Assembly (NCBI GenBank): GCA_963664325.2 | Contig: CAXXDQ010000005.1 | Coordinates: 1-64,000, forward strand | Direction: 5' to 3' | Origin: Desulfomonilia bacterium | GTDB taxonomy: Bacteria > Desulfobacterota > Desulfomonilia > UBA1062 | Length of the DNA stretch: 64,000 nt | Part shown: positions 1 through 64,000 of the stretch, one piece after another | How positions within the stretch are numbered: position 1 is the first letter of the stretch | Layout of the letters: every line of letters starts with the position of its first letter | Notes under the pieces: model-generated | Databases searched by the model: none | What the model saw: the letters and a program-made list of their open reading frames with translations, nothing else | Told to the model about the DNA's origin: nothing | Position numbers and translations under genes: made by a program

Positions 1-603
1 TTCACCCTGTCGCTTTCACGCTCCATGGTCAAGTTTACGGAAGACCTGTATTACCGGCCGGCAATGGTGGAGAAGGCGCTAAAGAAAATGACCGAGGACT
101 TTATCGCTTTCGGCGTGGGTTTGTGCAAGGCCGCCGGTGTGACCATCATGAAAATGGCCGAAGAACGGGCCGGTGCTTTTTTCTATCCCCTTAATGTTTT
201 TGAGCGGTTCTGGTGGCCCTATACCCAGCAGATTGTCGACGCCTTCATGTCGGAAGGAATTCAGATCAGTTTCCATCTCGATACGTGCTGGGACAAGAAC
301 ATCCCCTATTTCAAGAAGTTGCCCAGAAAGTCAGCTATCCTGGAGCTCGACGGAACGACCAATATCTTTGCAGCTAAAGAAATCCTGAGGAACCATCTGT
401 GCATCGCCAGTGATATTCATCCCACGCTCATGTCGCTTGGAAGTCCCGAAGATGTGGCCGATTATTGCAAAAAGCTCATCGATGAAGTGGGCGGGGATGG
501 AGGGCATATCCTTTCGACCGCCTGCAGTCTTCCCGCTGCCGCTAAAAAAGAAAACTTCAGGGCTATGCTTAAAACTGGCAAGACTTATGAGTTGTCCAGA
601 TAA
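1..603 (+). CDS. Uroporphyrinogen decarboxylase (URO-D)/MtaA-CmuA family protein, 5'-partial
   Basis: Frame is open from base 1. C-terminal URO-D-like motifs: FERFWWPY, FHLD, LGSPEDVADYCKKLIDEVG, GHILSTAC. Confidence 0.75.
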   Translation, partial: FTLSLSRSMVKFTEDLYYRPAMVEKALKKMTEDFIAFGVGLCKAAGVTIMKMAEERAGAFFYPLNVFERFWWPYTQQIVDAFMSEGIQISFHLDTCWDKNIPYFKKLPRKSAILELDGTTNIFAAKEILRNHLCIASDIHPTLMSLGSPEDVADYCKKLIDEVGGDGGHILSTACSLPAAAKKENFRAMLKTGKTYELSR

Positions 604-928
604 TGCATTAAGGGATATGGCGCTGATACGGACGCCACCCGGTCTTTGATTGAACCATTCGGGACGCTACAGGGTACTTCCAAGAGAATAGTGAGCTGAA
701 CGGCAAACTTGATTGTTCAGCCGGGTCCTTGGGAGGACTGTCTTGCAATCGTAGATATATTCCATCAGAAAAACGCAAGGGAAGTTGAAAATATTGATGA
801 TGCGTTAAAGCATGATGAAGGGATTGAATATATACTCATGACTGGGGGGAAAAGCTGTATTTCAGGGCAATTTCACATGACCACGTAGCGGCGGTATTTT
901 AAAAGGGACAGGGATAAGGGCTCATTTA

Positions 929-1580
929 TTATTCAACAAGTATGACAAACAACTTTTCCGGACCGTGCATACCCTTGAATGGGGTCGCCTGAATATCTGC
1001 GGTTGAACTCGGGCCCGTGATGAAGATGAGCTGGCTTGGCACGGTTTCGATGCTTTCAATTGCTGTTTCATAGGTCGGAAAAAGCTTTTCAGTATGAATT
1101 ATGGCTATATGGATTGGCGGGGCGATGGAGACAAGGCGTGGCATATCCCTGTTAACGGCAATTCGATGGTGCCGGACTCGGCAACGGCGAATGCGGCCCC
1201 GGTCAGACCCGCATCGACTGAAAAGGCCTTCTCTTTGAGTGCCTCTCTTTCGAGAAGGATTTCTATCGATACAACCTCGATACCGTTTGATGCTCCCCAT
1301 TCAGGCACCTCGAGCGATTTCACGGTATCGTCATTTGATGTAATCACCGATTTGATGCCCTCGGCCATTGATATTTCCGAAAGGATGCGCTTCAAATCCG
1401 ACATGCCGGAAGTCCTGCGCAAGACTCCTGCCTGAGCGGCAAGCTCGTTTGAAAAGCGCTCTATCATGGCCTCTCTGTTTAAAGACATTTCTGAAAGAGG
1501 AGGCATAACCGGTCTCGGCTGAACAGGTTCTCTTTGCGCCGATTTAAGGCCATAAAAATTCTGTCTCTTGCCGATTGCAT
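929..1580 (-). CDS. lutC: Lactate utilization protein C (LUD domain), frameshifted
   Basis: AVAESGT and ITGPSSTADIQ...GMHGP lie in two frames joined by a 1-bp deletion near 1163. The likely start ATG (MQSARDRIF) overlaps the lutB stop as TAATG, which implies a second indel near 1555. Confidence 0.8.
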
Positions 1581-2993
1581 TATGCGCCATTCCTGCTGAG
1601 GCCTTTCCACAATTCATGAAAGGTCCTGTCTGCGATCTTCGGCAGATCCCGGCATGAAAACCAGCCGCCGGCCTTGCCCTCAATGCTGCTGATGTAACCC
1701 TCATGCACTTTTTTGCTCAGAACCAGGCGGGCTGATTTGATAACCAGATTCCATGCAAGGCCGTTCTGCATTGCTAGGGCTGCGGATGCGTAAAGAGCTT
1801 TCTCGCCTGCCTCCATCATTCCTGCAATTTTCGAGCGGTAATAAAGGAACAGTTCTGGATGGTCTATCCCTGCAGGACAGACCTCCCTGCACGCGCCGCA
1901 TAGCGTGCAGGAACAGAACAGCTCTTTTGTCTGTTCCAATCCGAGAAGAAGCGGGTTCAGCATCTGGCCCATCGGGCCTGAATAGGCAAACCCGTAAGGA
2001 TAGCCCCCTATCTTGGAATATACAGGGCAGATGTTCAGGCATGCACCGCAGCGTATGCATCTGAGCACTTGTCTGGTGACCGGGTCCTTATATATTTCAG
2101 ACCTGCCGTTATCGAGTATGACGATATGGAGTTCTTTCGGGCCGTCTGTTTCGTCCGGTCTGGCAGGTCCGGTATCCAGGGTGACATATCCTGATATTTT
2201 CTGTCCGACACAATTCCTGCACAGTATTCTTATGATGTGAAGCGCATCTTTTATATCGGGCACCACCTTTTCAAGGCTCATGACGGCAACAAGCGTTTCA
2301 GGGCAGCTCTTGGTCAGGCGGATATTGCCTTCGTTTTCAACATTGATGAATGAGCCGTTTGAAGCGACCGCCGTGTTTCACCCCGGTAATGCCCGCTTTA
2401 AGGTTCCTGAACCTGTCCCTCAGATGGGTTCTGACGGCCTTGCCGAGGGTTATGGCATCATCTGTCGGCTTGTCGATGATGCCCTTTTCGAAGAAAAGCC
2501 CGCTTATTTCGGAAACCGGGATATTGATTGCCGGACCCACTATATGAAAGGGCGGTCTTTTAAGCTGCTGTATGATGAATTCACCGAGATCTGTTTCAAA
2601 CGTTTCGATTCCACCCTCGGCAAGTGCGCTGTTAAGGCCTATTTCCTCGGTGACCATGGATTTGCCTTTTGTGATGAATCCGGCGCCTTTTTCCCTGCAC
2701 AGATTCAGGATGTATTCGTTTGCAGCCTGAGAATCTTTTGCCCAGAAAATTTTGGCGCCGTTCTTTATAGCATTTGACTCAAATTCTTCAAGAATCTCTG
2801 GCAGCCTCGCAACCGATTCCCGCCGGATTGAGCGCGAAAGTCCGATCGCGGCCGCAGGGTCGGGAAAGCTGGCCATTGACATCTGGCGCATAACTGCAAA
2901 TCCCGGGGGCAGTATTGAAAGAAATGCCTGGGTCATGGGATTGGCCATTTCTTTTCTTGCCTTCTCTATAAAAAGCCGCGTGCTGCTTCCCAT
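1580..2993 (-). CDS. lutB: Lactate utilization protein B (LUD + 4Fe-4S), frameshifted
   Basis: KGKSMVTEEI, ETDLGEFIIQ, ENEGNIR, CIRCGACLNICP, CTLCGACREVCP. One extra A near 2378 splits ORFs 2337..2993 and 1580..2281. Confidence 0.88.
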
Positions 2994-3719
2994 TCATTCC
3001 TCCCGGCCTGCCAGAAGGCTGGCAATGTGCATGGCCTTTTTATCCGGGTGGTGCCTGTGGAGATAGCCACTGATGTTAAGCAGGCAGCCCGGCTCGGATA
3101 GAATAAGCACATCTGCGCCCGAGGCAATGAAACCGTCAGTCTTGTCTCTTACAAGCGCCTCCGAAATCTCCGGAAAATTATTTGAAAATTCACCGCCGAA
3201 GCCGCAGCAGGAATCTGCGCTTGTGAGTGGCACAACCTCCAGGCCCTTGACGCCGGAGATGAGTTTTTTTGCATACCCGGTAACGCCGAGCCCCCTGAGC
3301 AGGTGGCAGGACTCATGGTAGGCGGCTTTGCCCTCAAATGCGGTTCCCGTTTCGCATACACCGAGTGTGGACATGATGAATTCCGACAGTTCAAATACCC
3401 GCTTTCCAACTTTATCGGCACGTTCAAACCATTCTGGGTCATTGCCGAGAAGCTCCGGATAATGCTTTTTAACCATGTACACGCACGAGCCTGCCGGGCA
3501 GACAATGTTCTCGTCGTTTTCAAATATCCGGATAAAGCGCTTCGCAAGCTTGAGTGCATCATTTCTAAGCCCGGAATTGAAGTGTACCTGGCCGCAGCAG
3601 GTCTGCTCCTTATGGTAGACTACTTCGCAGCCGAGCCGTTTTAGAAGCCTGTATGAGGAGATACCGATTTCCGGCAACAGTACATCGACGGTGCAGGGTA
3701 TGAACAGCGAGACTTTCAT
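2994..3719 (-). CDS. lutA: Lactate utilization protein A (two CCG domains)
   Basis: MKVSLFIPC, QTCCGQ, YHESCHLLR, CCGFGG; adjacent to lutB and lutC. Confidence 0.9.
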   Translation of the reverse strand: MKVSLFIPCTVDVLLPEIGISSYRLLKRLGCEVVYHKEQTCCGQVHFNSGLRNDALKLAKRFIRIFENDENIVCPAGSCVYMVKKHYPELLGNDPEWFERADKVGKRVFELSEFIMSTLGVCETGTAFEGKAAYHESCHLLRGLGVTGYAKKLISGVKGLEVVPLTSADSCCGFGGEFSNNFPEISEALVRDKTDGFIASGADVLILSEPGCLLNISGYLHRHHPDKKAMHIASLLAGREE

Positions 3720-4378
3720 CCTGCGGTGTTCGGTTCGAATGGCGCAGGATTGGCGGGTTCATTTCCGGGAAGTGCTCCAGGAGGGGAAATGAGCCTGACT
3801 CTGTCTTTCTTTATGTCCTCATAGAAAACAACTTTACTTGTTACCCAGTACGGGCCGACCCATATTGCCGCAATCCCGCAGGTGATGATGCACAGAAGGA
3901 ACCAGCCGATGAATCTTCCCATCAGGCATGCGTATTTCCATTTGTACCCGTCCATCATCTCCTTGCTCTTTTTGATTGCAGCCATGCCGTCAATTCCAGG
4001 ATTTTCAGCCATGATTATGAATATCATCGCATAGGACAAAGCAGCTATAATGCCGGGAACGATTAAAAGCAGTGTCCAGAGAAGTATAAATATCGACGCC
4101 AGAAGATAGGCTATGAAGGCGTCAAGGAAGCTTTTGAATCCATCGAATATAACTGCCATGCGCGGGGTTTCACCCTTCATGAAAGGTATGAAGAAGAGGT
4201 AAAGACCAAGCGTCATCGGGCCCGCAACAATAATGCTCGCTATGCTTCCGAGTACAGGCACAATGCTCAGTATCATTAATATCGCCAGGTACACTATACA
4301 GGCTGCAATTGCATCGCCCCATCTGCCGCGCAGTATTTCCCTTGCATTGGTCATTAAATCCTTGTTTTCGATAAGCAT
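3716..4378 (-). CDS. DUF975 family membrane protein
   Basis: LWTLLLIVPGIIAALSYAM...AIKKSKEMMDGYKWK signature; several hydrophobic helices. Confidence 0.85.
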   Translation of the reverse strand: MLIENKDLMTNAREILRGRWGDAIAACIVYLAILMILSIVPVLGSIASIIVAGPMTLGLYLFFIPFMKGETPRMAVIFDGFKSFLDAFIAYLLASIFILLWTLLLIVPGIIAALSYAMIFIIMAENPGIDGMAAIKKSKEMMDGYKWKYACLMGRFIGWFLLCIITCGIAAIWVGPYWVTSKVVFYEDIKKDRVRLISPPGALPGNEPANPAPFEPNTAG

Positions 4379-4467
4379 CTTTCACCTCCCGCCTTTATAA
4401 AGGCCTATAAAAATATTAGGTGGAGCTTTTTAAAAAAGCAATAAGGGACAGAAATAACCCCATCATG

Positions 4468-4646
4468 CAGCGTGTCAGAACAAAGCAGGCCTAGCAGTGA
4501 CGTAATCGAGGAACGTGACATGCTTTATGGCATTCCTCTTCGTCTTCGCTGCACTCGGCTTGAGGAGTTAAGCATGATGTTCATGATCCCGATGTCGCGG
4601 TGACGAGAAGAGAAGCGACGCAGGGATGCGGAGTAATCTCACGCTG
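4468..4646. repeat. MITE/REP-like palindromic element, copy A
   Basis: Terminal inverted repeat CAGCGTG...CACGCTG; colinear similarity to 41839-42009 (gtcagaac..gcag.cctag..g.gacg, cggcttgagg, atgcg.agt.at). Confidence 0.65.
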
Positions 4647-4648
4647 TT

Positions 4649-5806
4649 TCAGAAAGAAGGGGTCATCGTATATAAACAAACAATCCCGTCCTGGCGGTTT
4701 ATCTCCGCTTTTGTAAGGTCCCCGTCAAGCACCTTCCTTATTAATGATATCAGCTCGTCACCGACCTCTGTAAGGCTTGCACCTTCCAGAATCCGGCCGG
4801 CGTTTATATCCATGTCATCCCCCATTTTTTCATAGAGTCTTGACGTGCTTGCGACTTTAATGACAGGGACAATGGGGAATCCAAGCGGATTGCCGCGCCC
4901 TGTAGTGAAAACCATCAACTGTGCGCCGCCGGCAGCGACTCCGGCCATGCTCTCGGCATCATAACCGGGCGCATCCATTAGGGTAACCCCTTTTTGCGAC
5001 GGGACCTCGCCGTACTCAACCACCTGTGTTATGGGATGCGAGCCCGCCTTTATAATGCAGCCCAGGGATTTTTCGCGGATGGAGCTCATACCGCCGTCCA
5101 TATTACCTGGTGCAATGACATAAGGGGCCAGGGGGCCGAGAAGGTCATGGGTCAGCTTTTCCGCTTCATCCACCATTCTGACTATTTTTTCCGCCACTTC
5201 CGGGCAGCAGGCCCGCCGGGCCAGGATGTGCGAAGTCCCGATCATTTCCGTATCTTCAGTTAAGATTACCGTGCCGCCTTTATCCACAAGCCAGTCCGTG
5301 GCCAGGCCTGTCGCCGGATTGGCTGTTATCCCTGAGAACGCATCCGAACCGCCGCATTCCAGGCCCATTATTATTTTATCGATTGGCAGCTCTTCCCTTT
5401 TAATCTTTGCTGCACCGGCTACCATGCGCTTCACGATCTCTATGCCTTTTGCCGTTGTCTTCCTGGACCCGCCCTCATCCTGTATGACAAGCTTCTGAAC
5501 TTCTTTGCCGGTTGCGGCGATTGCATCATAAAGGATGTCCGCCTTGATGGGTTCACAGCCGAGCCCGACGACAAGAACCGCCGCGCAATTCGGGTGCCTG
5601 CCGAGGTTTGAGAGCGTGCGGATGTGGAGCCCGAGTTCGACGGCCCTGGCGCATCCGTGTCCGTGGAAAATGGGGACGGCCTCGGGGACTGCCCTTGCAA
5701 TTGCTGCGGCAACACCGTTTGCACAGGCCACACTGGGAAGGATGGCTACATGGTTTCTTATCCCTGCTTTCCCGTCCTTTCTGAGATAACCTGAAAAGCT
5801 CAGCAT
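4649..5806 (-). CDS. UxaA/GarD family dehydratase, large subunit (altronate/galactarate dehydratase or SuyB-like)
   Basis: GIRNHV, HGHGC, GLGCE, GLECGGSDAFSGITANPA, PGNMDGGMSSIREKSLG, FTTGRG. Confidence 0.88.
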   Translation of the reverse strand: MLSFSGYLRKDGKAGIRNHVAILPSVACANGVAAAIARAVPEAVPIFHGHGCARAVELGLHIRTLSNLGRHPNCAAVLVVGLGCEPIKADILYDAIAATGKEVQKLVIQDEGGSRKTTAKGIEIVKRMVAGAAKIKREELPIDKIIMGLECGGSDAFSGITANPATGLATDWLVDKGGTVILTEDTEMIGTSHILARRACCPEVAEKIVRMVDEAEKLTHDLLGPLAPYVIAPGNMDGGMSSIREKSLGCIIKAGSHPITQVVEYGEVPSQKGVTLMDAPGYDAESMAGVAAGGAQLMVFTTGRGNPLGFPIVPVIKVASTSRLYEKMGDDMDINAGRILEGASLTEVGDELISLIRKVLDGDLTKAEINRQDGIVCLYTMTPSF

Positions 5807-5807
5807 C

Positions 5808-6080
5808 TCATCTCCCCTTTTCTTCAATGTCGAGGTTGTGGGTGTGAACCCATTCCCCTTTTTTTATACCGGTTTTTGCCTCGCCGATAAGTTCGCCGTA
5901 TTTGATTATATCAGCACCTTTAGCAATATCAATCAGTGCGATTTTGTGGCTGTACGGGATGTCCGAGACCGCATCAACAATTGTTCCGTCGGGTAAAGCA
6001 GCCTGTTCACCTTTCCTTATGTCAGCCAGGGCCACCGCGACATTGTCCTTTGGGTTTATTACAATCACGTTCGCTTTCAT
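5808..6080 (-). CDS. UxaA family SAF-domain small subunit (SuyA-like)
   Basis: DNVAVAL, IPYSHKIAL, IIKYGELIG, GEWVHTHN; GGAGG RBS before ATG 6080. Confidence 0.88.
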   Translation of the reverse strand: MKANVIVINPKDNVAVALADIRKGEQAALPDGTIVDAVSDIPYSHKIALIDIAKGADIIKYGELIGEAKTGIKKGEWVHTHNLDIEEKGR

Positions 6081-6274
6081 CTTTTTGCCTCCGTTAAAGC
6101 TTAACCTTCGGGGTTTATGAAGATTCAATCCTGAAACACTGCTGTGCCTGTCAAGATCGGTGTCATAAATAAAAATAATCAGGCCATGCCCTTTTGCAAA
6201 CGGGTATGCCGGGGAATCAATACCTGAACCCGGAAGGCCCTGGTGCAAAATGCATATCTCAATGGGGCTAAGTG

Positions 6275-6892
6275 CTAATTGGGTTTTGTCCAGGTTCCGC
6301 CTGAATCAACAAATTTTTTCGTCGCCTTGAGGGCCTTTTCCACCCCGCTTTTCTTGAAAGCACCCTGAACCCAGTCGGGCACTCCTTTTACAACCACGTT
6401 GCTGCCGTAGCGGGCGAGCGTTTTGTTACTGCCGTAAGTGTAAAGTTTCCAGAACCCTTTCAGATCCGTGATCTCGTTTTTATATGTCGGATCGAGATGC
6501 CAGTCAAAATAGTTGTTCGGTTTGTCAAACTGATACTGGCATTGATACCAGATTGAAAAAAACAGAATCTTGAGGCCGAATTCGACTTTAACGGGATTTT
6601 TACCTGCGAGTTTTATCTTTTTGATTTCGGCCAGGTATTTGTCCTGTTCATCAACCCTGGTCAGAAGGCTCCATGTTGATTCAACAGGCTGATTGAACAC
6701 TATGGCTGCCTCGATCAATGAATTTTCCCTTGATTTATCTGTTGTGGAAAAAATAATTTTCCCTCCGGCAAGCTCTCTCTGCTGTTCAATGCTGATGCCT
6801 TTCAGACCATCGTTTCCGAAATTAGGTTCGCCCGCCGCAGCCGAGCCTGAAAATACCAATAGACAGATGATTCCAATAAGGGTCTTTCTCAT
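6275..6892 (-). CDS. Exported SRPBCC/START-like protein
   Basis: Signal peptide; helix-grip pattern (W..L...D...KY, GFWKL, C-terminal helix) resembling 14085..14729. Confidence 0.55.
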   Translation of the reverse strand: MRKTLIGIICLLVFSGSAAAGEPNFGNDGLKGISIEQQRELAGGKIIFSTTDKSRENSLIEAAIVFNQPVESTWSLLTRVDEQDKYLAEIKKIKLAGKNPVKVEFGLKILFFSIWYQCQYQFDKPNNYFDWHLDPTYKNEITDLKGFWKLYTYGSNKTLARYGSNVVVKGVPDWVQGAFKKSGVEKALKATKKFVDSGGTWTKPN

Positions 6893-7091
6893 AACATCTC
6901 CATATAAATATGATGTTCAGCAAATAATTACGAGACTATATTACACTTTTTGCAAAAGAGGAATATTGTATTGGTGAAAAAAAATTAAACTGGTCCTGTC
7001 CTGTTTAATCTGTTTCGGGTAATTCCGCTGCCCGGACTGGCCAGGCAAGGCAGCGATTATATTTCATACTCCAATTGATACCGAAGAGGGT

Positions 7092-7778
7092 TCATTTGAG
7101 AGGATGTCCTGCATTCATCTCCCATTTCTCCGGCGCTGTGAGGATCTCGTAGGGACGGAACCTCGATTTGTAATCCATGGTTTTGCTGCCGGATACGAGG
7201 TATCCCAGGTAGTAATAAGACAACTGAAGCTCAAGGCACAATCCTATCTCCCTGATGATTGACAGGGTGCCCGGACTGAGTTTTCCGAATTCAGGATCAA
7301 AATACATATATACGCTGCTCAGACCGTCCGGAACGACATCAACAATGCTTACCCCGACTGTACGGCATGCCTTGCTGTAAACGATTTCAAATGTTTCGGC
7401 AGGCGAGTCGTAAAGAAAGGACACAAATGACATCAGGTCTCTGGACATCATACTGTCATGGTAATGGTCGAGATACCGCTTGAAGAGGTCATATTTTTCA
7501 TCGGAATACTGGGGCCTCGATATGCTTATCTTCACTTCCCTGTCATGCCTCAGGACTCTTTTCATGGACCTGCTGGGGGAAAACAGATTTACCGGAATAC
7601 GGATCTGCCTGCATTCCGAACATGACCGGCAGACAGGCCTGTAAACAACCCTGCCGCTCCTTCTGAACCCCATTGAGAGAAGCCTTCCATACAGCTCAGG
7701 ATTCAAATGATGTACATAATATTCTTCATAAGACGCATCTCTTTCAGGAAGATACGGGCATGCCTTGTCTTCTTTCAT
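7092..7778 (-). CDS. ate: Arginyl-tRNA--protein transferase family (ATE1-like/Bpt)
   Basis: CPYLP, GFRRSG..YRPVC..C..C, LSSVY.YFDP, YYYLGY, MDYK.RFRP. Confidence 0.85.
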   Translation of the reverse strand: MKEDKACPYLPERDASYEEYYVHHLNPELYGRLLSMGFRRSGRVVYRPVCRSCSECRQIRIPVNLFSPSRSMKRVLRHDREVKISISRPQYSDEKYDLFKRYLDHYHDSMMSRDLMSFVSFLYDSPAETFEIVYSKACRTVGVSIVDVVPDGLSSVYMYFDPEFGKLSPGTLSIIREIGLCLELQLSYYYLGYLVSGSKTMDYKSRFRPYEILTAPEKWEMNAGHPLK

Positions 7779-7867
7779 CAATTAAAGGAGCCGCCCTCTC
7801 GGACTTCTTTTTTCATTATTCAGCAGGCCTTCAGAAATAATTTTTTAACATATCTCGGTATCTGGTT

Positions 7868-9364
7868 TCAGCTGCCTCTTCTCAGCACATTATCGAGTGT
7901 GACTTTCCACAATGAGTATGCTTGCATGTAAGGATCTGCAAGCCGGGAATCCGGTTCAATTGTCGATATGGCCTTAAGTCCTGCAAATGCTTCGGCAATA
8001 GATTTGTAAACGTCAGAACCGATGCCGGCTCCGCGTGCCGCGCCCTGGGCTCCGTCTGTTGCAAAGAGTTCCACTGTTGCCCCGGTTGCGCATGCAAAAG
8101 CCTCGCAGAATACAGGGCTCAAGAACATATTGGCATGGCCAGCACGAACGTCTGTTGCAGGCTTCAGACCCATACCTTCCATGATCTCCAGGCCGTATTT
8201 GAGCGCGAAGACAATCCCTTCCTGCGCGGCGCGCAGAAGATGAGCCTTCGTATGTCTTATCAGATCAAGCCCCCGGACTGAAGCCCCCGGATTCCTGTTG
8301 GAAAGCGTCCTTTCGGACCCGTTCCCATAGGGCAGGATAATGAGCCCTTCGGAACCCAGTGAAACGGTTGCCGCCAGCCGGTTCATTTCCTCATAGCTCA
8401 GGCCCGGCATGTTGTGCTTGAGCCATGAATTCAGTATTCCGGTGCCGTTTAGGCACATGAGAACGCCGAAGCGGCCTCTCTTTGCCGAATGGTTCACATG
8501 TAAAAAACCGTTGACGCGGGATTCTTTATCGTAAACAGGTTTGTCGGATATGCCGTAAACAACCCCAGATGTCCCGGCAGTGGCTGCCATTTCACCCGGG
8601 TCGAGCACTTTAAGGGAAAAGGCGTTGTTGGGCTGGTCGCCGGCCCGGTAGGAAACCGGGATGCCTGCCTTAAGGCCGGTTTCTTTTGAGGCCTGCCTGG
8701 AAACAGCGCCCTGCAGGCCGAAGGAAGGTTTGATATCAGGGATGAGCTTTTCATCAATAGCATAATGCCTGAGTACAAGCCCTGCAGGGGTCGAGTCGGT
8801 ATAATCCCAGAGAATTCCCTCGGAGAGTCCTGATGCCGTAGTCGTTGACTCTCCCGTGAGCTTTAACGCGATATAATCACCCGGAAGCATGAATTTATAT
8901 ATTTTTTTATAGATGTCCGGCTCGTTTTCCTTAACCCAGGCAAGCTTTGAGGCTGTAAAGTTACCGGGAGAATTCATGAGGCGTTTCAGGCATGCGTCAT
9001 GGCCGATTGCATCAAAGGCCTTTTCCCCGATTGTGACCGCCCTGCTGTCGCACCAGATTATTGAAGGTCTGAGAGGCTTTAAATTCTTATCGATAATGAC
9101 TAGGCCATGCATCTGGTATGAAATGCCGATTGCCTCTATATCTTCAAGCACTATCCCGCAAGACTTGATTTTTTCAAGGCATGCCGATGTTTCCCTCCAC
9201 CAGATGACGGGCTCCTGTTCGGCCCAGCCCGGTTTGGGCGAGGCGATCTTCATTTCAGTTCCGGGCGCGGCTGCGGCGGTTTTCAACAGCCCGGTTTGCG
9301 TTTCAATAACCGATGCCTTTACAAATGAACTGCCGATATCGAGGCCGAGAAGCAGACCGCCCAT
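7868..9364 (-). CDS. xylB: FGGY carbohydrate kinase, xylulokinase-like
   Basis: GLDIGSS, GISYQMHG, IIWCDSR, AGDQPNNA, GTSGV, AQEGIVFA. Confidence 0.8.
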   Translation of the reverse strand: MGGLLLGLDIGSSFVKASVIETQTGLLKTAAAAPGTEMKIASPKPGWAEQEPVIWWRETSACLEKIKSCGIVLEDIEAIGISYQMHGLVIIDKNLKPLRPSIIWCDSRAVTIGEKAFDAIGHDACLKRLMNSPGNFTASKLAWVKENEPDIYKKIYKFMLPGDYIALKLTGESTTTASGLSEGILWDYTDSTPAGLVLRHYAIDEKLIPDIKPSFGLQGAVSRQASKETGLKAGIPVSYRAGDQPNNAFSLKVLDPGEMAATAGTSGVVYGISDKPVYDKESRVNGFLHVNHSAKRGRFGVLMCLNGTGILNSWLKHNMPGLSYEEMNRLAATVSLGSEGLIILPYGNGSERTLSNRNPGASVRGLDLIRHTKAHLLRAAQEGIVFALKYGLEIMEGMGLKPATDVRAGHANMFLSPVFCEAFACATGATVELFATDGAQGAARGAGIGSDVYKSIAEAFAGLKAISTIEPDSRLADPYMQAYSLWKVTLDNVLRRGS

Positions 9365-9475
9365 GCATGTTCTCCCTGGTAAAAATCTGTCCCGTTTAAT
9401 ATCATGAGACTATCCCCGATGTCACCTGATGTGTTATTCTCGTTATTAATTCATATATGCTGACGGAGGGTTCCT

Positions 9476-12023
9476 ATGAGCGAATCAAGGGTATCGTGGG
9501 ATGAATCGACCGGCGAATATGTTGACAGCTCGATCATCAGGGGATTTCCGCTAGGCGGAATAGGTTCGGGCGGCATAACTATCGGTTCCGATGGCTCTTT
9601 TATCGAGGCCCGCTGTAACAACAACTGGATGAATCCTGTCAGGAATCTAAGGGGCTGTTTTTTTGCAGTGCATACTTCACAGGGAATCATAAAGAAAAGC
9701 CGCATCCTGCGCAGGGGATATGAGAGCGAATTCGGCAATATCGAGGGCATTGCCTCGACAAGGTTCAGGGGCGAATTACCTGAGTTCGAACTATGGTTTA
9801 AAGACAGCCTGCCGGTTGAGACCGCACTCTTTGGGTTCACACCGCACATCCCCCATAATATGAAAGATTCAACGATCCCGGCCGCGTTATTCTCCGTGAG
9901 GATCAGGAACATTTCGAATAAACCTGTTTTCATATCCGTGCTCTTTTCCTGGCAGAACATCCTGGGCTGCGGAGGAACAGGCCAGACCGGAATGATCATG
10001 CGAAGAAAGAGGGTGCCTGTCGGGCTGAGGGGAAAATTGACATACAGCGATGTGACCGGCAATTTCCAGGAGGCAGCAGATGCCGGTGTTATGCCCGCCA
10101 TAGCCTTCAAGACGAAACAATCGTTCGATCCGAAATCACACAGATACAGCGTACTGGGAGAATACCTCATTGCCGCCGATCCGCCGGACGGGTTCAGGGC
10201 CGATATCTGCGAAGGCTATGATGCAGGGGAATTGGCGCCCGCGATGCTGGACAGTTTTGTGAGGTCCGGCAGGATTAGTTCTCCTTCTGCGCCCGTTGTC
10301 GGTTCCGATAACGTAAGACCCGGAGCCGCTGTTGCAGTCCACGGAAACCTTGAGCCCGGAGGAAGCGCGGAACTGCCGTTTGATCTTATCTGGTGGACTC
10401 CGGGACATGTTACAGAAAAAAAACCCAAACTGAACTTAAAGAAAGGGATTCACGACGGTATAAGGGCCGGTCATGTTTATGAGGAATTTTTTAACGGCAG
10501 CACTGATGTTGCAGAATACCTGAAATCCCGGAGGAAAACGCCTTTACAGCGAATCCATGGAGCTGCCCGCCCTGCTTGATGAATCAAATCTGCCTGAATG
10601 GCTAAAACGATCAATAAAGAATTCAATTGATTCTGTCCTGTGCAACACCGTAGTCCCCGGGGACGGCCGTCTTTATACAATAGAGGGCATGGATTGGCCC
10701 TGGCCCTACGGCGGCCTGACAGGCACCAACGACCAGAGGATTTCTTCCCATCCTTACACGTCCGTTTTCTTCACCAGGCTCGACAGATCCGAACTGGATA
10801 CTTTCAGGAAGCTCACTGACGAACGGGGTTCGGTGCCGCACGGAAACGGCAACTGCGACCTTGCCCTGGGGGATGCGTCTGTCCCGTACGGCTGGCCCGA
10901 GGAGATAGTATTCGTCCTTGCGGCCAAGGAATGGACCGACCTTGCCGCAAGCGAGATCATACAGGCAGGAAAGATATTTCGGATGACCGGGGAGATTAAA
11001 TGGCTGGAGCTGTTCTGGCCCGACCTGAAACGCATGGCTGAATATATGGATAAAAACTGTGTTCATGGTGTTCCGGAGGGCGGCACGACCTATGACATCT
11101 GGCATTTCCCGGGTTCATTCATTTACTCGGCCACGGTTTATCTGGCAGCGCTTGGGATGATGGCAGACCTTGCGGAACAGATCGAACCAGGACTTGAAAC
11201 AATATACAGGAAACGCTCCGAAACATGCAAAAAACGCATCGATGAAGCCCTGTGGGACAAAGACAGGGGATATTTCAAAAGTTCGCCAGAGAGGCCTACA
11301 ATGTTCTGTGCCGCACTGGCCGGAGACTGGATAAGCCGGTATTCCGGACTGGGGCCCGTGCTTGAGCCCGAGAAGGCTGCAAGACACATGAACCTCGCAT
11401 ATAAACTTCTTATTGACGGGGCAAAAAATCTGCCCCGGTTTAAAGGCGCATTGCCCAAACCCATTGCCGAGATGACGCTTTCCGGCAGGGAGAAACTTGT
11501 ATTGCGAGGCTTTTTTGACGGCAACGTCCACCAGATATACATCTGGCAGGTCATAAGCTATCAGGCCTGCGAGCATATATATCTGGGTCAGGTTAAAGAA
11601 GGTCTGGATACGCTGAACATGATTTACTCACGGCTGGAAAAACTGGGTTATACCTTCAGCGCGAGCCTGACAGGCGAAACCGAGAGCATATACATGACAC
11701 ATCCCGTTGCCTGGTCTGTTCTGAATGCCTTTACCGGTGCTGCGCTCGATGTACCCAGGGGCATTTTACATCTCGGTCCGAGGATGATTCCGGGTGAAAG
11801 ACTGTTCAGGGTGCCGGTTTTCTTCCCGGGATTCTGGGCGATGCTGGAATATGATCCTGACAGGTTCCTGGCTGCAATCGATGTCAGGAAACATTTCGGT
11901 AAACCGGTTCTTATAAAATCTCTAATTTTCGATCAGGCCAAAGGAGGATCAAAAGAAATTTTGCTTGAAAAACCGATGCTGTTGGAGCAGGGTAGCAGGA
12001 TAACCATCAAGCTTGCATCGTGA
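9476..12023 (+). CDS. GH116 (GBA2-like) beta-glucosidase/xylosidase, frameshifted
   Basis: N-terminal GFPLGGIGSG and DSTIPAALF; catalytic-region motifs YTIEG, TNDQR, TTYDIW, AGDW. An extra A near 10537 splits 9476..10579 and 10557..12023. Confidence 0.75.
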
Positions 12024-12089
12024 GCAGCGCGCAGCAAACCAACAGCTTCTTGGAAACAGCATTTTCAGATGAAGTCAGGGGAGGAATGC

Positions 12090-13349
12090 ATGGAAAAGGT
12101 TAAGGTTTACGGGTACCGCTGGGTTGTTCTTGCAGTCTTTATGCTCATAAACGGTATCATGCAGATGCACTGGATAAACTTCGCGCCGATAACTACCGAA
12201 GCGGTCAAATTCTACCATGTTACGCCGCTGCAGATCGGACTGTTCTCAATGAGCTTCATGATAATGTTCCTGTTCATGTGCATACCGGCGTCTTATGTAA
12301 TCGATACATACGGCACCAGGATCGGTGTCGGCATAGGCGCCGTACTTACTGCTATATTCGGCATGACCAAGGGCATATATGCGGACAGCTACAATGCCAT
12401 CCTGATCTCTTCATTCGGGCTGGCGGTCGCCCAGCCGTTTATAATGAATGCCATGACCAAGGTCGCGGCCGACTGGTTCCCGCTGGAAGAGCGGGCAACT
12501 GCCGCCGGGCTAGGCGCGCTTTCTCAGTACCTGGGATTTGTTGTAGCCATGGCGCTCACGCCTATTCTGTTAAAGATCCAGGGAATGAAGGGGATGCTGA
12601 TGTCCTACGGTTTTGCATCGGTAGCGATTGCAGTTCTCTTCTTTATCTTTATAAAAGACAAACCGCCCACGCCGCCCACTCTCAGGCATGAAGTCCGTCA
12701 CAGCGTTTACATGGGCCTGAAGCACATGTTCAAGATCAAGGATATGATACTGCTGCTGATCCTCTTTTTCATAGGGCTCGGGATGTTCAATGCCGTAACG
12801 ACATGGATAGAACAGATTCTGATGCCAAGGGGCATCAATGCAGAACAGGCTGGGCTCATCGGGGCCGCAATGATAGTCGGCGGGATTATAGGCGCGGTTA
12901 TAATCCCCATTCTTTCGGACAAGCGGAGAAAGAGGAAGCCGTTCCTTGTCCTTTGCATGATTGGCATAATACCGGGACTGGCGGGGTTGACCTTCCTGAG
13001 CGGCTTTGTTCCGCTCCTGATAGCGGGTTTCGTCCTCGGCTTCTTCATCATGAGTGCGGGCCCCGTAGGTTTCCAGTACGGAGCGGAGGTCAGTTTCCCC
13101 ACGCCCGAGTCGACATCGCAGGGGATGATTATCCTCTCGGGCCAGATCTCAGGAATTATCTTTATCTTTGCGATGGATAAATTCAGGAGCCCCGTGACAG
13201 GCTCAATGACTCCATTCATGATCGCATTCCTTGTACTCATGATTATCAGCGCCCTTGCGGCGGCATTCATGAAGGAATCGCCCATGATAATGTCTGCAAC
13301 GGAACTCGCCGAGAAGACTGAAGAAGCGATTGAAAAAATGGCTGAATAA
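12090..13349 (+). CDS. MFS transporter
   Basis: About 12 TM helices; YGYRWVVL, WFPLEERATA, LSDKRRKRKPFL. Confidence 0.85.
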   Translation: MEKVKVYGYRWVVLAVFMLINGIMQMHWINFAPITTEAVKFYHVTPLQIGLFSMSFMIMFLFMCIPASYVIDTYGTRIGVGIGAVLTAIFGMTKGIYADSYNAILISSFGLAVAQPFIMNAMTKVAADWFPLEERATAAGLGALSQYLGFVVAMALTPILLKIQGMKGMLMSYGFASVAIAVLFFIFIKDKPPTPPTLRHEVRHSVYMGLKHMFKIKDMILLLILFFIGLGMFNAVTTWIEQILMPRGINAEQAGLIGAAMIVGGIIGAVIIPILSDKRRKRKPFLVLCMIGIIPGLAGLTFLSGFVPLLIAGFVLGFFIMSAGPVGFQYGAEVSFPTPESTSQGMIILSGQISGIIFIFAMDKFRSPVTGSMTPFMIAFLVLMIISALAAAFMKESPMIMSATELAEKTEEAIEKMAE

Positions 13350-13374
13350 GCAGCAGGCTAATCCTGCTGCTTTT
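13348..13374. terminator. Intrinsic terminator between convergent genes
   Basis: AAGCAGCAGG-ctaat-CCTGCTGCTT followed by TT, directly after the MFS stop. Confidence 0.65.
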
Positions 13375-14065
13375 CCATCTTCCTTTTATTGTGCTTGTAG
13401 CGCTGCTGAATGATTTCCACGAACAGGGCAAATCCCATCGGCAGGTAGATGTACGCCTTGGGTACATGCTGATGTGTGCCTTCCAGGAAAATCGTCACAC
13501 CGATTGTAATGAGAAATGAAAGCGCCAGGATTTTGAGCGACGGCCGCTTTATGATGAATTCGCCTATGGGTTTTGCAAAGGCAAGTATTGCCAGGAAGGA
13601 AATTATGACAGCGCTGATTATGACCCAGAGCCTTCCGGTCAGACCGATTGCAGTAATAACCGAGTCGATTGAAAAGACGATATCCATGAGGACGATCTGG
13701 GTTATTACGCCGGTAAAGCTGTTGTATACCTTACCTGAAATGCCTTCAAGTTCCTCCTTGAGCTCTACCGTGTGGTGAATTTCCCTGACCGCCTTGTAAA
13801 TCAGGAAAAGCCCTCCTGAAAGCAGGATAATGTCGCGGACCGAGTAGCTGAGGACTATCGGACTTGTCAGGCCCGCAAGCTTGATCAGTATAAAGAGCAT
13901 CAGTATCCTTGCAAGCAGGGCGACTCCGAGGCCGGTGATCCTGGCCTTGTTTCTCACTGCATCGGGGAGCTTCCCTACGAAAATCGAAATGACCAGGATA
14001 TTGTCGACACCGAGCACAAGTTCAAGGCCGACAAGGAGGAGCAGCAAGGCTATGGCATCGTACAT
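13358..14065 (-). CDS. TerC family membrane protein
   Basis: LELVLGVDNI, QIVLMDIVFSIDSVITAIG, PKAYIY. Confidence 0.9.
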   Translation of the reverse strand: MYDAIALLLLLVGLELVLGVDNILVISIFVGKLPDAVRNKARITGLGVALLARILMLFILIKLAGLTSPIVLSYSVRDIILLSGGLFLIYKAVREIHHTVELKEELEGISGKVYNSFTGVITQIVLMDIVFSIDSVITAIGLTGRLWVIISAVIISFLAILAFAKPIGEFIIKRPSLKILALSFLITIGVTIFLEGTHQHVPKAYIYLPMGFALFVEIIQQRYKHNKRKMEKQQD

Positions 14066-14084
14066 AGGACCTTCCTGGATTTTT

Positions 14085-14729
14085 TCATTTTTCCGCCCAT
14101 CTCTTTATGGCGTTTACCGTAACAAGTCCGGTAGCTATGTTTATCCCATGCTCCATTGAAGGGTCCGCTTTAAGCGCCATCCTGAGCACCCAGCTTGATT
14201 CCCTTATATCGGTATACAGTGTATAAACAAGGACCGTCCTGTTTTCTTCCAGAGGAAAAAGTTCCCAGCGCCAGGCGCCGGTTTTGATATCGCCTTTGTC
14301 GTTTTCCGGCCGGATTTCCACCTTTGTGTAAGGAATATTGTGATGCCTCAGCGTGTACACGAAGTCCGGTCCGGGCAGGTCGATAGTATAATTGAGAACG
14401 GCATCGTTGCCCTCCCTAGAAAGGACTACAATCTTGTTTGTCTTGGGCATTAACTCATTGTAATGGTCATAATCGGTCACGGCGTCCCAGGTCTTTCTGG
14501 CGCTGGCGTTCACGATGCTTATAATGCTGGCCTGCTTGAATTTCCCGTCTTTCTGGGAGTTGACCCATATGATTTCGCCCTTTTCCAGCATGGGGGCCAT
14601 TGCCTTTACGTCAAACTTTTCGGGCAAGGGAGCAAGTTCGATTTTTCGTGGTTTGGCCGATGCATGGGCAGCTAATGCCAATCCCAGTATGATTATTGCT
14701 AAAACCGTTTTCAGATGCGGGCTGATCAC
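14085..14729 (-). CDS. Exported SRPBCC/polyketide cyclase-type lipid-binding protein
   Basis: GTG start with AAGGA RBS; signal peptide; WDAVTDYDHYNELMP, GAWRWEL. Confidence 0.65.
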   Translation of the reverse strand: MISPHLKTVLAIIILGLALAAHASAKPRKIELAPLPEKFDVKAMAPMLEKGEIIWVNSQKDGKFKQASIISIVNASARKTWDAVTDYDHYNELMPKTNKIVVLSREGNDAVLNYTIDLPGPDFVYTLRHHNIPYTKVEIRPENDKGDIKTGAWRWELFPLEENRTVLVYTLYTDIRESSWVLRMALKADPSMEHGINIATGLVTVNAIKRWAEK

Positions 14730-14739
14730 GGTATTGTCC

Positions 14740-15564
14740 TTATTCCAATTTTGCCAGGAATACCAGGAGCTGTTCCGCCACGACCTTTCTGCCGAGAGCG
14801 TTGAGGTGTCCGCCGTCATCGGTATATTCGGGGCAGAGGATCATGATCCGGTTTCCTTTATCTTCAAAGAAACAGAGATTTTTATCAGGAGATACGGCCT
14901 CAAGCCTTGCCAGGTCGAATACGGGCTCCTTTCCTTCATAGGCCGACCTCAAGAGATCATTATATCTGTTTCTTGATATATTGTTCTCTTTGCTTGGCTC
15001 TATCCCTACAGCCTTCTTTACCCAGTATTTTATATTTTTATCAGGCAGCCTGAAAGGCACTGTAACATGAATAAAAATGACCCCCGGATATGCAGCCTTG
15101 AGAACGGACATTGCCTGTTGATAGGTACTGAAAAGGGATTTCACATCTGTTGATTTGTTGATGTCTATGTAACAGAATTTGAAAAAGGCAATGTCGGAAT
15201 TATTGCCTGTTCCTGATTTGATCAGGTTGGAAAAGGCTTCAATCTTTGACAAAGGCTGTTCGTTCCTGCCGATTTCAATATGTTCGAATGTTCCGGGTTT
15301 AAGGTCTCCGGGTTTGTCTGAGTTCAATATGACAAGCTTGATCTCCTTATTGGACTCCAGGATATCCGCCATCCCTTGGACGATGTTTCCACCTACAGAC
15401 TGGTGGCCGAAAAAAATCCGTTTCTTGGACAGGCTGGCCCACTGCGTTGTATTTATATTTCTGATGTCACCATAGCTGAAGTCGTCTTTCACGATCCCGC
15501 TCCTTTCGCATCCGGCTGCCGTCAGCAGAAAGAACAGTGAAGCAAGCCCTATTATTCTTTTCAT
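14740..15564 (-). CDS. Lipoprotein, SGNH-hydrolase-like
   Basis: Lipobox AAGC; FFGHQSVG, FKFCYID, YTDDGGHLN. Confidence 0.6.
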   Translation of the reverse strand: MKRIIGLASLFFLLTAAGCERSGIVKDDFSYGDIRNINTTQWASLSKKRIFFGHQSVGGNIVQGMADILESNKEIKLVILNSDKPGDLKPGTFEHIEIGRNEQPLSKIEAFSNLIKSGTGNNSDIAFFKFCYIDINKSTDVKSLFSTYQQAMSVLKAAYPGVIFIHVTVPFRLPDKNIKYWVKKAVGIEPSKENNISRNRYNDLLRSAYEGKEPVFDLARLEAVSPDKNLCFFEDKGNRIMILCPEYTDDGGHLNALGRKVVAEQLLVFLAKLE

Positions 15565-15634
15565 CAGGTCCTCCATTGGTATACCTTGAGCTGACTTTAA
15601 GGCCAATTTATAAAATCCAGTGGCAAATCTCCAT

Positions 15635-15670
15635 AAAAAAATCTCTCCCGCGAGAAGGGGGAGAGATTTC
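15635..15670 (-). terminator. Intrinsic terminator after the S8-like gene
   Basis: Minus strand: AAATCTCTCCC...GGGAGAGATTT followed by a T run. Confidence 0.7.
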
Positions 15671-15701
15671 ATGTAAGTCCGGGAACCGGACTGTCTGTAT
15701 T

Positions 15702-18700
15702 TTAAATTCCGCCTGACACTGCCGTGCTCATGAAGCACAGGCCGCTTGAGCCGCTGCTGCCGCCATCGGATGCCTCCTCTGATTTGATGCTTGACATGCT
15801 TATACTGACCGGGAGACCCATGTTACCGGCAGCATCAACAGCCCGGATGCTGAATTCCGTCGTTCCTTCCGGAACCGGGATGAATTCCCATGCGCCTGCC
15901 GATGCCTTTGCAGTGAATTCCGAGACTCCTCCTGGCAGAAACTCAACAATATATTTTAACGCCTTCCCCTGATACCAGTCATCACCGGGCGCCCTGAACG
16001 AGAGCTCCCTGTTTGCGGCATCATAAGATATATCCCGAACAACTCCCGGAGGCCTTGTATCCGTGCCATAAAGGCCCGAATTCCATTCGTCATGCTGATT
16101 GTGCCACCACTCGGTGTTGGCTGCAGCCTTGCCCCTGGTGTTCCACACCGACAGGTATCCTTCCCGGGTGAGCATGACAAGTTCTGTCAGGCCGTCCCCG
16201 TCGATATCGCCCGCACTGGGCGACCACAGCGCCCATCCTGTTGTGAATTTGGGGAAGCCTTCGGCCTGCGACCCTCCCTCGGTATAGGCATGCAGTGCGG
16301 ACGAATCGCCGGCATCTATTATCTCGGCTTTACCGTCACCCGTGACATCCGCGATAATCGGCGCGCCTATGAAATTGAGCCCCTGGAAAAATGTCGGGAA
16401 CCCGTTCCTCGCCTTTCCTGTCTGGGCATCAACTACCCTTTCGAAGTTTTTCAGCCATGTACCCCTGCCCGGTGTCAGTATGGATAAGAGGATCCCCTGT
16501 ATGCCCGAGCCGGTCTGGGCAAAGGTGAGTCCGCCGCCGAATCTGCCGAATGCGCCGGTTGTCGTGAAGCTCATCGGCATGTCTGTCGTCAGTGCAGTAA
16601 CCATGTCCACAACGTCTGCGGCCTTGGGCAGCGGGTTAAATCCGCTGTTGTACTGCGTTATTATCTTGCCGTTCCCGTCGACAAGCCAGGGATGTGAAAA
16701 CATCGGGCTGACCACGATTTCGTCCTTGCCGTCACCGTTGACATCACAGGCTACAGGAGCGCCTGATCCTTCGGTCACGAATTCCTGGGCAGAGCCATAA
16801 TAAATGGCCATGCCGTCTAGCTCAACCGGCCAGCCCTTAACGACTGAACCGTCGTTTCGATAGGCGATCATGTGCATCTTGTACATTATCTGCAGGTCCG
16901 GGGCCTTTGTATAGTTGTAGTTGGTCCTGACCACGATCTCGAATTTGCCGTCACCGTCAAGGTCTGCAATGCAGGGGGTGTTTGTTATCTTCTGGTCGTT
17001 GATCAGCTGATAACCCTTGGCAACCGGATAGTTCGGCCCCAGTTCGATCTTCTTCGGCCATCCGGCCAGATATGAGCCGTCCGCATTCCAGACGTGAAGA
17101 TATCCGTCCCAGCCGGCCTGGATGATCTCTAGCCCGGGTTTTCCATCGATGTTGAACAATACCGGTGAAGAGAAGGCGCCGCGGGTGGCAAGCCTTGAAA
17201 GCCAGAGCTTCTTCCTGGGGTTGTCTGGTGTTGTGACGCCAGTGTCAAGTGTCTGCGGCCACCCAATCCTGGGATTGCCGTAGGCGTCATAGACATAAGT
17301 CCTTCCCGTTATTGTGGTTGCTACCACCCACTGCCTGCCGTCTGCGTCAAGGTCACCGACGCTTACATTGTTGACCATCGGTTCAAAGCGCGGATTGACG
17401 CCTGTATGCGATTTTGTCACTTCTGTCTGATTTGTAGTTGCCGGCCATCCGGGCAGTTCCCCGCCCGTCCTGGAATCTATGGCATGAACATAGCCGTCGG
17501 AATCGCCGAATACGATGGCCAGTCTTCCCTGTCCCTGGATGTCGGCAAGGCACGCCTGCGAATCGCCGCCGGGACCGATGTATTTCGGAAAAGGTTTTTT
17601 CCAGGAATCGTCATGATATATGTAAATGCTGCGGCGGTTTTCGCCCCTCAGAGATTTATTATCCTTGATCTTTGTATTGTCCCAAACAAGCAGCCGTATT
17701 GTAGCCGCATACTGCTCGGTTGTCGGGAGCTGTTTGGATGTGGAGAGGCTGAATTTAGTTTTGATAAAACTGTCAATCTCTTCCTTATACTGGCTGAGAT
17801 CGATCACGCCGAGCAGACCTTCGAAAGGCGCTGAACCCGTGTCTCCGGATATGCGCTTAAAATCGCTTTCCTGCGGTTCTGCGCCGAGCGCAAACTGAAG
17901 CTCCCACGAATAGTCCATTGACCGGTTTGCCGAGATCCTTCCCGAGACCGGTATGCTGGTTGTGACAGTCGGGTCGACAAGGGAGTACCACCTCGGAGAG
18001 TCGATCACGGCCACCGGCGGGATGAGATTATCATAGACGTCACTAACTGCTTTATAGACATTTGGTCTTCCGTAGCCGTATGCAAGGTTGAAGTCGCCCG
18101 GCTTTCCCGGCCAGGGGAGCCTGGTATCTTCAACATGGGATGAAGCGCCGATAAGAAGCTGGATAAGTTCAAAGCCGGTTATCGGCAGGCCTATGATTTT
18201 ATTTTCGTATGCGTCATCGGCGTCCGATTTTACCATGGCAACAACTCCGCCGAGCGTCGGAGTCGATTCCGATGTGGTTCCTCCCTGTGTAGAGACCGAG
18301 AACATGCTGTGCGTTCCCCATGATGTAACAGATGAGCGCTCCCTGAATGTCGTCGTCATTTTGCCGAATACGTTAAGCGGTTCGATTATACATGCCGTAT
18401 CCGGGACGAGCCCGTTGCCCGGCAGCACGTTAGGATGGAACATTCCGCCCTGATGATCGGTGGAATTAAAATCATTTGACGATTCAACAATGACAAGCCC
18501 CTTTCTCGTGATGTAATCAATCGCTTCCTCCATGAATGTCGAAAACCCGAGGTCGGCGGTCGTCGAAACGATTATGCTTGCGCCGGCATCTGCCGCAAAG
18601 AGCCAGGCCTGCGCAAGGTCACTCGTCCTGTCAAGCGCCTCGCAACCGGCTTTGACAGGCATTAGCATGCAGTCGGGGCAGAAGCCCGCCTTGCCGAAGC

Positions 18701-19464
18701 CGTTGTTGGTGATGGCGGCGGCATTGACCATCTGGCCGTTGGCATGGGTGTATGAGGTATCATAGGTGGCAGGGTTGTTTTGATTGTTGTAAAAATCCCA
18801 GCCCGAAATGTCGTCTGTGTAACCGTTGCCGTCGTTGTCAACACCGTCGGAAAACTCTACAATCAGGTCTTCTGCGTCCAGGATGCCGTTATTATTATGG
18901 TCACCCGGAACCATGGCGTTGGGGTATTTATTTTTCATCATGTCATAATAGTCAGCAGCATTGAACCATCCGTCATGGTTGAGGTCAGCATGGACGGGGA
19001 TTCCGTTTTCTATGGCATTCGGCGGCAGCTCCCCCTTGTTAATGTAAATCTTGTCGGCAATATCCGGTACGGTTAAGGGATCATGCCAGTTTTATACCGC
19101 CTTCGACATACGCAATAACCACATCCGGCCTGCCGATTCCGTAACCGAACCTTTGTTCATTCCATGTCCGGGTCAGGGACATGCCCGGCGAGCCTTCCGG
19201 GTCGCTTGCAAACGGGAATCTGATAGGCTGACCTTCAATGAGCTTGGTTAGATCATCAAAGCTGGAAAGGAACTGGTACTGGAAATCCATCGGCGAATAG
19301 TCATTTGCGCTCTTGCCGCTCGCTGTTCCTGTGAATTGAGGGTCATCGGGGAAACCGTTAGAATATGGCTGTTTAGGATTATCCGCATATGGCTTCGCAA
19401 TGAACAAAACTGTCAGCATCAGTGAAAGGACAAGAGCACCGAATGCATACTTTTTAAATGCCAT
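15702..19464 (-). CDS. Large secreted S8 (subtilase)-like protein with FG-GAP repeats and a CFI-box-type C-terminal sorting signal, frameshifted
   Basis: DNDGNGYTDDISGWDF, YGYGR, several D.DGDG repeats, C-terminal GGSSGSSGLCFMSTA. An extra A near 19091 separates ORF 19081..19470 from the downstream frame (corrected reading VEGGINWHDP). Confidence 0.75.
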
Positions 19465-19484
19465 CTCCACCCCTCCTTTTTAAT

Positions 19485-21315
19485 TCATCGTGTGAATAAT
19501 TTATTATAAAGTGAGATTACGTCTTTTGTATTCCCGGGTATTTTCCAGGTGCGCCTTATGAGCCTTCCCGGGGTTTTCCCGGTGAGTTCGCCGTTGTCGA
19601 CCACCACCTGACCGTTAACTATTACCTTGCTGAATCCCAGAGGCTTGAGCTCAAGCATGCCGTCTTCAGCCCTTGCGCGGTCTATGATTTTATTCTGGTC
19701 AAAGATGACTATATCCGCATCGCAGCCTTCCTGGAGCCGGCCTTTCTTTGAAAGTCCCATCCAGCGTGCCGGAGCGATGGTCGCCCTGAAAAGGGCATCC
19801 TTCATGCCGAGGGCCTGCTCTTCCCTTGACCAGTGTCCGATAAGCCTTGAGAAGCAGGCATACGTCCTCGGCTCGACCAAAACCTGATTTGCTTTATTGA
19901 CGGATATTCCGCCGTCGTTGCCCATGAAGATGAATGGTTTGGTAAGCGCAAGTTTAGTTGCAGCAGGGGCGACGATATTACACCAGACCCTCAAAGAGAT
20001 GGAGGTTGAGTCTTTACCGACCTTAAGCGTCTTGTTTGCAAAGCCGTTGACAAGGGCTTCCGCATCCTCGACTGAAGTAAGCCTCCTGTATGCCTCCCAG
20101 AAGACGACGTCATTTGAATCGTCTCCATCGTTATCGTTATAATAAACGGTTTCTGCAGGCCAGAGCTGCCCGGGCTTGATCCCGCCGAGTGTCATCAGTA
20201 CGCCGGGCGGTATTGTCCCGAACTGGGTCAGCGCGAGCAGGTCATTCGAAAAAGTATCAAACCCGATTATATCCGCGGCGACCGGCAGCCCGTCTTCACT
20301 GATCGCCTTATCTATTTTATCCAGCACCCATGCCATCGAGCCGTTAAGGCTCACATCCGTCGCATGTGAGATTATCATTGGCGCCCCTGATTCCCTGCAG
20401 ACATCAAGGGCCTCGGTGACGCTGTTCCCGAAGAGTATCATGTTGGGGCCCTTTGAAGAGCCTTCCACGGGAGCCCATGGGTTAAGCACGTTCCATGTGT
20501 TGAAGGTCGGCATCCGCATGTGGATGGCGGACATGCCGCCCATCTTTCTGCTTTCCGTCGCCAGGGCTGCCATAGCCTTTTTTTGTCGTTCCCGGGTCAT
20601 AGAACGGTCCGAAAGACACACCGAATGTTCCCATCGCCATCTGATCTTCAAGCATCCCGACCATTGCCTCTATCTGTGCGTCGTTTTCTTCCTGCTGATG
20701 CGCCAGGCCTGCATCGCCTCTTAACGTGATATTGCCGGTAAGCGTGCCGTAATTGTTATACAGGCCGCCTTCTTCAACAATTCCCAGATATTCAGGCAGG
20801 CTCAACCCGATCTTGTTGCTGATGATGATATCGCCGAATTTCAATTCAACACCTGTGGCAGAGAGGCCGCAGTTCCCTCCGAGCCAGAATGTGATGCCGT
20901 CCTGTACAAAGGCCTTGCTCGATTCGAAAACCATGTTATTGCCCGTACCGCTGCCTTCATGCGTGTGCGTGTTGATGAAGCCGGGTGAAACGATCAGGCC
21001 TGTTGCGTCAATTTCTGTGCATCCTTCCCCGCAGGCGAGCTTGGCGTTTCCCGAAATGATTTTTCTTATGACGCCGTCTTTTATTCCCACTGTCGCGACT
21101 TCGTCCCTGGCTGTCTCCGGATCTATGACGCGCCCGCCGGTGATAACCATGTCGAAGTTGATGACTTCTTCCGGCGTGCTTCCGCCGGGGGTGTTGATGT
21201 TCTGGCCGCTGTCAGTGACGTCTGTTCCGTCCCCGCTGCTGCTGCAGCCGGAACCTAAGAACAATCCGGCAATCAATAGAAGGTAAACGATACTCTTGTT
21301 GCATTTAAAAAACAT
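19485..21315 (-). CDS. Amidohydrolase (D-aminoacylase-like) lipoprotein, frameshifted
   Basis: Lipobox GSGC; GGRVIDP, PGFINTHTH, GNCG, KGRLQEGCDADIVIFD. An A7 run near 20580 should be A6. Confidence 0.75.
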
Positions 21316-21681
21316 ATGAGCCCCCTCAAACAGTTCATTTAAGCCGAGAATATGTAACCAAGCCTAATATTTTATAAGATATCGAGAGTTGGGGATTTGT
21401 CAATAAGAAAGACCGCAAAGTCGATGAATATATTTCAAATTCAGTACGATCAGTCTTTTATTGATTAAACCGAAACAAATCTTTTAAATTGCAACAATGT
21501 TCAAGGACTTTATGCGAAATGTTTGATAATGGATTATAAAATAATATTGCAATTGATACCGGCCGTGAACGGTTCTGTCGGAGTTTACCTGATTGGTGCA
21601 GTTGCTAAGAGACAGGGTGACGCATTTAAACGGGGCTTGGATGCTGTCGGACCGGAAGACCGGGCAATATAAAGTGAGGTC

Positions 21682-23004
21682 ATGCAGGTTATTAAAAGAA
21701 TATTTTCAATACTTATAAAAATTCTCGGGCTGAGACTGGCGGGCGAGGCAGTTATGAGAATTTTTGTCGAATGGCCGCTCAAAACGTCTTTCTACGGTTC
21801 CATCTCCAGGGAGGATGTGCGGTCATGCCAGGCCAGGCATGGCGTCAAGGCCTCAAGCGGATATGGCTGGATTCATCTTGGCTGGGTGGCTGACCCAGAC
21901 AGGGAGATCTACAGGATAGAAAAATACCGCAGCGGAAAATGGGAAACCGCCGGAAGCGCCGAATACGGCTCTTTCCATGCAAATGAGGGCGGGAAATTCA
22001 GGGTTTTTGGAATTCCCCGGAAATGCGGCGCAGAACATTTAATAGGTGAAGCCGAAGTCGAAATCCTGAAAGGCACGGCACCTGTTTACAAGCCGGTAAT
22101 AGAGGGAGAATGGAGAACGCTTTTTAAACCGGGCATTCATGGCGATTATATAAACGACCATGCCGTTTACCGTGATGATAAAGGTTTCTGGCGCCTGGTC
22201 GGCATCACAAGCAAAACCAGAGGAGACTTTAGCAAAGAGAAATATTTTGCGGCCGGGGTGAGCAGGGAATTCCCGCCTGATAAAGGCATGAGCGAGACCC
22301 TGCCTGTTGCGGATTTTGGAGAGCTTGCATGGGCACCGCACGTGATAAAAGAAAACGGCATCTACTATATCTTCTGGTCTCCTCACAGGCTCGAGCGGAT
22401 GACATCCGGGGACGGCGTTGTGTGGGAAAACAGGGAAACCGTTATCAGTAAACCGTTTCACAAGTTTTTCCGTGACGCCATGATTCTCAGGGTTGCAGAC
22501 GGCCAGTGGCTTCTTTATACAACGGCGCGCGGGCGCTTCTTTTCCAGAGTCGACATCTACCAGTCGTTCGACCTGAAGGGCTGGCAGTATATAGGGCCGG
22601 CTCTCAGCTCCTCATGGGGAAGCGAAAGGAACTCGCCGTTTGCATCTACCGAATCGCCTTTTGTCATGGAGTATAAAGGCGGTTATTATCTTTCAATCAC
22701 CTACAACAACGGCACTGCCTTCTGGCACGGACTGCTCCTGCCTTTTAAAATATGGTTCGATAAGCCCTCCTACAACGATACGCTCATCTTTCATTCAAAG
22801 AACCCTTACTGTTTCGGATGCTATAAAGGCAGGAAAAACACTCTTTCACTTGTTGCAGGGCTTGAGGCGCATGCACCGGAATATGTCAATGTGCCTGAAA
22901 AAGACGAGTGGTACATCACCACGTGCGGCTGGCCCTGGGTAGCGGCAATCACGAAAGGCGAGGCGGCTGTGGCCCGGATTGTCTGGCGGGAGATCAAGGG
23001 GTGA
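21682..23004 (+). CDS. Five-bladed beta-propeller glycoside hydrolase (GH43/GH32-like)
   Basis: YINDH, WAPHVI, FRDAMI, TESPFV, HAPE. Confidence 0.6.
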   Translation: MQVIKRIFSILIKILGLRLAGEAVMRIFVEWPLKTSFYGSISREDVRSCQARHGVKASSGYGWIHLGWVADPDREIYRIEKYRSGKWETAGSAEYGSFHANEGGKFRVFGIPRKCGAEHLIGEAEVEILKGTAPVYKPVIEGEWRTLFKPGIHGDYINDHAVYRDDKGFWRLVGITSKTRGDFSKEKYFAAGVSREFPPDKGMSETLPVADFGELAWAPHVIKENGIYYIFWSPHRLERMTSGDGVVWENRETVISKPFHKFFRDAMILRVADGQWLLYTTARGRFFSRVDIYQSFDLKGWQYIGPALSSSWGSERNSPFASTESPFVMEYKGGYYLSITYNNGTAFWHGLLLPFKIWFDKPSYNDTLIFHSKNPYCFGCYKGRKNTLSLVAGLEAHAPEYVNVPEKDEWYITTCGWPWVAAITKGEAAVARIVWREIKG

Positions 23005-23032
23005 AGCCGGGTGTCATATGAACAACGGATAA

Positions 23033-23545
23033 ATGGACGAACATTCTTTGCATGACAAGGTAATATGCCGAATAGGAGAAATGCTCGTAATTTCCGGCAG
23101 GTTGTGGCCGGAAAAATGCGGCAGGCTTGAGATGCCCCTGATCAGATATACATTAAAGGGAAAGACGGCTGGGAAGGCATGGCTTCTAAAATGGGAGATA
23201 TCGCTCAATCCTCATATGGCAGCCCTAAATGGAGACAGGTTCATAATGGAAACCGTTACCCACGAGATGGCACATCTGATTGCCCACAAACTCAATTTTA
23301 AAGACAGGCCGCACGGCCGGACATGGGAATCGGTCATGACTGCATTCGGGCAGACTCCGAAAAGACTTCACGATTTTGATGTATCCGGTATTAACAGCAT
23401 GAGGAAACCGCAGCCGAGATTTCTCTATGCATGCAGATGCAGGGAGCATCACATAACCAGAACCAGGCACAACAGGATTTTAAGAGGCGCGGAATATAGA
23501 TGCCTTTACTGCAAAGGCGTTCTTGAGCCCTTTAACAAATCATAA
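23033..23545 (+). CDS. sprT: SprT family zinc metalloprotease
   Basis: GKTAGKA, HEMAHL, PHGRTW, YACRC, YRCLYC. Confidence 0.8.
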   Translation: MDEHSLHDKVICRIGEMLVISGRLWPEKCGRLEMPLIRYTLKGKTAGKAWLLKWEISLNPHMAALNGDRFIMETVTHEMAHLIAHKLNFKDRPHGRTWESVMTAFGQTPKRLHDFDVSGINSMRKPQPRFLYACRCREHHITRTRHNRILRGAEYRCLYCKGVLEPFNKS

Positions 23546-23605
23546 CAGGATAAATACAAGAAATCGGTACAACGGGGATATACCCTGTTAATGTAGGATG
23601 TTCCA

Positions 23606-24349
23606 GTGCGGCCTTCCTTGACTTTTAAAACCGAGACGAGTATCAATCCCGTTATGTTTTGGAGCATGACTAGCTTTCTGGGAACCTCCTCTTATATAAT
23701 GATATTCATTGTACCACATATAATTACAGCATGGCTGGATCCCACGGCAAACACACCCCACATGATTGCACGCTACTGGGCAAGGTGGACCCTTTTCTGC
23801 GCCAATGTGAAAGTGGGTGTTGAAGGTGAGGAGAATATACCTGCCGGGGCAGCTATATACATGTCAAACCATGTGAGCAATTTTGATGTCCTTGCCATAC
23901 TCGGCTATCTGAATGTCCAGTTCAGATGGACGGTTAAGAGGGAACTTTTCCGGATTCCTCTGTTCGGCCTGGCCATGAAAAAATGCGGCTATATCATGGT
24001 TGACAGGGTCAATCATGAGAAGGCAGTTGAGAGCATGCGCATCGCATCGGATAAGATCCGATCGGGCACGTCGATCTTTATTTTTCCGGAAGGGACCCGT
24101 TCCGATGACGGCAAGCTGCAGTTTCCGTTCAAAAAAGGAGGGTTTCATCTGGCCCTTGATTCGGGTAAGCCGGTTGTCCCTGTAACAGTCTGCGGTACAC
24201 ATAAAATTCTGCCTAAAGATTCGGTTAAGGTCAGACCGGGTAAGATAGATATCAAGATTGGCAAGCCTATAGACACCAAAGGATATGATGTGTCTGCACT
24301 TATGCAGGCGGTATACGATTCCATTGAGAAAGGCTTTGATAATCGATGA
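23606..24349 (+). CDS. plsC: 1-acyl-sn-glycerol-3-phosphate acyltransferase
   Basis: NHVSNFD, FPEGTRS, FKKGGF; alternative start ATG at 23654. Confidence 0.88.
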   Translation: MRPSLTFKTETSINPVMFWSMTSFLGTSSYIMIFIVPHIITAWLDPTANTPHMIARYWARWTLFCANVKVGVEGEENIPAGAAIYMSNHVSNFDVLAILGYLNVQFRWTVKRELFRIPLFGLAMKKCGYIMVDRVNHEKAVESMRIASDKIRSGTSIFIFPEGTRSDDGKLQFPFKKGGFHLALDSGKPVVPVTVCGTHKILPKDSVKVRPGKIDIKIGKPIDTKGYDVSALMQAVYDSIEKGFDNR

Positions 24350-25605
24350 TAACCGATATCATATACAGATGTCCTGAATGCGGTGTTATGGACTGGTGCA
24401 GGGACGGGAAATGCATCTCCTGCGGAGCGGCCCTTGAGCTTGTGAGCAGGAACGAAGTTTCAATCAACGGTGAAATAATGTCCATCGGAGACTGGTACGA
24501 CAGGGTGCAGTCTTTCGATATTGATATGCCGGAATCTGGACCGGTTTTAAAAAGCAAAAAAGTTAGGCTCTCGGAAGAAGGGACAAAGGGAATTTATACC
24601 GGTTATGCGGGAATAGTAAGCACTCATTATGTAAGGAAGCCCATCGGCGACGGCAGGCTTGAACTGTTTGGCGACAGGCTGGAATTCATAGGTGACGGGA
24701 CACCGGACAGGACACTCGTCATTGGCGACATGCTGGCGATGACCATAGAAAGCGATACCATCCAGATTGTAAGCCGTAGATATGGACCTCTCTTCTTCGA
24801 TTTCCTTGAGGAATCGGGCAAGAAATGGGAAGACTGCCTCAGGAGGATCATAAAAGACTATTATTCCGAGGATATTATCGAGTTCTGTCCGCGGATAAGG
24901 AGGCAGGGCTGGCTTGAAAGACCCAGACCTGCAGCAGGCCATGAAAAGCTCAGGGCTCCCGTCAGAACCTGGCGCAGGGCTGAACACCCGCTTTTCTTCG
25001 CACTCGCCAAACGCCTGATGAAGATTGCTTTAGGTACAGCCTTTAAAATAAAGGTGGAGGGCGTTGAAAACATACCAAAGAGCGGGCCGGTCGTCATGTT
25101 GCCCAATCATTCCTCTTTTCTCGATTCCATCATACTCGTGCCGTATTCACCGAGAAAGATATGGTTCATGGGAAAAAATTCGGAATACAAGTCGGAGATC
25201 CATAAATTTCTGATGGGGATTGCCGGAAGTTTCCCGGTCAGAAGATATACAACCGATTTCCAGGCGGTTCGTAACGCCGTACGCGTGGTTCAGGAAGGCC
25301 ATATGCTGGGCATATTCCCCGAAGGTGAGAGGTGCTGGGACAACAGGCTGCTGCCTTACAAAATCGGAACGATAAGGCTGATCCTTGCACTTGGCCATGA
25401 TGTAATTCCAGTAGGCATATCGGGCGCATATGCCCTGATGCCGCGCTGGACCCATGACATCAAGCGAGTGCCCATTACGATCAGGATTGGAAAACCGATT
25501 AACCTGGGACATATACCTGTGCCGAAGCAGACCATGAAGGATATCCGGGCGGCGTCGCAGAGTTTGAAAAAGGCCATGAACGAGCTGATAGGTGAAGTCT
25601 CTTGA
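24346..25605 (+). CDS. Lysophospholipid acyltransferase with an N-terminal Zn-ribbon region
   Basis: N-terminal CPEC...CISC; C-terminal NHSSFLD and IFPEGER. Confidence 0.75.
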   Translation: MITDIIYRCPECGVMDWCRDGKCISCGAALELVSRNEVSINGEIMSIGDWYDRVQSFDIDMPESGPVLKSKKVRLSEEGTKGIYTGYAGIVSTHYVRKPIGDGRLELFGDRLEFIGDGTPDRTLVIGDMLAMTIESDTIQIVSRRYGPLFFDFLEESGKKWEDCLRRIIKDYYSEDIIEFCPRIRRQGWLERPRPAAGHEKLRAPVRTWRRAEHPLFFALAKRLMKIALGTAFKIKVEGVENIPKSGPVVMLPNHSSFLDSIILVPYSPRKIWFMGKNSEYKSEIHKFLMGIAGSFPVRRYTTDFQAVRNAVRVVQEGHMLGIFPEGERCWDNRLLPYKIGTIRLILALGHDVIPVGISGAYALMPRWTHDIKRVPITIRIGKPINLGHIPVPKQTMKDIRAASQSLKKAMNELIGEVS

Positions 25606-27209
25606 GTTATGTAAGGATCATTCCCCTTGGCGGCGTCCGTGAATTCGGGCTCAATTCAACCGTTATCGAAACCAGCAGGGGCTCGGTTTTAATCGATGCC
25701 GGGCTTATGTTCCCCAGATACAACATCACCGGCGTTGACCAGATAGTCCCTGATTTCAGGTACGTGATAGACAATCAGGAGTCCTTCCAGGGTATCCTTC
25801 TGACGCATGGCCATGAGGACCATATAGGCGCACTGCCGTATCTTTTGAAAGATGCCCCGATACCCGTTTACGGACACGAGTTCACGCTCGAACTTCTCAA
25901 GCGCAAACTCAGGGAATTCGATATGGATGCCTCGGTCGACCTTATACCCCTCATGCCTGAAGAAACCATCACCATATCGGGTATGGACGTTAGAGCCATG
26001 GAGGTCATGCATTCGACAATGGGATGCTTCTCCTTCTCCCTGCTTACACCGCAGGGTTTGATAGTGCACTCAGGTGATTTCAGGCACACGCCCGAGGCCT
26101 ACGGCACACTTGAGGATGTAAGACTTTTCCTCTGTGAATCCACAAACGCTGAGGCCGAACCCGTGGGCAAAGACGAAGCGACAGCCCTGGCGAATTTGGA
26201 AACGATCGTCAGCGAAACGCAGGGAGCGGCCATAGTATCAACCTTCTCAAGTCATGTCAGGCGTATCCAGTCACTCTATGATATAGCGGTGAGGAACGGC
26301 AGAAAGGTCTGCATAATAGGAAGGAGCATGAACGAGGTTGTCGAGATAGCCTCTGATACCGGCTTTCTGAAGATGGAGCCGCATCTGCTGGTGGACCCGG
26401 ACCTTGTAGCCTCGACTGACCGCAGTAAATTGATGATCATATGCACCGGTGCGCAGGGGGAAATCTATTCGGCACTTTCGCTTATATCCAGGGGCTGGCA
26501 CAGGTACAAGGTCCGGCCCGGCGACAACGTCATTCTCTCGGCCAGGATAATACCGGGAAACGAGTTTGCCATAGGCCGATGCATAGACTCCCTGCTGGAG
26601 TTCGGGGCAGGGGTGTACTACCAGGGCACTTCGTATGTGCATGCAACGGGCCATGCAACGCATGACGAGATGAAAAAGGCGCTTAATATGTTGAAGCCCG
26701 AGATCATGATGCCTGTCCACGGGGAATTCAGGCATATGAAGGCGCTCGGCGATATGGCCGTCTCCATGGGGGTAAGCGATGTCGTCAATGCAAGGCCGGG
26801 CCAGGTATGGACCCTGACTGAAGCAGGGATAAACCTGACCGGAGAAGCGCCGTGCGGCAAATGTTTTGTTGACGGCGAACTGACCGGGGATATAAGCGAT
26901 GTCGTATTGAGGGACAGGAGGCATATCTCCGAAGGCGGGCTGGTTGTAGCATTTGCGGTATTTGACGATAACACGTCAAACCTTGTATTCGGTCCCGATG
27001 TAATGTGCAAAGGGCTGGTGCCGGCGCCGATGGAGCAGGAAATCATGGATGACATGAGAAGGATTGCGAAAGATACGCTCACCGTAAAACTCAGGGGCGA
27101 GCACGATACACAGGCGATACAGGGCTATCTGCGCGAAGAGCTCAGCCGGTATCTAAGGGGCAGGCTCAAAAAAAAGCCCATGATTATCCCTATCATTATG
27201 GAGATATAG
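25602..27209 (+). CDS. rnj: Ribonuclease J
   Basis: PLGGVREFG, THGHEDHIGA, HSGDF, ESTNA, GAQGE, PVHGEFRH; TTG start. Confidence 0.92.
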   Translation: MSYVRIIPLGGVREFGLNSTVIETSRGSVLIDAGLMFPRYNITGVDQIVPDFRYVIDNQESFQGILLTHGHEDHIGALPYLLKDAPIPVYGHEFTLELLKRKLREFDMDASVDLIPLMPEETITISGMDVRAMEVMHSTMGCFSFSLLTPQGLIVHSGDFRHTPEAYGTLEDVRLFLCESTNAEAEPVGKDEATALANLETIVSETQGAAIVSTFSSHVRRIQSLYDIAVRNGRKVCIIGRSMNEVVEIASDTGFLKMEPHLLVDPDLVASTDRSKLMIICTGAQGEIYSALSLISRGWHRYKVRPGDNVILSARIIPGNEFAIGRCIDSLLEFGAGVYYQGTSYVHATGHATHDEMKKALNMLKPEIMMPVHGEFRHMKALGDMAVSMGVSDVVNARPGQVWTLTEAGINLTGEAPCGKCFVDGELTGDISDVVLRDRRHISEGGLVVAFAVFDDNTSNLVFGPDVMCKGLVPAPMEQEIMDDMRRIAKDTLTVKLRGEHDTQAIQGYLREELSRYLRGRLKKKPMIIPIIMEI

Positions 27210-27300
27210 ATGTCTGTATTCCAGTGTGCGATGGAATTGAATACTGTTCACGGATTTGCCGAGATTTTATTTCCTGATGTTTTCATGTAATAACAAATCT

Positions 27301-29505
27301 ATGCCTAAGAAAGTAAAAAGTGATATCAATATAAAAAAGATAGCTTCTATATCAATGGGTGCGCTTGCCCTCTTCCTGCTCCTTGCTCTCGTCTCATACA
27401 AAGCAACCGATCCGGGCTTTACCCATGCTTCAGACACCAGCAACATCTACAACTATATGGGGCTTATCGGGGCTTATATTGCCGACGGGCTCTATCTGAT
27501 ATTCGGCCTCGGGGCCTTCCTTATTCCTTTAATGATCGCCGAGTATGCCTGGCTTACCTTCAGAGATATCAAGATAGGGATAATAAAGGGTATCAGCAGC
27601 ATTGTAATGTTTTTCGTAATACTGAGCCTTATCGGCGTTTTCTCGGGTGAGGCAGGCATCTTCGAAGGTTCGGTCAAGGCGGGCGGTTTAATAGGGCTGG
27701 TTGTCGGGAAGGGGCTGAGGGCATACCTGAAGACTTGGGGATCGCTTGTCGTACTCCTGACGATGTTTTCTGCGGCGCTCGTGCTCGGTTATGACCTGAA
27801 GAATGCATGGGGCGCAATCAGAAGCCTCATCATGCTCGACAGACCTGTTATAACCCGGCCTGAAAAGAAGGCGCGCAACGAACCGGGTGATGAAAGTGTC
27901 GAGCCTGAAAAGCCGAAGGAAATCAGGCAGGATAAAAAGAAAAAGGAGCCCCAGATATCCAGGCTTGATTCGGAAAAGACAAAGGTAAACGAAAAATTTG
28001 AGCAGGCGAAGCTTGCATTTGAAGGCGATTATGAACTGCCGCCGCGATCCCTTCTCAGGGAAGCCCAGAATACCGGCAAGGAAATGACCGCCAAGGAACT
28101 GAATGCGAACGCCGAACTTATAACGGCCAAACTCAGGAGTCTCAACATTGAAGGGGAAATCCTGCAGATAAGGCCGGGTCCGCTGATAACCATGTATGAA
28201 TTCACCCCTGCGCCCGGGATAAAAATCAACAGGATCGTATCTCTGGCCGACGACCTTTCAATGGCGTTGAAGGCCTCGCCCGTAAGGGTGGTTGCGCCTA
28301 TACCGGGTAAAAATGCAGTTGGAATAGAAGTGCCCAACAAAAACAGAAGAACTGTTTTCTTAAAGACGATTATAGCCAGCAGCGCTTTCGTTAACGCCAC
28401 TTCACTTCTTACGGTAGGGCTTGGTACGGATATAGAGGGTGCGCCCATTGTCATAGACCTTGCCAAGATGCCGCATCTCTTGATCGCCGGGGCGACGGGC
28501 ACCGGAAAGAGCGTCGGGCTCAACACCATGATACTCTCTCTGCTTTACCGGTGCTATCCGGAAGAAATAAAATTCATAATGATTGACCCGAAGAGAATCG
28601 AACTGTCCCATTATGAAGGCATTCCGCACCTTCTGCATCCTGTCGTTACGGATTCGAGGGAGGCCCTGCCCATACTCAAATGGCTGATCACCGAGATGGA
28701 AATGCGCTACCAGCTCTTTAAGGAGATGACCGTCAAGAGCCTGGACAGCTACAACAAGAAAGTAAGATCACAGGATAAGAACGCCCAGACGACGCTCGCT
28801 GTAAGGCATGAAGACGGCTTCCCACATGGCATCCTGCCCAGGCTTGTACTGGTGGTGGACGAGATGGCCGACCTTACGATGTCGAACCGCGAAACCCAGG
28901 AGTTTATAATAAGGCTTGCGCAGATGGCGCGCGCGGCGGGGATACACCTGATCATGGCGACTCAGAGGCCGTCTGTCGATGTCGTAACCGGCCTTATCAA
29001 GGCCAACTTCCCGTCCCGCATATCCTTCAGAGTATCCCAGGGAGTCGATTCGAGGACTATCCTTGACAGCAACGGCGCCGAGCAGCTCCTCGGAAACGGC
29101 GATATGCTGTTCCTTTCCCCTGGTCACCAGGGGCTTATGCGCATACACGGCGCCTTTGTTACCGAAGAGGAAGTGGACAGCGTCGTAAATTTCATAAAGG
29201 ACCAGAAAGGCCCTGACTATGTGCCGGATATTGAGGAGCACATAAAGGCCCAGGTCACAGATGATAACGATAATGACGATGCGGGTGGCGATATCGATGC
29301 AGTTTATGATGAGGCCCTGGAGTTTGTAACTCAGAAGGGCAGCGCTTCCATATCGCTCATTCAGAGGCGTTTCAGAATAGGCTACAACAGGGCTGCAAGG
29401 ATTATTGAGCAGATGGAGAGAGAAGGTGTGGTGGGACCGTCCGATGCGGCGGGCAAACCGAGAAAGGTGCTGGTGAAACCATATGGCAAAGAAATGGATG
29501 AGTAG
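27301..29505 (+). CDS. ftsK: DNA translocase FtsK
   Basis: N-terminal TM segments; PHLLIAGATGTGKS, ATQRPSVDV, gamma domain IGYNRAARIIE. Confidence 0.95.
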   Translation: MPKKVKSDINIKKIASISMGALALFLLLALVSYKATDPGFTHASDTSNIYNYMGLIGAYIADGLYLIFGLGAFLIPLMIAEYAWLTFRDIKIGIIKGISSIVMFFVILSLIGVFSGEAGIFEGSVKAGGLIGLVVGKGLRAYLKTWGSLVVLLTMFSAALVLGYDLKNAWGAIRSLIMLDRPVITRPEKKARNEPGDESVEPEKPKEIRQDKKKKEPQISRLDSEKTKVNEKFEQAKLAFEGDYELPPRSLLREAQNTGKEMTAKELNANAELITAKLRSLNIEGEILQIRPGPLITMYEFTPAPGIKINRIVSLADDLSMALKASPVRVVAPIPGKNAVGIEVPNKNRRTVFLKTIIASSAFVNATSLLTVGLGTDIEGAPIVIDLAKMPHLLIAGATGTGKSVGLNTMILSLLYRCYPEEIKFIMIDPKRIELSHYEGIPHLLHPVVTDSREALPILKWLITEMEMRYQLFKEMTVKSLDSYNKKVRSQDKNAQTTLAVRHEDGFPHGILPRLVLVVDEMADLTMSNRETQEFIIRLAQMARAAGIHLIMATQRPSVDVVTGLIKANFPSRISFRVSQGVDSRTILDSNGAEQLLGNGDMLFLSPGHQGLMRIHGAFVTEEEVDSVVNFIKDQKGPDYVPDIEEHIKAQVTDDNDNDDAGGDIDAVYDEALEFVTQKGSASISLIQRRFRIGYNRAARIIEQMEREGVVGPSDAAGKPRKVLVKPYGKEMDE

Positions 29506-30103
29506 TATTATTGTACCTGCATTTGTTTTGATATTCGGAACCGGTGCGTTTGCAGCGGGGATTGATGACATACAGAAGAGGTATTCCGCATACAAGGATT
29601 TTGATGCGACCTTTACCCAGAGCACATACCAGGTGATTCTTAACAAAACCATAGATTTTACGGGGAAGGTCCTGTTCAAGAGACCCGACGGCGTACGCAT
29701 GGATGTCTATAAACCGCAGAAGCAGATTATAATCCTTAAAGGCAACAAGCTCGTCGTGGCGCTGCCGGATGAAAAAACGATGGCCGTGGAGGAGGTTCCG
29801 AAAGAGATAGCCACCCAGAATCTCCTGTCATTCATTGCCGGGATGTCGAGCCTTGACAAGGGATACAACGTAAAACAGGAAAAAGACCATATCGTGCTCA
29901 ATCCCAAAAAAGGTACGGGTGAGATCAGCATATGGGCTGATGAAAACAGCATCATCAGACGTGTGAAGCTGATCGATTCGATGGGAAACAAGAGCGATAT
30001 TCAGCTTAGTGGTTACAGGTTCAATATCGGCCTTAATGACAACCTGTTCAAGACGCCGGAAGTCAATGCCGCGACAGAGGATAAAAAATCTCCCGGAAAC
30101 TGA
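29483..30103 (+). CDS. lolA: Outer-membrane lipoprotein carrier protein
   Basis: Signal peptide; ATFTQ, G.V.FKRP, FNIGL...LF; directly downstream of ftsK. Confidence 0.8.
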   Translation: MAKKWMSSIIVPAFVLIFGTGAFAAGIDDIQKRYSAYKDFDATFTQSTYQVILNKTIDFTGKVLFKRPDGVRMDVYKPQKQIIILKGNKLVVALPDEKTMAVEEVPKEIATQNLLSFIAGMSSLDKGYNVKQEKDHIVLNPKKGTGEISIWADENSIIRRVKLIDSMGNKSDIQLSGYRFNIGLNDNLFKTPEVNAATEDKKSPGN

Positions 30104-30232
30104 AGCAGGATTTTAATTTGAACTTTCATTTTCCATTTATTTGATACTATAGTTTTGAATTCAATGGTTCCGGATGCTTTTGTTATGGATTGATTATCTG
30201 CATTTTGAATAATTACAGATAAGGGGAGTTGC

Positions 30233-31609
30233 ATGGAAGGAACAAAAAGCAATTTTAAAACAAGTTTCAAAACAAGGATGCTTTATTCACTTACAAGCCT
30301 GGGTATTTCAATTCATGGTGAAGCTATCAATAGCGGTATTGTAACATTTTTTGTGGTTGATACCTTAAGACTTTCAGCAGCGTGGTGGGGTATATTGGGA
30401 GTATTCATAGCGATATACCACGCTATTCTTACACCTCTTCTGGGATATGCCTCAGACAGGACAAAGTCAAGATGGGGCCGGCGAATCCCTTATGTTAAGT
30501 TTGGCATATACCCGTACGTGATTACATTTATTCTCATCTTCGCAATTCCCTTTAAGGGAAGAGATCATCCAATAGCATTACTTATCAGTTCCGGTTCATT
30601 GATGATAATATGGAATACCATTTATACCGCTCTTGCTACCGGTTATTACGGGTTGATGCCCGAGATGTTCACCGACTATATCGAAAGGACTGATGTTGCA
30701 GCAAAAATGAACATATTCCAGATAGTCGGCCTTTTTGTCGGTGTGGCGGTACCGCCAATACTGGCAGAAAAGATCGGGTGGCTGCCAATGGCGTTAACAC
30801 TGGGTTCGGTCGGTATAATTTCCATGTTTATAGGTAAAAGGGCATTGTTTGAAACTCACGATTCCAAAGAAATGGTTTATATACCATTTTTTAATGCCTT
30901 TAAGGTCACATTCTTCAACCGCAGTTTCTTGACGGCGGCGGTAGCTCAAGCCATGCGCTTTTTCAGTACCGGGATGTTGACAACCGGTATGTTCTTCTAT
31001 CTGAAATACAGCCTCAAAGTGGATACCGGCAATGCATCGACGATATTGGGTATTGCCTTCGTAACCGCCGCGGCAATGCTTTATCCGTGGAGGCAGTTCG
31101 TGGCCAACAAAACCGATTCCAGAGTCACGCTTATCCTTGCCGATATAGTAATGATTGCCGGAGTGACTGTTTTAGGGTTAGGCACTTCCCTGACAGTCGC
31201 TTATATTGCCGCCGTAATATTGGGGATTGGCCTTTCAGGTCTGGTTTTAAACGGCGATGTTATCACTTCAGAGGTGATCGATGAGGATGAGGTCAATACC
31301 GGGCTCCAACGCGCCGGTATGTACTTCGGGATGATGACTTTTCTTATCACCCTTAGCGGGGCTCTGAACTGGGCTATTTTCGGGTACATGATGCCTGCGT
31401 TCGGTTATGATACAAAACTGGATGTCCAACCTGCAAGTGTTGATGCGGGATTCCGGATGTTCATGACGATACCAACCATAATCGGGTTTGTATTATCCAT
31501 AATTGCACTCTATTTCTATCCTCTGCACGGGAAAAGGCTTAATGAAATAAAGGCTGCTCTTAAGGCAAAAGAAGAGGCCTCTGCTTCGGGAACCGGCATA
31601 AAACAGTAA
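30233..31609 (+). CDS. GPH family (MFS_2) glycoside:cation symporter
   Basis: GYASDRTKSRWGRRIPY, VIDEDEVNTG.QRAGMYFG, FYPL. Confidence 0.85.
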   Translation: MEGTKSNFKTSFKTRMLYSLTSLGISIHGEAINSGIVTFFVVDTLRLSAAWWGILGVFIAIYHAILTPLLGYASDRTKSRWGRRIPYVKFGIYPYVITFILIFAIPFKGRDHPIALLISSGSLMIIWNTIYTALATGYYGLMPEMFTDYIERTDVAAKMNIFQIVGLFVGVAVPPILAEKIGWLPMALTLGSVGIISMFIGKRALFETHDSKEMVYIPFFNAFKVTFFNRSFLTAAVAQAMRFFSTGMLTTGMFFYLKYSLKVDTGNASTILGIAFVTAAAMLYPWRQFVANKTDSRVTLILADIVMIAGVTVLGLGTSLTVAYIAAVILGIGLSGLVLNGDVITSEVIDEDEVNTGLQRAGMYFGMMTFLITLSGALNWAIFGYMMPAFGYDTKLDVQPASVDAGFRMFMTIPTIIGFVLSIIALYFYPLHGKRLNEIKAALKAKEEASASGTGIKQ

Positions 31610-31718
31610 AGGATGGCTGATGAAACAGACAGGCGGCATCCGGTAAATTTTCCAAAATATCCGGGCCGGCAAGGTTTGAAAAAGACTGATCCGGTTCCGG
31701 CCTGAATGTCCTAGTCTC

Positions 31719-33905
31719 TCAATCCTGTTTCTTGCGCTTGAGCTCCTCGCCGGGGCGGTATTCCGATTCCAGATGGCTGCGGATCTCTGACTCCCCGCGC
31801 CACACGGGTTTGAGCTCGCATCTGACGAAGAGCGGCGACTGGTCCGCATAGTGCGGCGAAGACCGGTCCAGCGTGGCGCTCCCGTACTGGTGGATGCTGC
31901 GCGAGTGCACGATGCCGTCCTTGTCCCAGGTCACCAGGAGCACATAGGAGTCTCCGAGGTTACCCTTGATGCGTCCGTCCTTCTGCAGATCGCCATCAAC
32001 GTCATGAAGAACGTCGGGACCGCCGCCGAGCCCGAGATCGACATGTCCCCGGATAAGCCGGTTGACCTGATCCCATCTGACATCAACACTGCCGAAATTC
32101 TTTGATAATGTCATAGCCGCTTTTTCGAAGCCCGCGAGCATCCGTTCATTCGAGATGTCCTTCACTTCCGGCTTCTCGGCAGTCTCAATGATGTTCATAT
32201 AACTCAGCACGGCCAGGGCTGCACCGCGGTTTTCCGGGTTTGTCTGCAGATTCCATGCGCCTAGAATCTTCCGTGCGTCCTTGAGCGTCTTGTCGCCGGG
32301 TTCGGGCAGGGCCATGATACGGCTGACCATTTTGGCCATCTTGGACCCGGGCGCATAGGCCATGTCGTATTTGTATGTGTAGAAGGCCTCTTCGGTGATC
32401 GAAGGATCTGCGCCCAGGAGTGCAAGCGCCCTCATGGAGCGGTTGGTCATGCGATCCTCGATCCCGAACTCCGGCGCGTAATCTTCCCTGCGCGGGTTCT
32501 CCGGATCAAGGGTCGTGTGGAAAGGCGTGTTGTTGCAGTTTATGACGAAACCGGATGCAGGATTCTTTACGCGGGGTAGCTTGTCATAGGGCAGGTATCC
32601 GGTCCAGAGAGTCTGAGATGTGTTGCCCGGTACTGCCTTTTTCCAGTCGAAACCCTTGGCCCTCAGCGGCAGGAGCGCCTGGTAGTGATAGAGGATATTC
32701 CCCTCCTTGTCAGCATAGGTGCAGTTGAACATCGGGAGTGTAGACATCCGTACGGCCTGTTCCCACTGTTCCATCGTGTGGGCCTTGTTCATTCGGTACC
32801 ACTGCTCCACCTGGCGGATATCGCCCATGCCCGCCCAGCGGATGGCAAAGACTCCTTGAGGCCTGCGTATCACCGGGCCGTAGACGGACCAGCCGACCTC
32901 CATGTTGACGGTCCAGTGGAGCGGTCCCAGCAGCTTGACTCTGATGGGTACCTTGCGGATTTCGAGGTCGCGCCACTGCCCGTCGTAGCGGTACTGGTTT
33001 GGATTATCTGGGTTCATTTCAAGGAAATATGTATCCACCAGGTCGGGGTAGTTGTTCGTATGCGCCCAGCCCAGGTATTCATTGTGGCCGTGAAACACCA
33101 CAGGCGAACCGGGGAAAGTCCCGCCGGTCATGTTCCAGCCATCCTCGCTGTGCACCTGCACCTCATACCATGTTACCGGCCCTTCCCAGGGCTGATGCGA
33201 ATTGATGGCCAGGAGCGTCTTGCCGTCTGAGGCGCGCCTGGGGGAAACAGCCATGGCGTTCGAGCCCGCCCTGAAGCCCAGCAGAGAGAAGTCCTCATTG
33301 CCAAACGATGACGCGAGCATGCTGTCCGCTGCGGAGGCCGTTTCAGTTTGATTTACTCCGAACAGACCCTCCAGCACCTTGTCTACCCCGACCATGAGCG
33401 GCATCTTGTGAACGAAGCCGGCCACTATATGCCTGCCGTTGATAGGGAAAAGTCCGGGGAAGGCCTCATCGGGATGCAGGGCCGCATAGTAATTGACACC
33501 GTCGGCATAGGCCTCGCAAAGAGCGCGTGTATCGGGACTCAGGTCGGTCTCGTACCTCGCATTGATGGTGTCCCACAGGCGCATAAGCTGTACCAGGTAA
33601 TCGTTTCCGGCCCATTTGCGTCCGGCCACGGTTGCCAGATTGCCGTTAACCGCCATCAGCACAAGCTGACTGGTCTTGAAGTCATCCTGGGCATGGGCAT
33701 AGGCGAGGCCGAAAGCCACATCGGTGTCCTTCTTGCCGAAGATATGAGGCACTCCCCAGGAATCGCGCAGGATATGCACGTCGTATTTCGCCGCCAACAA
33801 AGACGGATCCGGTTGGGCTGCGCTTCCGGGGAAGGCTGTAATAAGAATTAGGGCGAGAATCGTAAAGATAAAAAAATATTTGCATGGACCGGTTTTTAAA
33901 TACAT
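31719..33905 (-). CDS. Penicillin acylase family Ntn-hydrolase (secreted acylase)
   Basis: ILRDSWGVPHIFG, GSNAMAV nucleophile site, NSHQPW, NCNNTP, HYADQ. Confidence 0.88.
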   Translation of the reverse strand: MYLKTGPCKYFFIFTILALILITAFPGSAAQPDPSLLAAKYDVHILRDSWGVPHIFGKKDTDVAFGLAYAHAQDDFKTSQLVLMAVNGNLATVAGRKWAGNDYLVQLMRLWDTINARYETDLSPDTRALCEAYADGVNYYAALHPDEAFPGLFPINGRHIVAGFVHKMPLMVGVDKVLEGLFGVNQTETASAADSMLASSFGNEDFSLLGFRAGSNAMAVSPRRASDGKTLLAINSHQPWEGPVTWYEVQVHSEDGWNMTGGTFPGSPVVFHGHNEYLGWAHTNNYPDLVDTYFLEMNPDNPNQYRYDGQWRDLEIRKVPIRVKLLGPLHWTVNMEVGWSVYGPVIRRPQGVFAIRWAGMGDIRQVEQWYRMNKAHTMEQWEQAVRMSTLPMFNCTYADKEGNILYHYQALLPLRAKGFDWKKAVPGNTSQTLWTGYLPYDKLPRVKNPASGFVINCNNTPFHTTLDPENPRREDYAPEFGIEDRMTNRSMRALALLGADPSITEEAFYTYKYDMAYAPGSKMAKMVSRIMALPEPGDKTLKDARKILGAWNLQTNPENRGAALAVLSYMNIIETAEKPEVKDISNERMLAGFEKAAMTLSKNFGSVDVRWDQVNRLIRGHVDLGLGGGPDVLHDVDGDLQKDGRIKGNLGDSYVLLVTWDKDGIVHSRSIHQYGSATLDRSSPHYADQSPLFVRCELKPVWRGESEIRSHLESEYRPGEELKRKKQD

Positions 33906-34127
33906 ATTCCCTCCACGAAATATATGGCAATACTGTAAATCTACATCATAATATCAAGCCGTTCAAATTAAATTTAGTTCCCGGGAATCAATCAGCCAGC
34001 CGCCAGTTTACTGCCGCTCGATAAATCTCCATGGGACTTCTATACATGATAACTAAGCATACCGGGCCTTTTCCCGGGTTTGGATTTGCATATTGTTGAT
34101 ATTTGTCACGGCCTGCATTAATTGAGC

Positions 34128-34178
34128 TTGACATATGCAATCCATAAGGATTATTAATGGCAACTGGTAATACCAGAT
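34128..34178 (+). promoter_or_regulatory. Sigma70-type promoter with a FadR/GntR-type operator
   Basis: TTGACA at 34128, an AT-rich -10 region 17-18 bp later, then the palindrome CTGGTA-A-TACCAG (34164-34176), upstream of an operon encoding a FadR-family regulator. Confidence 0.6.
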
Positions 34179-34211
34179 GCCATCATATCATAAATTATAA
34201 AGGAGAAGATT

Positions 34212-35714
34212 ATGTCGGATTTTAATGTCATTGTTATCGGAGCAGGCTGCGGAGGGCTTTCGGCTGCGGCGCAGCTTGCAAAAAACGGGCGAAAGGTGCT
34301 TGTCCTCGAGCAGGCTGAAAGGATCGGGGGCTGCTGTTCAACCTACGAGCAGAACGGCTTCAAGTTCGACATAGGCGCATCCATAGTCGAAGCGCCGGAC
34401 CTGCTTAACCGCGTTTTCGCCAAGCTTGGGACCACCCTGGAAAAAGAGGTCGACCTTATCGATTGCGATCCCATCTATACCGTGATCCTGCGAGACGGCA
34501 GCCGCATCACCATCCCGAAGTCGATTGCCGGAACGGAAGAGGCGATCAAGGCTGTCGAGCCTGCGGATGTCGAGGGGTGGAGGAAATATTCGAAGCTGAT
34601 GGACGATTTCAGCGGCACGCTGAACGACTTCTTTACGGAACCGGCGATGTCGCTCTCTGACATGGCCAAGATCGTGAAGGGTTCGCCCGCAATGCTCAAA
34701 TACGGCTCTCTTTTCGCTTCCAGCTATCAGGACGTCTTCAACAAATACTTCAAAAATGAAAATATAAAGGAATCCCTCGCATACCAGACATTTTTCATCG
34801 GGCTGCCGCCTGAACTTGCGCCCGGCATATTCGCTGTCATCCCCTATCAGGAGCATTTCGGCCTCTATTATGTCAGGGGCGGAATGATCGGCATCCCGGA
34901 GGCATTGAGACGGTGCGGGGAAAAGTCCGGCATGGAATTGAGGCTTAAAACAAAGGTTAAAAAAATTATCATCAGAAATAAACGCGCCGTCGGAGTGAAA
35001 CTGGAAGACGGCACCGAGATATCCGCAGATGTTGTGGTATCCGATATAAACGCGAAGACGCTCTATCTGGACATGATCGGCGAAGAGCATCTTCCCTGGC
35101 TGGCCCGCATAGGGGTCAAGAGCTATGAGACCACCATTGCCGTGCCGATGCTCTATGTGGGCGTTGACTACAAGCCGCCGCTCAATTCCCACCACACCCT
35201 TGTGACGGTGCCCATGGAGGAGATGAACGATTTCTGGTGGAGCGATTACCGCACCGGCGGGTTCACGAAGCGCCAGTTCGCCATCATAAGCTGGACCTCC
35301 CAGTCCGACCCGAAGCTGGCGCCCAAGGGCAAGCATGTACTGATCTTTACTCTGCCGCCGTCGCTCAGGACCTGCGGCCAGAAGACATGGGACGAGGCAA
35401 AGCCCGAGATGATCGAAAAATACATCGACTACTATTCAAAGAATTACGTGCCCGGCCTGAAAGAGCACGTCCAGGTGGCCGAACTCGCCACTCCGATTGA
35501 TTTCGAGCGCAGGCTCGGAACCCCGGATGGAGGCATCTACGGGCTCAAGCAGGACATGGCGCATGAGACCATTTTCCGCCCGGCCGCCAAATCCAAGTCG
35601 CTCGAAGGGCTTTACCTGGTCGGCGCATCCACCCACCCGGGCGGCGGCGTTCCCACGACGATGGTGTCCGGAATAGTGGCTACAAACCTGATTGAAAAAT
35701 ATGAGAAAAAATAG
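34212..35714 (+). CDS. Phytoene desaturase (CrtI)-family FAD oxidoreductase 1
   Basis: VIGAGCGG, FKFDIGAS, YYVRGGM, TPIDFE, GASTHPGGGVP. Confidence 0.85.
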   Translation: MSDFNVIVIGAGCGGLSAAAQLAKNGRKVLVLEQAERIGGCCSTYEQNGFKFDIGASIVEAPDLLNRVFAKLGTTLEKEVDLIDCDPIYTVILRDGSRITIPKSIAGTEEAIKAVEPADVEGWRKYSKLMDDFSGTLNDFFTEPAMSLSDMAKIVKGSPAMLKYGSLFASSYQDVFNKYFKNENIKESLAYQTFFIGLPPELAPGIFAVIPYQEHFGLYYVRGGMIGIPEALRRCGEKSGMELRLKTKVKKIIIRNKRAVGVKLEDGTEISADVVVSDINAKTLYLDMIGEEHLPWLARIGVKSYETTIAVPMLYVGVDYKPPLNSHHTLVTVPMEEMNDFWWSDYRTGGFTKRQFAIISWTSQSDPKLAPKGKHVLIFTLPPSLRTCGQKTWDEAKPEMIEKYIDYYSKNYVPGLKEHVQVAELATPIDFERRLGTPDGGIYGLKQDMAHETIFRPAAKSKSLEGLYLVGASTHPGGGVPTTMVSGIVATNLIEKYEKK

Positions 35715-35783
35715 TGATGAATGGCCAATGGTGAGTGAAAAGCTGAAAAAAATGAAACTCTATTATAAAAAGGAGATAGAATA

Positions 35784-35918
35784 ATGAAAAAGATAATATG
35801 TTTGGGAGTCATAGGTGCATGCGCATACTGCTATACAAAGCTCACGGATTCAAAGAAGCGCTTCATCAAGGAATTCGCCAGGCAGATACCATACCTTGTA
35901 CCGCGCTATTTCGTATAA
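35784..35918 (+). CDS. 44-aa microprotein (MKKIICLGVIGACAYCYTKLTDSKKRFIKEFARQIPYLVPRYFV)
   Basis: AAGGAG RBS; fills the gap between the two CrtI-like genes; stop lies 12 nt before the next ATG; below the ORF-track length cutoff. Confidence 0.65.
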   Translation: MKKIICLGVIGACAYCYTKLTDSKKRFIKEFARQIPYLVPRYFV

Positions 35919-35930
35919 GGGCGGCTCATC

Positions 35931-37430
35931 ATGGCTGACTATGATGTAATCGTAATAGGCGCCGGCAACGGAGGGGTCTCCTCGGGCGCACTGCTCGCCA
36001 AACAGGGCCGCAAGGTCCTGCTCCTCGAACAGAGCTCCGCCGTCGGCGGGTGCTGTTCGACATTCGAGAAGGACGGCTACAAGTTCGATGTCGGGGCCTC
36101 GATTGTGGAGGTGATAAAGCCTATTGAAATGGCGTTTGCCAAGCTCGGCACCACATTTGCCAAAGAGGTCGACCTCATAGAATGCGACCCGGTCATGACC
36201 ATCATCGACCGTGACGGCAGCCGCATCACGTACCCGAAATCAATCGATGCCACGGCACAGGCCATTTCGGCCATATCGCCCTCGGACGGCAAACGCTGGT
36301 ACGAGTTCGTAAAGGTAATGAGCGAATTTACCGATGTGGCGCTGAATGCATTCTTCCCGGAGCCTGCCGACTCCCTGGCCGATGTCGCGAAGATGTTTGC
36401 GAAAAACCCGAAATTCCTGAAGTTCCTGCCGCTCTTTGTAAAAAGCTACCAGGATGTCATGGAGAAATACTTCAAGGATGAGCGGATCCTCAAGACCATG
36501 GGCTACCAGTCGCTCTATTTCGGGCACCCGCCCGCAATAATTCCGGGCATGTTCGCGCTCATCCCCTATACCGAGCATATGGGGGTCTATTACCCCAGGG
36601 GCGGCATGATACAGATACCCGAAGCCTTCAGGCGCTGCGGCGAGAAGCTCGGCATGCAGGTGAGGTTCAACACCCTTGTAAAGAAGGTCATGGTAAGAGA
36701 CGGCAGGGTCCAGGGAGTCATCCTTGCAGACGGCACCGAGATAACCTCGAAAATTGTGGTGTCGAACATCAACGCCAGAACGCTCTATCTCGACCTGATC
36801 GGAGAAGAAAACCTGCCATGCATGGTGAGAACGGGAATTAAGAGCTACAAGTATTCCAAGGGCGTACCCATGATTTATGTGGGGCTCGACTATACGCCGC
36901 CGCTTGATTCACATCACAGCCTGATTGCCGTAACACCTCAGGGCGTCAACGACTACTGGTTCAATAATGTGGAAAAGGGGATACTGCCCGAGAACAACTT
37001 CGGCCTCATCTGCTGGCCGACGCATGCGGACAAATCTCTTGCACCGGCGGGCCATCATGTGCTCAACCTCATTCCGGAAGGGTTTTACCGCCTTGAGGGT
37101 ACGAACTGGGACGAGGAAAAGCCGCGCTTCATCGAGCGCACACTAAAGGCCCTGGACAAATTTGCGATACCCGGGCTGATGGATCACATCAAGGTGCTGG
37201 AATGCACGTCGCCGCTCGATTTCGAGCGCAGGCTCCTTCTGCCCGAGGGTTCGATCTATGCCCTTCAGCAGGACCTGGCGGCGGCCGCGGTTTTCAGGCC
37301 CAATGCCCGCTCAAGGGCGGTAAAGGGGCTTTATCTGACAGGCTCGTCAACTCACCCCGGCGGCGGCGTTCCCACTACAATCGCTTCGGGCTATATTGCA
37401 TCTAATATGATAGAGAAATACGAACAGTAA
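35931..37430 (+). CDS. Phytoene desaturase (CrtI)-family FAD oxidoreductase 2
   Basis: VIGAGNGG, YKFDVGAS, YYPRGGM, GSSTHPGGGVP; colinear paralog of 34212..35714. Confidence 0.85.
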   Translation: MADYDVIVIGAGNGGVSSGALLAKQGRKVLLLEQSSAVGGCCSTFEKDGYKFDVGASIVEVIKPIEMAFAKLGTTFAKEVDLIECDPVMTIIDRDGSRITYPKSIDATAQAISAISPSDGKRWYEFVKVMSEFTDVALNAFFPEPADSLADVAKMFAKNPKFLKFLPLFVKSYQDVMEKYFKDERILKTMGYQSLYFGHPPAIIPGMFALIPYTEHMGVYYPRGGMIQIPEAFRRCGEKLGMQVRFNTLVKKVMVRDGRVQGVILADGTEITSKIVVSNINARTLYLDLIGEENLPCMVRTGIKSYKYSKGVPMIYVGLDYTPPLDSHHSLIAVTPQGVNDYWFNNVEKGILPENNFGLICWPTHADKSLAPAGHHVLNLIPEGFYRLEGTNWDEEKPRFIERTLKALDKFAIPGLMDHIKVLECTSPLDFERRLLLPEGSIYALQQDLAAAAVFRPNARSRAVKGLYLTGSSTHPGGGVPTTIASGYIASNMIEKYEQ

Positions 37431-37438
37431 GGAAAACA

Positions 37439-38161
37439 ATGAAAGAATTACTCAGACCATTAAAGACCGAAAGCCTCAAGGAGGTTTTCATTTCACGCTT
37501 CGAAGGGCTGATCCTGTCCGGGAGATTCTCTATCGGACAAAAGCTGCCTTCAGAGCGCGAGCTTGCCCTTCAGCTCGGAGTCAGCCGCCCTGTCGTGCAC
37601 GAGGGTCTTGTCGATCTGGCAACAAAAGGCCTTGTCTCCATGAAACCCAGGGTTGGCGCAGTGGTAAGCGATTACAGGAGAGAGGGTTCGATAACCATAT
37701 TGAACTCTCTTCTCAACTACCATCAGGGCAGACTCAGTCCCGAACTGCTCCAGGGCATGATGGACATGCGCAAGCTCATGGAAATGGAGACTGCGCGTCT
37801 TGCAGCCATCAACAGAAAGGAAGATCATCTTGCCGAATTGAGGGAGCTTGTCAAGGAAGAGGCGCTATTAAATCCAAATGAGATAGACAGGCTGATAGAA
37901 ATGGATTTCAGGTTTCACCATTTGATAGCAATGGCTTCGGGAAATGTGATATATTCTCTTTTCCTAAACTCGCTTAAAGAGGTCTATACGAACCTCTCAA
38001 GTGAATTTTTTGCAGACACAGGCATGGCTCCCGTTGTTTCCGTTTTCCACTCCCGGATGCTGGAAGCGGTGGCAAAAAAAGACGCAAAGAAGTCTATGGC
38101 GATCATGAAACAGATTCTCGATCACGGAGAGGAGCGGCTGAAGGCCGCCCTCAAGATATAA
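37439..38161 (+). CDS. FadR/GntR family transcriptional regulator
   Basis: KLPSERELALQLGVSRPVV wHTH; FCD domain DFRFHHLIA.ASGN. Confidence 0.92.
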   Translation: MKELLRPLKTESLKEVFISRFEGLILSGRFSIGQKLPSERELALQLGVSRPVVHEGLVDLATKGLVSMKPRVGAVVSDYRREGSITILNSLLNYHQGRLSPELLQGMMDMRKLMEMETARLAAINRKEDHLAELRELVKEEALLNPNEIDRLIEMDFRFHHLIAMASGNVIYSLFLNSLKEVYTNLSSEFFADTGMAPVVSVFHSRMLEAVAKKDAKKSMAIMKQILDHGEERLKAALKI

Positions 38162-38171
38162 GGAGGCATAT

Positions 38172-40682
38172 ATGGCAGCCGCATCTCTTCAGACAAAATA
38201 CCGTATCAAGGAACCGAAAGGCCTTTCCCCGCGCATCACATGGCTGAGGGATTATTTCTTCAAGGGTGTGAGCAGGGCATGGAACAACGAATATACTGCA
38301 TGGACCATGGGAGAACCCTGGGACGTTCAGTATAACGAGCTGACCTATTACATCGTGCCCGAGACTTACCCGTTCCTGCAGACGTTCCGCGCTTCGCTCA
38401 GTCAGGTCGCAAGAAAGGTCAGGCTGCCTAACGACTTCTGGAAGATGAGCCTGCCCGAACGCAGGGCCTGGTTCAACAGGGAGGTCGTGGTGAACTACCT
38501 GCCCCAGGAGATACTTCCAGGCGACCTTCTTGCCGGTTCCCGGTTCAACATCCACACGTCCATGTGCCTGACCGAGAAGGAGACAAAGGCCCGGGACAAG
38601 AAGATATTCGGCAAGACAGGCGCCCGCGCACGCATGAAGTGGTTCCATGATCACGGCTACGGCAATGCCGGCGCCACCTCCGGACACCTCATCCCCGGCT
38701 ACGAGCGCCTGCTCAAGATCGGCTGGAAAGGCGTTCACGCGGATATAAAGACAAAGTACGACGAGCTTTCGGCAACCGATAAAAAAGGCAAAAAAGGCGC
38801 CCAGCTCAGGGCCATGATTACCGCCTCCACTATGGCGCGCGACCTGGCCGCCAAGTACTCGGCGCTGTGCACCAGGCTTGCCGATGCCGAAAAGGATTTC
38901 ACCCGCAAAAAAGAGCTCAACACCATGGCGCACAACCTCAAGGTCGTGCCGTGGGAGCCGCCGCAGGACTTCTGGCAGGCCCTTCAGGCGCTGTGGCTCA
39001 ACCACATGCTGGTCATGAGCGATGAGAACTACCCCGGGCCCGGCGTTTCCTTCGGCAACTTTGACCGGATACTCGCTCCCTTCTGGGAAAAATCCATAGC
39101 CCAGGGCATGGACCGCGAATTCGGCAAGGAGATCATGAAGTGCATGTGGGTGCATGCCAACACAGCCTACGACGGCATGATACGCACCGGCGGCAACCAG
39201 GGCATAACGGCGGGCTTCGGCCAGCTGCTCACACTCTCAGGCCTCGGCCCTAACGGAAAAGACATGACCAGCGACATCACCTGGGCCGTGCTGGAAGTCA
39301 TAGACGAAATGACGCCCATACTCGAACCAAAACCCAATGTCAGGCTCCACAGGAATACGTCCGAAGAGCTGCTAGACAGGGTCGTCGACATGATCGAGAC
39401 CAGCCAGGGCGCACCGTTCCTGCTCAATTTCGACGAGCGCTCCATGGCCGGCATGATGCTCGAGGGCAAAAAGGCCGGGCTCACGCATCTCATCAATGAA
39501 ACAAACGTCAATGAATACGCGCCGGTCGGCTGCCTTGAAAACACAATGGTCGGCAACGACCGCTCGGGCACGGTCGACAACAACCTCAACCTTTTAAAGG
39601 CGGTCGAACTCGCGCTTACAGGCGGCAAAGACCTGCTCAAGTTCACGGACCCCATAACCATGATAGCCCAGCCTATCACCCAGGACGGGCCCGAGACGCC
39701 TGACCCGCGCACATTCAAGACCTTTGACGAATTCTGGAACTCCTTTGCCGTCCAGATGAAGTACATCGTTGCAAAATGCGTCGAAACATATGAACTCTCC
39801 GAGGAACTTCGAGCGCAGTATAACCCCACACCCTACCTTTCATGCCTGGTCAAGGGCTGCGCCGAAAAAGGCCTCGACATCACGCAGGGCGGCGCAGAGA
39901 TAAACTTCACCACTATCGAGGCCGTCACCTACGCAACGACAGTCGATTCACTCCTGGCCGTCAAATACCTCGTATTCGACAAAAAGGAATGCACCATGGA
40001 CGAACTCGTTAAAGCGCTTAAGGACAACTGGGCCGGCCACGAGGTGCTCCAGGCCAAGGCGAAATTCAAGGCCCCGAAATACGGCCGCGAGGACGACGAG
40101 GCGGACATGATGGCCAAAAAGGTCATGGACCTCTGGTGCGGCGAGACCTGGAAATATAAGACCGCATCGACCAACCGCCAGTTCCGCCCCGGCATGCTGA
40201 GCTGGAATTACTGGGTCGGCGACGGCTATGTCATGGCGGCCAGCGCTGACGGAAGGCCCAAGGGACAGTTCCTCTCCAACGCCATCTGCCCGTCTAACGG
40301 CGCGGACACAAAAGGTCCCACATCAAACACAAACTCCGTCGGCAAGGCGCTCGGCGGCAAAAGCGAAAACGGCGACTGGGAAGACTACCTCAACGCGCTT
40401 CCCAACGGCGCCAGCCATACCATCACCTTCAACCCATCGGTCCTGAAAGACCCCGAACACAAGGCCAAGTTCAAGGCATTCCTGAGGGCCTACGCGGAAA
40501 ACGGCGGGACCGCGCTCCAGATAAACATGCTCGACCCGGATATGCTCAAGGACGCCCAGAAACACCCGCAGGACTACCGCCACCTGCTCGTGCGGGTAAC
40601 AGGCTACAACGCCTACTTCACAAGCATAGGCCGCGAACTCCAGAACGAGGTCATCGAACGCCTGAGCCACTGCAAGTTTTAG
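38172..40682 (+). CDS. Glycyl radical enzyme (PFL superfamily, single-Cys eliminase-type), substrate unknown
   Basis: 836 aa; Gly loop LLVRVTGYN; Cys loop VGCLE; APKYG and ADGR motifs; no PFL Cys-Cys pair. Confidence 0.9.
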   Translation: MAAASLQTKYRIKEPKGLSPRITWLRDYFFKGVSRAWNNEYTAWTMGEPWDVQYNELTYYIVPETYPFLQTFRASLSQVARKVRLPNDFWKMSLPERRAWFNREVVVNYLPQEILPGDLLAGSRFNIHTSMCLTEKETKARDKKIFGKTGARARMKWFHDHGYGNAGATSGHLIPGYERLLKIGWKGVHADIKTKYDELSATDKKGKKGAQLRAMITASTMARDLAAKYSALCTRLADAEKDFTRKKELNTMAHNLKVVPWEPPQDFWQALQALWLNHMLVMSDENYPGPGVSFGNFDRILAPFWEKSIAQGMDREFGKEIMKCMWVHANTAYDGMIRTGGNQGITAGFGQLLTLSGLGPNGKDMTSDITWAVLEVIDEMTPILEPKPNVRLHRNTSEELLDRVVDMIETSQGAPFLLNFDERSMAGMMLEGKKAGLTHLINETNVNEYAPVGCLENTMVGNDRSGTVDNNLNLLKAVELALTGGKDLLKFTDPITMIAQPITQDGPETPDPRTFKTFDEFWNSFAVQMKYIVAKCVETYELSEELRAQYNPTPYLSCLVKGCAEKGLDITQGGAEINFTTIEAVTYATTVDSLLAVKYLVFDKKECTMDELVKALKDNWAGHEVLQAKAKFKAPKYGREDDEADMMAKKVMDLWCGETWKYKTASTNRQFRPGMLSWNYWVGDGYVMAASADGRPKGQFLSNAICPSNGADTKGPTSNTNSVGKALGGKSENGDWEDYLNALPNGASHTITFNPSVLKDPEHKAKFKAFLRAYAENGGTALQINMLDPDMLKDAQKHPQDYRHLLVRVTGYNAYFTSIGRELQNEVIERLSHCKF

Positions 40683-40707
40683 GAAGAGGCAATGCTGACA
40701 AAAACTC

Positions 40708-40833
40708 CACCTCCCCCAACCCCCTCCTGTCGAGGAGGGGGCTATGCGTTAACAAGAATTCGCACGCTGTGCGAATTCTTGTTAGCCGGTTGCCCTCTTG
40801 CCCTTGAGGGCAAGAGGGGTGGGAGATGGGGTG
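40708..40833. repeat. Triple-hairpin REP-like element between the GRE and its activase
   Basis: Stems CCCCCTCCT/AGGAGGGGG, TAACAAGAATTCGCAC/GTGCGAATTCTTGTTA (16 bp) and CCCTCTTGCCCT/AGGGCAAGAGGG. Confidence 0.7.
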
Positions 40834-40846
40834 CGAGGACTGTATC

Positions 40847-41809
40847 ATGAGTAAGGGAACAGTACTGGAGATTCAGAGGATGTCTACCGAGGACGGGCCC
40901 GGCATCAGGACCACGGTCTTTTTGAAGGGCTGTCCGCTCAAGTGCATATGGTGCCACAACCCCGAGAGCATACTGATGAAGCCGCAGGTTCACTGGATAG
41001 GTTCGCGCTGTATCGGCTGCAATATCTGTATTGATACGTGTCCTGACAAGGCGCTTTCAAGGGGCAAAAAGGGGATAGTGATTGACAGGAATATCTGCAA
41101 AGGCTGCGGGAAATGCGCGGCGGAATGCCCGTCGACGGCCATGGAGCTTCTGGGCCATGAGTGGGATGCGGACAAGCTGGTTGACGAGCTCATAAAGGAC
41201 AGGGCCTTTTTTGAGACATCCGGCGGAGGGGTTACGGTTTCCGGCGGAGAGCCCACCATGCAGGCCGAATTCACGGCAGAGGTGCTTAAGCTGCTCAAGG
41301 GCAAGGGCATTCACACGGCGCTCGATACCTGCGGATTGTGCAGGAGGGAATACCTGGAAGGGCTTTTGCCCCTGGCGGACATGGTCCTTTTTGATCTGAA
41401 GGTCATGGATTCCAAGCTTCACAGGGAATTTACCGGGGCCTCCAATGAGAAGATTCATGAGAACCTGCTCTTCATAAGGGACTGGATGAAGGAAAAGGGC
41501 TCGCCGAAAGAGCTGTGGATAAGGACGCCCATCATTCCGGGTGCGACGGACAACGGGAAGCTGGTTAAGGAGATCGGGAAATATATTGCAGCGAACATAA
41601 ATGATGTTGTCAATCGCTGGGATTTGTGCGCCTTCAACAACCTGTGCAGGGATAAATATACAAGGCTGGGCCTTGACTGGACATACCACGATTCGAAGCC
41701 TCTTAAAAAAGAAACGATGGAGAAGCTTGCGGAGGCTGCAAGGCATTCGGGCGTGAACCCGGAGATAGTCCAGTGGAGCGGCGCGACGCGGCTCGAAGAA
41801 AATGACTAA
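40847..41809 (+). CDS. Glycyl radical enzyme activating protein (radical SAM with ferredoxin insert)
   Basis: DGPGIRTTVFLKGCPLKCIWCHNPE; two CxxCxxCxxxCP motifs; GGVTVSGGEP. Confidence 0.93.
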   Translation: MSKGTVLEIQRMSTEDGPGIRTTVFLKGCPLKCIWCHNPESILMKPQVHWIGSRCIGCNICIDTCPDKALSRGKKGIVIDRNICKGCGKCAAECPSTAMELLGHEWDADKLVDELIKDRAFFETSGGGVTVSGGEPTMQAEFTAEVLKLLKGKGIHTALDTCGLCRREYLEGLLPLADMVLFDLKVMDSKLHREFTGASNEKIHENLLFIRDWMKEKGSPKELWIRTPIIPGATDNGKLVKEIGKYIAANINDVVNRWDLCAFNNLCRDKYTRLGLDWTYHDSKPLKKETMEKLAEAARHSGVNPEIVQWSGATRLEEND

Positions 41810-41838
41810 AATTAAAAAAATATATCAAGTTTTAAACT

Positions 41839-42009
41839 CAGGGCGTCAGAACGATGCAGACCTAGGAGCGACGAAGCGGAAATGCGAGGCATACTTTTGA
41901 CGTATGTCTCTTCGCCTTCGGCTTGAGGTGCGAAACAGGAAGCTCACGATCCCATTTTCGCAGCGTTTTCGCAAGGAGTGACAACGGTATGCGAAGTTAT
42001 CACGCCCTG
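41839..42009. repeat. MITE/REP-like palindromic element, copy B
   Basis: TIR CAGGGCGT...ACGCCCTG; its 3' part is a near-identical reverse complement of 43085-43174. Confidence 0.75.
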
Positions 42010-42025
42010 TAAGATGGAGGAGAGT

Positions 42026-42865
42026 ATGAGTAAGTTTACATCATTCACAAAGGACGATATGCTGGCTTTCGAACCCGAAGCCAAGCTCGGCTTTATCGCA
42101 ACGGTTACTCCCGAGGGCCTGCCGCATATAACGCTTATAACAGCCATGCGCGCCAAGGACGAGACGCACCTGATGTGGGGGCAGTTCACTGAAGGGTCTT
42201 CCAAGACAAACGTGCTCAGCAATCCCAAAGTAGCATTCGCCATACTCAACCTGGAGAAGAACCTCTGGCGCGGCAAGGCGCTCTATACGCATAACGTGAA
42301 GGAAGGCGAGGACTACGTCCTTTTCAACAACCAGCCCATGTTCAGGTACAATTCATACTTCGGCATACATACCGTCCACTACATGGACCTCGTGGAGACG
42401 GCCGGCAAGGAGCCGCTCAAGCTGCCCGCCATAATAGCGTCATCCCTGATTACCATGATAAAAAGGCCGTTTGCCGCAACCGGCATTAAGGAGCAGATCA
42501 TGAAGCCGTTTGCAGTGGGGCTCTTCAACGGCATGCAGACGCTCAAGTTCATATCCTGGATAGGCACCGACGGCTTCCCGAGACTGACCCCGGTATTGCA
42601 GGCCCAGGCCCCTGACAGCAGAAGGCTCGTCATGGTCCCGCTGGCCTATGGCGATGAGTTGAAGGAAATCCCTGAAGGCGCGGACGTGGCTGTTTACGGC
42701 GCGTCGTTCAGCATGGAGACCTGCCTGGTGCGCGGCAAGTATCACAGAAAGCCCGGCCTGATCCCGACCGTGGAGATAGACCTGAACTGGGTGTATAATT
42801 CGATGCCGCCGAATGCGGGGCAGGTATATCCGGAGATTCCACTACAACCGGTCACGCAGTTCTGA
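42026..42865 (+). CDS. Pyridoxamine 5'-phosphate oxidase-like (split-barrel) protein with two domains
   Basis: FIATVTPEGLPHIT...SKTNVLSNPKV and a second repeat FISWIGTDGFP; GGAGG RBS. Confidence 0.7.
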   Translation: MSKFTSFTKDDMLAFEPEAKLGFIATVTPEGLPHITLITAMRAKDETHLMWGQFTEGSSKTNVLSNPKVAFAILNLEKNLWRGKALYTHNVKEGEDYVLFNNQPMFRYNSYFGIHTVHYMDLVETAGKEPLKLPAIIASSLITMIKRPFAATGIKEQIMKPFAVGLFNGMQTLKFISWIGTDGFPRLTPVLQAQAPDSRRLVMVPLAYGDELKEIPEGADVAVYGASFSMETCLVRGKYHRKPGLIPTVEIDLNWVYNSMPPNAGQVYPEIPLQPVTQF

Positions 42866-42989
42866 TTCCGCTTCCCATTCAAACGCTTCCGTTGTCGGCT
42901 GCGTCGGAATGCTCCTCGGAGTACATAGATGAGTACACCTCGTCGCTTCCTCCTTGCCTCCTAGCAATCATCTCGAATGGAAAGCGGAA
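42866..42989. repeat. Palindromic MITE/REP-like element D
   Basis: TIR TTCCGCTTCCCATTC...GAATGGAAAGCGGAA; central GAGTACATAGATGAGTACAC; its reverse strand shares ctaggag and gacaacgg with copy B. Confidence 0.65.
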
Positions 42990-42999
42990 TTAATATGTT

Positions 43000-43174
43000 G
43001 GGCGTGATAACTTTGATGAGGGTTTTGACGGCCCTCACCCTTCGGGCACGACTACGTCGCGTCAATTTTCGTGATGCGAAAATTTGCATACCGTTCTCGC
43101 TCCTCGCGGAAACGTTGCGAAAATGGGATCGTGAGCTTCATGTTTCGCTCCTCAAGCCGAAGGCGATGAGGCAT
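43000..43174 (-). repeat. MITE/REP-like element, copy C (inverted, partial, interrupted by a hairpin insert)
   Basis: GGGCGTGATAACTT, then an insert of about 70 bp, then GCATACCGTT...CTCAAGCCGAAGGCGA, which is the reverse complement of copy B. Confidence 0.75.
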
Positions 43175-43390
43175 CATCTTGAATGCAGACCGGAATAATA
43201 AATAATTGTGAGCTATATTTTTAAAACTACAATAATTGGAAAAGTACTATATATAAATCAAGTTTGTGAACATAATTCGGATTATTGTTTATCTCAACAT
43301 AGTTTTTATTCATCATAAAATTATTGTAGAAACTATAACATGGTGATTTGTTATTTATATGATTTTGGAAAAAAGGCTAAAAGAGAATTA

Positions 43391-44281
43391 TTAAATTTCA
43401 CTGTTGATATGTATATGTGCAGTGAAAAGAAATCTAAAAGTCTCCAAAAAAATACATAACATAGTAAGACCTATATTAGCACTTGTTGAAAGTGTAAAAA
43501 TACAATCAAAAAATTCATAAATGAACCAGAATGAATAAATTCCCAACCAAATTTTTATAGGATATTGTAAGTAATACAACCAATAAGACCAAGTACGTTT
43601 TCTAAATAATCCATAAGTACCAATAAGTAATAGTGCTAAAAGTATAATAAAAAATATTATCTTCACCGATGTGTTATATAAATCAGATTGATTCTCAGAT
43701 GTTATCAAAACCAGTAAATATACAGAGAAACATATAATATCTAAAATTGACATACTATTAAGATATCTATAAGTATTTCTCTTGACATGACTTCTAATGA
43801 TACCAAATCTTATAAAAAGAAGTATTGGAAGAATTACAGGTAAAGCAATATTTATTACATCTGTTATTCCGATCTTAACCTTCACTGAAACATTACTAGG
43901 TGTTGAAGGTGGTGCGTCTTTAAATGGATATGGGAAATTTATATTTCTTGGTTTTCTATGCTCTATAATTGCTAATTTCTTTTCATATGATCGAATGTCT
44001 TCACTTAATAATTCAAAAGTTTTCTTAATTTGATATTTTTTTAATTCTGATATTTTGTCTTTTTTTGAAATCGTAACATATCTTATACTAAGTTCGTTTA
44101 TTCTATTATATGAATTAAATATTTTATCTCGAAGATCAATTGATTGTTTTTCATGTTCAATATTCAATTTTTCATTTTCTATGATGTTCTGTTTGTATTG
44201 CCAATAGATTCCACCTCCAAATATTGTACCTATAATAAAAGTTAAAATTGGAATGACTAGGTTTAATTTTGTATTCTTCAT
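43391..44281 (-). CDS. AT-rich hypothetical membrane protein
   Basis: Long ORF in very AT-rich DNA; N-terminal TM, coiled-coil-like region and about 5 C-terminal TMs. Confidence 0.6.
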   Translation of the reverse strand: MKNTKLNLVIPILTFIIGTIFGGGIYWQYKQNIIENEKLNIEHEKQSIDLRDKIFNSYNRINELSIRYVTISKKDKISELKKYQIKKTFELLSEDIRSYEKKLAIIEHRKPRNINFPYPFKDAPPSTPSNVSVKVKIGITDVINIALPVILPILLFIRFGIIRSHVKRNTYRYLNSMSILDIICFSVYLLVLITSENQSDLYNTSVKIIFFIILLALLLIGTYGLFRKRTWSYWLYYLQYPIKIWLGIYSFWFIYEFFDCIFTLSTSANIGLTMLCIFLETFRFLFTAHIHINSEI

Positions 44282-44292
44282 CACATCTGTCC

Positions 44293-44370
44293 AAAACAAA
44301 AGGTGTCAGGCCTTGAAATGGGACATAGTGATCAATTTGTCATTGATCAAGGCCAAGCACCTTTTGTTTT
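44293..44370. repeat. REP-like palindrome
   Basis: AAAACAAAAGGTGTCAGGCCTTGA...TCAAGGCCAAGCACCTTTTGTTTT. Confidence 0.75.
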
Positions 44371-44752
44371 AATTTGACCGTGCCTTTTTGGCTATTTTCC
44401 AATGTATCAGGAGTGCGATACCACCTGCTAATATGAACATCATTGATTTGACAAAAGTCTGGAAACCTTCTCTTTTCTCACCCTTTAAAGTAATTGCAAG
44501 AGCCTCTTGTCGTTTCTTTGATAGCTCCTCTTCTGATGGTCTTGTAGGTATTACCTTCGTATCACAGTGGCACTGCTTACTTTCCCAGTAACTATCATTG
44601 CTCTGATAAATGTTGTACTCATATGACTTCATAGTTAACGTTGGATTTACAATTTCAATAATACTGTATCCAGCAATACCTATGGATATCACCAAGCAAA
44701 CAACAGCAGCAAAGCAGACTGCAAGAGCATAAATTTCTAGCTTTGATTTCAT
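44369..44752 (-). CDS. Hypothetical 2-TM protein
   Basis: AGGAGAAGGA RBS; two TM helices flanking a soluble loop. Confidence 0.7.
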   Translation of the reverse strand: MKSKLEIYALAVCFAAVVCLVISIGIAGYSIIEIVNPTLTMKSYEYNIYQSNDSYWESKQCHCDTKVIPTRPSEEELSKKRQEALAITLKGEKREGFQTFVKSMMFILAGGIALLIHWKIAKKARSN

Positions 44753-44884
44753 AGTTCCTTCTCCTTTTTTATTCTTAATGTATGATATTACATGCCGCAG
44801 AAACCAATGAACACCAGTTTAAATTGTATCACTAGCAACATTGTTTATCAAGAATAGGTGTATTGGACGCAAAAATGAAGAAAT

Positions 44885-44934
44885 AAAAGGTGTCAGGCCT
44901 TGGGTCATTTTTACCATGAATCAAGGCCTGACAC
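44885..44934. repeat. REP-like palindrome (same family as 44293)
   Basis: AAAAGGTGTCAGGCCTTG...CAAGGCCTGACAC. Confidence 0.75.
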
Positions 44935-44984
44935 TTAAAGGTTTTTCCTTGAAGTTTTACGAACCCCCGATTCGCCAGCAGGCG

Positions 44985-47144
44985 TTAGGGAATTGCGACG
45001 ACACGGAAACCGATCGAGTGGTTCCTGTCGCCCGGATTCATGCTGTCTCGCATCGCTGACCACAAACTCCATGTGTTGGCGGCGGGCGTGCACCATGCGC
45101 CTCCACGGAAAATGCGTCCCATATTGTTATAAGGCTCCCAGGAGCTGCCGTCAGTCGGCGCACCTATATAGTTATTGTGCCATGGATCCAGACACCACTC
45201 CTGGACATTGCCGTGCATATCATAGAGACCCCAGGCGTTCGGAAGCTTGGCGTCCACGGGATGAGTCGTGCTGGTCATAAGGTCCTCTCCGTACCAGGCA
45301 TAGTTTATCAGATCGGCAACCGAATCCCCGAAACAGAAGCGTGTCGTGCTGCCGGCCCGGCATGCGTATTCCCACTGCGCCTCGCTCGGCAGGGTGATAG
45401 TCAGGCCCGTTAACGCCGAGAGTTGTATGCAAAAAGACCTGGCTTCATTCCAGGTGACACTATCCACCGGGTTGTTCTCGGTGCCGGGGTAAACAGGCGC
45501 CTTGAAACGAGAGGGATTAACGCCCATGACAGCCGCATATTGTGCCTGGGTAACCTCTGTGGCAGCCATATAAAAACCCGGGAGTGTCACTGCGTGGACC
45601 GGAGTCGTGTAAGACGCAGTCCCATACTGATTGTCCGCGGTTCCCATCATGAACGTGCCTCCGGGTATGTAGACCAAGGAGTTCAATAAATAGACAATCG
45701 GAGCGCTGAAAACTTTTATCACACAGGTATCCGTTGCCTGCAGTCCGCCCGCATCTGTTACAGTCAACTCAAAGGTCAGTATTGATCCTGACGGCACAGT
45801 GGCATTGAATTGCGCTATGGCCGCATCGGGATTGGCAAGAGTTACCGAAGGCCCGCCGGTCTGCACCCATTGATATGAAGCGATTCCATCATCCGGGTCG
45901 GATGAACTTTCACCGTTGAGTGTTACCAGGGCCCCTGCGGATATGGTCTGATCGGGTCCTGCTTGGGCCGTGGGCGGTTCATTTGTCCAGGTTACGTTGA
46001 CAGTACACGTGGCACTCGATTTGAGACCCCCGTTATCGGTCACGGTCAGCTTGAATTTCAAGGCTGCTCCGCCAATACCTACATTGGGGGCCGTAAATAC
46101 AGGCTGCATGGAACTTGCATCGGAGAGGGTGACTGCAGGGCCTTCGGTCTGCTGCCAGTCATAAGAGGCGATGCCGTCATCCGGGTCCGTCGAGCCGGAA
46201 GCATCCAGGGTTACAACGGCAAACTCCGCGACGGTCTGATCAGTTCCGGCATCGGCTGCGGGAGCCGCGTTTATCCAGGTAACATTGATTATGCATTGCG
46301 CCGAAGACTTCAGGCCGCCATTATCCGTCACGGTCAGCTCAAAAGTAAGAGCAGCACCGGCGGGGCCTACATCCGGGGTTGTAAAGAAGGCCTGTATGGT
46401 ATCTGCATTAGTCAACAAGACCGTGGGCCCGCTGATTTGCTCCCACTCATATTGTGCGATGCCGTCATCAGGATCTGTCGAGCCGGACCCATCGAGGGTC
46501 ACCAGCATACCCTCCGCAACTGTCTGGTCCGGTCCTGCGACGGCTGTCGGAGGTTCGTTTGTCCATGTGACGTTAACGATGCATGAGGTTCTCGACGTCA
46601 GCCCTTTGCTGTCCGTCACTGTGAGTTCAAAAGTCAATGCTTCGCCTCCCTGATTCACTTCCGGTGACTGGAACGTGGTTGTAATCCCATTGGGATCCGA
46701 CAGCACGACTTGTGTGCCTCCGGTCTGTTCCCAGGCATACGAAATAATGTCGTTGTCAGGGTCGGTTGAATTGGATGCATCAAGGCTCACTAATACTTTT
46801 TCCGCCACTGTCTGGTCAGGTCCGGTATGTGCGACGGGCGGGCTGTTGTTGGTTTGGATAGTCCATGTCTGCGTATCCGTCCCGAGGGCATGGGTTACCT
46901 TGACCGTGAGGACGTGTTCACCTGCTGTGGCGGTGTAAACATACGACTCCAGCGAATTTGGAAGGGGTGCTTCGTCCAGGGTCCAGGCAAAGGTTCCGCC
47001 TGTGGGCAATATTTCAACACTGAAAGTCATCTGCTGGCCGAAATCCATAGCGACATTATCAGTGTTTGGTGACTTGGACAGGATGCAACCGCTCAATATG
47101 GCTGTAATAAAAAGCACGACAAGAATTGATAATGATCTTTTCAT
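44985..47144 (-). CDS. Lipoprotein with four PKD/Ig-like repeats and a C-terminal FGE-sulfatase (SUMF1) domain
   Basis: Lipobox LSGC; four repeats P.A.AGPDQTV..S.DPD..Y.W.Q..G..TFELTVTD; GGTFMMG, EVTQAQY, LPSEAQWEYACRAG, PNAWGLYDMHGNVQEWC, RGGAW, IGFRVV. Confidence 0.88.
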   Translation of the reverse strand: MKRSLSILVVLFITAILSGCILSKSPNTDNVAMDFGQQMTFSVEILPTGGTFAWTLDEAPLPNSLESYVYTATAGEHVLTVKVTHALGTDTQTWTIQTNNSPPVAHTGPDQTVAEKVLVSLDASNSTDPDNDIISYAWEQTGGTQVVLSDPNGITTTFQSPEVNQGGEALTFELTVTDSKGLTSRTSCIVNVTWTNEPPTAVAGPDQTVAEGMLVTLDGSGSTDPDDGIAQYEWEQISGPTVLLTNADTIQAFFTTPDVGPAGAALTFELTVTDNGGLKSSAQCIINVTWINAAPAADAGTDQTVAEFAVVTLDASGSTDPDDGIASYDWQQTEGPAVTLSDASSMQPVFTAPNVGIGGAALKFKLTVTDNGGLKSSATCTVNVTWTNEPPTAQAGPDQTISAGALVTLNGESSSDPDDGIASYQWVQTGGPSVTLANPDAAIAQFNATVPSGSILTFELTVTDAGGLQATDTCVIKVFSAPIVYLLNSLVYIPGGTFMMGTADNQYGTASYTTPVHAVTLPGFYMAATEVTQAQYAAVMGVNPSRFKAPVYPGTENNPVDSVTWNEARSFCIQLSALTGLTITLPSEAQWEYACRAGSTTRFCFGDSVADLINYAWYGEDLMTSTTHPVDAKLPNAWGLYDMHGNVQEWCLDPWHNNYIGAPTDGSSWEPYNNMGRIFRGGAWCTPAANTWSLWSAMRDSMNPGDRNHSIGFRVVAIP

Positions 47145-47725
47145 TGTAACCCTCCCCAAATAATTCTTAATTTTATATTTCAATAATCCAAATATAATAC
47201 CAATAAACTCCCTAAATTAATAGCATTATATTGTGGTTTGACGGAAACAGGGGGTTCGGGCCTAATCGGTCTGTTGCCATGATCAATTTTGGGGAATCAC
47301 AGATTACAGATTCACGGAGAGTCTGGTCAGACTTGGACATGTCTTAAAACAATATTCTGAAATATGCACATCAAAGTTTAAGAAAGTAACCGGAAATCAT
47401 GGGATCAAATGATATCCCATTTGATTCTTCCGGAATTGCCGGCATTGCGTTTGCGAGCTTCATTAAAGAAAAACAGGAGGACACGCTGATAGACAATTAA
47501 CTTACTTTTCTTTGAGTATCTGTAATCTCTCCGGATATGCCTTTTTCAACATAAAACTCCTGCTGTAAAGCAGAAGAGGATTATGCTAATTCATTATATG
47601 ACGGTCAAGGTTCACGGGCGGCTTTCATGGTCTTTCTTCATGCCGTTATGTGCATAGGCATGATTGCGGCAGGCGGTTGAACTTTAATGTGTCATAATCG
47701 AAGTAACAGACAGAGGAGGATAAAA

Positions 47726-49072
47726 GTGGGTGTAAAAATCGTTCTTATAGGCGCGGGCAGTGCGCAGTTCGGCTATGACACCATGGGGGATATTTTTCAA
47801 AGCTCAATCTTGCCGGGAAGCCATATCGTGTTGCATGACATTAATCCCGGGGCGCTTGATAGTGTCTTCAGAAACGGGCAGCAGTTTATCCGGGAGCATG
47901 AACTGCCATACACAATCTCGGCCACAACCGAGCGTAAAGAGGCGCTGAAAGACGCCAGTTTCTGCATTATCTCGATCGAGGCTGGCAACCGTTTTGCCCT
48001 TTGGAATCAGGACTGGAACATACCCCTGAACTTTGGTTTTCACCAGGTGATGGGCGAAAACGGCGGCCCCGGAGGACTTTTCCACGCCCTGCGCATCATT
48101 CCTCCCATTCTGGAGATCTGCGGGGACATTCAGGCCATCTGCCCGCAGGCGGTTGTGTTCAACTACAGCAACCCCATGACCAAAATCTGCACCACGGTTC
48201 ATCGCAAATATCCGGATCTCCAATTTATCGGACTGTGCCATGAGATCGAATCATTGGGGCAACACCTGCCGATTATTTTAAATACAAGTCTTGAGAATCT
48301 ACACTTGCGTGCAGGCGGCCTGAATCACTTCAGCATCCTGCTCGAAGCTGTTTACAAGGACGATGGCCGTGACGCCTATCCTGATATCCGGGCCAAGGCC
48401 CCGGCCTATTTTGAGAATATGGCCTCCCTGCGGGAAGTGGTTGACGAATTGAAGCAGATCGAGGCCGGTTCAACCCCAATGAGCGAACCGGCGCTGAGAA
48501 AACATGCCGGGAAATGGGCGGAACGCGGTGTTTTCAGGGTGCTGCTGGAAGAATATGGCTATCTTCCCATAACCACGGACAGCCATATAGGGGAATATAT
48601 ACCCTGGGCCCGGGATGCCGCCGACCAAAGGGCGATCCTTGATTTCTTCCACTTCTATCAGGAATGGCTAAGGAAGGATCCGGATATCGAGATCAAGCTG
48701 CATGAGCGCGTGGTGCCGATTATCGAAGGTATCATAACGGATTCCTGCTATGAGGAAGCGGCTGTGAATCTTCCCAACAGAGGATATATCGATGCGCTGC
48801 CGGGGTTCCTGGCGGTAGAAGTGCCTGCCGTCATAGGCAGGAATGGTGTGCAGGGTATACGTTTTGAAAAATTCCCCAAAAACTTTGCAGCTTTACTCTG
48901 CAACCAGGTGGGCGTGAATGATCTGATCGCCGAAGCTGTGATCAAGGGCTCGCGAGATCTGGCGCTGCAGGCGCTCCTGGCCGATCCGTCCGTGGACAAA
49001 TACCACGCCGCCTGCCGGCTGCTGGACTATATGCTGGTTTTGCAGGAGGATTATCTGGGATATCTGAAATAA
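47726..49072 (+). CDS. Family 4 glycoside hydrolase (alpha-glucosidase/alpha-galactosidase)
   Basis: IGAGSAQFG, GENGGPGG, NYSNPM, GLCHE, GLNHF; GTG start after GAGGAGG. Confidence 0.88.
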   Translation: MGVKIVLIGAGSAQFGYDTMGDIFQSSILPGSHIVLHDINPGALDSVFRNGQQFIREHELPYTISATTERKEALKDASFCIISIEAGNRFALWNQDWNIPLNFGFHQVMGENGGPGGLFHALRIIPPILEICGDIQAICPQAVVFNYSNPMTKICTTVHRKYPDLQFIGLCHEIESLGQHLPIILNTSLENLHLRAGGLNHFSILLEAVYKDDGRDAYPDIRAKAPAYFENMASLREVVDELKQIEAGSTPMSEPALRKHAGKWAERGVFRVLLEEYGYLPITTDSHIGEYIPWARDAADQRAILDFFHFYQEWLRKDPDIEIKLHERVVPIIEGIITDSCYEEAAVNLPNRGYIDALPGFLAVEVPAVIGRNGVQGIRFEKFPKNFAALLCNQVGVNDLIAEAVIKGSRDLALQALLADPSVDKYHAACRLLDYMLVLQEDYLGYLK

Positions 49073-49082
49073 GGAGCCCGTC

Positions 49083-49352
49083 TCAGGGTCTGACGCCTGG
49101 CTGGGCCGGGTTTTCCTTTTCGCCTTTTGTCTTATTGCGGTCAGCTTCTTTATGGCAGCGCAGGCAGTCGGGATACTTGGGATGCTTTGTGACCGGGGCC
49201 CCGTTTATTCCGCTCTGATGGCAGCTGAGGCAGCTCGCATCCGACCTGCTGGCTATGGGATGTGTCACTTCAGGGGCCTTTTTGCACGCACCGAAAACGA
49301 GCAGCATGGCCATCATTATAATCAGTACTGCATTTTGAGATTTCATCAACAT
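49083..49352 (-). CDS. Small diheme c-type cytochrome lipoprotein
   Basis: Lipobox FGAC; CLSCH and CLRCH, each preceded by an HP. Confidence 0.7.
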   Translation of the reverse strand: MLMKSQNAVLIIMMAMLLVFGACKKAPEVTHPIASRSDASCLSCHQSGINGAPVTKHPKYPDCLRCHKEADRNKTKGEKENPAQPGVRP

Positions 49353-49475
49353 ATGTCCTCCTGATATATCTTTTATAAAACACTGGCAACCAGATAACTT
49401 TTAAATCAGCATACTCGTCAGCTTATTCAATAAAATATTTATAACACATCAGAATTCTGTCCCATCCATCTGCCG

Positions 49476-49940
49476 CTATGAGACCGTTTTGATTCCAAGG
49501 GTTTCAGTGCCCATATCGCCTCCGTAAATCAAGATCGGATTTATTGAGGTTTTACCTGAAATGGTCTGCCATTTGCGAAGGCTTCCAAGATAATCCTGGT
49601 TGAGTGTCTGGCCCGATTTTATTTCAACAGGCATCAGCTTGTTTCCCTTTTCGATAATCAGGTCAATCTCTGTGCCTGAGCGGTCACGCCAGAAATATAG
49701 GTTCGACTCCAGCCCGCTGTTGTATCGTGATTTCATGAGCTCGCTTATTATAAGGGTTTCAAATATAGAGCCCTTCATGGGATGATGCCTCATCTGTTCA
49801 ACATCCTGAATGGACAGCAGCCATGCGGTAAGACCCGCGTCAGGGAAATAGAGCTTGGGCGTTTTGAGGCCTCTTTTAAGAAATTTTCGGCCCTTCTTTT
49901 TATCATGAGATATATTTACAGCATGTACGCTGATTGTCAA
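49476..49940 (-). pseudogene. C-terminal remnant of an AAA_14/DUF4143 ATPase
   Basis: KTPKLYF.D.GL, GSIFE, LYFWRD..G.EID, PVEIKS; no N-terminal ATPase domain. Confidence 0.7.
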
Positions 49941-50194
49941 TTGAACTTACAATCAGCCAGCCAGATTGATTTGATCCAGAAAACGGTAACCCCAGACTGG
50001 GAAGCTGATAACCCAGGACAATCATTGAGTGCTGTGATGTTTTTCATGCCCTTGTGATTTGCATTCCATATTGATAATATGCCCCTTGTGTTTCAGTGTC
50101 CTAACTGTCCGAATCCTTGCACCGGCAAACCCGGGGACGGCGGCATCTGCCTGATATGTATCAGGATTCGGGAGAATATTTGATTGGGGATTGA

Positions 50195-51043
50195 ATGGAA
50201 CAAGTTTCAATTGAGATAAGGGACCTGAGTAAAACATTCGGCGGGGTCGAGGCCCTGAAGGGGGTCTTTCTTGATATCCCGAAAGGGCGAATAACCGGCC
50301 TGCTGGGTCCGAACGGAGCCGGAAAAACTACTCTTATAAAGGCCATGGCCGGTTCGGTCAAGCCTTCGTCGGGCCGCGTTTCGGTCTTCTCTCACGACCC
50401 GGTAAGGATGAGGAAAGATCTCAGGAAGAGAATCGGCTACATGCCGCAGAATCCCTCGGTTTATGAAGACCTGAGCGCCAGCGAGAATATTACGTTCTTC
50501 GCCAGGCTTCACGGCCTGGAGGATCTGAATTCCAGAACGGAAGAGATCCTTGATTTTACTGGTCTGAAGGGCAGGGCCAGCGACCCTGTGCATACCTTTT
50601 CGGGCGGCATGAAAAAGAGGGTTTCCCTTGCCTGCGCGTTGGTACATGACCCCGAGCTCCTGTTCCTTGACGAGCCTACAGCCGCAATCGATCCCGTATT
50701 GAGAAAAAGGTTCTGGGAGATGTTCAGGCACCTTGCCGATCTTGGGAAGACAATAATCATCAGTACGCACCTGATGGAAGAGGCCCTGCACTGCGACATG
50801 CTGGCCCTCCTGTCAGAGGGGCGGGTCCTCGTGAGCGCCCCGCCCGGGACGATCCTTCAGAAAGGGAAGGCGGAAATCGAGCTCGGCATGAAGGATAAGT
50901 CGGTCAGAAAAGTTATTGAAAACACCCCCGAGAACATGGCCGGGGCGCTTCACGAATACGGGCTGGCCGAGACGGTCAAATCGCTTGAAATAACAAAACC
51001 GGACATCGAGAGAATCTTTCTCGAACTCATGGGCGGCAAATGA
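50195..51043 (+). CDS. ABC exporter ATP-binding subunit
   Basis: GPNGAGKT, FSGGMKKR, LFLDEPT, ISTH. Confidence 0.92.
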   Translation: MEQVSIEIRDLSKTFGGVEALKGVFLDIPKGRITGLLGPNGAGKTTLIKAMAGSVKPSSGRVSVFSHDPVRMRKDLRKRIGYMPQNPSVYEDLSASENITFFARLHGLEDLNSRTEEILDFTGLKGRASDPVHTFSGGMKKRVSLACALVHDPELLFLDEPTAAIDPVLRKRFWEMFRHLADLGKTIIISTHLMEEALHCDMLALLSEGRVLVSAPPGTILQKGKAEIELGMKDKSVRKVIENTPENMAGALHEYGLAETVKSLEITKPDIERIFLELMGGK

Positions 51044-51783
51044 AAAGGGCGCTGATCATAGCGGGCCGCATAATGCGGCAGTTAAGGCACGACAGGAGGC
51101 TCCTGCTCCTCTCCATGCTTGCCCCGCTGGTCATAATATACTTTCTCAAGGTGTTCTTCGACTCCATTCATCTGCCCCCGTTCCTCCCCAAATCAAGATA
51201 CGTGGTTCCGGTCACGGCCTTCATCGTTCACTTCATCAGCTTCGTCACATGCACGATCCTCCTCGTCCAGGAGCGCAGGGCCGGAACGCTGGAAAGGCTC
51301 ATCATCTCTGGGGTGACGCGACTTGAGATAATAGCGGGCTTCCTGCTCGGCTACTTTGCCCTTGTGACCTTCCAGACGGCGATCATTCAGGCGGAGGCCT
51401 TCTGGCTTTTCAAGCTGAAGTTCTCGGCCCAGACAATACTTATACTCTTTGCAGTCACGTGGCTTCTGTCAATCGTCTCAGTTCTGCTCGGCATATTCAT
51501 ATCCACCTTTGCCCGGAACGAGGGCCAGATATTCCCTTTCATACCGCTCATAATAGTGCCTTCGGTTTTTCTTTCCGGCATGATCATAGATGTGGCACAA
51601 TTGCCGAAATGGGCTCAGGTCTTAAGCCGCATCTTCCCCCTTTATTACGCGAACAACGTCATTCAGCAGCTTATCGGAGACGACCCCGTACCCTTTATAA
51701 TCATAATCAATTTCTACGCCCTGGCCGGGTATGTGGTAGTCCTTCTCCTGCTCGCCGCCAATACCTTCAAGGACACTGAATAA
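51040..51783 (+). CDS. ABC-2 type permease
   Basis: ERRAGTLERL, FLSG...LPKW...FPLYY; ATGA overlap with the ATPase gene. Confidence 0.88.
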   Translation: MKRALIIAGRIMRQLRHDRRLLLLSMLAPLVIIYFLKVFFDSIHLPPFLPKSRYVVPVTAFIVHFISFVTCTILLVQERRAGTLERLIISGVTRLEIIAGFLLGYFALVTFQTAIIQAEAFWLFKLKFSAQTILILFAVTWLLSIVSVLLGIFISTFARNEGQIFPFIPLIIVPSVFLSGMIIDVAQLPKWAQVLSRIFPLYYANNVIQQLIGDDPVPFIIIINFYALAGYVVVLLLLAANTFKDTE

Positions 51784-52023
51784 ACAGGGATATGAACCGG
51801 GTACTATAATCAGGCACGGCCCCTTTTGCCTGCGTTTTCCCGGCCGCCATTACCGCCCGGCCGGTTTTTGTTAAAATTATCGGGCAGTCCGGCGGCATCA
51901 AGGGGAACAGGAACCGTACGACTGGATTTGCAATATACCCGTTGTTGTTTATTGTTCAATTGTTTTATAAAAACCGGGCATGATGATAAAGACGTCTCAT
52001 TATCTGATAAGGAGGAATTATTT

Positions 52024-53355
52024 ATGAAAATAGCATTTATCGGCGCAGGCAGCCTGGGCTTCACATCGGAGCTCGTGCGCGACATCCTGACCTTCGACCT
52101 GCTCAGGGATGCGACCCTGGCGCTCATGGACATCGACGCCGAGAGGCTCGATTTTGCCCTGAAGTCGGTTACCAGGATAATCGAGGTCGGGAACTATCCC
52201 GCGAAGGTCCTCGCGACCATGGACAGGGCCGAGGCCCTGAAAGGCGCCGATGTGGTGCTCACCACGATCCTTTCGGGAAGCACCGACGTCTGGAAATACG
52301 ATATCGAGATACCGAAGAAGTACGGTGTGGACATCAATGTCGGCGACACGAGAGGGCCGAGCGGCATATTCAGGTTCCTGCGCACGCTTCCCCGCATGCT
52401 CGAGATCGTCAAGGACATGGAGAAGTACTGTCCCGGGGCGGTGCTGCTTAATTATACAAATCCCATGGCCATGCTTTGCGGGGCCCTTCAGAGGGTCACG
52501 CACATACCGGTGACCGGGCTCTGCCATTCGGTTCAGGGGACCGCTGTCATGCTAGCATGCTGGATCGGCGCAAGGTCCTTCGACGACATTACCTATACCT
52601 GCGCGGGCATAAACCACCAGGCGTTTTACCTGAAATACGAGATGGACGGCCGGGACGCATACCCGCTCATAAAGAAGGCGATCACCGAGAATCCCGACGT
52701 ATACAACGAAGAGATCGTCAGAAACGAGATGTACCTGCACCTTGACTATTACCCGACAGAATCGAGCGGCCATAACTCCGAGTACAATGCCTGGTTCAGG
52801 AAGCGCCCAGATCTGATTGAGAAATACTGCCTGCCGGGCAAGGGCTGGAATCCGGGCGAGTACGCCTACATCCTGAAGGAATACCAGCAGACCGAGGCGA
52901 CCTGGAAGGACAGGGTCAGAAAAGAGCTGGAAGAGCCCGTCAAGCCGGAAGATCTGAACCGCGGCATGGAGTATGCCGCCTACATCATCAATGCCCTGGC
53001 CGGCGGAGCGGCATATTCCTTCAACGGAAACGTCCCCAACACCTGCCTTATAACGAACCTCCCCCAGGGGGCGTGCGTGGAGGTCCCCGTGTTTGTCGAC
53101 AAAGGCGGCTTCCACCCTGTCCATGTGGGCGCCCTGCCGCCCCAGCTTGCAGCCCTTGTCCACACGAGCAGCATCATAGAGGAAATGGCCATTACGGCGG
53201 CGCTGACCAACGACGCAAGGCTTGTCATGCAGGCGATCATTCATGACCCTCTTACGGCAGCCGTCCTTTCCCTGTCCGAGATAAGGGCCATGGTAAAAGA
53301 AATGTTCGAACAGAACAGGGATTACCTGGGTTATTTCAAGGCGATTGATTTTTAG
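52024..53355 (+). CDS. melA: Alpha-galactosidase, GH4
   Basis: [48 protein letters not shown]. Confidence 0.85.
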
Positions 53356-53380
53356 AAGGGGCCCCTTTCGGGGCCTTCCC
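53356..53380. terminator. Hairpin between convergent genes
   Basis: GGCCCC-TTTC-GGGGCC directly after the melA stop. Confidence 0.5.
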
Positions 53381-53432
53381 TGATTCAGACCGGGGATGCG
53401 CGTGAGCCCCCGGCCTTCCGGACAGGAAGATT

Positions 53433-54581
53433 CTAGGTACCCGATTGCCAGTGGAGCTGGCGGTAATTGTTGCGGATGAACGGCGTGAGGTTTTCCAGAA
53501 TCTGCCGTGAGCCCTTGGCGGCCACCTCTTTCCTGAGCTCCTCCATGCCTGTGGTGCGGCCCAGCCGGGCGGACAGGTAGCCCAGAAGGGTAACCGCTAC
53601 GGCCTCGCGGGCCTGTTCCGGGGTGAACTCGGGCTGCTTTCCGTTCAGGATGCAGTCGGCGAAGTGAGTGTCTTCATGATAGGCCGAGATGATGTAGTAT
53701 TGGGGGTAGGCCCCGTGCTCGGCGGCGATCTCGTAATAGACCCCCTTCATCTGCGCGTTAGGATGGGAGGAAAAGAGGCGGATGGGTTTCTCCCAGGCGT
53801 GGTCTTCCAGCAGGTGTCCCCTGGTGCCGTGCAGTTCGGTGTTGTTGTTCAGCGGATGCACTGTGGTGGATGAAAGGGAGACCTCGATCATGGCCCCGTT
53901 TTCAAATTGAAGGTGCATGACTGCGTTATCCTCGCCCTTGCATGACGGGGAGTCATAGGCCTTGCCGAGCCAGGCCTGGGCGCTTTCCACCCGTCCGAGG
54001 AGCCAGTTAAGCAGGGCGAACTTGTGCACTCCCTGGTCGGCCAGAACCCCTCCGCCGCCCTTGTCGCAGGTGAAGTGCCAGCATGCCGAATCGAGGAACT
54101 GCCAGGCCGGGCAATAGGCGCCTTCATAGGTGCGGCCCAGATAGACGTCGCCCAGAAGCCCGCCGTCGATGAGCTCCTTGATCCTGCGGTGGGCCGGCAG
54201 GAAGCGGTGGTTCTCGGCGATCATGAATTTCACACCGGCTTTGGCCGTGGCGGCGATCATGGCGTCGCATTCCTCCAGCGTCGGGGCCATGGGCTTTTCG
54301 CAGAGCACATGCTTGCCCGCCTCGGAGGCGCGGCTCACGTATTCGGCATGCAGGTAATGCGGCACGCAGACCAGTACCGCGTCGATGTCGCTGTTAATGA
54401 AGGCGTTAAAATCTGTATACGGTGCAAGTTTCATCCGTTTGACCAGGCGGGACAGGTTCTTCTCGTTGACGTCATAGGCGGCCGTGAACTGCAGGTTAGC
54501 TTCAGGACGGTTTTTAAAGGCCAGGGAATGAAACGTGGCGGCGTCACCGGCGCCGATGATACCGAATCTAACATGATCCAT
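53433..54581 (-). CDS. Gfo/Idh/MocA family oxidoreductase
   Basis: FGIIGAG, GKHVLCEKPMA, GGGVLADQGVH; AGGAGG RBS. Confidence 0.9.
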   Translation of the reverse strand: MDHVRFGIIGAGDAATFHSLAFKNRPEANLQFTAAYDVNEKNLSRLVKRMKLAPYTDFNAFINSDIDAVLVCVPHYLHAEYVSRASEAGKHVLCEKPMAPTLEECDAMIAATAKAGVKFMIAENHRFLPAHRRIKELIDGGLLGDVYLGRTYEGAYCPAWQFLDSACWHFTCDKGGGGVLADQGVHKFALLNWLLGRVESAQAWLGKAYDSPSCKGEDNAVMHLQFENGAMIEVSLSSTTVHPLNNNTELHGTRGHLLEDHAWEKPIRLFSSHPNAQMKGVYYEIAAEHGAYPQYYIISAYHEDTHFADCILNGKQPEFTPEQAREAVAVTLLGYLSARLGRTTGMEELRKEVAAKGSRQILENLTPFIRNNYRQLHWQSGT

Positions 54582-54921
54582 GGGTGTCCTCCTTAAAAAA
54601 TGTGGAGCAGGCTGGAATTCCGGCATTATAGCGCGCGCTATCCATGCGTCAAGGCCCATGTCCGGATATTTCAAAAATTGAAAACCGGGTTCCGGTTTTA
54701 TCTTCGAGATACAACTCACAAAAAAAGCGGATGACAAGCCGTTTGCCTTCAGCCTGTGTTTTTCATCCAGATGACAATTGCCCGCTGTCCGGGCAACAGA
54801 GGGAAAAGGTCTGTTGCCGCCGGTCTGGTAACCTCGGTCTTCTTTTTCCGGAAGAAGTGAGGGATAACTGTGAATTTTGAGACAAGCCTTCGAGACCGGG
54901 CGCAGCCGGAGAAGCAGGGCT

Positions 54922-55635
54922 TTACCCGGCCGGGGCCGTGTTCCCTTTTGTCTTCAGGAACTGCTCTACCCTGGGGATCTCCGGGGAATTAAAACTTTCC
55001 GTGATGTATTTTTCCATGCAGACCATGCGTTTGATGCCCATGAGCGTTCCATAGGGGTTGTCGTCGCTGAAGAAGTTTGTAAGGCTCGGGGGAATCCCGA
55101 CCGGATCGGCGTGCACGATATAGGTCAGGCGGGTATGCTCGCGGTCGATGATCTCTAGGATGAAGATCCCCTGGAGGTCGTGCATGCGCACCCGATTCTT
55201 TTGGAGGGGGCAATACTGCGAACTTTCCGGTTCCGGCAGGCCCTGCAGGACGATGGAGAACACGCCTCGCCTGAAGTCCTTGCTCACTATAGTGCGCACT
55301 ACGACGTCACGGTCGGAAAGCGGCCAGGGCATGTCGGTAACGTTGAGAATTATCAGGTCGTCTTTCCCGAAGGACCTGATCAGGCGTCCCTCCCTGCAGT
55401 TGTACATGAACTGGGCATAGGCCGGGATGTCGCGCAGCACGGCCTCGATCACCTCGATACGGGCGTTGACGGTGGTCTCGCCCTTGAATTCGCTTATGGG
55501 CGAGCCCGGGAATGTGCGTTTGAAGAGTGTAATCCCGTTTTTCGCCTTGATCATCACCCAGGGAGGCTCTGCGGACAGGGGCCACGGCATCAGCACTGAT
55601 GTCATAAGCACCAATAGCAGGAGTTTTCGCATCAT
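54922..55635 (-). CDS. Exported START-domain protein
   Basis: Signal peptide; W...K.KNGI.L, MPWPLSDRDVV, TYIVHADP.G.IP. Confidence 0.8.
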   Translation of the reverse strand: MMRKLLLLVLMTSVLMPWPLSAEPPWVMIKAKNGITLFKRTFPGSPISEFKGETTVNARIEVIEAVLRDIPAYAQFMYNCREGRLIRSFGKDDLIILNVTDMPWPLSDRDVVVRTIVSKDFRRGVFSIVLQGLPEPESSQYCPLQKNRVRMHDLQGIFILEIIDREHTRLTYIVHADPVGIPPSLTNFFSDDNPYGTLMGIKRMVCMEKYITESFNSPEIPRVEQFLKTKGNTAPAG

Positions 55636-55653
55636 GATGCCGCCGTGTGCGCG

Positions 55654-56529
55654 CTATTGCGGCTCCGCAATGAAGAGCCGCCGGTAGACCGCATAGCCCG
55701 GCATCGGCTTCCTGAGTATGGCAAAGTAGACGAGAACGAAGGCGGCCGGCATTCCGATGAGGAAGCCCGGCAGCAGGCTTCCCGCCGCCTTGCCGATATA
55801 GTTCACCATGAGTCCGGTGATCGCCGCAGACCCGAGCGAGATAACGAAAACACCCATGAGGGAGAAGGCCATGAGCTTGAAGAGCCCTGTCGGCACTATT
55901 TCCCCGGGCAGGGACGCATCGGCCTCGGCCCCCTCCCTGATCCATTTCGCCATGGGGAAGAGAATCCCAGGTACGATCACGATGCCCATGGCGTAGAGGG
56001 TCAGGGCGACATTGCTCCACAGGAAGTCTATTCCCATGTGCTGGCCCGGAGACCAAGGCGCACCCGCGACCGTAGGGTCATAGAGGAAACGCTGCCAGCC
56101 GAGCCCGTCCCATCCGTGCAGGAGAATAAAGAACATGCAGAAATACCCGAGGAACCACTGTAGATGTCCTGCATAGTAACGGCCCTTCTGGAAAAGCCTG
56201 CCTGTGATCCAGAAACCGAGTATCCCCTGGGTGATATTTGTGATGGCGAACAGGACTACCAGCCAGGCCGGAAGGTCGGCATGGGTGCGCGCCACCTGCA
56301 TGGTCTCCCAGTGCGGGAAGTTCCAGAGCAGATATATCCCTGACGGGGCGAAGGCGCAGGCCAGAAAGATCAGGTTATAGGTAAAGTACCGGTTCTGAAA
56401 GATGGATGGCTTTTCACTGTCCGGGACGGCCGAGTCCTTGCGGATTGTCAGCGCCCGGATCTGCCTGCCAGCCGAGGCGGCGAACCCGGCCCCGATTGCA
56501 TACGACCAGAAGATATCAACCTGAACCAT
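55654..56529 (-). CDS. Hypothetical multi-pass membrane protein
   Basis: MVQVDIFWSYAIGA start, PSGIYLLW.FP.WETM, HGWDG.GWQRF; 6-7 TMs. Confidence 0.7.
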   Translation of the reverse strand: MVQVDIFWSYAIGAGFAASAGRQIRALTIRKDSAVPDSEKPSIFQNRYFTYNLIFLACAFAPSGIYLLWNFPHWETMQVARTHADLPAWLVVLFAITNITQGILGFWITGRLFQKGRYYAGHLQWFLGYFCMFFILLHGWDGLGWQRFLYDPTVAGAPWSPGQHMGIDFLWSNVALTLYAMGIVIVPGILFPMAKWIREGAEADASLPGEIVPTGLFKLMAFSLMGVFVISLGSAAITGLMVNYIGKAAGSLLPGFLIGMPAAFVLVYFAILRKPMPGYAVYRRLFIAEPQ

Positions 56530-56762
56530 AAAACCCTCCCCTTCATCTGTCATATTTCCGGCAGTCACGTAGATGGACCGGATAAAGACTCCGTATTGTA
56601 CCATGTATCCGCTTCTCATTAAAGAAGAGGTTGGACTTCCAAAGTCCCGGAACCCTTTCCTGATAATTTTAATTCCTGAAAGTCGGGTTCCGGCTGTTTT
56701 TTGATTTGCCTTTATAACCGAAAGGCCCCATTCTTGATCGGATCACTGTCGATACGTTTTAG

Positions 56763-56966
56763 ATGAATACTCCGCCAGCCGAGAAGGTTGTGCAGGATGA
56801 CCGGATATTGCTGAAACGCCATGCATGGCTTTCTATCGCCGCAGCCGTGACGGCTGTTCTTATAAAAGGGTCCGAATATTGTCTGACAGGTTCTGTCGGT
56901 TTATATGCCGATGCCATGGAACCGATTGTCAACCTTGCCTGGGTGCATTCTGTAAAAACAGTATAA
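56763..56966 (+). pseudogene. Truncated cation diffusion facilitator (FieF-like) N-terminus
   Basis: AWLSIAAAV...K....LTGSVGLYADAME.IVNL matches CDF TM1-2, then a stop. Confidence 0.65.
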
Positions 56967-57107
56967 GATGATATGTCACGTGTTATCCTCTCCCGTTGTT
57001 CAGATTTAAAGACTTCAAAAAAAGCCGGATTTCAAATTTACTTTTTGCAGGAATGGTTTAAAATTTAAAAACTTGGACTGCAAAAAAATATATAAAGGAG
57101 ATTCCCG

Positions 57108-57881
57108 ATGAAGCATGCAGGCAGGATGTTCATTTTTATCTTATTGATGCTTTTTTCCGTGAATGCCTATGCAGGAGAGGTGATGACAGCCTCCGGCCAC
57201 CCCGAATACCCGCCCGTCATGTGGAAACAGGGGGGTGAAATAGTAGGCGTCGGCCCGGAACTCATGAAGATGGTCTTCAAACCTCTGGGCGTGACGGTCA
57301 ACTGCCCTTACATGGGCGATTGGGACAAGGTGCAGGACGAACTGAAGAATGGCAAAATCGATGCCCTGGTAGGCGTTTACATGACACGTGAAAGGAAGGC
57401 TGTAATGGATTTCTCGCGGCCTTTTACCACGGATCCGGTCGTGATATTCGTCGCCAGAGGCAAGTCCTTTCCTTTTGAAAAGTGGGATGACCTTATCGGC
57501 AGAAAGGGCGTCTCAACGACAGGCGACAGTTTCGGCCAGGAATTCGACGCATTCATAGGCGCCAAACTTGACGTCAAAAGGTCGGTGACAGTCGAGGAAA
57601 ATTTCAATAAGCTTCTTTCGGGCCAGGCCGATTATTTCATCTTTGCCATGTACTCGGGCAATTTCGAAGCAAAGAGGCTTGGCATAGCTGACAAAGTCGA
57701 GCACCTTAGAAAAGAGGCGTCAATCGAAAACTTTTATTTTGCAGTTTCGAAAAAATCCCGGTTCGCCCGGCTTATCCCAAAGGCCGACAGACGCATTGAA
57801 AAGCTTGTCAAGGACGGCACCGTCGATAACCTCATAAAAAAGTATACTAAAATTTATGAGGATTCATTGTCAAAGAAATAA
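57108..57881 (+). CDS. Polar amino-acid-type substrate-binding protein (SBP_bac_3), standalone
   Basis: Signal peptide; YPP, G.IDAL, WDDLIG..G....G.SFG. Confidence 0.8.
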   Translation: MKHAGRMFIFILLMLFSVNAYAGEVMTASGHPEYPPVMWKQGGEIVGVGPELMKMVFKPLGVTVNCPYMGDWDKVQDELKNGKIDALVGVYMTRERKAVMDFSRPFTTDPVVIFVARGKSFPFEKWDDLIGRKGVSTTGDSFGQEFDAFIGAKLDVKRSVTVEENFNKLLSGQADYFIFAMYSGNFEAKRLGIADKVEHLRKEASIENFYFAVSKKSRFARLIPKADRRIEKLVKDGTVDNLIKKYTKIYEDSLSKK

Positions 57882-57896
57882 GCAGGCAGTTGCCTG

Positions 57897-58328
57897 ATGA
57901 ACCCGCACTTCAAATTCAATGTAAAAAAAGGAATTTGTTCTTCTGCGGTTTTAATAATTGTCGCAGCAGGAGTCCTTTTCTCACCCGCATCTTATGCAGG
58001 CGGGTCATTCATTCTTGATGACATCAAGCCGGTCCTTGGCCAGGCGCCCGTGGTTGAGAAATATCTTTTTACCGGGCTTGAGCTTGAAAAAAGCGGGGAT
58101 GCAAACCGCATCGGCAGCAATGTCAATCCGAGGCTCGGCGGTACCCGCCTCGGCCCGTACTGTGTCAATGCAAAACCCAAAGGCGCCAGGGGAAAGAACA
58201 CGTTCAGGGTCTGCATCAATACGGAATACCAGTTCACGGACCGGGCGGGCAAACCCTGCAAGCTCGAACAGGCCTACAGCGTGAAAGAGAAGTTCAGTTC
58301 AGTAGAGATCAAGCCTATAAAGGAGTGA
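57897..58328 (+). CDS. Hypothetical exported protein
   Basis: Signal-peptide-like N-terminus; co-oriented and tightly spaced with its neighbours. Confidence 0.6.
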   Translation: MNPHFKFNVKKGICSSAVLIIVAAGVLFSPASYAGGSFILDDIKPVLGQAPVVEKYLFTGLELEKSGDANRIGSNVNPRLGGTRLGPYCVNAKPKGARGKNTFRVCINTEYQFTDRAGKPCKLEQAYSVKEKFSSVEIKPIKE

Positions 58329-58335
58329 ACGAAGC

Positions 58336-58914
58336 ATGGGAAGACTGAGAAATCTGATCATTAAAGATGAAGTGTGTCCCTGGTGGCTTATATGGACCTT
58401 CGACAACCCGCTCAGGAAGCTTCTGCAAAAGCCTGAGGCGTTCCTTGACGGGTTTGTAAACGCCGGGGATACAGCAGTCGATATCGGCTGCGGAATAGGC
58501 TATTTCACCATCCCTCTGGCCCGGATGGCGGGTGCGGCCGGAAAGGTGATTGCAGTTGACCTGCAGGAGAGGATGCTGGCCGGGATGGAGAAACGCGCCA
58601 TAAAAAACGGCCTCAGGGACAGGATCGTTCCGCATAAATGTACGCCCCAGTCGCTTGGCCTCAGTGTTCAGGCGGATTTTGTCCTGGCCTTTTACATGGT
58701 TCATGAAGTTCCCGACCAGGCGCATCTCTTCGGCGAGATAGCCTCGATACTGAAGACCGGGGGTAAAGTACTTGTGGTCGAACCCGGGATGCATGTGAAA
58801 GCCGATGCCTTTGAAAAGACGATAAGAACAGCGCAGTCCTGCGGGTTGAGACTTGTTTCAAGGCCCCAATTCAGGTTCAGCCATGCAGCGGTGTTTAGCC
58901 ATCAGGGCAATTGA
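58336..58914 (+). CDS. Class I SAM-dependent methyltransferase
   Basis: VDIGCGIG, VIAVDLQ, YMVHEVPD, LKTGG. Confidence 0.88.
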   Translation: MGRLRNLIIKDEVCPWWLIWTFDNPLRKLLQKPEAFLDGFVNAGDTAVDIGCGIGYFTIPLARMAGAAGKVIAVDLQERMLAGMEKRAIKNGLRDRIVPHKCTPQSLGLSVQADFVLAFYMVHEVPDQAHLFGEIASILKTGGKVLVVEPGMHVKADAFEKTIRTAQSCGLRLVSRPQFRFSHAAVFSHQGN

Positions 58915-58948
58915 CTAAACGATGGCCCCTGTTCTATAAGCCATTCCC

Positions 58949-59449
58949 ATGAAAGAATGGTATGTTGTAAACACGAATCCGCGTGAGGATATTGCGGCCA
59001 TGGCAAAGCTGAGGCAGGACGGGTTTGATGTTTATCAGCCGTACATGCAGAAATATGTCTTCCATGCCAGAAAGAAAACGCTAAAAAAAGTACCCCTTTT
59101 CCCGAATTATATTTTCGTGAATTCGGAAGACGCCGAGGCCGAACTTTTCAAGGTGAAATGGTGTCACGGGGTCAGGCGCCTGTTGATTGACAACAATAAC
59201 CCGGTGCCGATTTCAGCCGGGTTTGTTGATATGCTCAAGTCCATTGAAACACAGGGTGAAGGGGTCATAAAAAAACCTGTAGATTATGAAAAGGGCGAAC
59301 TTGTCAGGGTGATGTCCGGGCCGATGAAGGACGTGATAGGTATATTCGAATCATGGGATTCCGATGAAGGCAGGGTCAGAATTCTCGTCGAGATAGTAAA
59401 CCAGCAGGCCAAGGTGGTTCTTCATGCGTCCATGCTGGAGAAGGCATAA
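58949..59449 (+). CDS. Specialised NusG paralog (RfaH-like antiterminator)
   Basis: NGN motifs WYVVNT and PLFPNYIFV; KOW motif GELVRVMSGPM; not in the secE-nusG-rplK context. Confidence 0.85.
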   Translation: MKEWYVVNTNPREDIAAMAKLRQDGFDVYQPYMQKYVFHARKKTLKKVPLFPNYIFVNSEDAEAELFKVKWCHGVRRLLIDNNNPVPISAGFVDMLKSIETQGEGVIKKPVDYEKGELVRVMSGPMKDVIGIFESWDSDEGRVRILVEIVNQQAKVVLHASMLEKA

Positions 59450-59466
59450 AATTCAGGAGGCCTCGG

Positions 59467-61080
59467 ATACATACCGTATTCGGCGATACGAGGGGTTTGA
59501 AGGCGCCAGATCTGAGGGCGCTTGAAAGGCTTTACCGCAGGAAGCTGCCGGCCGAAGCCGTTTTCACGCCTGAACTTGCCGGGGAAATCTGCCGCATATC
59601 ATGGGCCACAGGCATTCAGATAGGGATCATCCTCGACCGCTTCGGCGAAGTCCAGTACGTGATCGCAGGCGACGCTACGGGTCTGACAATCCCTCCGCTC
59701 GACCGCAGGCGCACGCACCAGGGAAGGCTGCAGGGGCTGAGATTGATCCACACACATCTCGGCGACGGTAACCTCTCAGCCGAAGACCTCACCGACCTGT
59801 CGCGCCTGAGGCTCGATATGATATGGGCTATCGAAGTCCTTGACGGAGGAAGGCCCGGCTATGCCTATGGCGCACACCTTTATCCCGACAGCGGCATGCG
59901 CCTCGAATGGAAGCTTCTGGAACCGTCAAGAACCGACCGCATGGACATGGAGTTTGACACCTTCATATCGGAGCTCGAGGCCGAAATCGGCCGGATGAAG
60001 CCGGCCAGAAAGGTCGAAAGCGGGGACAGGGCCATACTTGTTGCAACAGGCAGCGACCCGGAAGATATGGAAATCCGCACCATGGAGCTAAAAGATCTGG
60101 CCGCATCCGCAGGGATCGCCGTCCTGGACACCGTCGTTCAGCGCAGGTCCAAGCCCGACCCGAAATACATTGTCGGCAAAGGCAAGCTGAACGATATATA
60201 TATAAAAGCCCTGGCCTCGGATGCGAACCTCATTGTCTTCGACCAGGAGATAAGCCCTTCACAGTCGCGCTCCATCTCGGAAGCGATCGACATGCGCGTG
60301 CTTGACCGCACGCAGGTGATCCTTGATATTTTCGCAAAACGCGCCCGCACCATGGAAGGGAAAATCCAGGTTGAACTCGCCCAGCTCAAGTACAACATGC
60401 CCAGGCTTGTAGGCAGGAACCCGGCGCTCTCCCGTCTGCTGGGCGGCATAGGCATCAGGGGGCCGGGGGAATCAAAGCTCGAGATCGACCGCAGGCGCGC
60501 TAAAGAGCGCATGGGAAGGCTCGAAAAAGAGGCCAGGCGCATCAGTGAGAAGAGGGCCCTTACCCGCAGGAAGCGCCAGGAAAAGAAACTGCCGGTGATA
60601 TCCATCATAGGCTATACCAATACGGGAAAATCAACGCTTCTGAACACGCTCACGAAAAGCAATGTCCTGGCGGCGGACATGCCTTTTGCAACGCTGGACC
60701 CGTCAAGCAAGCGGCTCAGGTTTCCCAGGGACATCGAGGTCATTATAACCGATACGGTGGGCTTCATCCGTGACCTGCCCGCCGACTTGAAGGCGGCCTT
60801 CATGGCCACGCTGGAGGAGTTGAACGATGCCGACCTCCTTCTCGAGGTAATAGACATAACCGACCCGTTCATCGATTACAGGATGCAGGCGGTCAACGTG
60901 ATCCTTAGCGGACTTGAGCTTGAATCCAGGCCGCGCCTGAGGGTCTTCAACAAGATTGATAAAGCAGACAAGGAATATGTCGAGATAATGACACGGCGCC
61001 ATGACGGCGTGGCCATATCGGCCCTTGACCGCAAGACGCTTACGCCCCTCATCGAAAGGCTTGAAAGGTATTTTTCATAA
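59467..61080 (+). CDS. hflX: GTPase HflX (long form)
   Basis: IHTH N-terminal domain, DRTQVILDIFA, GPGESKLE, GYTNTGKST, DTVGFI, NKID. Probable ATA start at 59467; the ORF track uses TTG at 59497. Confidence 0.93.
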   Translation: MHTVFGDTRGLKAPDLRALERLYRRKLPAEAVFTPELAGEICRISWATGIQIGIILDRFGEVQYVIAGDATGLTIPPLDRRRTHQGRLQGLRLIHTHLGDGNLSAEDLTDLSRLRLDMIWAIEVLDGGRPGYAYGAHLYPDSGMRLEWKLLEPSRTDRMDMEFDTFISELEAEIGRMKPARKVESGDRAILVATGSDPEDMEIRTMELKDLAASAGIAVLDTVVQRRSKPDPKYIVGKGKLNDIYIKALASDANLIVFDQEISPSQSRSISEAIDMRVLDRTQVILDIFAKRARTMEGKIQVELAQLKYNMPRLVGRNPALSRLLGGIGIRGPGESKLEIDRRRAKERMGRLEKEARRISEKRALTRRKRQEKKLPVISIIGYTNTGKSTLLNTLTKSNVLAADMPFATLDPSSKRLRFPRDIEVIITDTVGFIRDLPADLKAAFMATLEELNDADLLLEVIDITDPFIDYRMQAVNVILSGLELESRPRLRVFNKIDKADKEYVEIMTRRHDGVAISALDRKTLTPLIERLERYFS

Positions 61081-61633
61081 ATAGCCATGATGGATTAAGT
61101 CCAAACCGATAAAAACCGTCTACGAAATAGCATTAAGTTAAAGTGAGTAACCCTCAAGTTTTCATATCGTGCCATAATGCAACCTTCTGGAATTGTTCTA
61201 ACCGGTATAACTATCATCTGAAAACCTTGAAATTTTCTGTTTCATGAAAATAAAAGTTTATCGCAGATATCCATAGTCTGGCAGGAGCATTGATGTATTA
61301 TAGCACTGTATATTTTTGCATAATCGCTGGACAGTAAAGGTCTTGCGGGCATATATGCAGTTTGAGTTGAATGTTATTAGACGTGAAATCCAACATTGAT
61401 TTGTTGGGCTTACTATGCAGGCCCAATCTAAGAATAAACCAAATACCACTGATAATACGTATTACGCTTTTAATGGTAATAAGTACTAAATACATAATCA
61501 TTAAATTATAAATATTTGATTTAATTAGAACGTTATTGTAAATATTTAAGCATTAACCCAAGGGGGCTGTTTGAAAACAGCATAAACATGTATTACGTAT
61601 ATTAATTGTTAGGCTGAACCTTTAGGGGAAACT

Positions 61634-62632
61634 ATGTCACTAATTTGGAAACGTTATAAATGTGTCGAAGAAATCGAATTGAGTTTAGCAAAAGATTTAG
61701 TCGACTTACTTCGACCAACAAATATTTATTGGGGAACCAAGGAAACTTCGTCTTGGTATTTTCGAGGGCAGGAAAATGCACGCTGGTCACTAATACCACG
61801 AGCTTGGAGGACTATGCCACCATCTGGCCTCGAAGTGCTAGTGAGTTCATTTCTAGAGTTTCTCAAGGATCGACGGGCTAAGCCAAAGGTCAAAGCTCTT
61901 GCAAGAATGCATCATGTCACGCCTGTTGATCTACCGGAGTTTGAGAAATTGCTTGCACACCTTGCTGCAGAAGTAGACGCAGTGAAGCATTTCACTGTGT
62001 TTGCTGACGAATTGGGTATTAATGTTCCTGATACTGGGTCGCTTGTGAGTGGGGTCGTTTTTCTTGGGTCTGTTCTGGAAAAATCGGATTGGCCAGAAAT
62101 CCTACACCCATCTTCGCCATTTGGTATAGCGCAACACCATGGCATACCGACGCGTCTTATGGATTGGTCAAGGAACCCACTCATAGCAGCCTATTTTGCA
62201 TCTGCTGTGTCAGCGGGAACACCCCCCAATGATATAGCCATTTGGGCTGTTAATATCCCATTTCTTAGATCGGCTGATCCAAGTTTCGGTCTTCAGATCC
62301 TAACTTCACCCCGTGCACAAGACGCTTTCCTCAAAGCACAAGAAGGATTGTTTATCTGGCACCAAGGTGCAAGCGGGTATTATTGGTCACATCGAAAGTG
62401 GCCATCACTAATCGATTCAATAGAAGAGGCCTGTAGAGGAAAGCATATAAAACCACTTCGTATTCTTAAGCTCCCATTTTCAGAAGTAACCTCACTAAAA
62501 AAGTTGCTTTGGCGTGAAAGAATATCACTTGCCCATTTAATGCCAACGCACGACAACATAGCTCGCACAGCCATAGATGCATGGGCAACATTTGAAGGTC
62601 TCAGAACAGAAGTAAGTGGTTATGGAGAATAG
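61634..62632 (+). CDS. FRG domain protein (cassette 1)
   Basis: WYFRGQ...W.LIP, AQHHGIPTRLMDWSRNPLIAAYFA, AQEGLF. Confidence 0.9.
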   Translation: MSLIWKRYKCVEEIELSLAKDLVDLLRPTNIYWGTKETSSWYFRGQENARWSLIPRAWRTMPPSGLEVLVSSFLEFLKDRRAKPKVKALARMHHVTPVDLPEFEKLLAHLAAEVDAVKHFTVFADELGINVPDTGSLVSGVVFLGSVLEKSDWPEILHPSSPFGIAQHHGIPTRLMDWSRNPLIAAYFASAVSAGTPPNDIAIWAVNIPFLRSADPSFGLQILTSPRAQDAFLKAQEGLFIWHQGASGYYWSHRKWPSLIDSIEEACRGKHIKPLRILKLPFSEVTSLKKLLWRERISLAHLMPTHDNIARTAIDAWATFEGLRTEVSGYGE

Positions 62633-62688
62633 GTCTAACAATCACATCCACCGGACGGCTAAAACCGCCGGTGATGCCTACGTTATAC
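62633..62688 (+). other. attC site
   Basis: GTCTAAC (RYYYAAC) directly after the stop; CATCCACC/GGTGATG inner arms with one extra base; ends in GTTATAC; 56 bp. Confidence 0.8.
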
Positions 62689-62708
62689 GAAAAATGGAAG
62701 AGGCACAT

Positions 62709-62817
62709 ATGCGAATGATTGATATGGATTCAGAGAGGCGAGTTAGATCATTACAGCTCTATTTGAGGCCTGAGGAAGCCACAGAATTTCAACGCGTCGC
62801 TGATTTTAAAATTAGAC
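62709..62817 (+). pseudogene. Deleted cassette: ORF start fused to the 3' half of an attC
   Basis: RBS plus MRMIDMDSERRVRSLQLYL..., running into GTCGCTGATTTTAAAATTAGAC, which resembles the right arm of attC 63544-63600. Confidence 0.55.
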
Positions 62818-62832
62818 CTGTGAGAAATAGAA

Positions 62833-63543
62833 ATGAGTGAAGATAAGCTCATTAAAGGATGGATCAATCCATTGGCGTTCCTTGACGTTGATGAACCTTG
62901 GGCTGCAATCGGTGCAAGTCAACCGAAACTAGAATCAGTCATAGGCTTTCTATGCCCTCCCGGTATACCCGCAGATTTAGATAGCTTGATCGCTCGATAC
63001 AAGGAAATCAGTACCGAACCAGTACGCTTGTTTGCAGCACCAGCAGAGCCGCGCATTCTAGAAAAACTCGTTTGGCCTCTCCGGAATGCAAAGGGTTCAT
63101 ATGTCATCGGCAATTACCTCGCGGTTATAGCACTCTCTGGAATGGTTGCAGAGATGGTTGCTATTCTCGCATGGGATCTTGGAGAAGTTACTCTGGGAGG
63201 CCATCTAATGAGTGACGATGAACAAAAAGCACTGTTTGGTTCAACTTTTGAGCGCCTCGGTCAAGAGCGACGCGTAAAAGTGCTTTCGACATACAGAATA
63301 ATTGATGAGGAAACTGTAGGAAGATTCGATACCGTAAGGGTGATTCGTAGAAAGTACTTGCACATCTGGTCGCAGGATCATGATACATTACCTACTGATT
63401 CCAAGGCATGTTTCCATGCGGCAGTCGCCTTAGTAACTGGGATCATTGGTCAGGACATTAAAGATGGGAAAATAATGCTGAACCCACGGCTGATAAAGTA
63501 TTTAGAGAAACATGGAGTGTGTGAACCAGTTGAAGATGAATAG
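62833..63543 (+). CDS. HEPN-like protein (cassette)
   Basis: N-terminal helix AKGSYVIGNYLAVIALSGMVAE and a C-terminal Rx4H motif (RRKYLH). Confidence 0.6.
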   Translation: MSEDKLIKGWINPLAFLDVDEPWAAIGASQPKLESVIGFLCPPGIPADLDSLIARYKEISTEPVRLFAAPAEPRILEKLVWPLRNAKGSYVIGNYLAVIALSGMVAEMVAILAWDLGEVTLGGHLMSDDEQKALFGSTFERLGQERRVKVLSTYRIIDEETVGRFDTVRVIRRKYLHIWSQDHDTLPTDSKACFHAAVALVTGIIGQDIKDGKIMLNPRLIKYLEKHGVCEPVEDE

Positions 63544-63600
63544 GTCTAACCCGCTAATCCAACGGACGTCTTACAGCCGCCGCTGATTTTTGTGTTAGGT
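63544..63600 (+). other. attC site
   Basis: GTCTAAC after the stop; AATCCAAC/GCTGATT arms; ends in GTTAGGT; 57 bp. GTCTAA is complementary to the cassette start TTAGAC at 62812. Confidence 0.82.
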
Positions 63601-63607
63601 CAATAAA

Positions 63608-64000
63608 ATGAAACGAAACTCACAAGAAAAATTCGTCGTCCTTTATGATACGGCAAAAAAATGTCTTTTAATTCTCGACCATCTTTATGCCAATCTCGAA
63701 AACGGAACAAACCAAGCAATGGACGCGAGTAAAATAAAGCAAGATCTTTCAATTGTAACTAGCATATATATATCTGCGTTAGGTCTCATAGATTATTTCC
63801 ATCGTTTCCATGAAGTCGTTGCAGCTATGACCTTAATAAGAAAAGATTGCCCCGAACTAAAAAAACTCGGAAAAACAATCGAGCCAGTTAAAGAGTGTCG
63901 AAACTATCTACAACACATGCGCGGTGATTTAATGAAGAATGATTCCATCGACTACCCAATATTGGGAGCAATATCTTGGATTCATGAAGGCCGCAACTAT
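63608..64000 (+). CDS. HEPN-like protein (cassette), 3'-partial
   Basis: Open frame MKRNSQEKF... to the window end, with the Rx4H motif RNYLQH; absent from the ORF track because it has no stop in the window. Confidence 0.55.
   Translation, partial: MKRNSQEKFVVLYDTAKKCLLILDHLYANLENGTNQAMDASKIKQDLSIVTSIYISALGLIDYFHRFHEVVAAMTLIRKDCPELKKLGKTIEPVKECRNYLQHMRGDLMKNDSIDYPILGAISWIHEGRNY

Follow-up and report, generated by a model that had tools for sequence, protein, structure and literature searches.

The window, the 64,000-nt stretch of DNA analyzed here, contains a co-oriented run of seven open reading frames on the + strand. All seven are present in the ORF list, and each family was confirmed by Pfam and NCBIfam. 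The features of the operon are as follows.

34165..34175, no strand: operator-like palindrome TGGTAATACCA, 47 nt 5' of the CrtI_A start; predicted site of the FadR-like regulator
34212..35714, +: CrtI-family flavoenzyme A (CrtI_A), 500 aa; TIGR02734, Amino_oxidase, and NAD_binding_8 matches
35784..35918, +: 44-aa microprotein; N-terminal hydrophobic helix and conserved C-terminal motif ..KRF...L.RQ.P.L..RY..
35931..37430, +: CrtI-family flavoenzyme B (CrtI_B), 499 aa; TIGR02734 match
37439..38161, +: GntR-family regulator with FCD/FadR_C effector domain, 240 aa; Pfam matches over cut-offs
38172..40682, +: glycyl radical enzyme (GRE), 836 aa; Cys454-x-Glu456 and Gly811; PFL-like and Gly_radical matches
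40826..41809, +: GRE-activating radical SAM enzyme (activase, AE) with ferredoxin-like insert, 327 aa; TIGR02494 match
41810..42025, no strand: AE-PNPOx spacer with a dispersed repeat element (blastn)
42026..42865, +: tandem split-beta-barrel protein, PNPOx/HupZ-like, 279 aa; PNPOx_N match and AF2 model

The intergenic gaps from the microprotein to the GRE are 12, 8, and 10 nt, and the remaining gaps are 69, 143, and 216 nt. The preliminary description had given seven co-oriented genes and a spacing of 8–12 nt over this part, and both hold, with the start of the last gene as the only position to change. An upstream GTG at 41978 was set aside as the start of this PNPOx-like gene; all 22 aligned homologues begin at ATG 42026, which has the ribosome-binding site GGAGGAG and is most likely the start codon. 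BMC shell, aldehyde dehydrogenase, and Bss-type subunit genes had been described as missing nearby. None was seen among the annotated ORFs of 20–56 kb or in the Pfam and NCBIfam profile scan around the operon, which covered ten ORFs between 30233 and 44299.

The GRE contains GCLE at residues 453–456 and RVTGY at residues 808–812, and Trp plus Tyr make up 9.6% of its first 167 residues compared to 5.2% of the remainder. All three features had been noted beforehand. The Pfam scores are 401.9 bits for PFL-like and 80 bits for Gly_radical. The protein is under the cut-off of every NCBIfam model, TIGR01774 included, and falls far short of all equivalog models. Among solved structures, HypD is closest to it (292 bits), followed by glycerol dehydratase (GD). 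The CxE-loop GREs, a class of 1,2-eliminases and isomerases taken from the list in the excerpted text of PMC13450708, include HypD (6VXC), GD (1R8W), CutC, IslA/IseG, HpsG/HpfG, HplG, and YbiW/PflD. This GRE has in common with them the PFL-like and Gly_radical domains, one catalytic Cys with x-Glu after it, the RVxGY motif, and a dedicated activase that contains a ferredoxin-like insert. In contrast, the score against any solved GRE does not exceed 292 bits, and the N-terminal 167 residues are divergent. These data support the assignment of the GRE to the CxE (eliminase/isomerase) type, outside every characterized cluster, in line with the initial view of an uncharacterized, eliminase-like enzyme.

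The alignment places GRE His172 at the conserved position of GD His164 and HypD His160, whereas the substrate-contact positions of both enzymes are replaced. The glycerol-binding residues His281, Ser282, and Asp447 of GD align to Pro290, Gly291, and Val468. The mappable pocket positions (DENYPGPG, NDRSGTVDNN, and SWNYW) are polar or aromatic, a predicted composition that does not favor a purely lipophilic substrate.

The activase scores 311.5 bits against TIGR02494 (cut-off 174.35) and has CPLKCIWC at residues 36–43. The regulator exceeds the Pfam cut-offs for GntR (59.7 bits), FCD (69.4 bits), and FadR_C (63.8 bits). It shares the GntR helix-turn-helix and the FCD/FadR_C domain with the self-repressing GntR regulators of the FadR subfamily, but it is below the cut-off of all NCBIfam equivalogs, including FadR, NanR, GlcC, PdhR, and LldR. 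It is the sole close copy in the genome, and no other paralogue exceeds 28% identity.

The last gene had been described as encoding a split-barrel flavoprotein. The family assignment stands (PNPOx_N, 35 bits; cut-off 28.1), but the start was moved to 42026 and the AF2 model (pLDDT 87.7) has two barrels in tandem. Its best Foldseek matches are HupZ and FMN-binding proteins, and each half superposes on split-barrel FMN, haem, or F420 proteins (HupZ 5ESC, Desulfovibrio FMN-binding protein, PNPOx; E down to 3e-7). Unlike these folds, the protein joins both barrels in a single 279-aa chain, shares no more than 20% sequence identity with them, and is in every case encoded alongside a GRE. Its role may be to hold a flavin or haem cofactor or to deliver electrons.

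A GRE relative is encoded at 553 species loci, and gene neighborhoods were compared in the best 80 of these, in which the orthologues are at least 69% identical. The activase is 3' of the GRE in 62/63 testable species loci, the PNPOx-like gene is present in 56/56, and a FadR-like gene is 5' of the GRE in 47/72. Any other gene cluster recurs in 7 of 81 loci at most. The GRE is encoded in 33/36 genomes of the window's family compared to 0/24 of the other family searched. The conserved unit is a FadR/GntR-type regulator, a CxE-type GRE, an activase, and a tandem split-barrel PNPOx/HupZ-like protein. The split-barrel partner and the GntR-type regulator are constant companions that distinguish this system from the CxE GREs; neither is described in the excerpted text of PMC13450708. 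These data identify the four-gene cassette as a widespread orphan GRE system without a match to any characterized GRE.

CrtI_A and CrtI_B are 54% identical and score 314.2 and 304.1 bits, respectively, against TIGR02734 (cut-off 238.1). Like the phytoene desaturase CrtI (Pantoea ananatis, PDB 4DGK) and CrtD/CrtN, both give a full-length crtI_fam match over the cut-off, and the N-terminal GxGxxG FAD fold of 4DGK is common to them. CrtI 4DGK is the closest solved relative of CrtI_B (159 bits). In contrast to these enzymes, no NCBIfam carotenoid equivalog model reaches its cut-off, no annotated ORF was recognized as a phytoene synthase, the hosts belong to strict-anaerobe lineages, and the clade is paired with a microprotein of its own and is found beside the GRE cassette or under its operator. 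The excerpted descriptions of CtmAB (limonene dehydrogenase) and Delta24-sterol desaturase (Delta24-SD) provide a second comparison; these enzymes have two CrtI-related subunits and an external electron-transfer chain (PMC4109377, PMC11061730). Paired CrtI-related genes in an anaerobic catabolic context are common to both, and a CtmEF-like arrangement, with a ferredoxin-reductase-like gene adjoining the CrtI genes, occurs at the genome's second twin (contig C4) and at one other locus (L163). However, the covalent-flavin motif G-F-L/R-x-N/S-T/L-H-A reported in those excerpts is missing here, the two copies are 54% identical compared to 26–27% for the published subunits, and their length of about 500 aa sets them apart from CtmAB (550–566 aa) as published.

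The microprotein has no Pfam or NCBIfam match. Its homologues number 115 representatives at E ≤ 1e-3, and one adjoins the CrtI gene on the same strand in 70/80 CrtI loci. Complex prediction had been suggested as a check, and the pair of microprotein and CrtI_B gave a score of 0.88, compared to 0.00 for the best of three controls. That mark was reached by 58/80 solved complexes and 2/110 mismatched pairs. At least 97% of contacts are common to the runs, the partner pLDDT is at least 85, and the predicted interface is formed by microprotein residues 22–44, including the invariant Q34, L38, and R41. The adjacency and the predicted complex identify the microprotein as the putative partner of this CrtI clade.

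The preliminary description had set conservation of CrtI genes beside GRE orthologues as one test of its proposal, and this conservation was not found. A close CrtI gene is beside the GRE in only 1/64 testable species loci. In the family, 2/20 loci have one, and both belong to the window's genus; 17/20 have the four-gene core alone, and one more has the microprotein but no CrtI. A CrtI_B-like gene at E ≤ 1e-100 was not found in 26/36 family genomes, though 33/36 encode the GRE. Therefore, the GRE works without CrtI. These counts fit the idea that the CrtI-like genes and the microprotein are a chance, genus-specific insertion 5' of an autonomous GRE cassette with no common function, as do the closest twin-CrtI relatives (L139, L140), which have no cassette within 8 kb. 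The reverse view argues against it. Cassette genes are the commonest neighbor clusters of the CrtI clade after CrtI itself. They are adjacent in 15/80 CrtI loci and in 5/16 where at least 4 kb is available on both sides; metagenome tree rows were gathered via CrtI, which biases adjacency counts. The adjacency occurs in three gene orders and two phyla (a Chloroflexota clade and the window's genus). In the CrtI tree (FastTree, local support only), the GRE-adjacency label requires at least 8–10 changes, and 12/39 rows of the B-type clade are GRE-adjacent. Among 301 Anaerolineae-class genomes, all three CrtI-positive ones are within the six that have a close GRE orthologue. On the other side, neither cassette nor operator was present in the flanking sequence examined at 59/80 CrtI loci. 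Taken together, these comparisons argue for a CrtI-GRE link that is real and facultative.

The palindrome TGGTAATACCA is located 25–60 nt 5' of the FadR-like gene in 58/68 distinct loci. FadR-subfamily operons, as here, have a T.GT...AC.A-type palindrome directly 5' of the first gene. The likely fit of the site to a generic FadR-subfamily consensus weighs against a specific link between the modules. In the window and two same-genus relatives (L118, L119), it is 47 nt before CrtI_A rather than before the regulator gene. The window contains two TGGTNNNACCA matches, and only the one at 34165..34175 has the AAT center. The central triplet tracks lineage (AAT/ATT versus TTT). A position weight matrix trained on other genomes was used to score sites; the lowest training-site score was 16.1, and the 99th percentile of 323 control windows was 7.2. 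The two top matches in the 4.3-Mb genome are both 5' of CrtI genes. The best (C7:972348) is 35 nt before the genome's third CrtI-microprotein unit, and this operon is second. A site scoring at least 16 is within 200 nt upstream of 7/70 testable CrtI units. An exact 11-mer is expected by chance about twice per genome (a reversed-pattern control gave 0–2 matches per genome), and two genomes (G002, G003) have exactly two exact sites each, all before CrtI units; one exact site in the genome studied here (C8:351501) has no gene alongside. In a further genome (G014), the palindrome accompanies both the twin CrtI genes and the FadR-GRE cassette, which are on separate contigs. These data make the palindrome the predicted site at which the FadR-like regulator binds. 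Because the same operator precedes unlinked CrtI units in other lineages, the CrtI-microprotein units would belong to the GRE regulon as facultative members. An operator common to both modules even at unlinked units, with lineage-matched central bases, is difficult to reconcile with a chance insertion, which we consider unlikely.

We favor, with a probability of about 0.6, one self-regulated operon of two modules, the conserved GRE cassette and accessory CrtI-microprotein units of the GRE regulon, that serves an undescribed O2-free pathway. By analogy with all characterized CxE GREs, the activase would install a radical on Gly811, and Cys454 would abstract hydrogen from a hydroxyl-bearing carbon or its neighbor, with the hydroxyl held by Glu456. 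The neighboring C-O or C-X bond would then be cleaved in an elimination or isomerization. The second, accessory module would consist of a CrtI-family flavoenzyme and a microprotein of about 45 aa, here duplicated as A and B types. In the model, the conserved microprotein C terminus would dock on the CrtI enzyme, which the N-terminal helix would anchor at the membrane. The window's genus has the second module downstream of the operator/promoter and upstream of the regulator gene, and the same repressor therefore probably controls it. The CrtI units probably perform a membrane-associated flavin redox step on the GRE's compound, its precursor, or its product, only in some GRE-bearing organisms. 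Occasional neighbors (GlpK, a PlsC-type acyltransferase, a sulfatase, and an aldehyde:ferredoxin oxidoreductase) hint weakly at a glycerol-containing or otherwise hydroxylated amphiphilic substrate. The operon is thus predicted to represent an undescribed oxygen-free pathway that combines an orphan radical enzyme with co-regulated membrane flavoenzymes.

Alternatively, the cassette could provide an additional, non-canonical pathway for glycerol or one of its small derivatives (such as glycerol-3-phosphate, or a glyceryl ether or glycoside), with the CrtI units only loosely associated. A true glycerol kinase (NF000756, 693.7 bits; cut-off 498) takes the regulator's place directly 5' of the GRE in L011, L043, L066, and L068, a lactate-type MFS transporter lies no more than about 2 kb from the cassette in L047, L066, and L068 and is 5' of the GRE in L022, and GD ranks second among the solved relatives. 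However, GlpK is adjacent in only 4/80 loci, the three glycerol-binding residues of GD are lost, and no split-barrel protein such as the constant partner here plays a part in known glycerol dehydratases. This route appears improbable. An obligate CrtI heterodimer that acts with the microprotein to reduce a C=C bond of a lipophilic GRE product or substrate, as first proposed, would suit the paralogues that flank the microprotein in a tight operon, the CtmAB and Delta24-SD precedents, and the recurrence of the twin arrangement in L139, L140, and G014, but it is very unlikely because most GRE-linked loci carry a single CrtI gene and microprotein (L061, L142–149, L164, L190, L194–196), the A and B types each also occur singly (the A-type clade beside GRE cassettes in L194 and L196), and the covalent-flavin motif of those precedents is missing.

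The dispersed repeat in the AE-PNPOx spacer is missing from close relatives. By blastn it has 65 further matches in the genome, an inverted copy is located at 43080–43174, and the corresponding spacer is about 23 nt in L118 and about 190 nt in L119.

Seven co-oriented open reading frames lie on the forward strand of the window, and their assignments by Pfam and NCBIfam agree with the families named in the preliminary description.

34212-35714, + strand: CrtI_A, CrtI-like flavoenzyme; full-length subfamily match to TIGR02734 (314.2 bits, cut-off 238.1)
35784-35918, + strand: microprotein, 44 aa; no family match in Pfam or NCBIfam
35931-37430, + strand: CrtI_B, CrtI-like flavoenzyme; full-length subfamily match to TIGR02734 (304.1 bits, cut-off 238.1)
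37439-38161, + strand: FadR-like regulator; PF00392 (59.7 bits), PF07729 (69.4 bits), and PF07840 (63.8 bits), each above cut-off; GntR family, FadR subfamily (HTH plus FCD/FadR_C)
38172-40682, + strand: glycyl radical enzyme (GRE), 836 aa; PF02901 (PFL-like, 401.9 bits) and PF01228 (Gly_radical, 80 bits); GRE superfamily
40826-41809, + strand: GRE activating enzyme (AE); TIGR02494 (311.5 versus 174.35 bits); CxxxCxxC radical SAM motif CPLKCIWC at residues 36-43
42026-42865, + strand: PNPOx-like protein; PF01243 (35 versus 28.1 bits); split-barrel family

The intergenic gaps from CrtI_A to the PNPOx-like gene are 69, 12, 8, 10, 143, and 216 nt, and the short gaps reported earlier between the microprotein and GRE genes correspond to the 12, 8, and 10 nt measured here. 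The regulator scores below the models for FadR proper, the acyl-CoA-responsive protein (NF003444, 83.4 versus 189 bits; TIGR02812, 80.9 versus 249.2 bits). ATG 42026 is the most likely start of the PNPOx-like gene; GGAGGAG precedes it, and all 22 aligned homologues start there. The 216-nt spacer between the AE and PNPOx-like genes (41810-42025) is filled by a short dispersed repeat that has an inverted copy just 3' of the PNPOx-like gene (43080-43174) and 65 further blastn matches in the genome; the same spacer is about 23 nt in L118, a locus from the window's genus. The region 5' of the operon (30233-33905) encodes a GPH/MFS-type symporter on the forward strand and a penicillin-amidase/PvdQ-like Ntn hydrolase on the reverse strand. 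These two genes were not found beside the GRE cassette at other loci, weak MFS matches aside.

The GRE contains GCLE from residue 453 and RVTGY from residue 808, and its first 167 residues are rich in Trp and Tyr (9.6% versus 5.2% in the rest of the protein), all as first described. Cys454-Leu-Glu456 is invariant in 18/18 aligned family members, which by motif places the enzyme in the 1,2-eliminase/isomerase class. The CxE loop is common to all known GRE eliminases and isomerases according to excerpts of a 2026 review (PMC13450708), which also state that whole clades of the superfamily still lack an assigned function. The best solved relatives are HypD (292 bits) and then glycerol dehydratase (269 bits). 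The GRE falls below every NCBIfam equivalog cut-off compared, including HypD (363/1100 bits), CutC (290/1050), HpfG (373/1000), HpsG (336/1000), and PFL (67/994), and the IAD and HPAD models were likewise not reached. It also scores under the PFL2-3 subfamily model TIGR01774 (400 versus 678 bits). The proposal that this is an uncharacterised CxE-type GRE is borne out by these scores, and the GRE cassette, consisting of the regulator, GRE, AE, and PNPOx-like genes, is an uncharacterised variant inside a known superfamily.

The active site was compared with those of the solved relatives in phmmer alignments. His172 of the GRE matches HypD His160 and glycerol dehydratase (1R8W) His164, a residue named in the excerpted review (PMC13450708). 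Two HypD contact positions are replaced, Asp278 by Pro290 and Thr645 by Trp678. The residue pattern of B12-independent glycerol dehydratase is not found: apart from His164, its glycerol-binding residues are His281, Ser282, and Asp447, and these align to Pro290, Gly291, and Val468. The invariant stretches near the contact positions in the aligned family are polar or aromatic. By analogy with every characterised CxE GRE, we infer that Cys454 would abstract a hydrogen and that the bond beside a hydroxyl held by Glu456 would be cleaved; enzymes of the eliminase/isomerase class break a C-O, C-N, or C-S bond adjacent to a carbon that carries a hydroxyl. The window's genome (G000) encodes about eight more GRE paralogues at 27-33% identity, one of which, at C7:867387-869429, is a two-piece match with an in-frame TAG.

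A single scan found a relative of the GRE in 553 species-representative genome stretches, and neighbour counts were taken from the best 80 of these. Phyla labelled among the best 80 are Thermodesulfobacteriota, Spirochaetota, Chloroflexota, Bacteroidota, Myxococcota, and Binatota. Each of the 120 best GRE protein clusters is at least 71% identical. An orthologue is present in 33/36 genomes of the window's family versus 0/24 of the other family searched. With this number of species loci and this family coverage, the clade is among the most widespread GREs without an assigned function, and it is strongly conserved (about 70% identity across phyla). In the class of species locus L061 (Anaerolineae), the close orthologue (≥66%) is replaced in 31 of 301 genomes by a sister GRE of 44-51% identity.

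The companions of the GRE were counted within the best 80 of the 553 stretches. The AE gene is 3' of the GRE gene in 62/63 testable loci, the PNPOx-like gene is 3' in 56/56, and the FadR-like regulator is 5' in 47/72. Any other gene cluster near the cassette occurs in at most 7/81 loci. The PNPOx-like partner is predicted with confidence to form two split barrels (pLDDT 87.7); among solved structures, its fold is closest to HupZ and small FMN/F420-binding proteins. Members of the split-barrel family bind FMN, F420, or haem. The partner scores 25 versus 79 bits on the F420 subfamily model TIGR03618, and its ESM Atlas matches are its own kind alone, in clusters that are unnamed or PNPOx-labelled. 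Among the literature matches listed, none pairs a GRE with a pyridoxamine, split-barrel, or FMN-binding partner, and the review excerpts (PMC13450708) do not describe this constant partner type for GREs.

The CrtI genes are distributed differently from these companions. A close CrtI gene is near the GRE gene in 1/64 testable species loci (L061) within the available flanks. Among 20 loci from the window's family with long flanks, only two, both from the window's genus, repeat the order CrtI_A-microprotein-CrtI_B-FadR-GRE-AE-PNPOx; 17 are the bare core, and one (in genome G004) has the microprotein gene alone 5' of the regulator. The preliminary description had proposed a new radical pathway in which a CrtI heterodimer acts with the GRE on a lipophilic substrate, and had held that a lack of CrtI genes beside GRE orthologues would refute it. 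That lack is what these two sets of loci reveal. The interpretation is partly supported: the position of the GRE outside the characterised families stands, and conservation of CrtI beside the GRE does not.

The linkage was also viewed from the CrtI side, using 80 metagenome loci with a gene for a CrtI_B/A-like protein (51-90% identity). Genes of the GRE cassette adjoin CrtI in 15/80 of these loci, and in 5/16 of those flanked by at least 4 kb on each side. Apart from CrtI itself, the PNPOx-like cluster is the commonest neighbour (9 loci), followed by the GRE cluster (8). The gene orders that link the two are PNPOx-CrtI-microprotein, GRE-microprotein-CrtI-PNPOx, AE-microprotein-CrtI, and the window's own. 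FastTree phylogenies, in which the metagenome rows were ascertained through CrtI, place the CrtI-adjacent GREs in a Chloroflexota clade (7/9 rows) and in the window's genus. The cassette-adjacent CrtI proteins occur in three clades, and the label requires at least 8-10 changes on the tree. Among the 301 genomes of the class of L061, a CrtI_B-like gene (E≤1e-120) is present in three and a GRE orthologue (≥66% identity) in six. All three CrtI-positive genomes fall within the six GRE-positive genomes, in a sample where one of the three was the chosen centre, kin genomes are non-independent, and five candidates were scored per genome.

The usual companion of these CrtI proteins is the microprotein. 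A same-strand homologue adjoins CrtI in 70/80 CrtI loci, usually at a spacing of 9-60 nt, and several of the ten misses are interrupted by contig ends. The N-terminal helix of the microprotein is hydrophobic, and Gln34, Leu38, and Arg41 are invariant in its C-terminal motif. A profile search of 1.84 billion sequences at E≤1e-3 returned 115 representatives; almost all of them are 40-80 aa long and carry the motif C-terminally, and the few long matches align over several short stretches each and look spurious. The predicted complex of CrtI_B with the microprotein scored 0.88, compared to 0.00 for the best control, and the tool's report gives its score mark as reached by 58/80 solved complexes versus 2/110 mismatched pairs. 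The runs showed at least 97% contact agreement and partner pLDDT of at least 85. The predicted interface comprises microprotein residues 22-44 and leaves the helix free. The modelling supports binding of the microprotein to CrtI_B. We found nothing relevant on a CrtI-like protein with a microprotein in the literature searched. A role as a small subunit of the GRE was considered and rejected because the microprotein is the companion of CrtI rather than of the GRE; only L061, L118, L119 (also from the window's genus), and L120 (in G004) have it among 100 GRE-side loci. One CrtI sub-clade (L192, L193, L197-L199, L202, L203, L205, L209, and L211) has a shortened microprotein of 30-33 aa that starts 9-18 nt past the CrtI stop codon, lacks the hydrophobic helix, and keeps the C-terminal motif.

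CrtI_A and CrtI_B both have the GxGxxG of the FAD dinucleotide fold at residue 10, and their best solved relative is 4DGK. The carotenoid equivalogs (CrtI, CrtD, CrtO, and CrtISO) were not reached, the best score being 242.6 versus 640 bits for CrtID. An N-terminal covalent-flavin motif, G-F-L/R-x-N/S-T/L-H-A, in both subunits defines the CtmAB/Delta24-SD class in the sections available of PMC11061730. A CtmAB-type identity was rejected since the motif is missing from both proteins by strict or loosened pattern; its position reads GFKFDIGAS in CrtI_A and GYKFDVGAS in CrtI_B. From their sequences, the two look like ordinary CrtI-type enzymes with non-covalent FAD. Papers on limonene (PMC12583861) and benzene (PMC13101534) concern other enzymes, and the literature searched held nothing on a GRE together with a phytoene desaturase.

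A candidate operator connects the two sets of genes. The sequence ACTGGTAATACCAGAT was noticed 5' of CrtI_A. The palindrome TGGT-NNN-ACCA, mostly TGGTAATACCA and TGGTTTTACCA in Chloroflexota, is located 25-60 nt 5' of the regulator gene in 58/68 distinct loci, and the motif resembles the generic operator of the FadR subfamily. The palindrome is missing 5' of the regulator in the window, L118, and L119 and is found 47 nt ahead of CrtI_A (34165-34175 in the window); therefore, the CrtI block in the window's genus sits between the predicted operator and the regulator gene. A scoring matrix was trained only on regulator-upstream sites from other genomes (lowest training site 16.1; 99th percentile of 323 control windows 7.2). 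Its two best matches in the 4.3-Mb genome are the window operon and C7:972348, which is 35 nt 5' of a third CrtI-microprotein unit. Sites scoring at least 16 occur within 200 nt 5' of 7/70 testable metagenome CrtI units, and their central triplet agrees with the lineage. Six of these seven units have no cassette gene in the available sequence, and the seventh (L160) is 3.4 kb 3' of a cassette. Genomes G002 and G003 have exactly two exact sites apiece, all before CrtI units, and G014 carries twin CrtI genes and a FadR-GRE cassette on separate contigs with a site ahead of both. With the pattern reversed as a control, each genome yielded 0-2 matches. The window's genome has no second close copy of the regulator, whose paralogues there are at most 28% identical, and GntR genes were not detected next to the unlinked CrtI units. 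An exact copy at C8:351501 has no adjoining open reading frame and was set aside as chance or a contig-end artefact.

These data favour, at a probability of roughly 60%, a two-module regulon in which the GRE cassette and the CrtI-microprotein units are under a common predicted operator. New here are the pairing of CrtI with the microprotein, the recurrent linkage of this pair to the cassette, and the predicted common operator; with them, what was a list of neighbours becomes a regulon that can be tested. The regulator could therefore be used to fish for its effector, probably the substrate or a close metabolite, and the second enzyme class narrows the possible substrate.

The neighbouring genes give weak and mixed hints to the substrate. 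A true GlpK gene takes the place of the regulator directly 5' of the GRE gene in four loci of one Syntrophaceae-labelled clade (L011, L043, L066, and L068), and a lactate-type MFS transporter is encoded close to the cassette at two of these loci (L066 and L068) as well as at L047 and L022. A gene pair for a 185-aa protein and a sulfatase is 3' of the cassette in L041, L052, and L078 and 5' in L028, and an aldehyde:ferredoxin oxidoreductase gene follows the pair in L041 and L078. Taken with gene linkage and CxE chemistry by analogy, these hints lead to an anaerobic pathway under repressor control, where the GRE would cleave a compound that is hydroxylated and may contain glycerol. A CrtI-microprotein flavoenzyme tethered to the membrane would, in some organisms, add a redox step on the same compound family. 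In anoxic habitats, GREs carry out reactions that are chemically difficult. Should the substrate be a common sediment compound, the pathway would close a gap in the anaerobic turnover of carbon.

The probability of any one substrate class is much lower than that of the regulon itself. One such proposal, which we regard as very improbable, is the oxygen-free breakdown of glycerol-based ether or isoprenoid membrane lipids. The GRE would cleave the C-O ether bond at the glycerol head group as a radical lyase, the membrane-tethered CrtI-microprotein enzymes would process the hydrophobic chains, and GlpK, the PlsC-type acyltransferase, the sulfatase, and the aldehyde oxidoreductase would handle the remaining pieces. 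Candidate substrates would include alkylglycerols and archaeal-type lipids, which build up in anoxic sediments. HpsG and YbiW/PflD offer an analogy in that they cleave C-S and ring C-O bonds beside a hydroxyl; among the literature matches listed, nothing relevant joined a GRE to ether cleavage or polyethylene glycol.

Several CrtI and operator loci have further features, and the neighbours at L218, L219, and L120 described next belong with the weak substrate hints above. The third CrtI-microprotein unit of the window's genome (C7:968823-972361, L218) is followed in the same direction by genes for a PlsC-type acyltransferase (PF01553) and a DUF169 protein. A second CrtI twin (C4:506209-517970, L219) has neither a microprotein match nor an operator. 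A ferredoxin-reductase-like gene (FAD_binding_6/NAD_binding_1/Fer2) is 5' of this twin, and 3' are a 199-aa protein and an SGSH-type sulfatase homologous to the pair beside the cassette in L028, L041, L052, and L078 (42% and 67% identity). L120 (G004 C20) has three operator copies on one contig, at 11632, 12145, and 17055. Its microprotein gene is 5' of the regulator without a CrtI gene, and the CrtI_B orthologue of G004 is on a different contig. A divergent HGD-D pair (2-hydroxyacyl-CoA dehydratase-type) in L120 starts 184 nt from the second operator copy, and an operator copy lies between the microprotein gene and the pair. In L163 (1355-9730), a microprotein-CrtI unit adjoins a different GRE (991 aa, 27% identical to that of the window), its activase, another radical SAM gene, and a ferredoxin-reductase-like gene.
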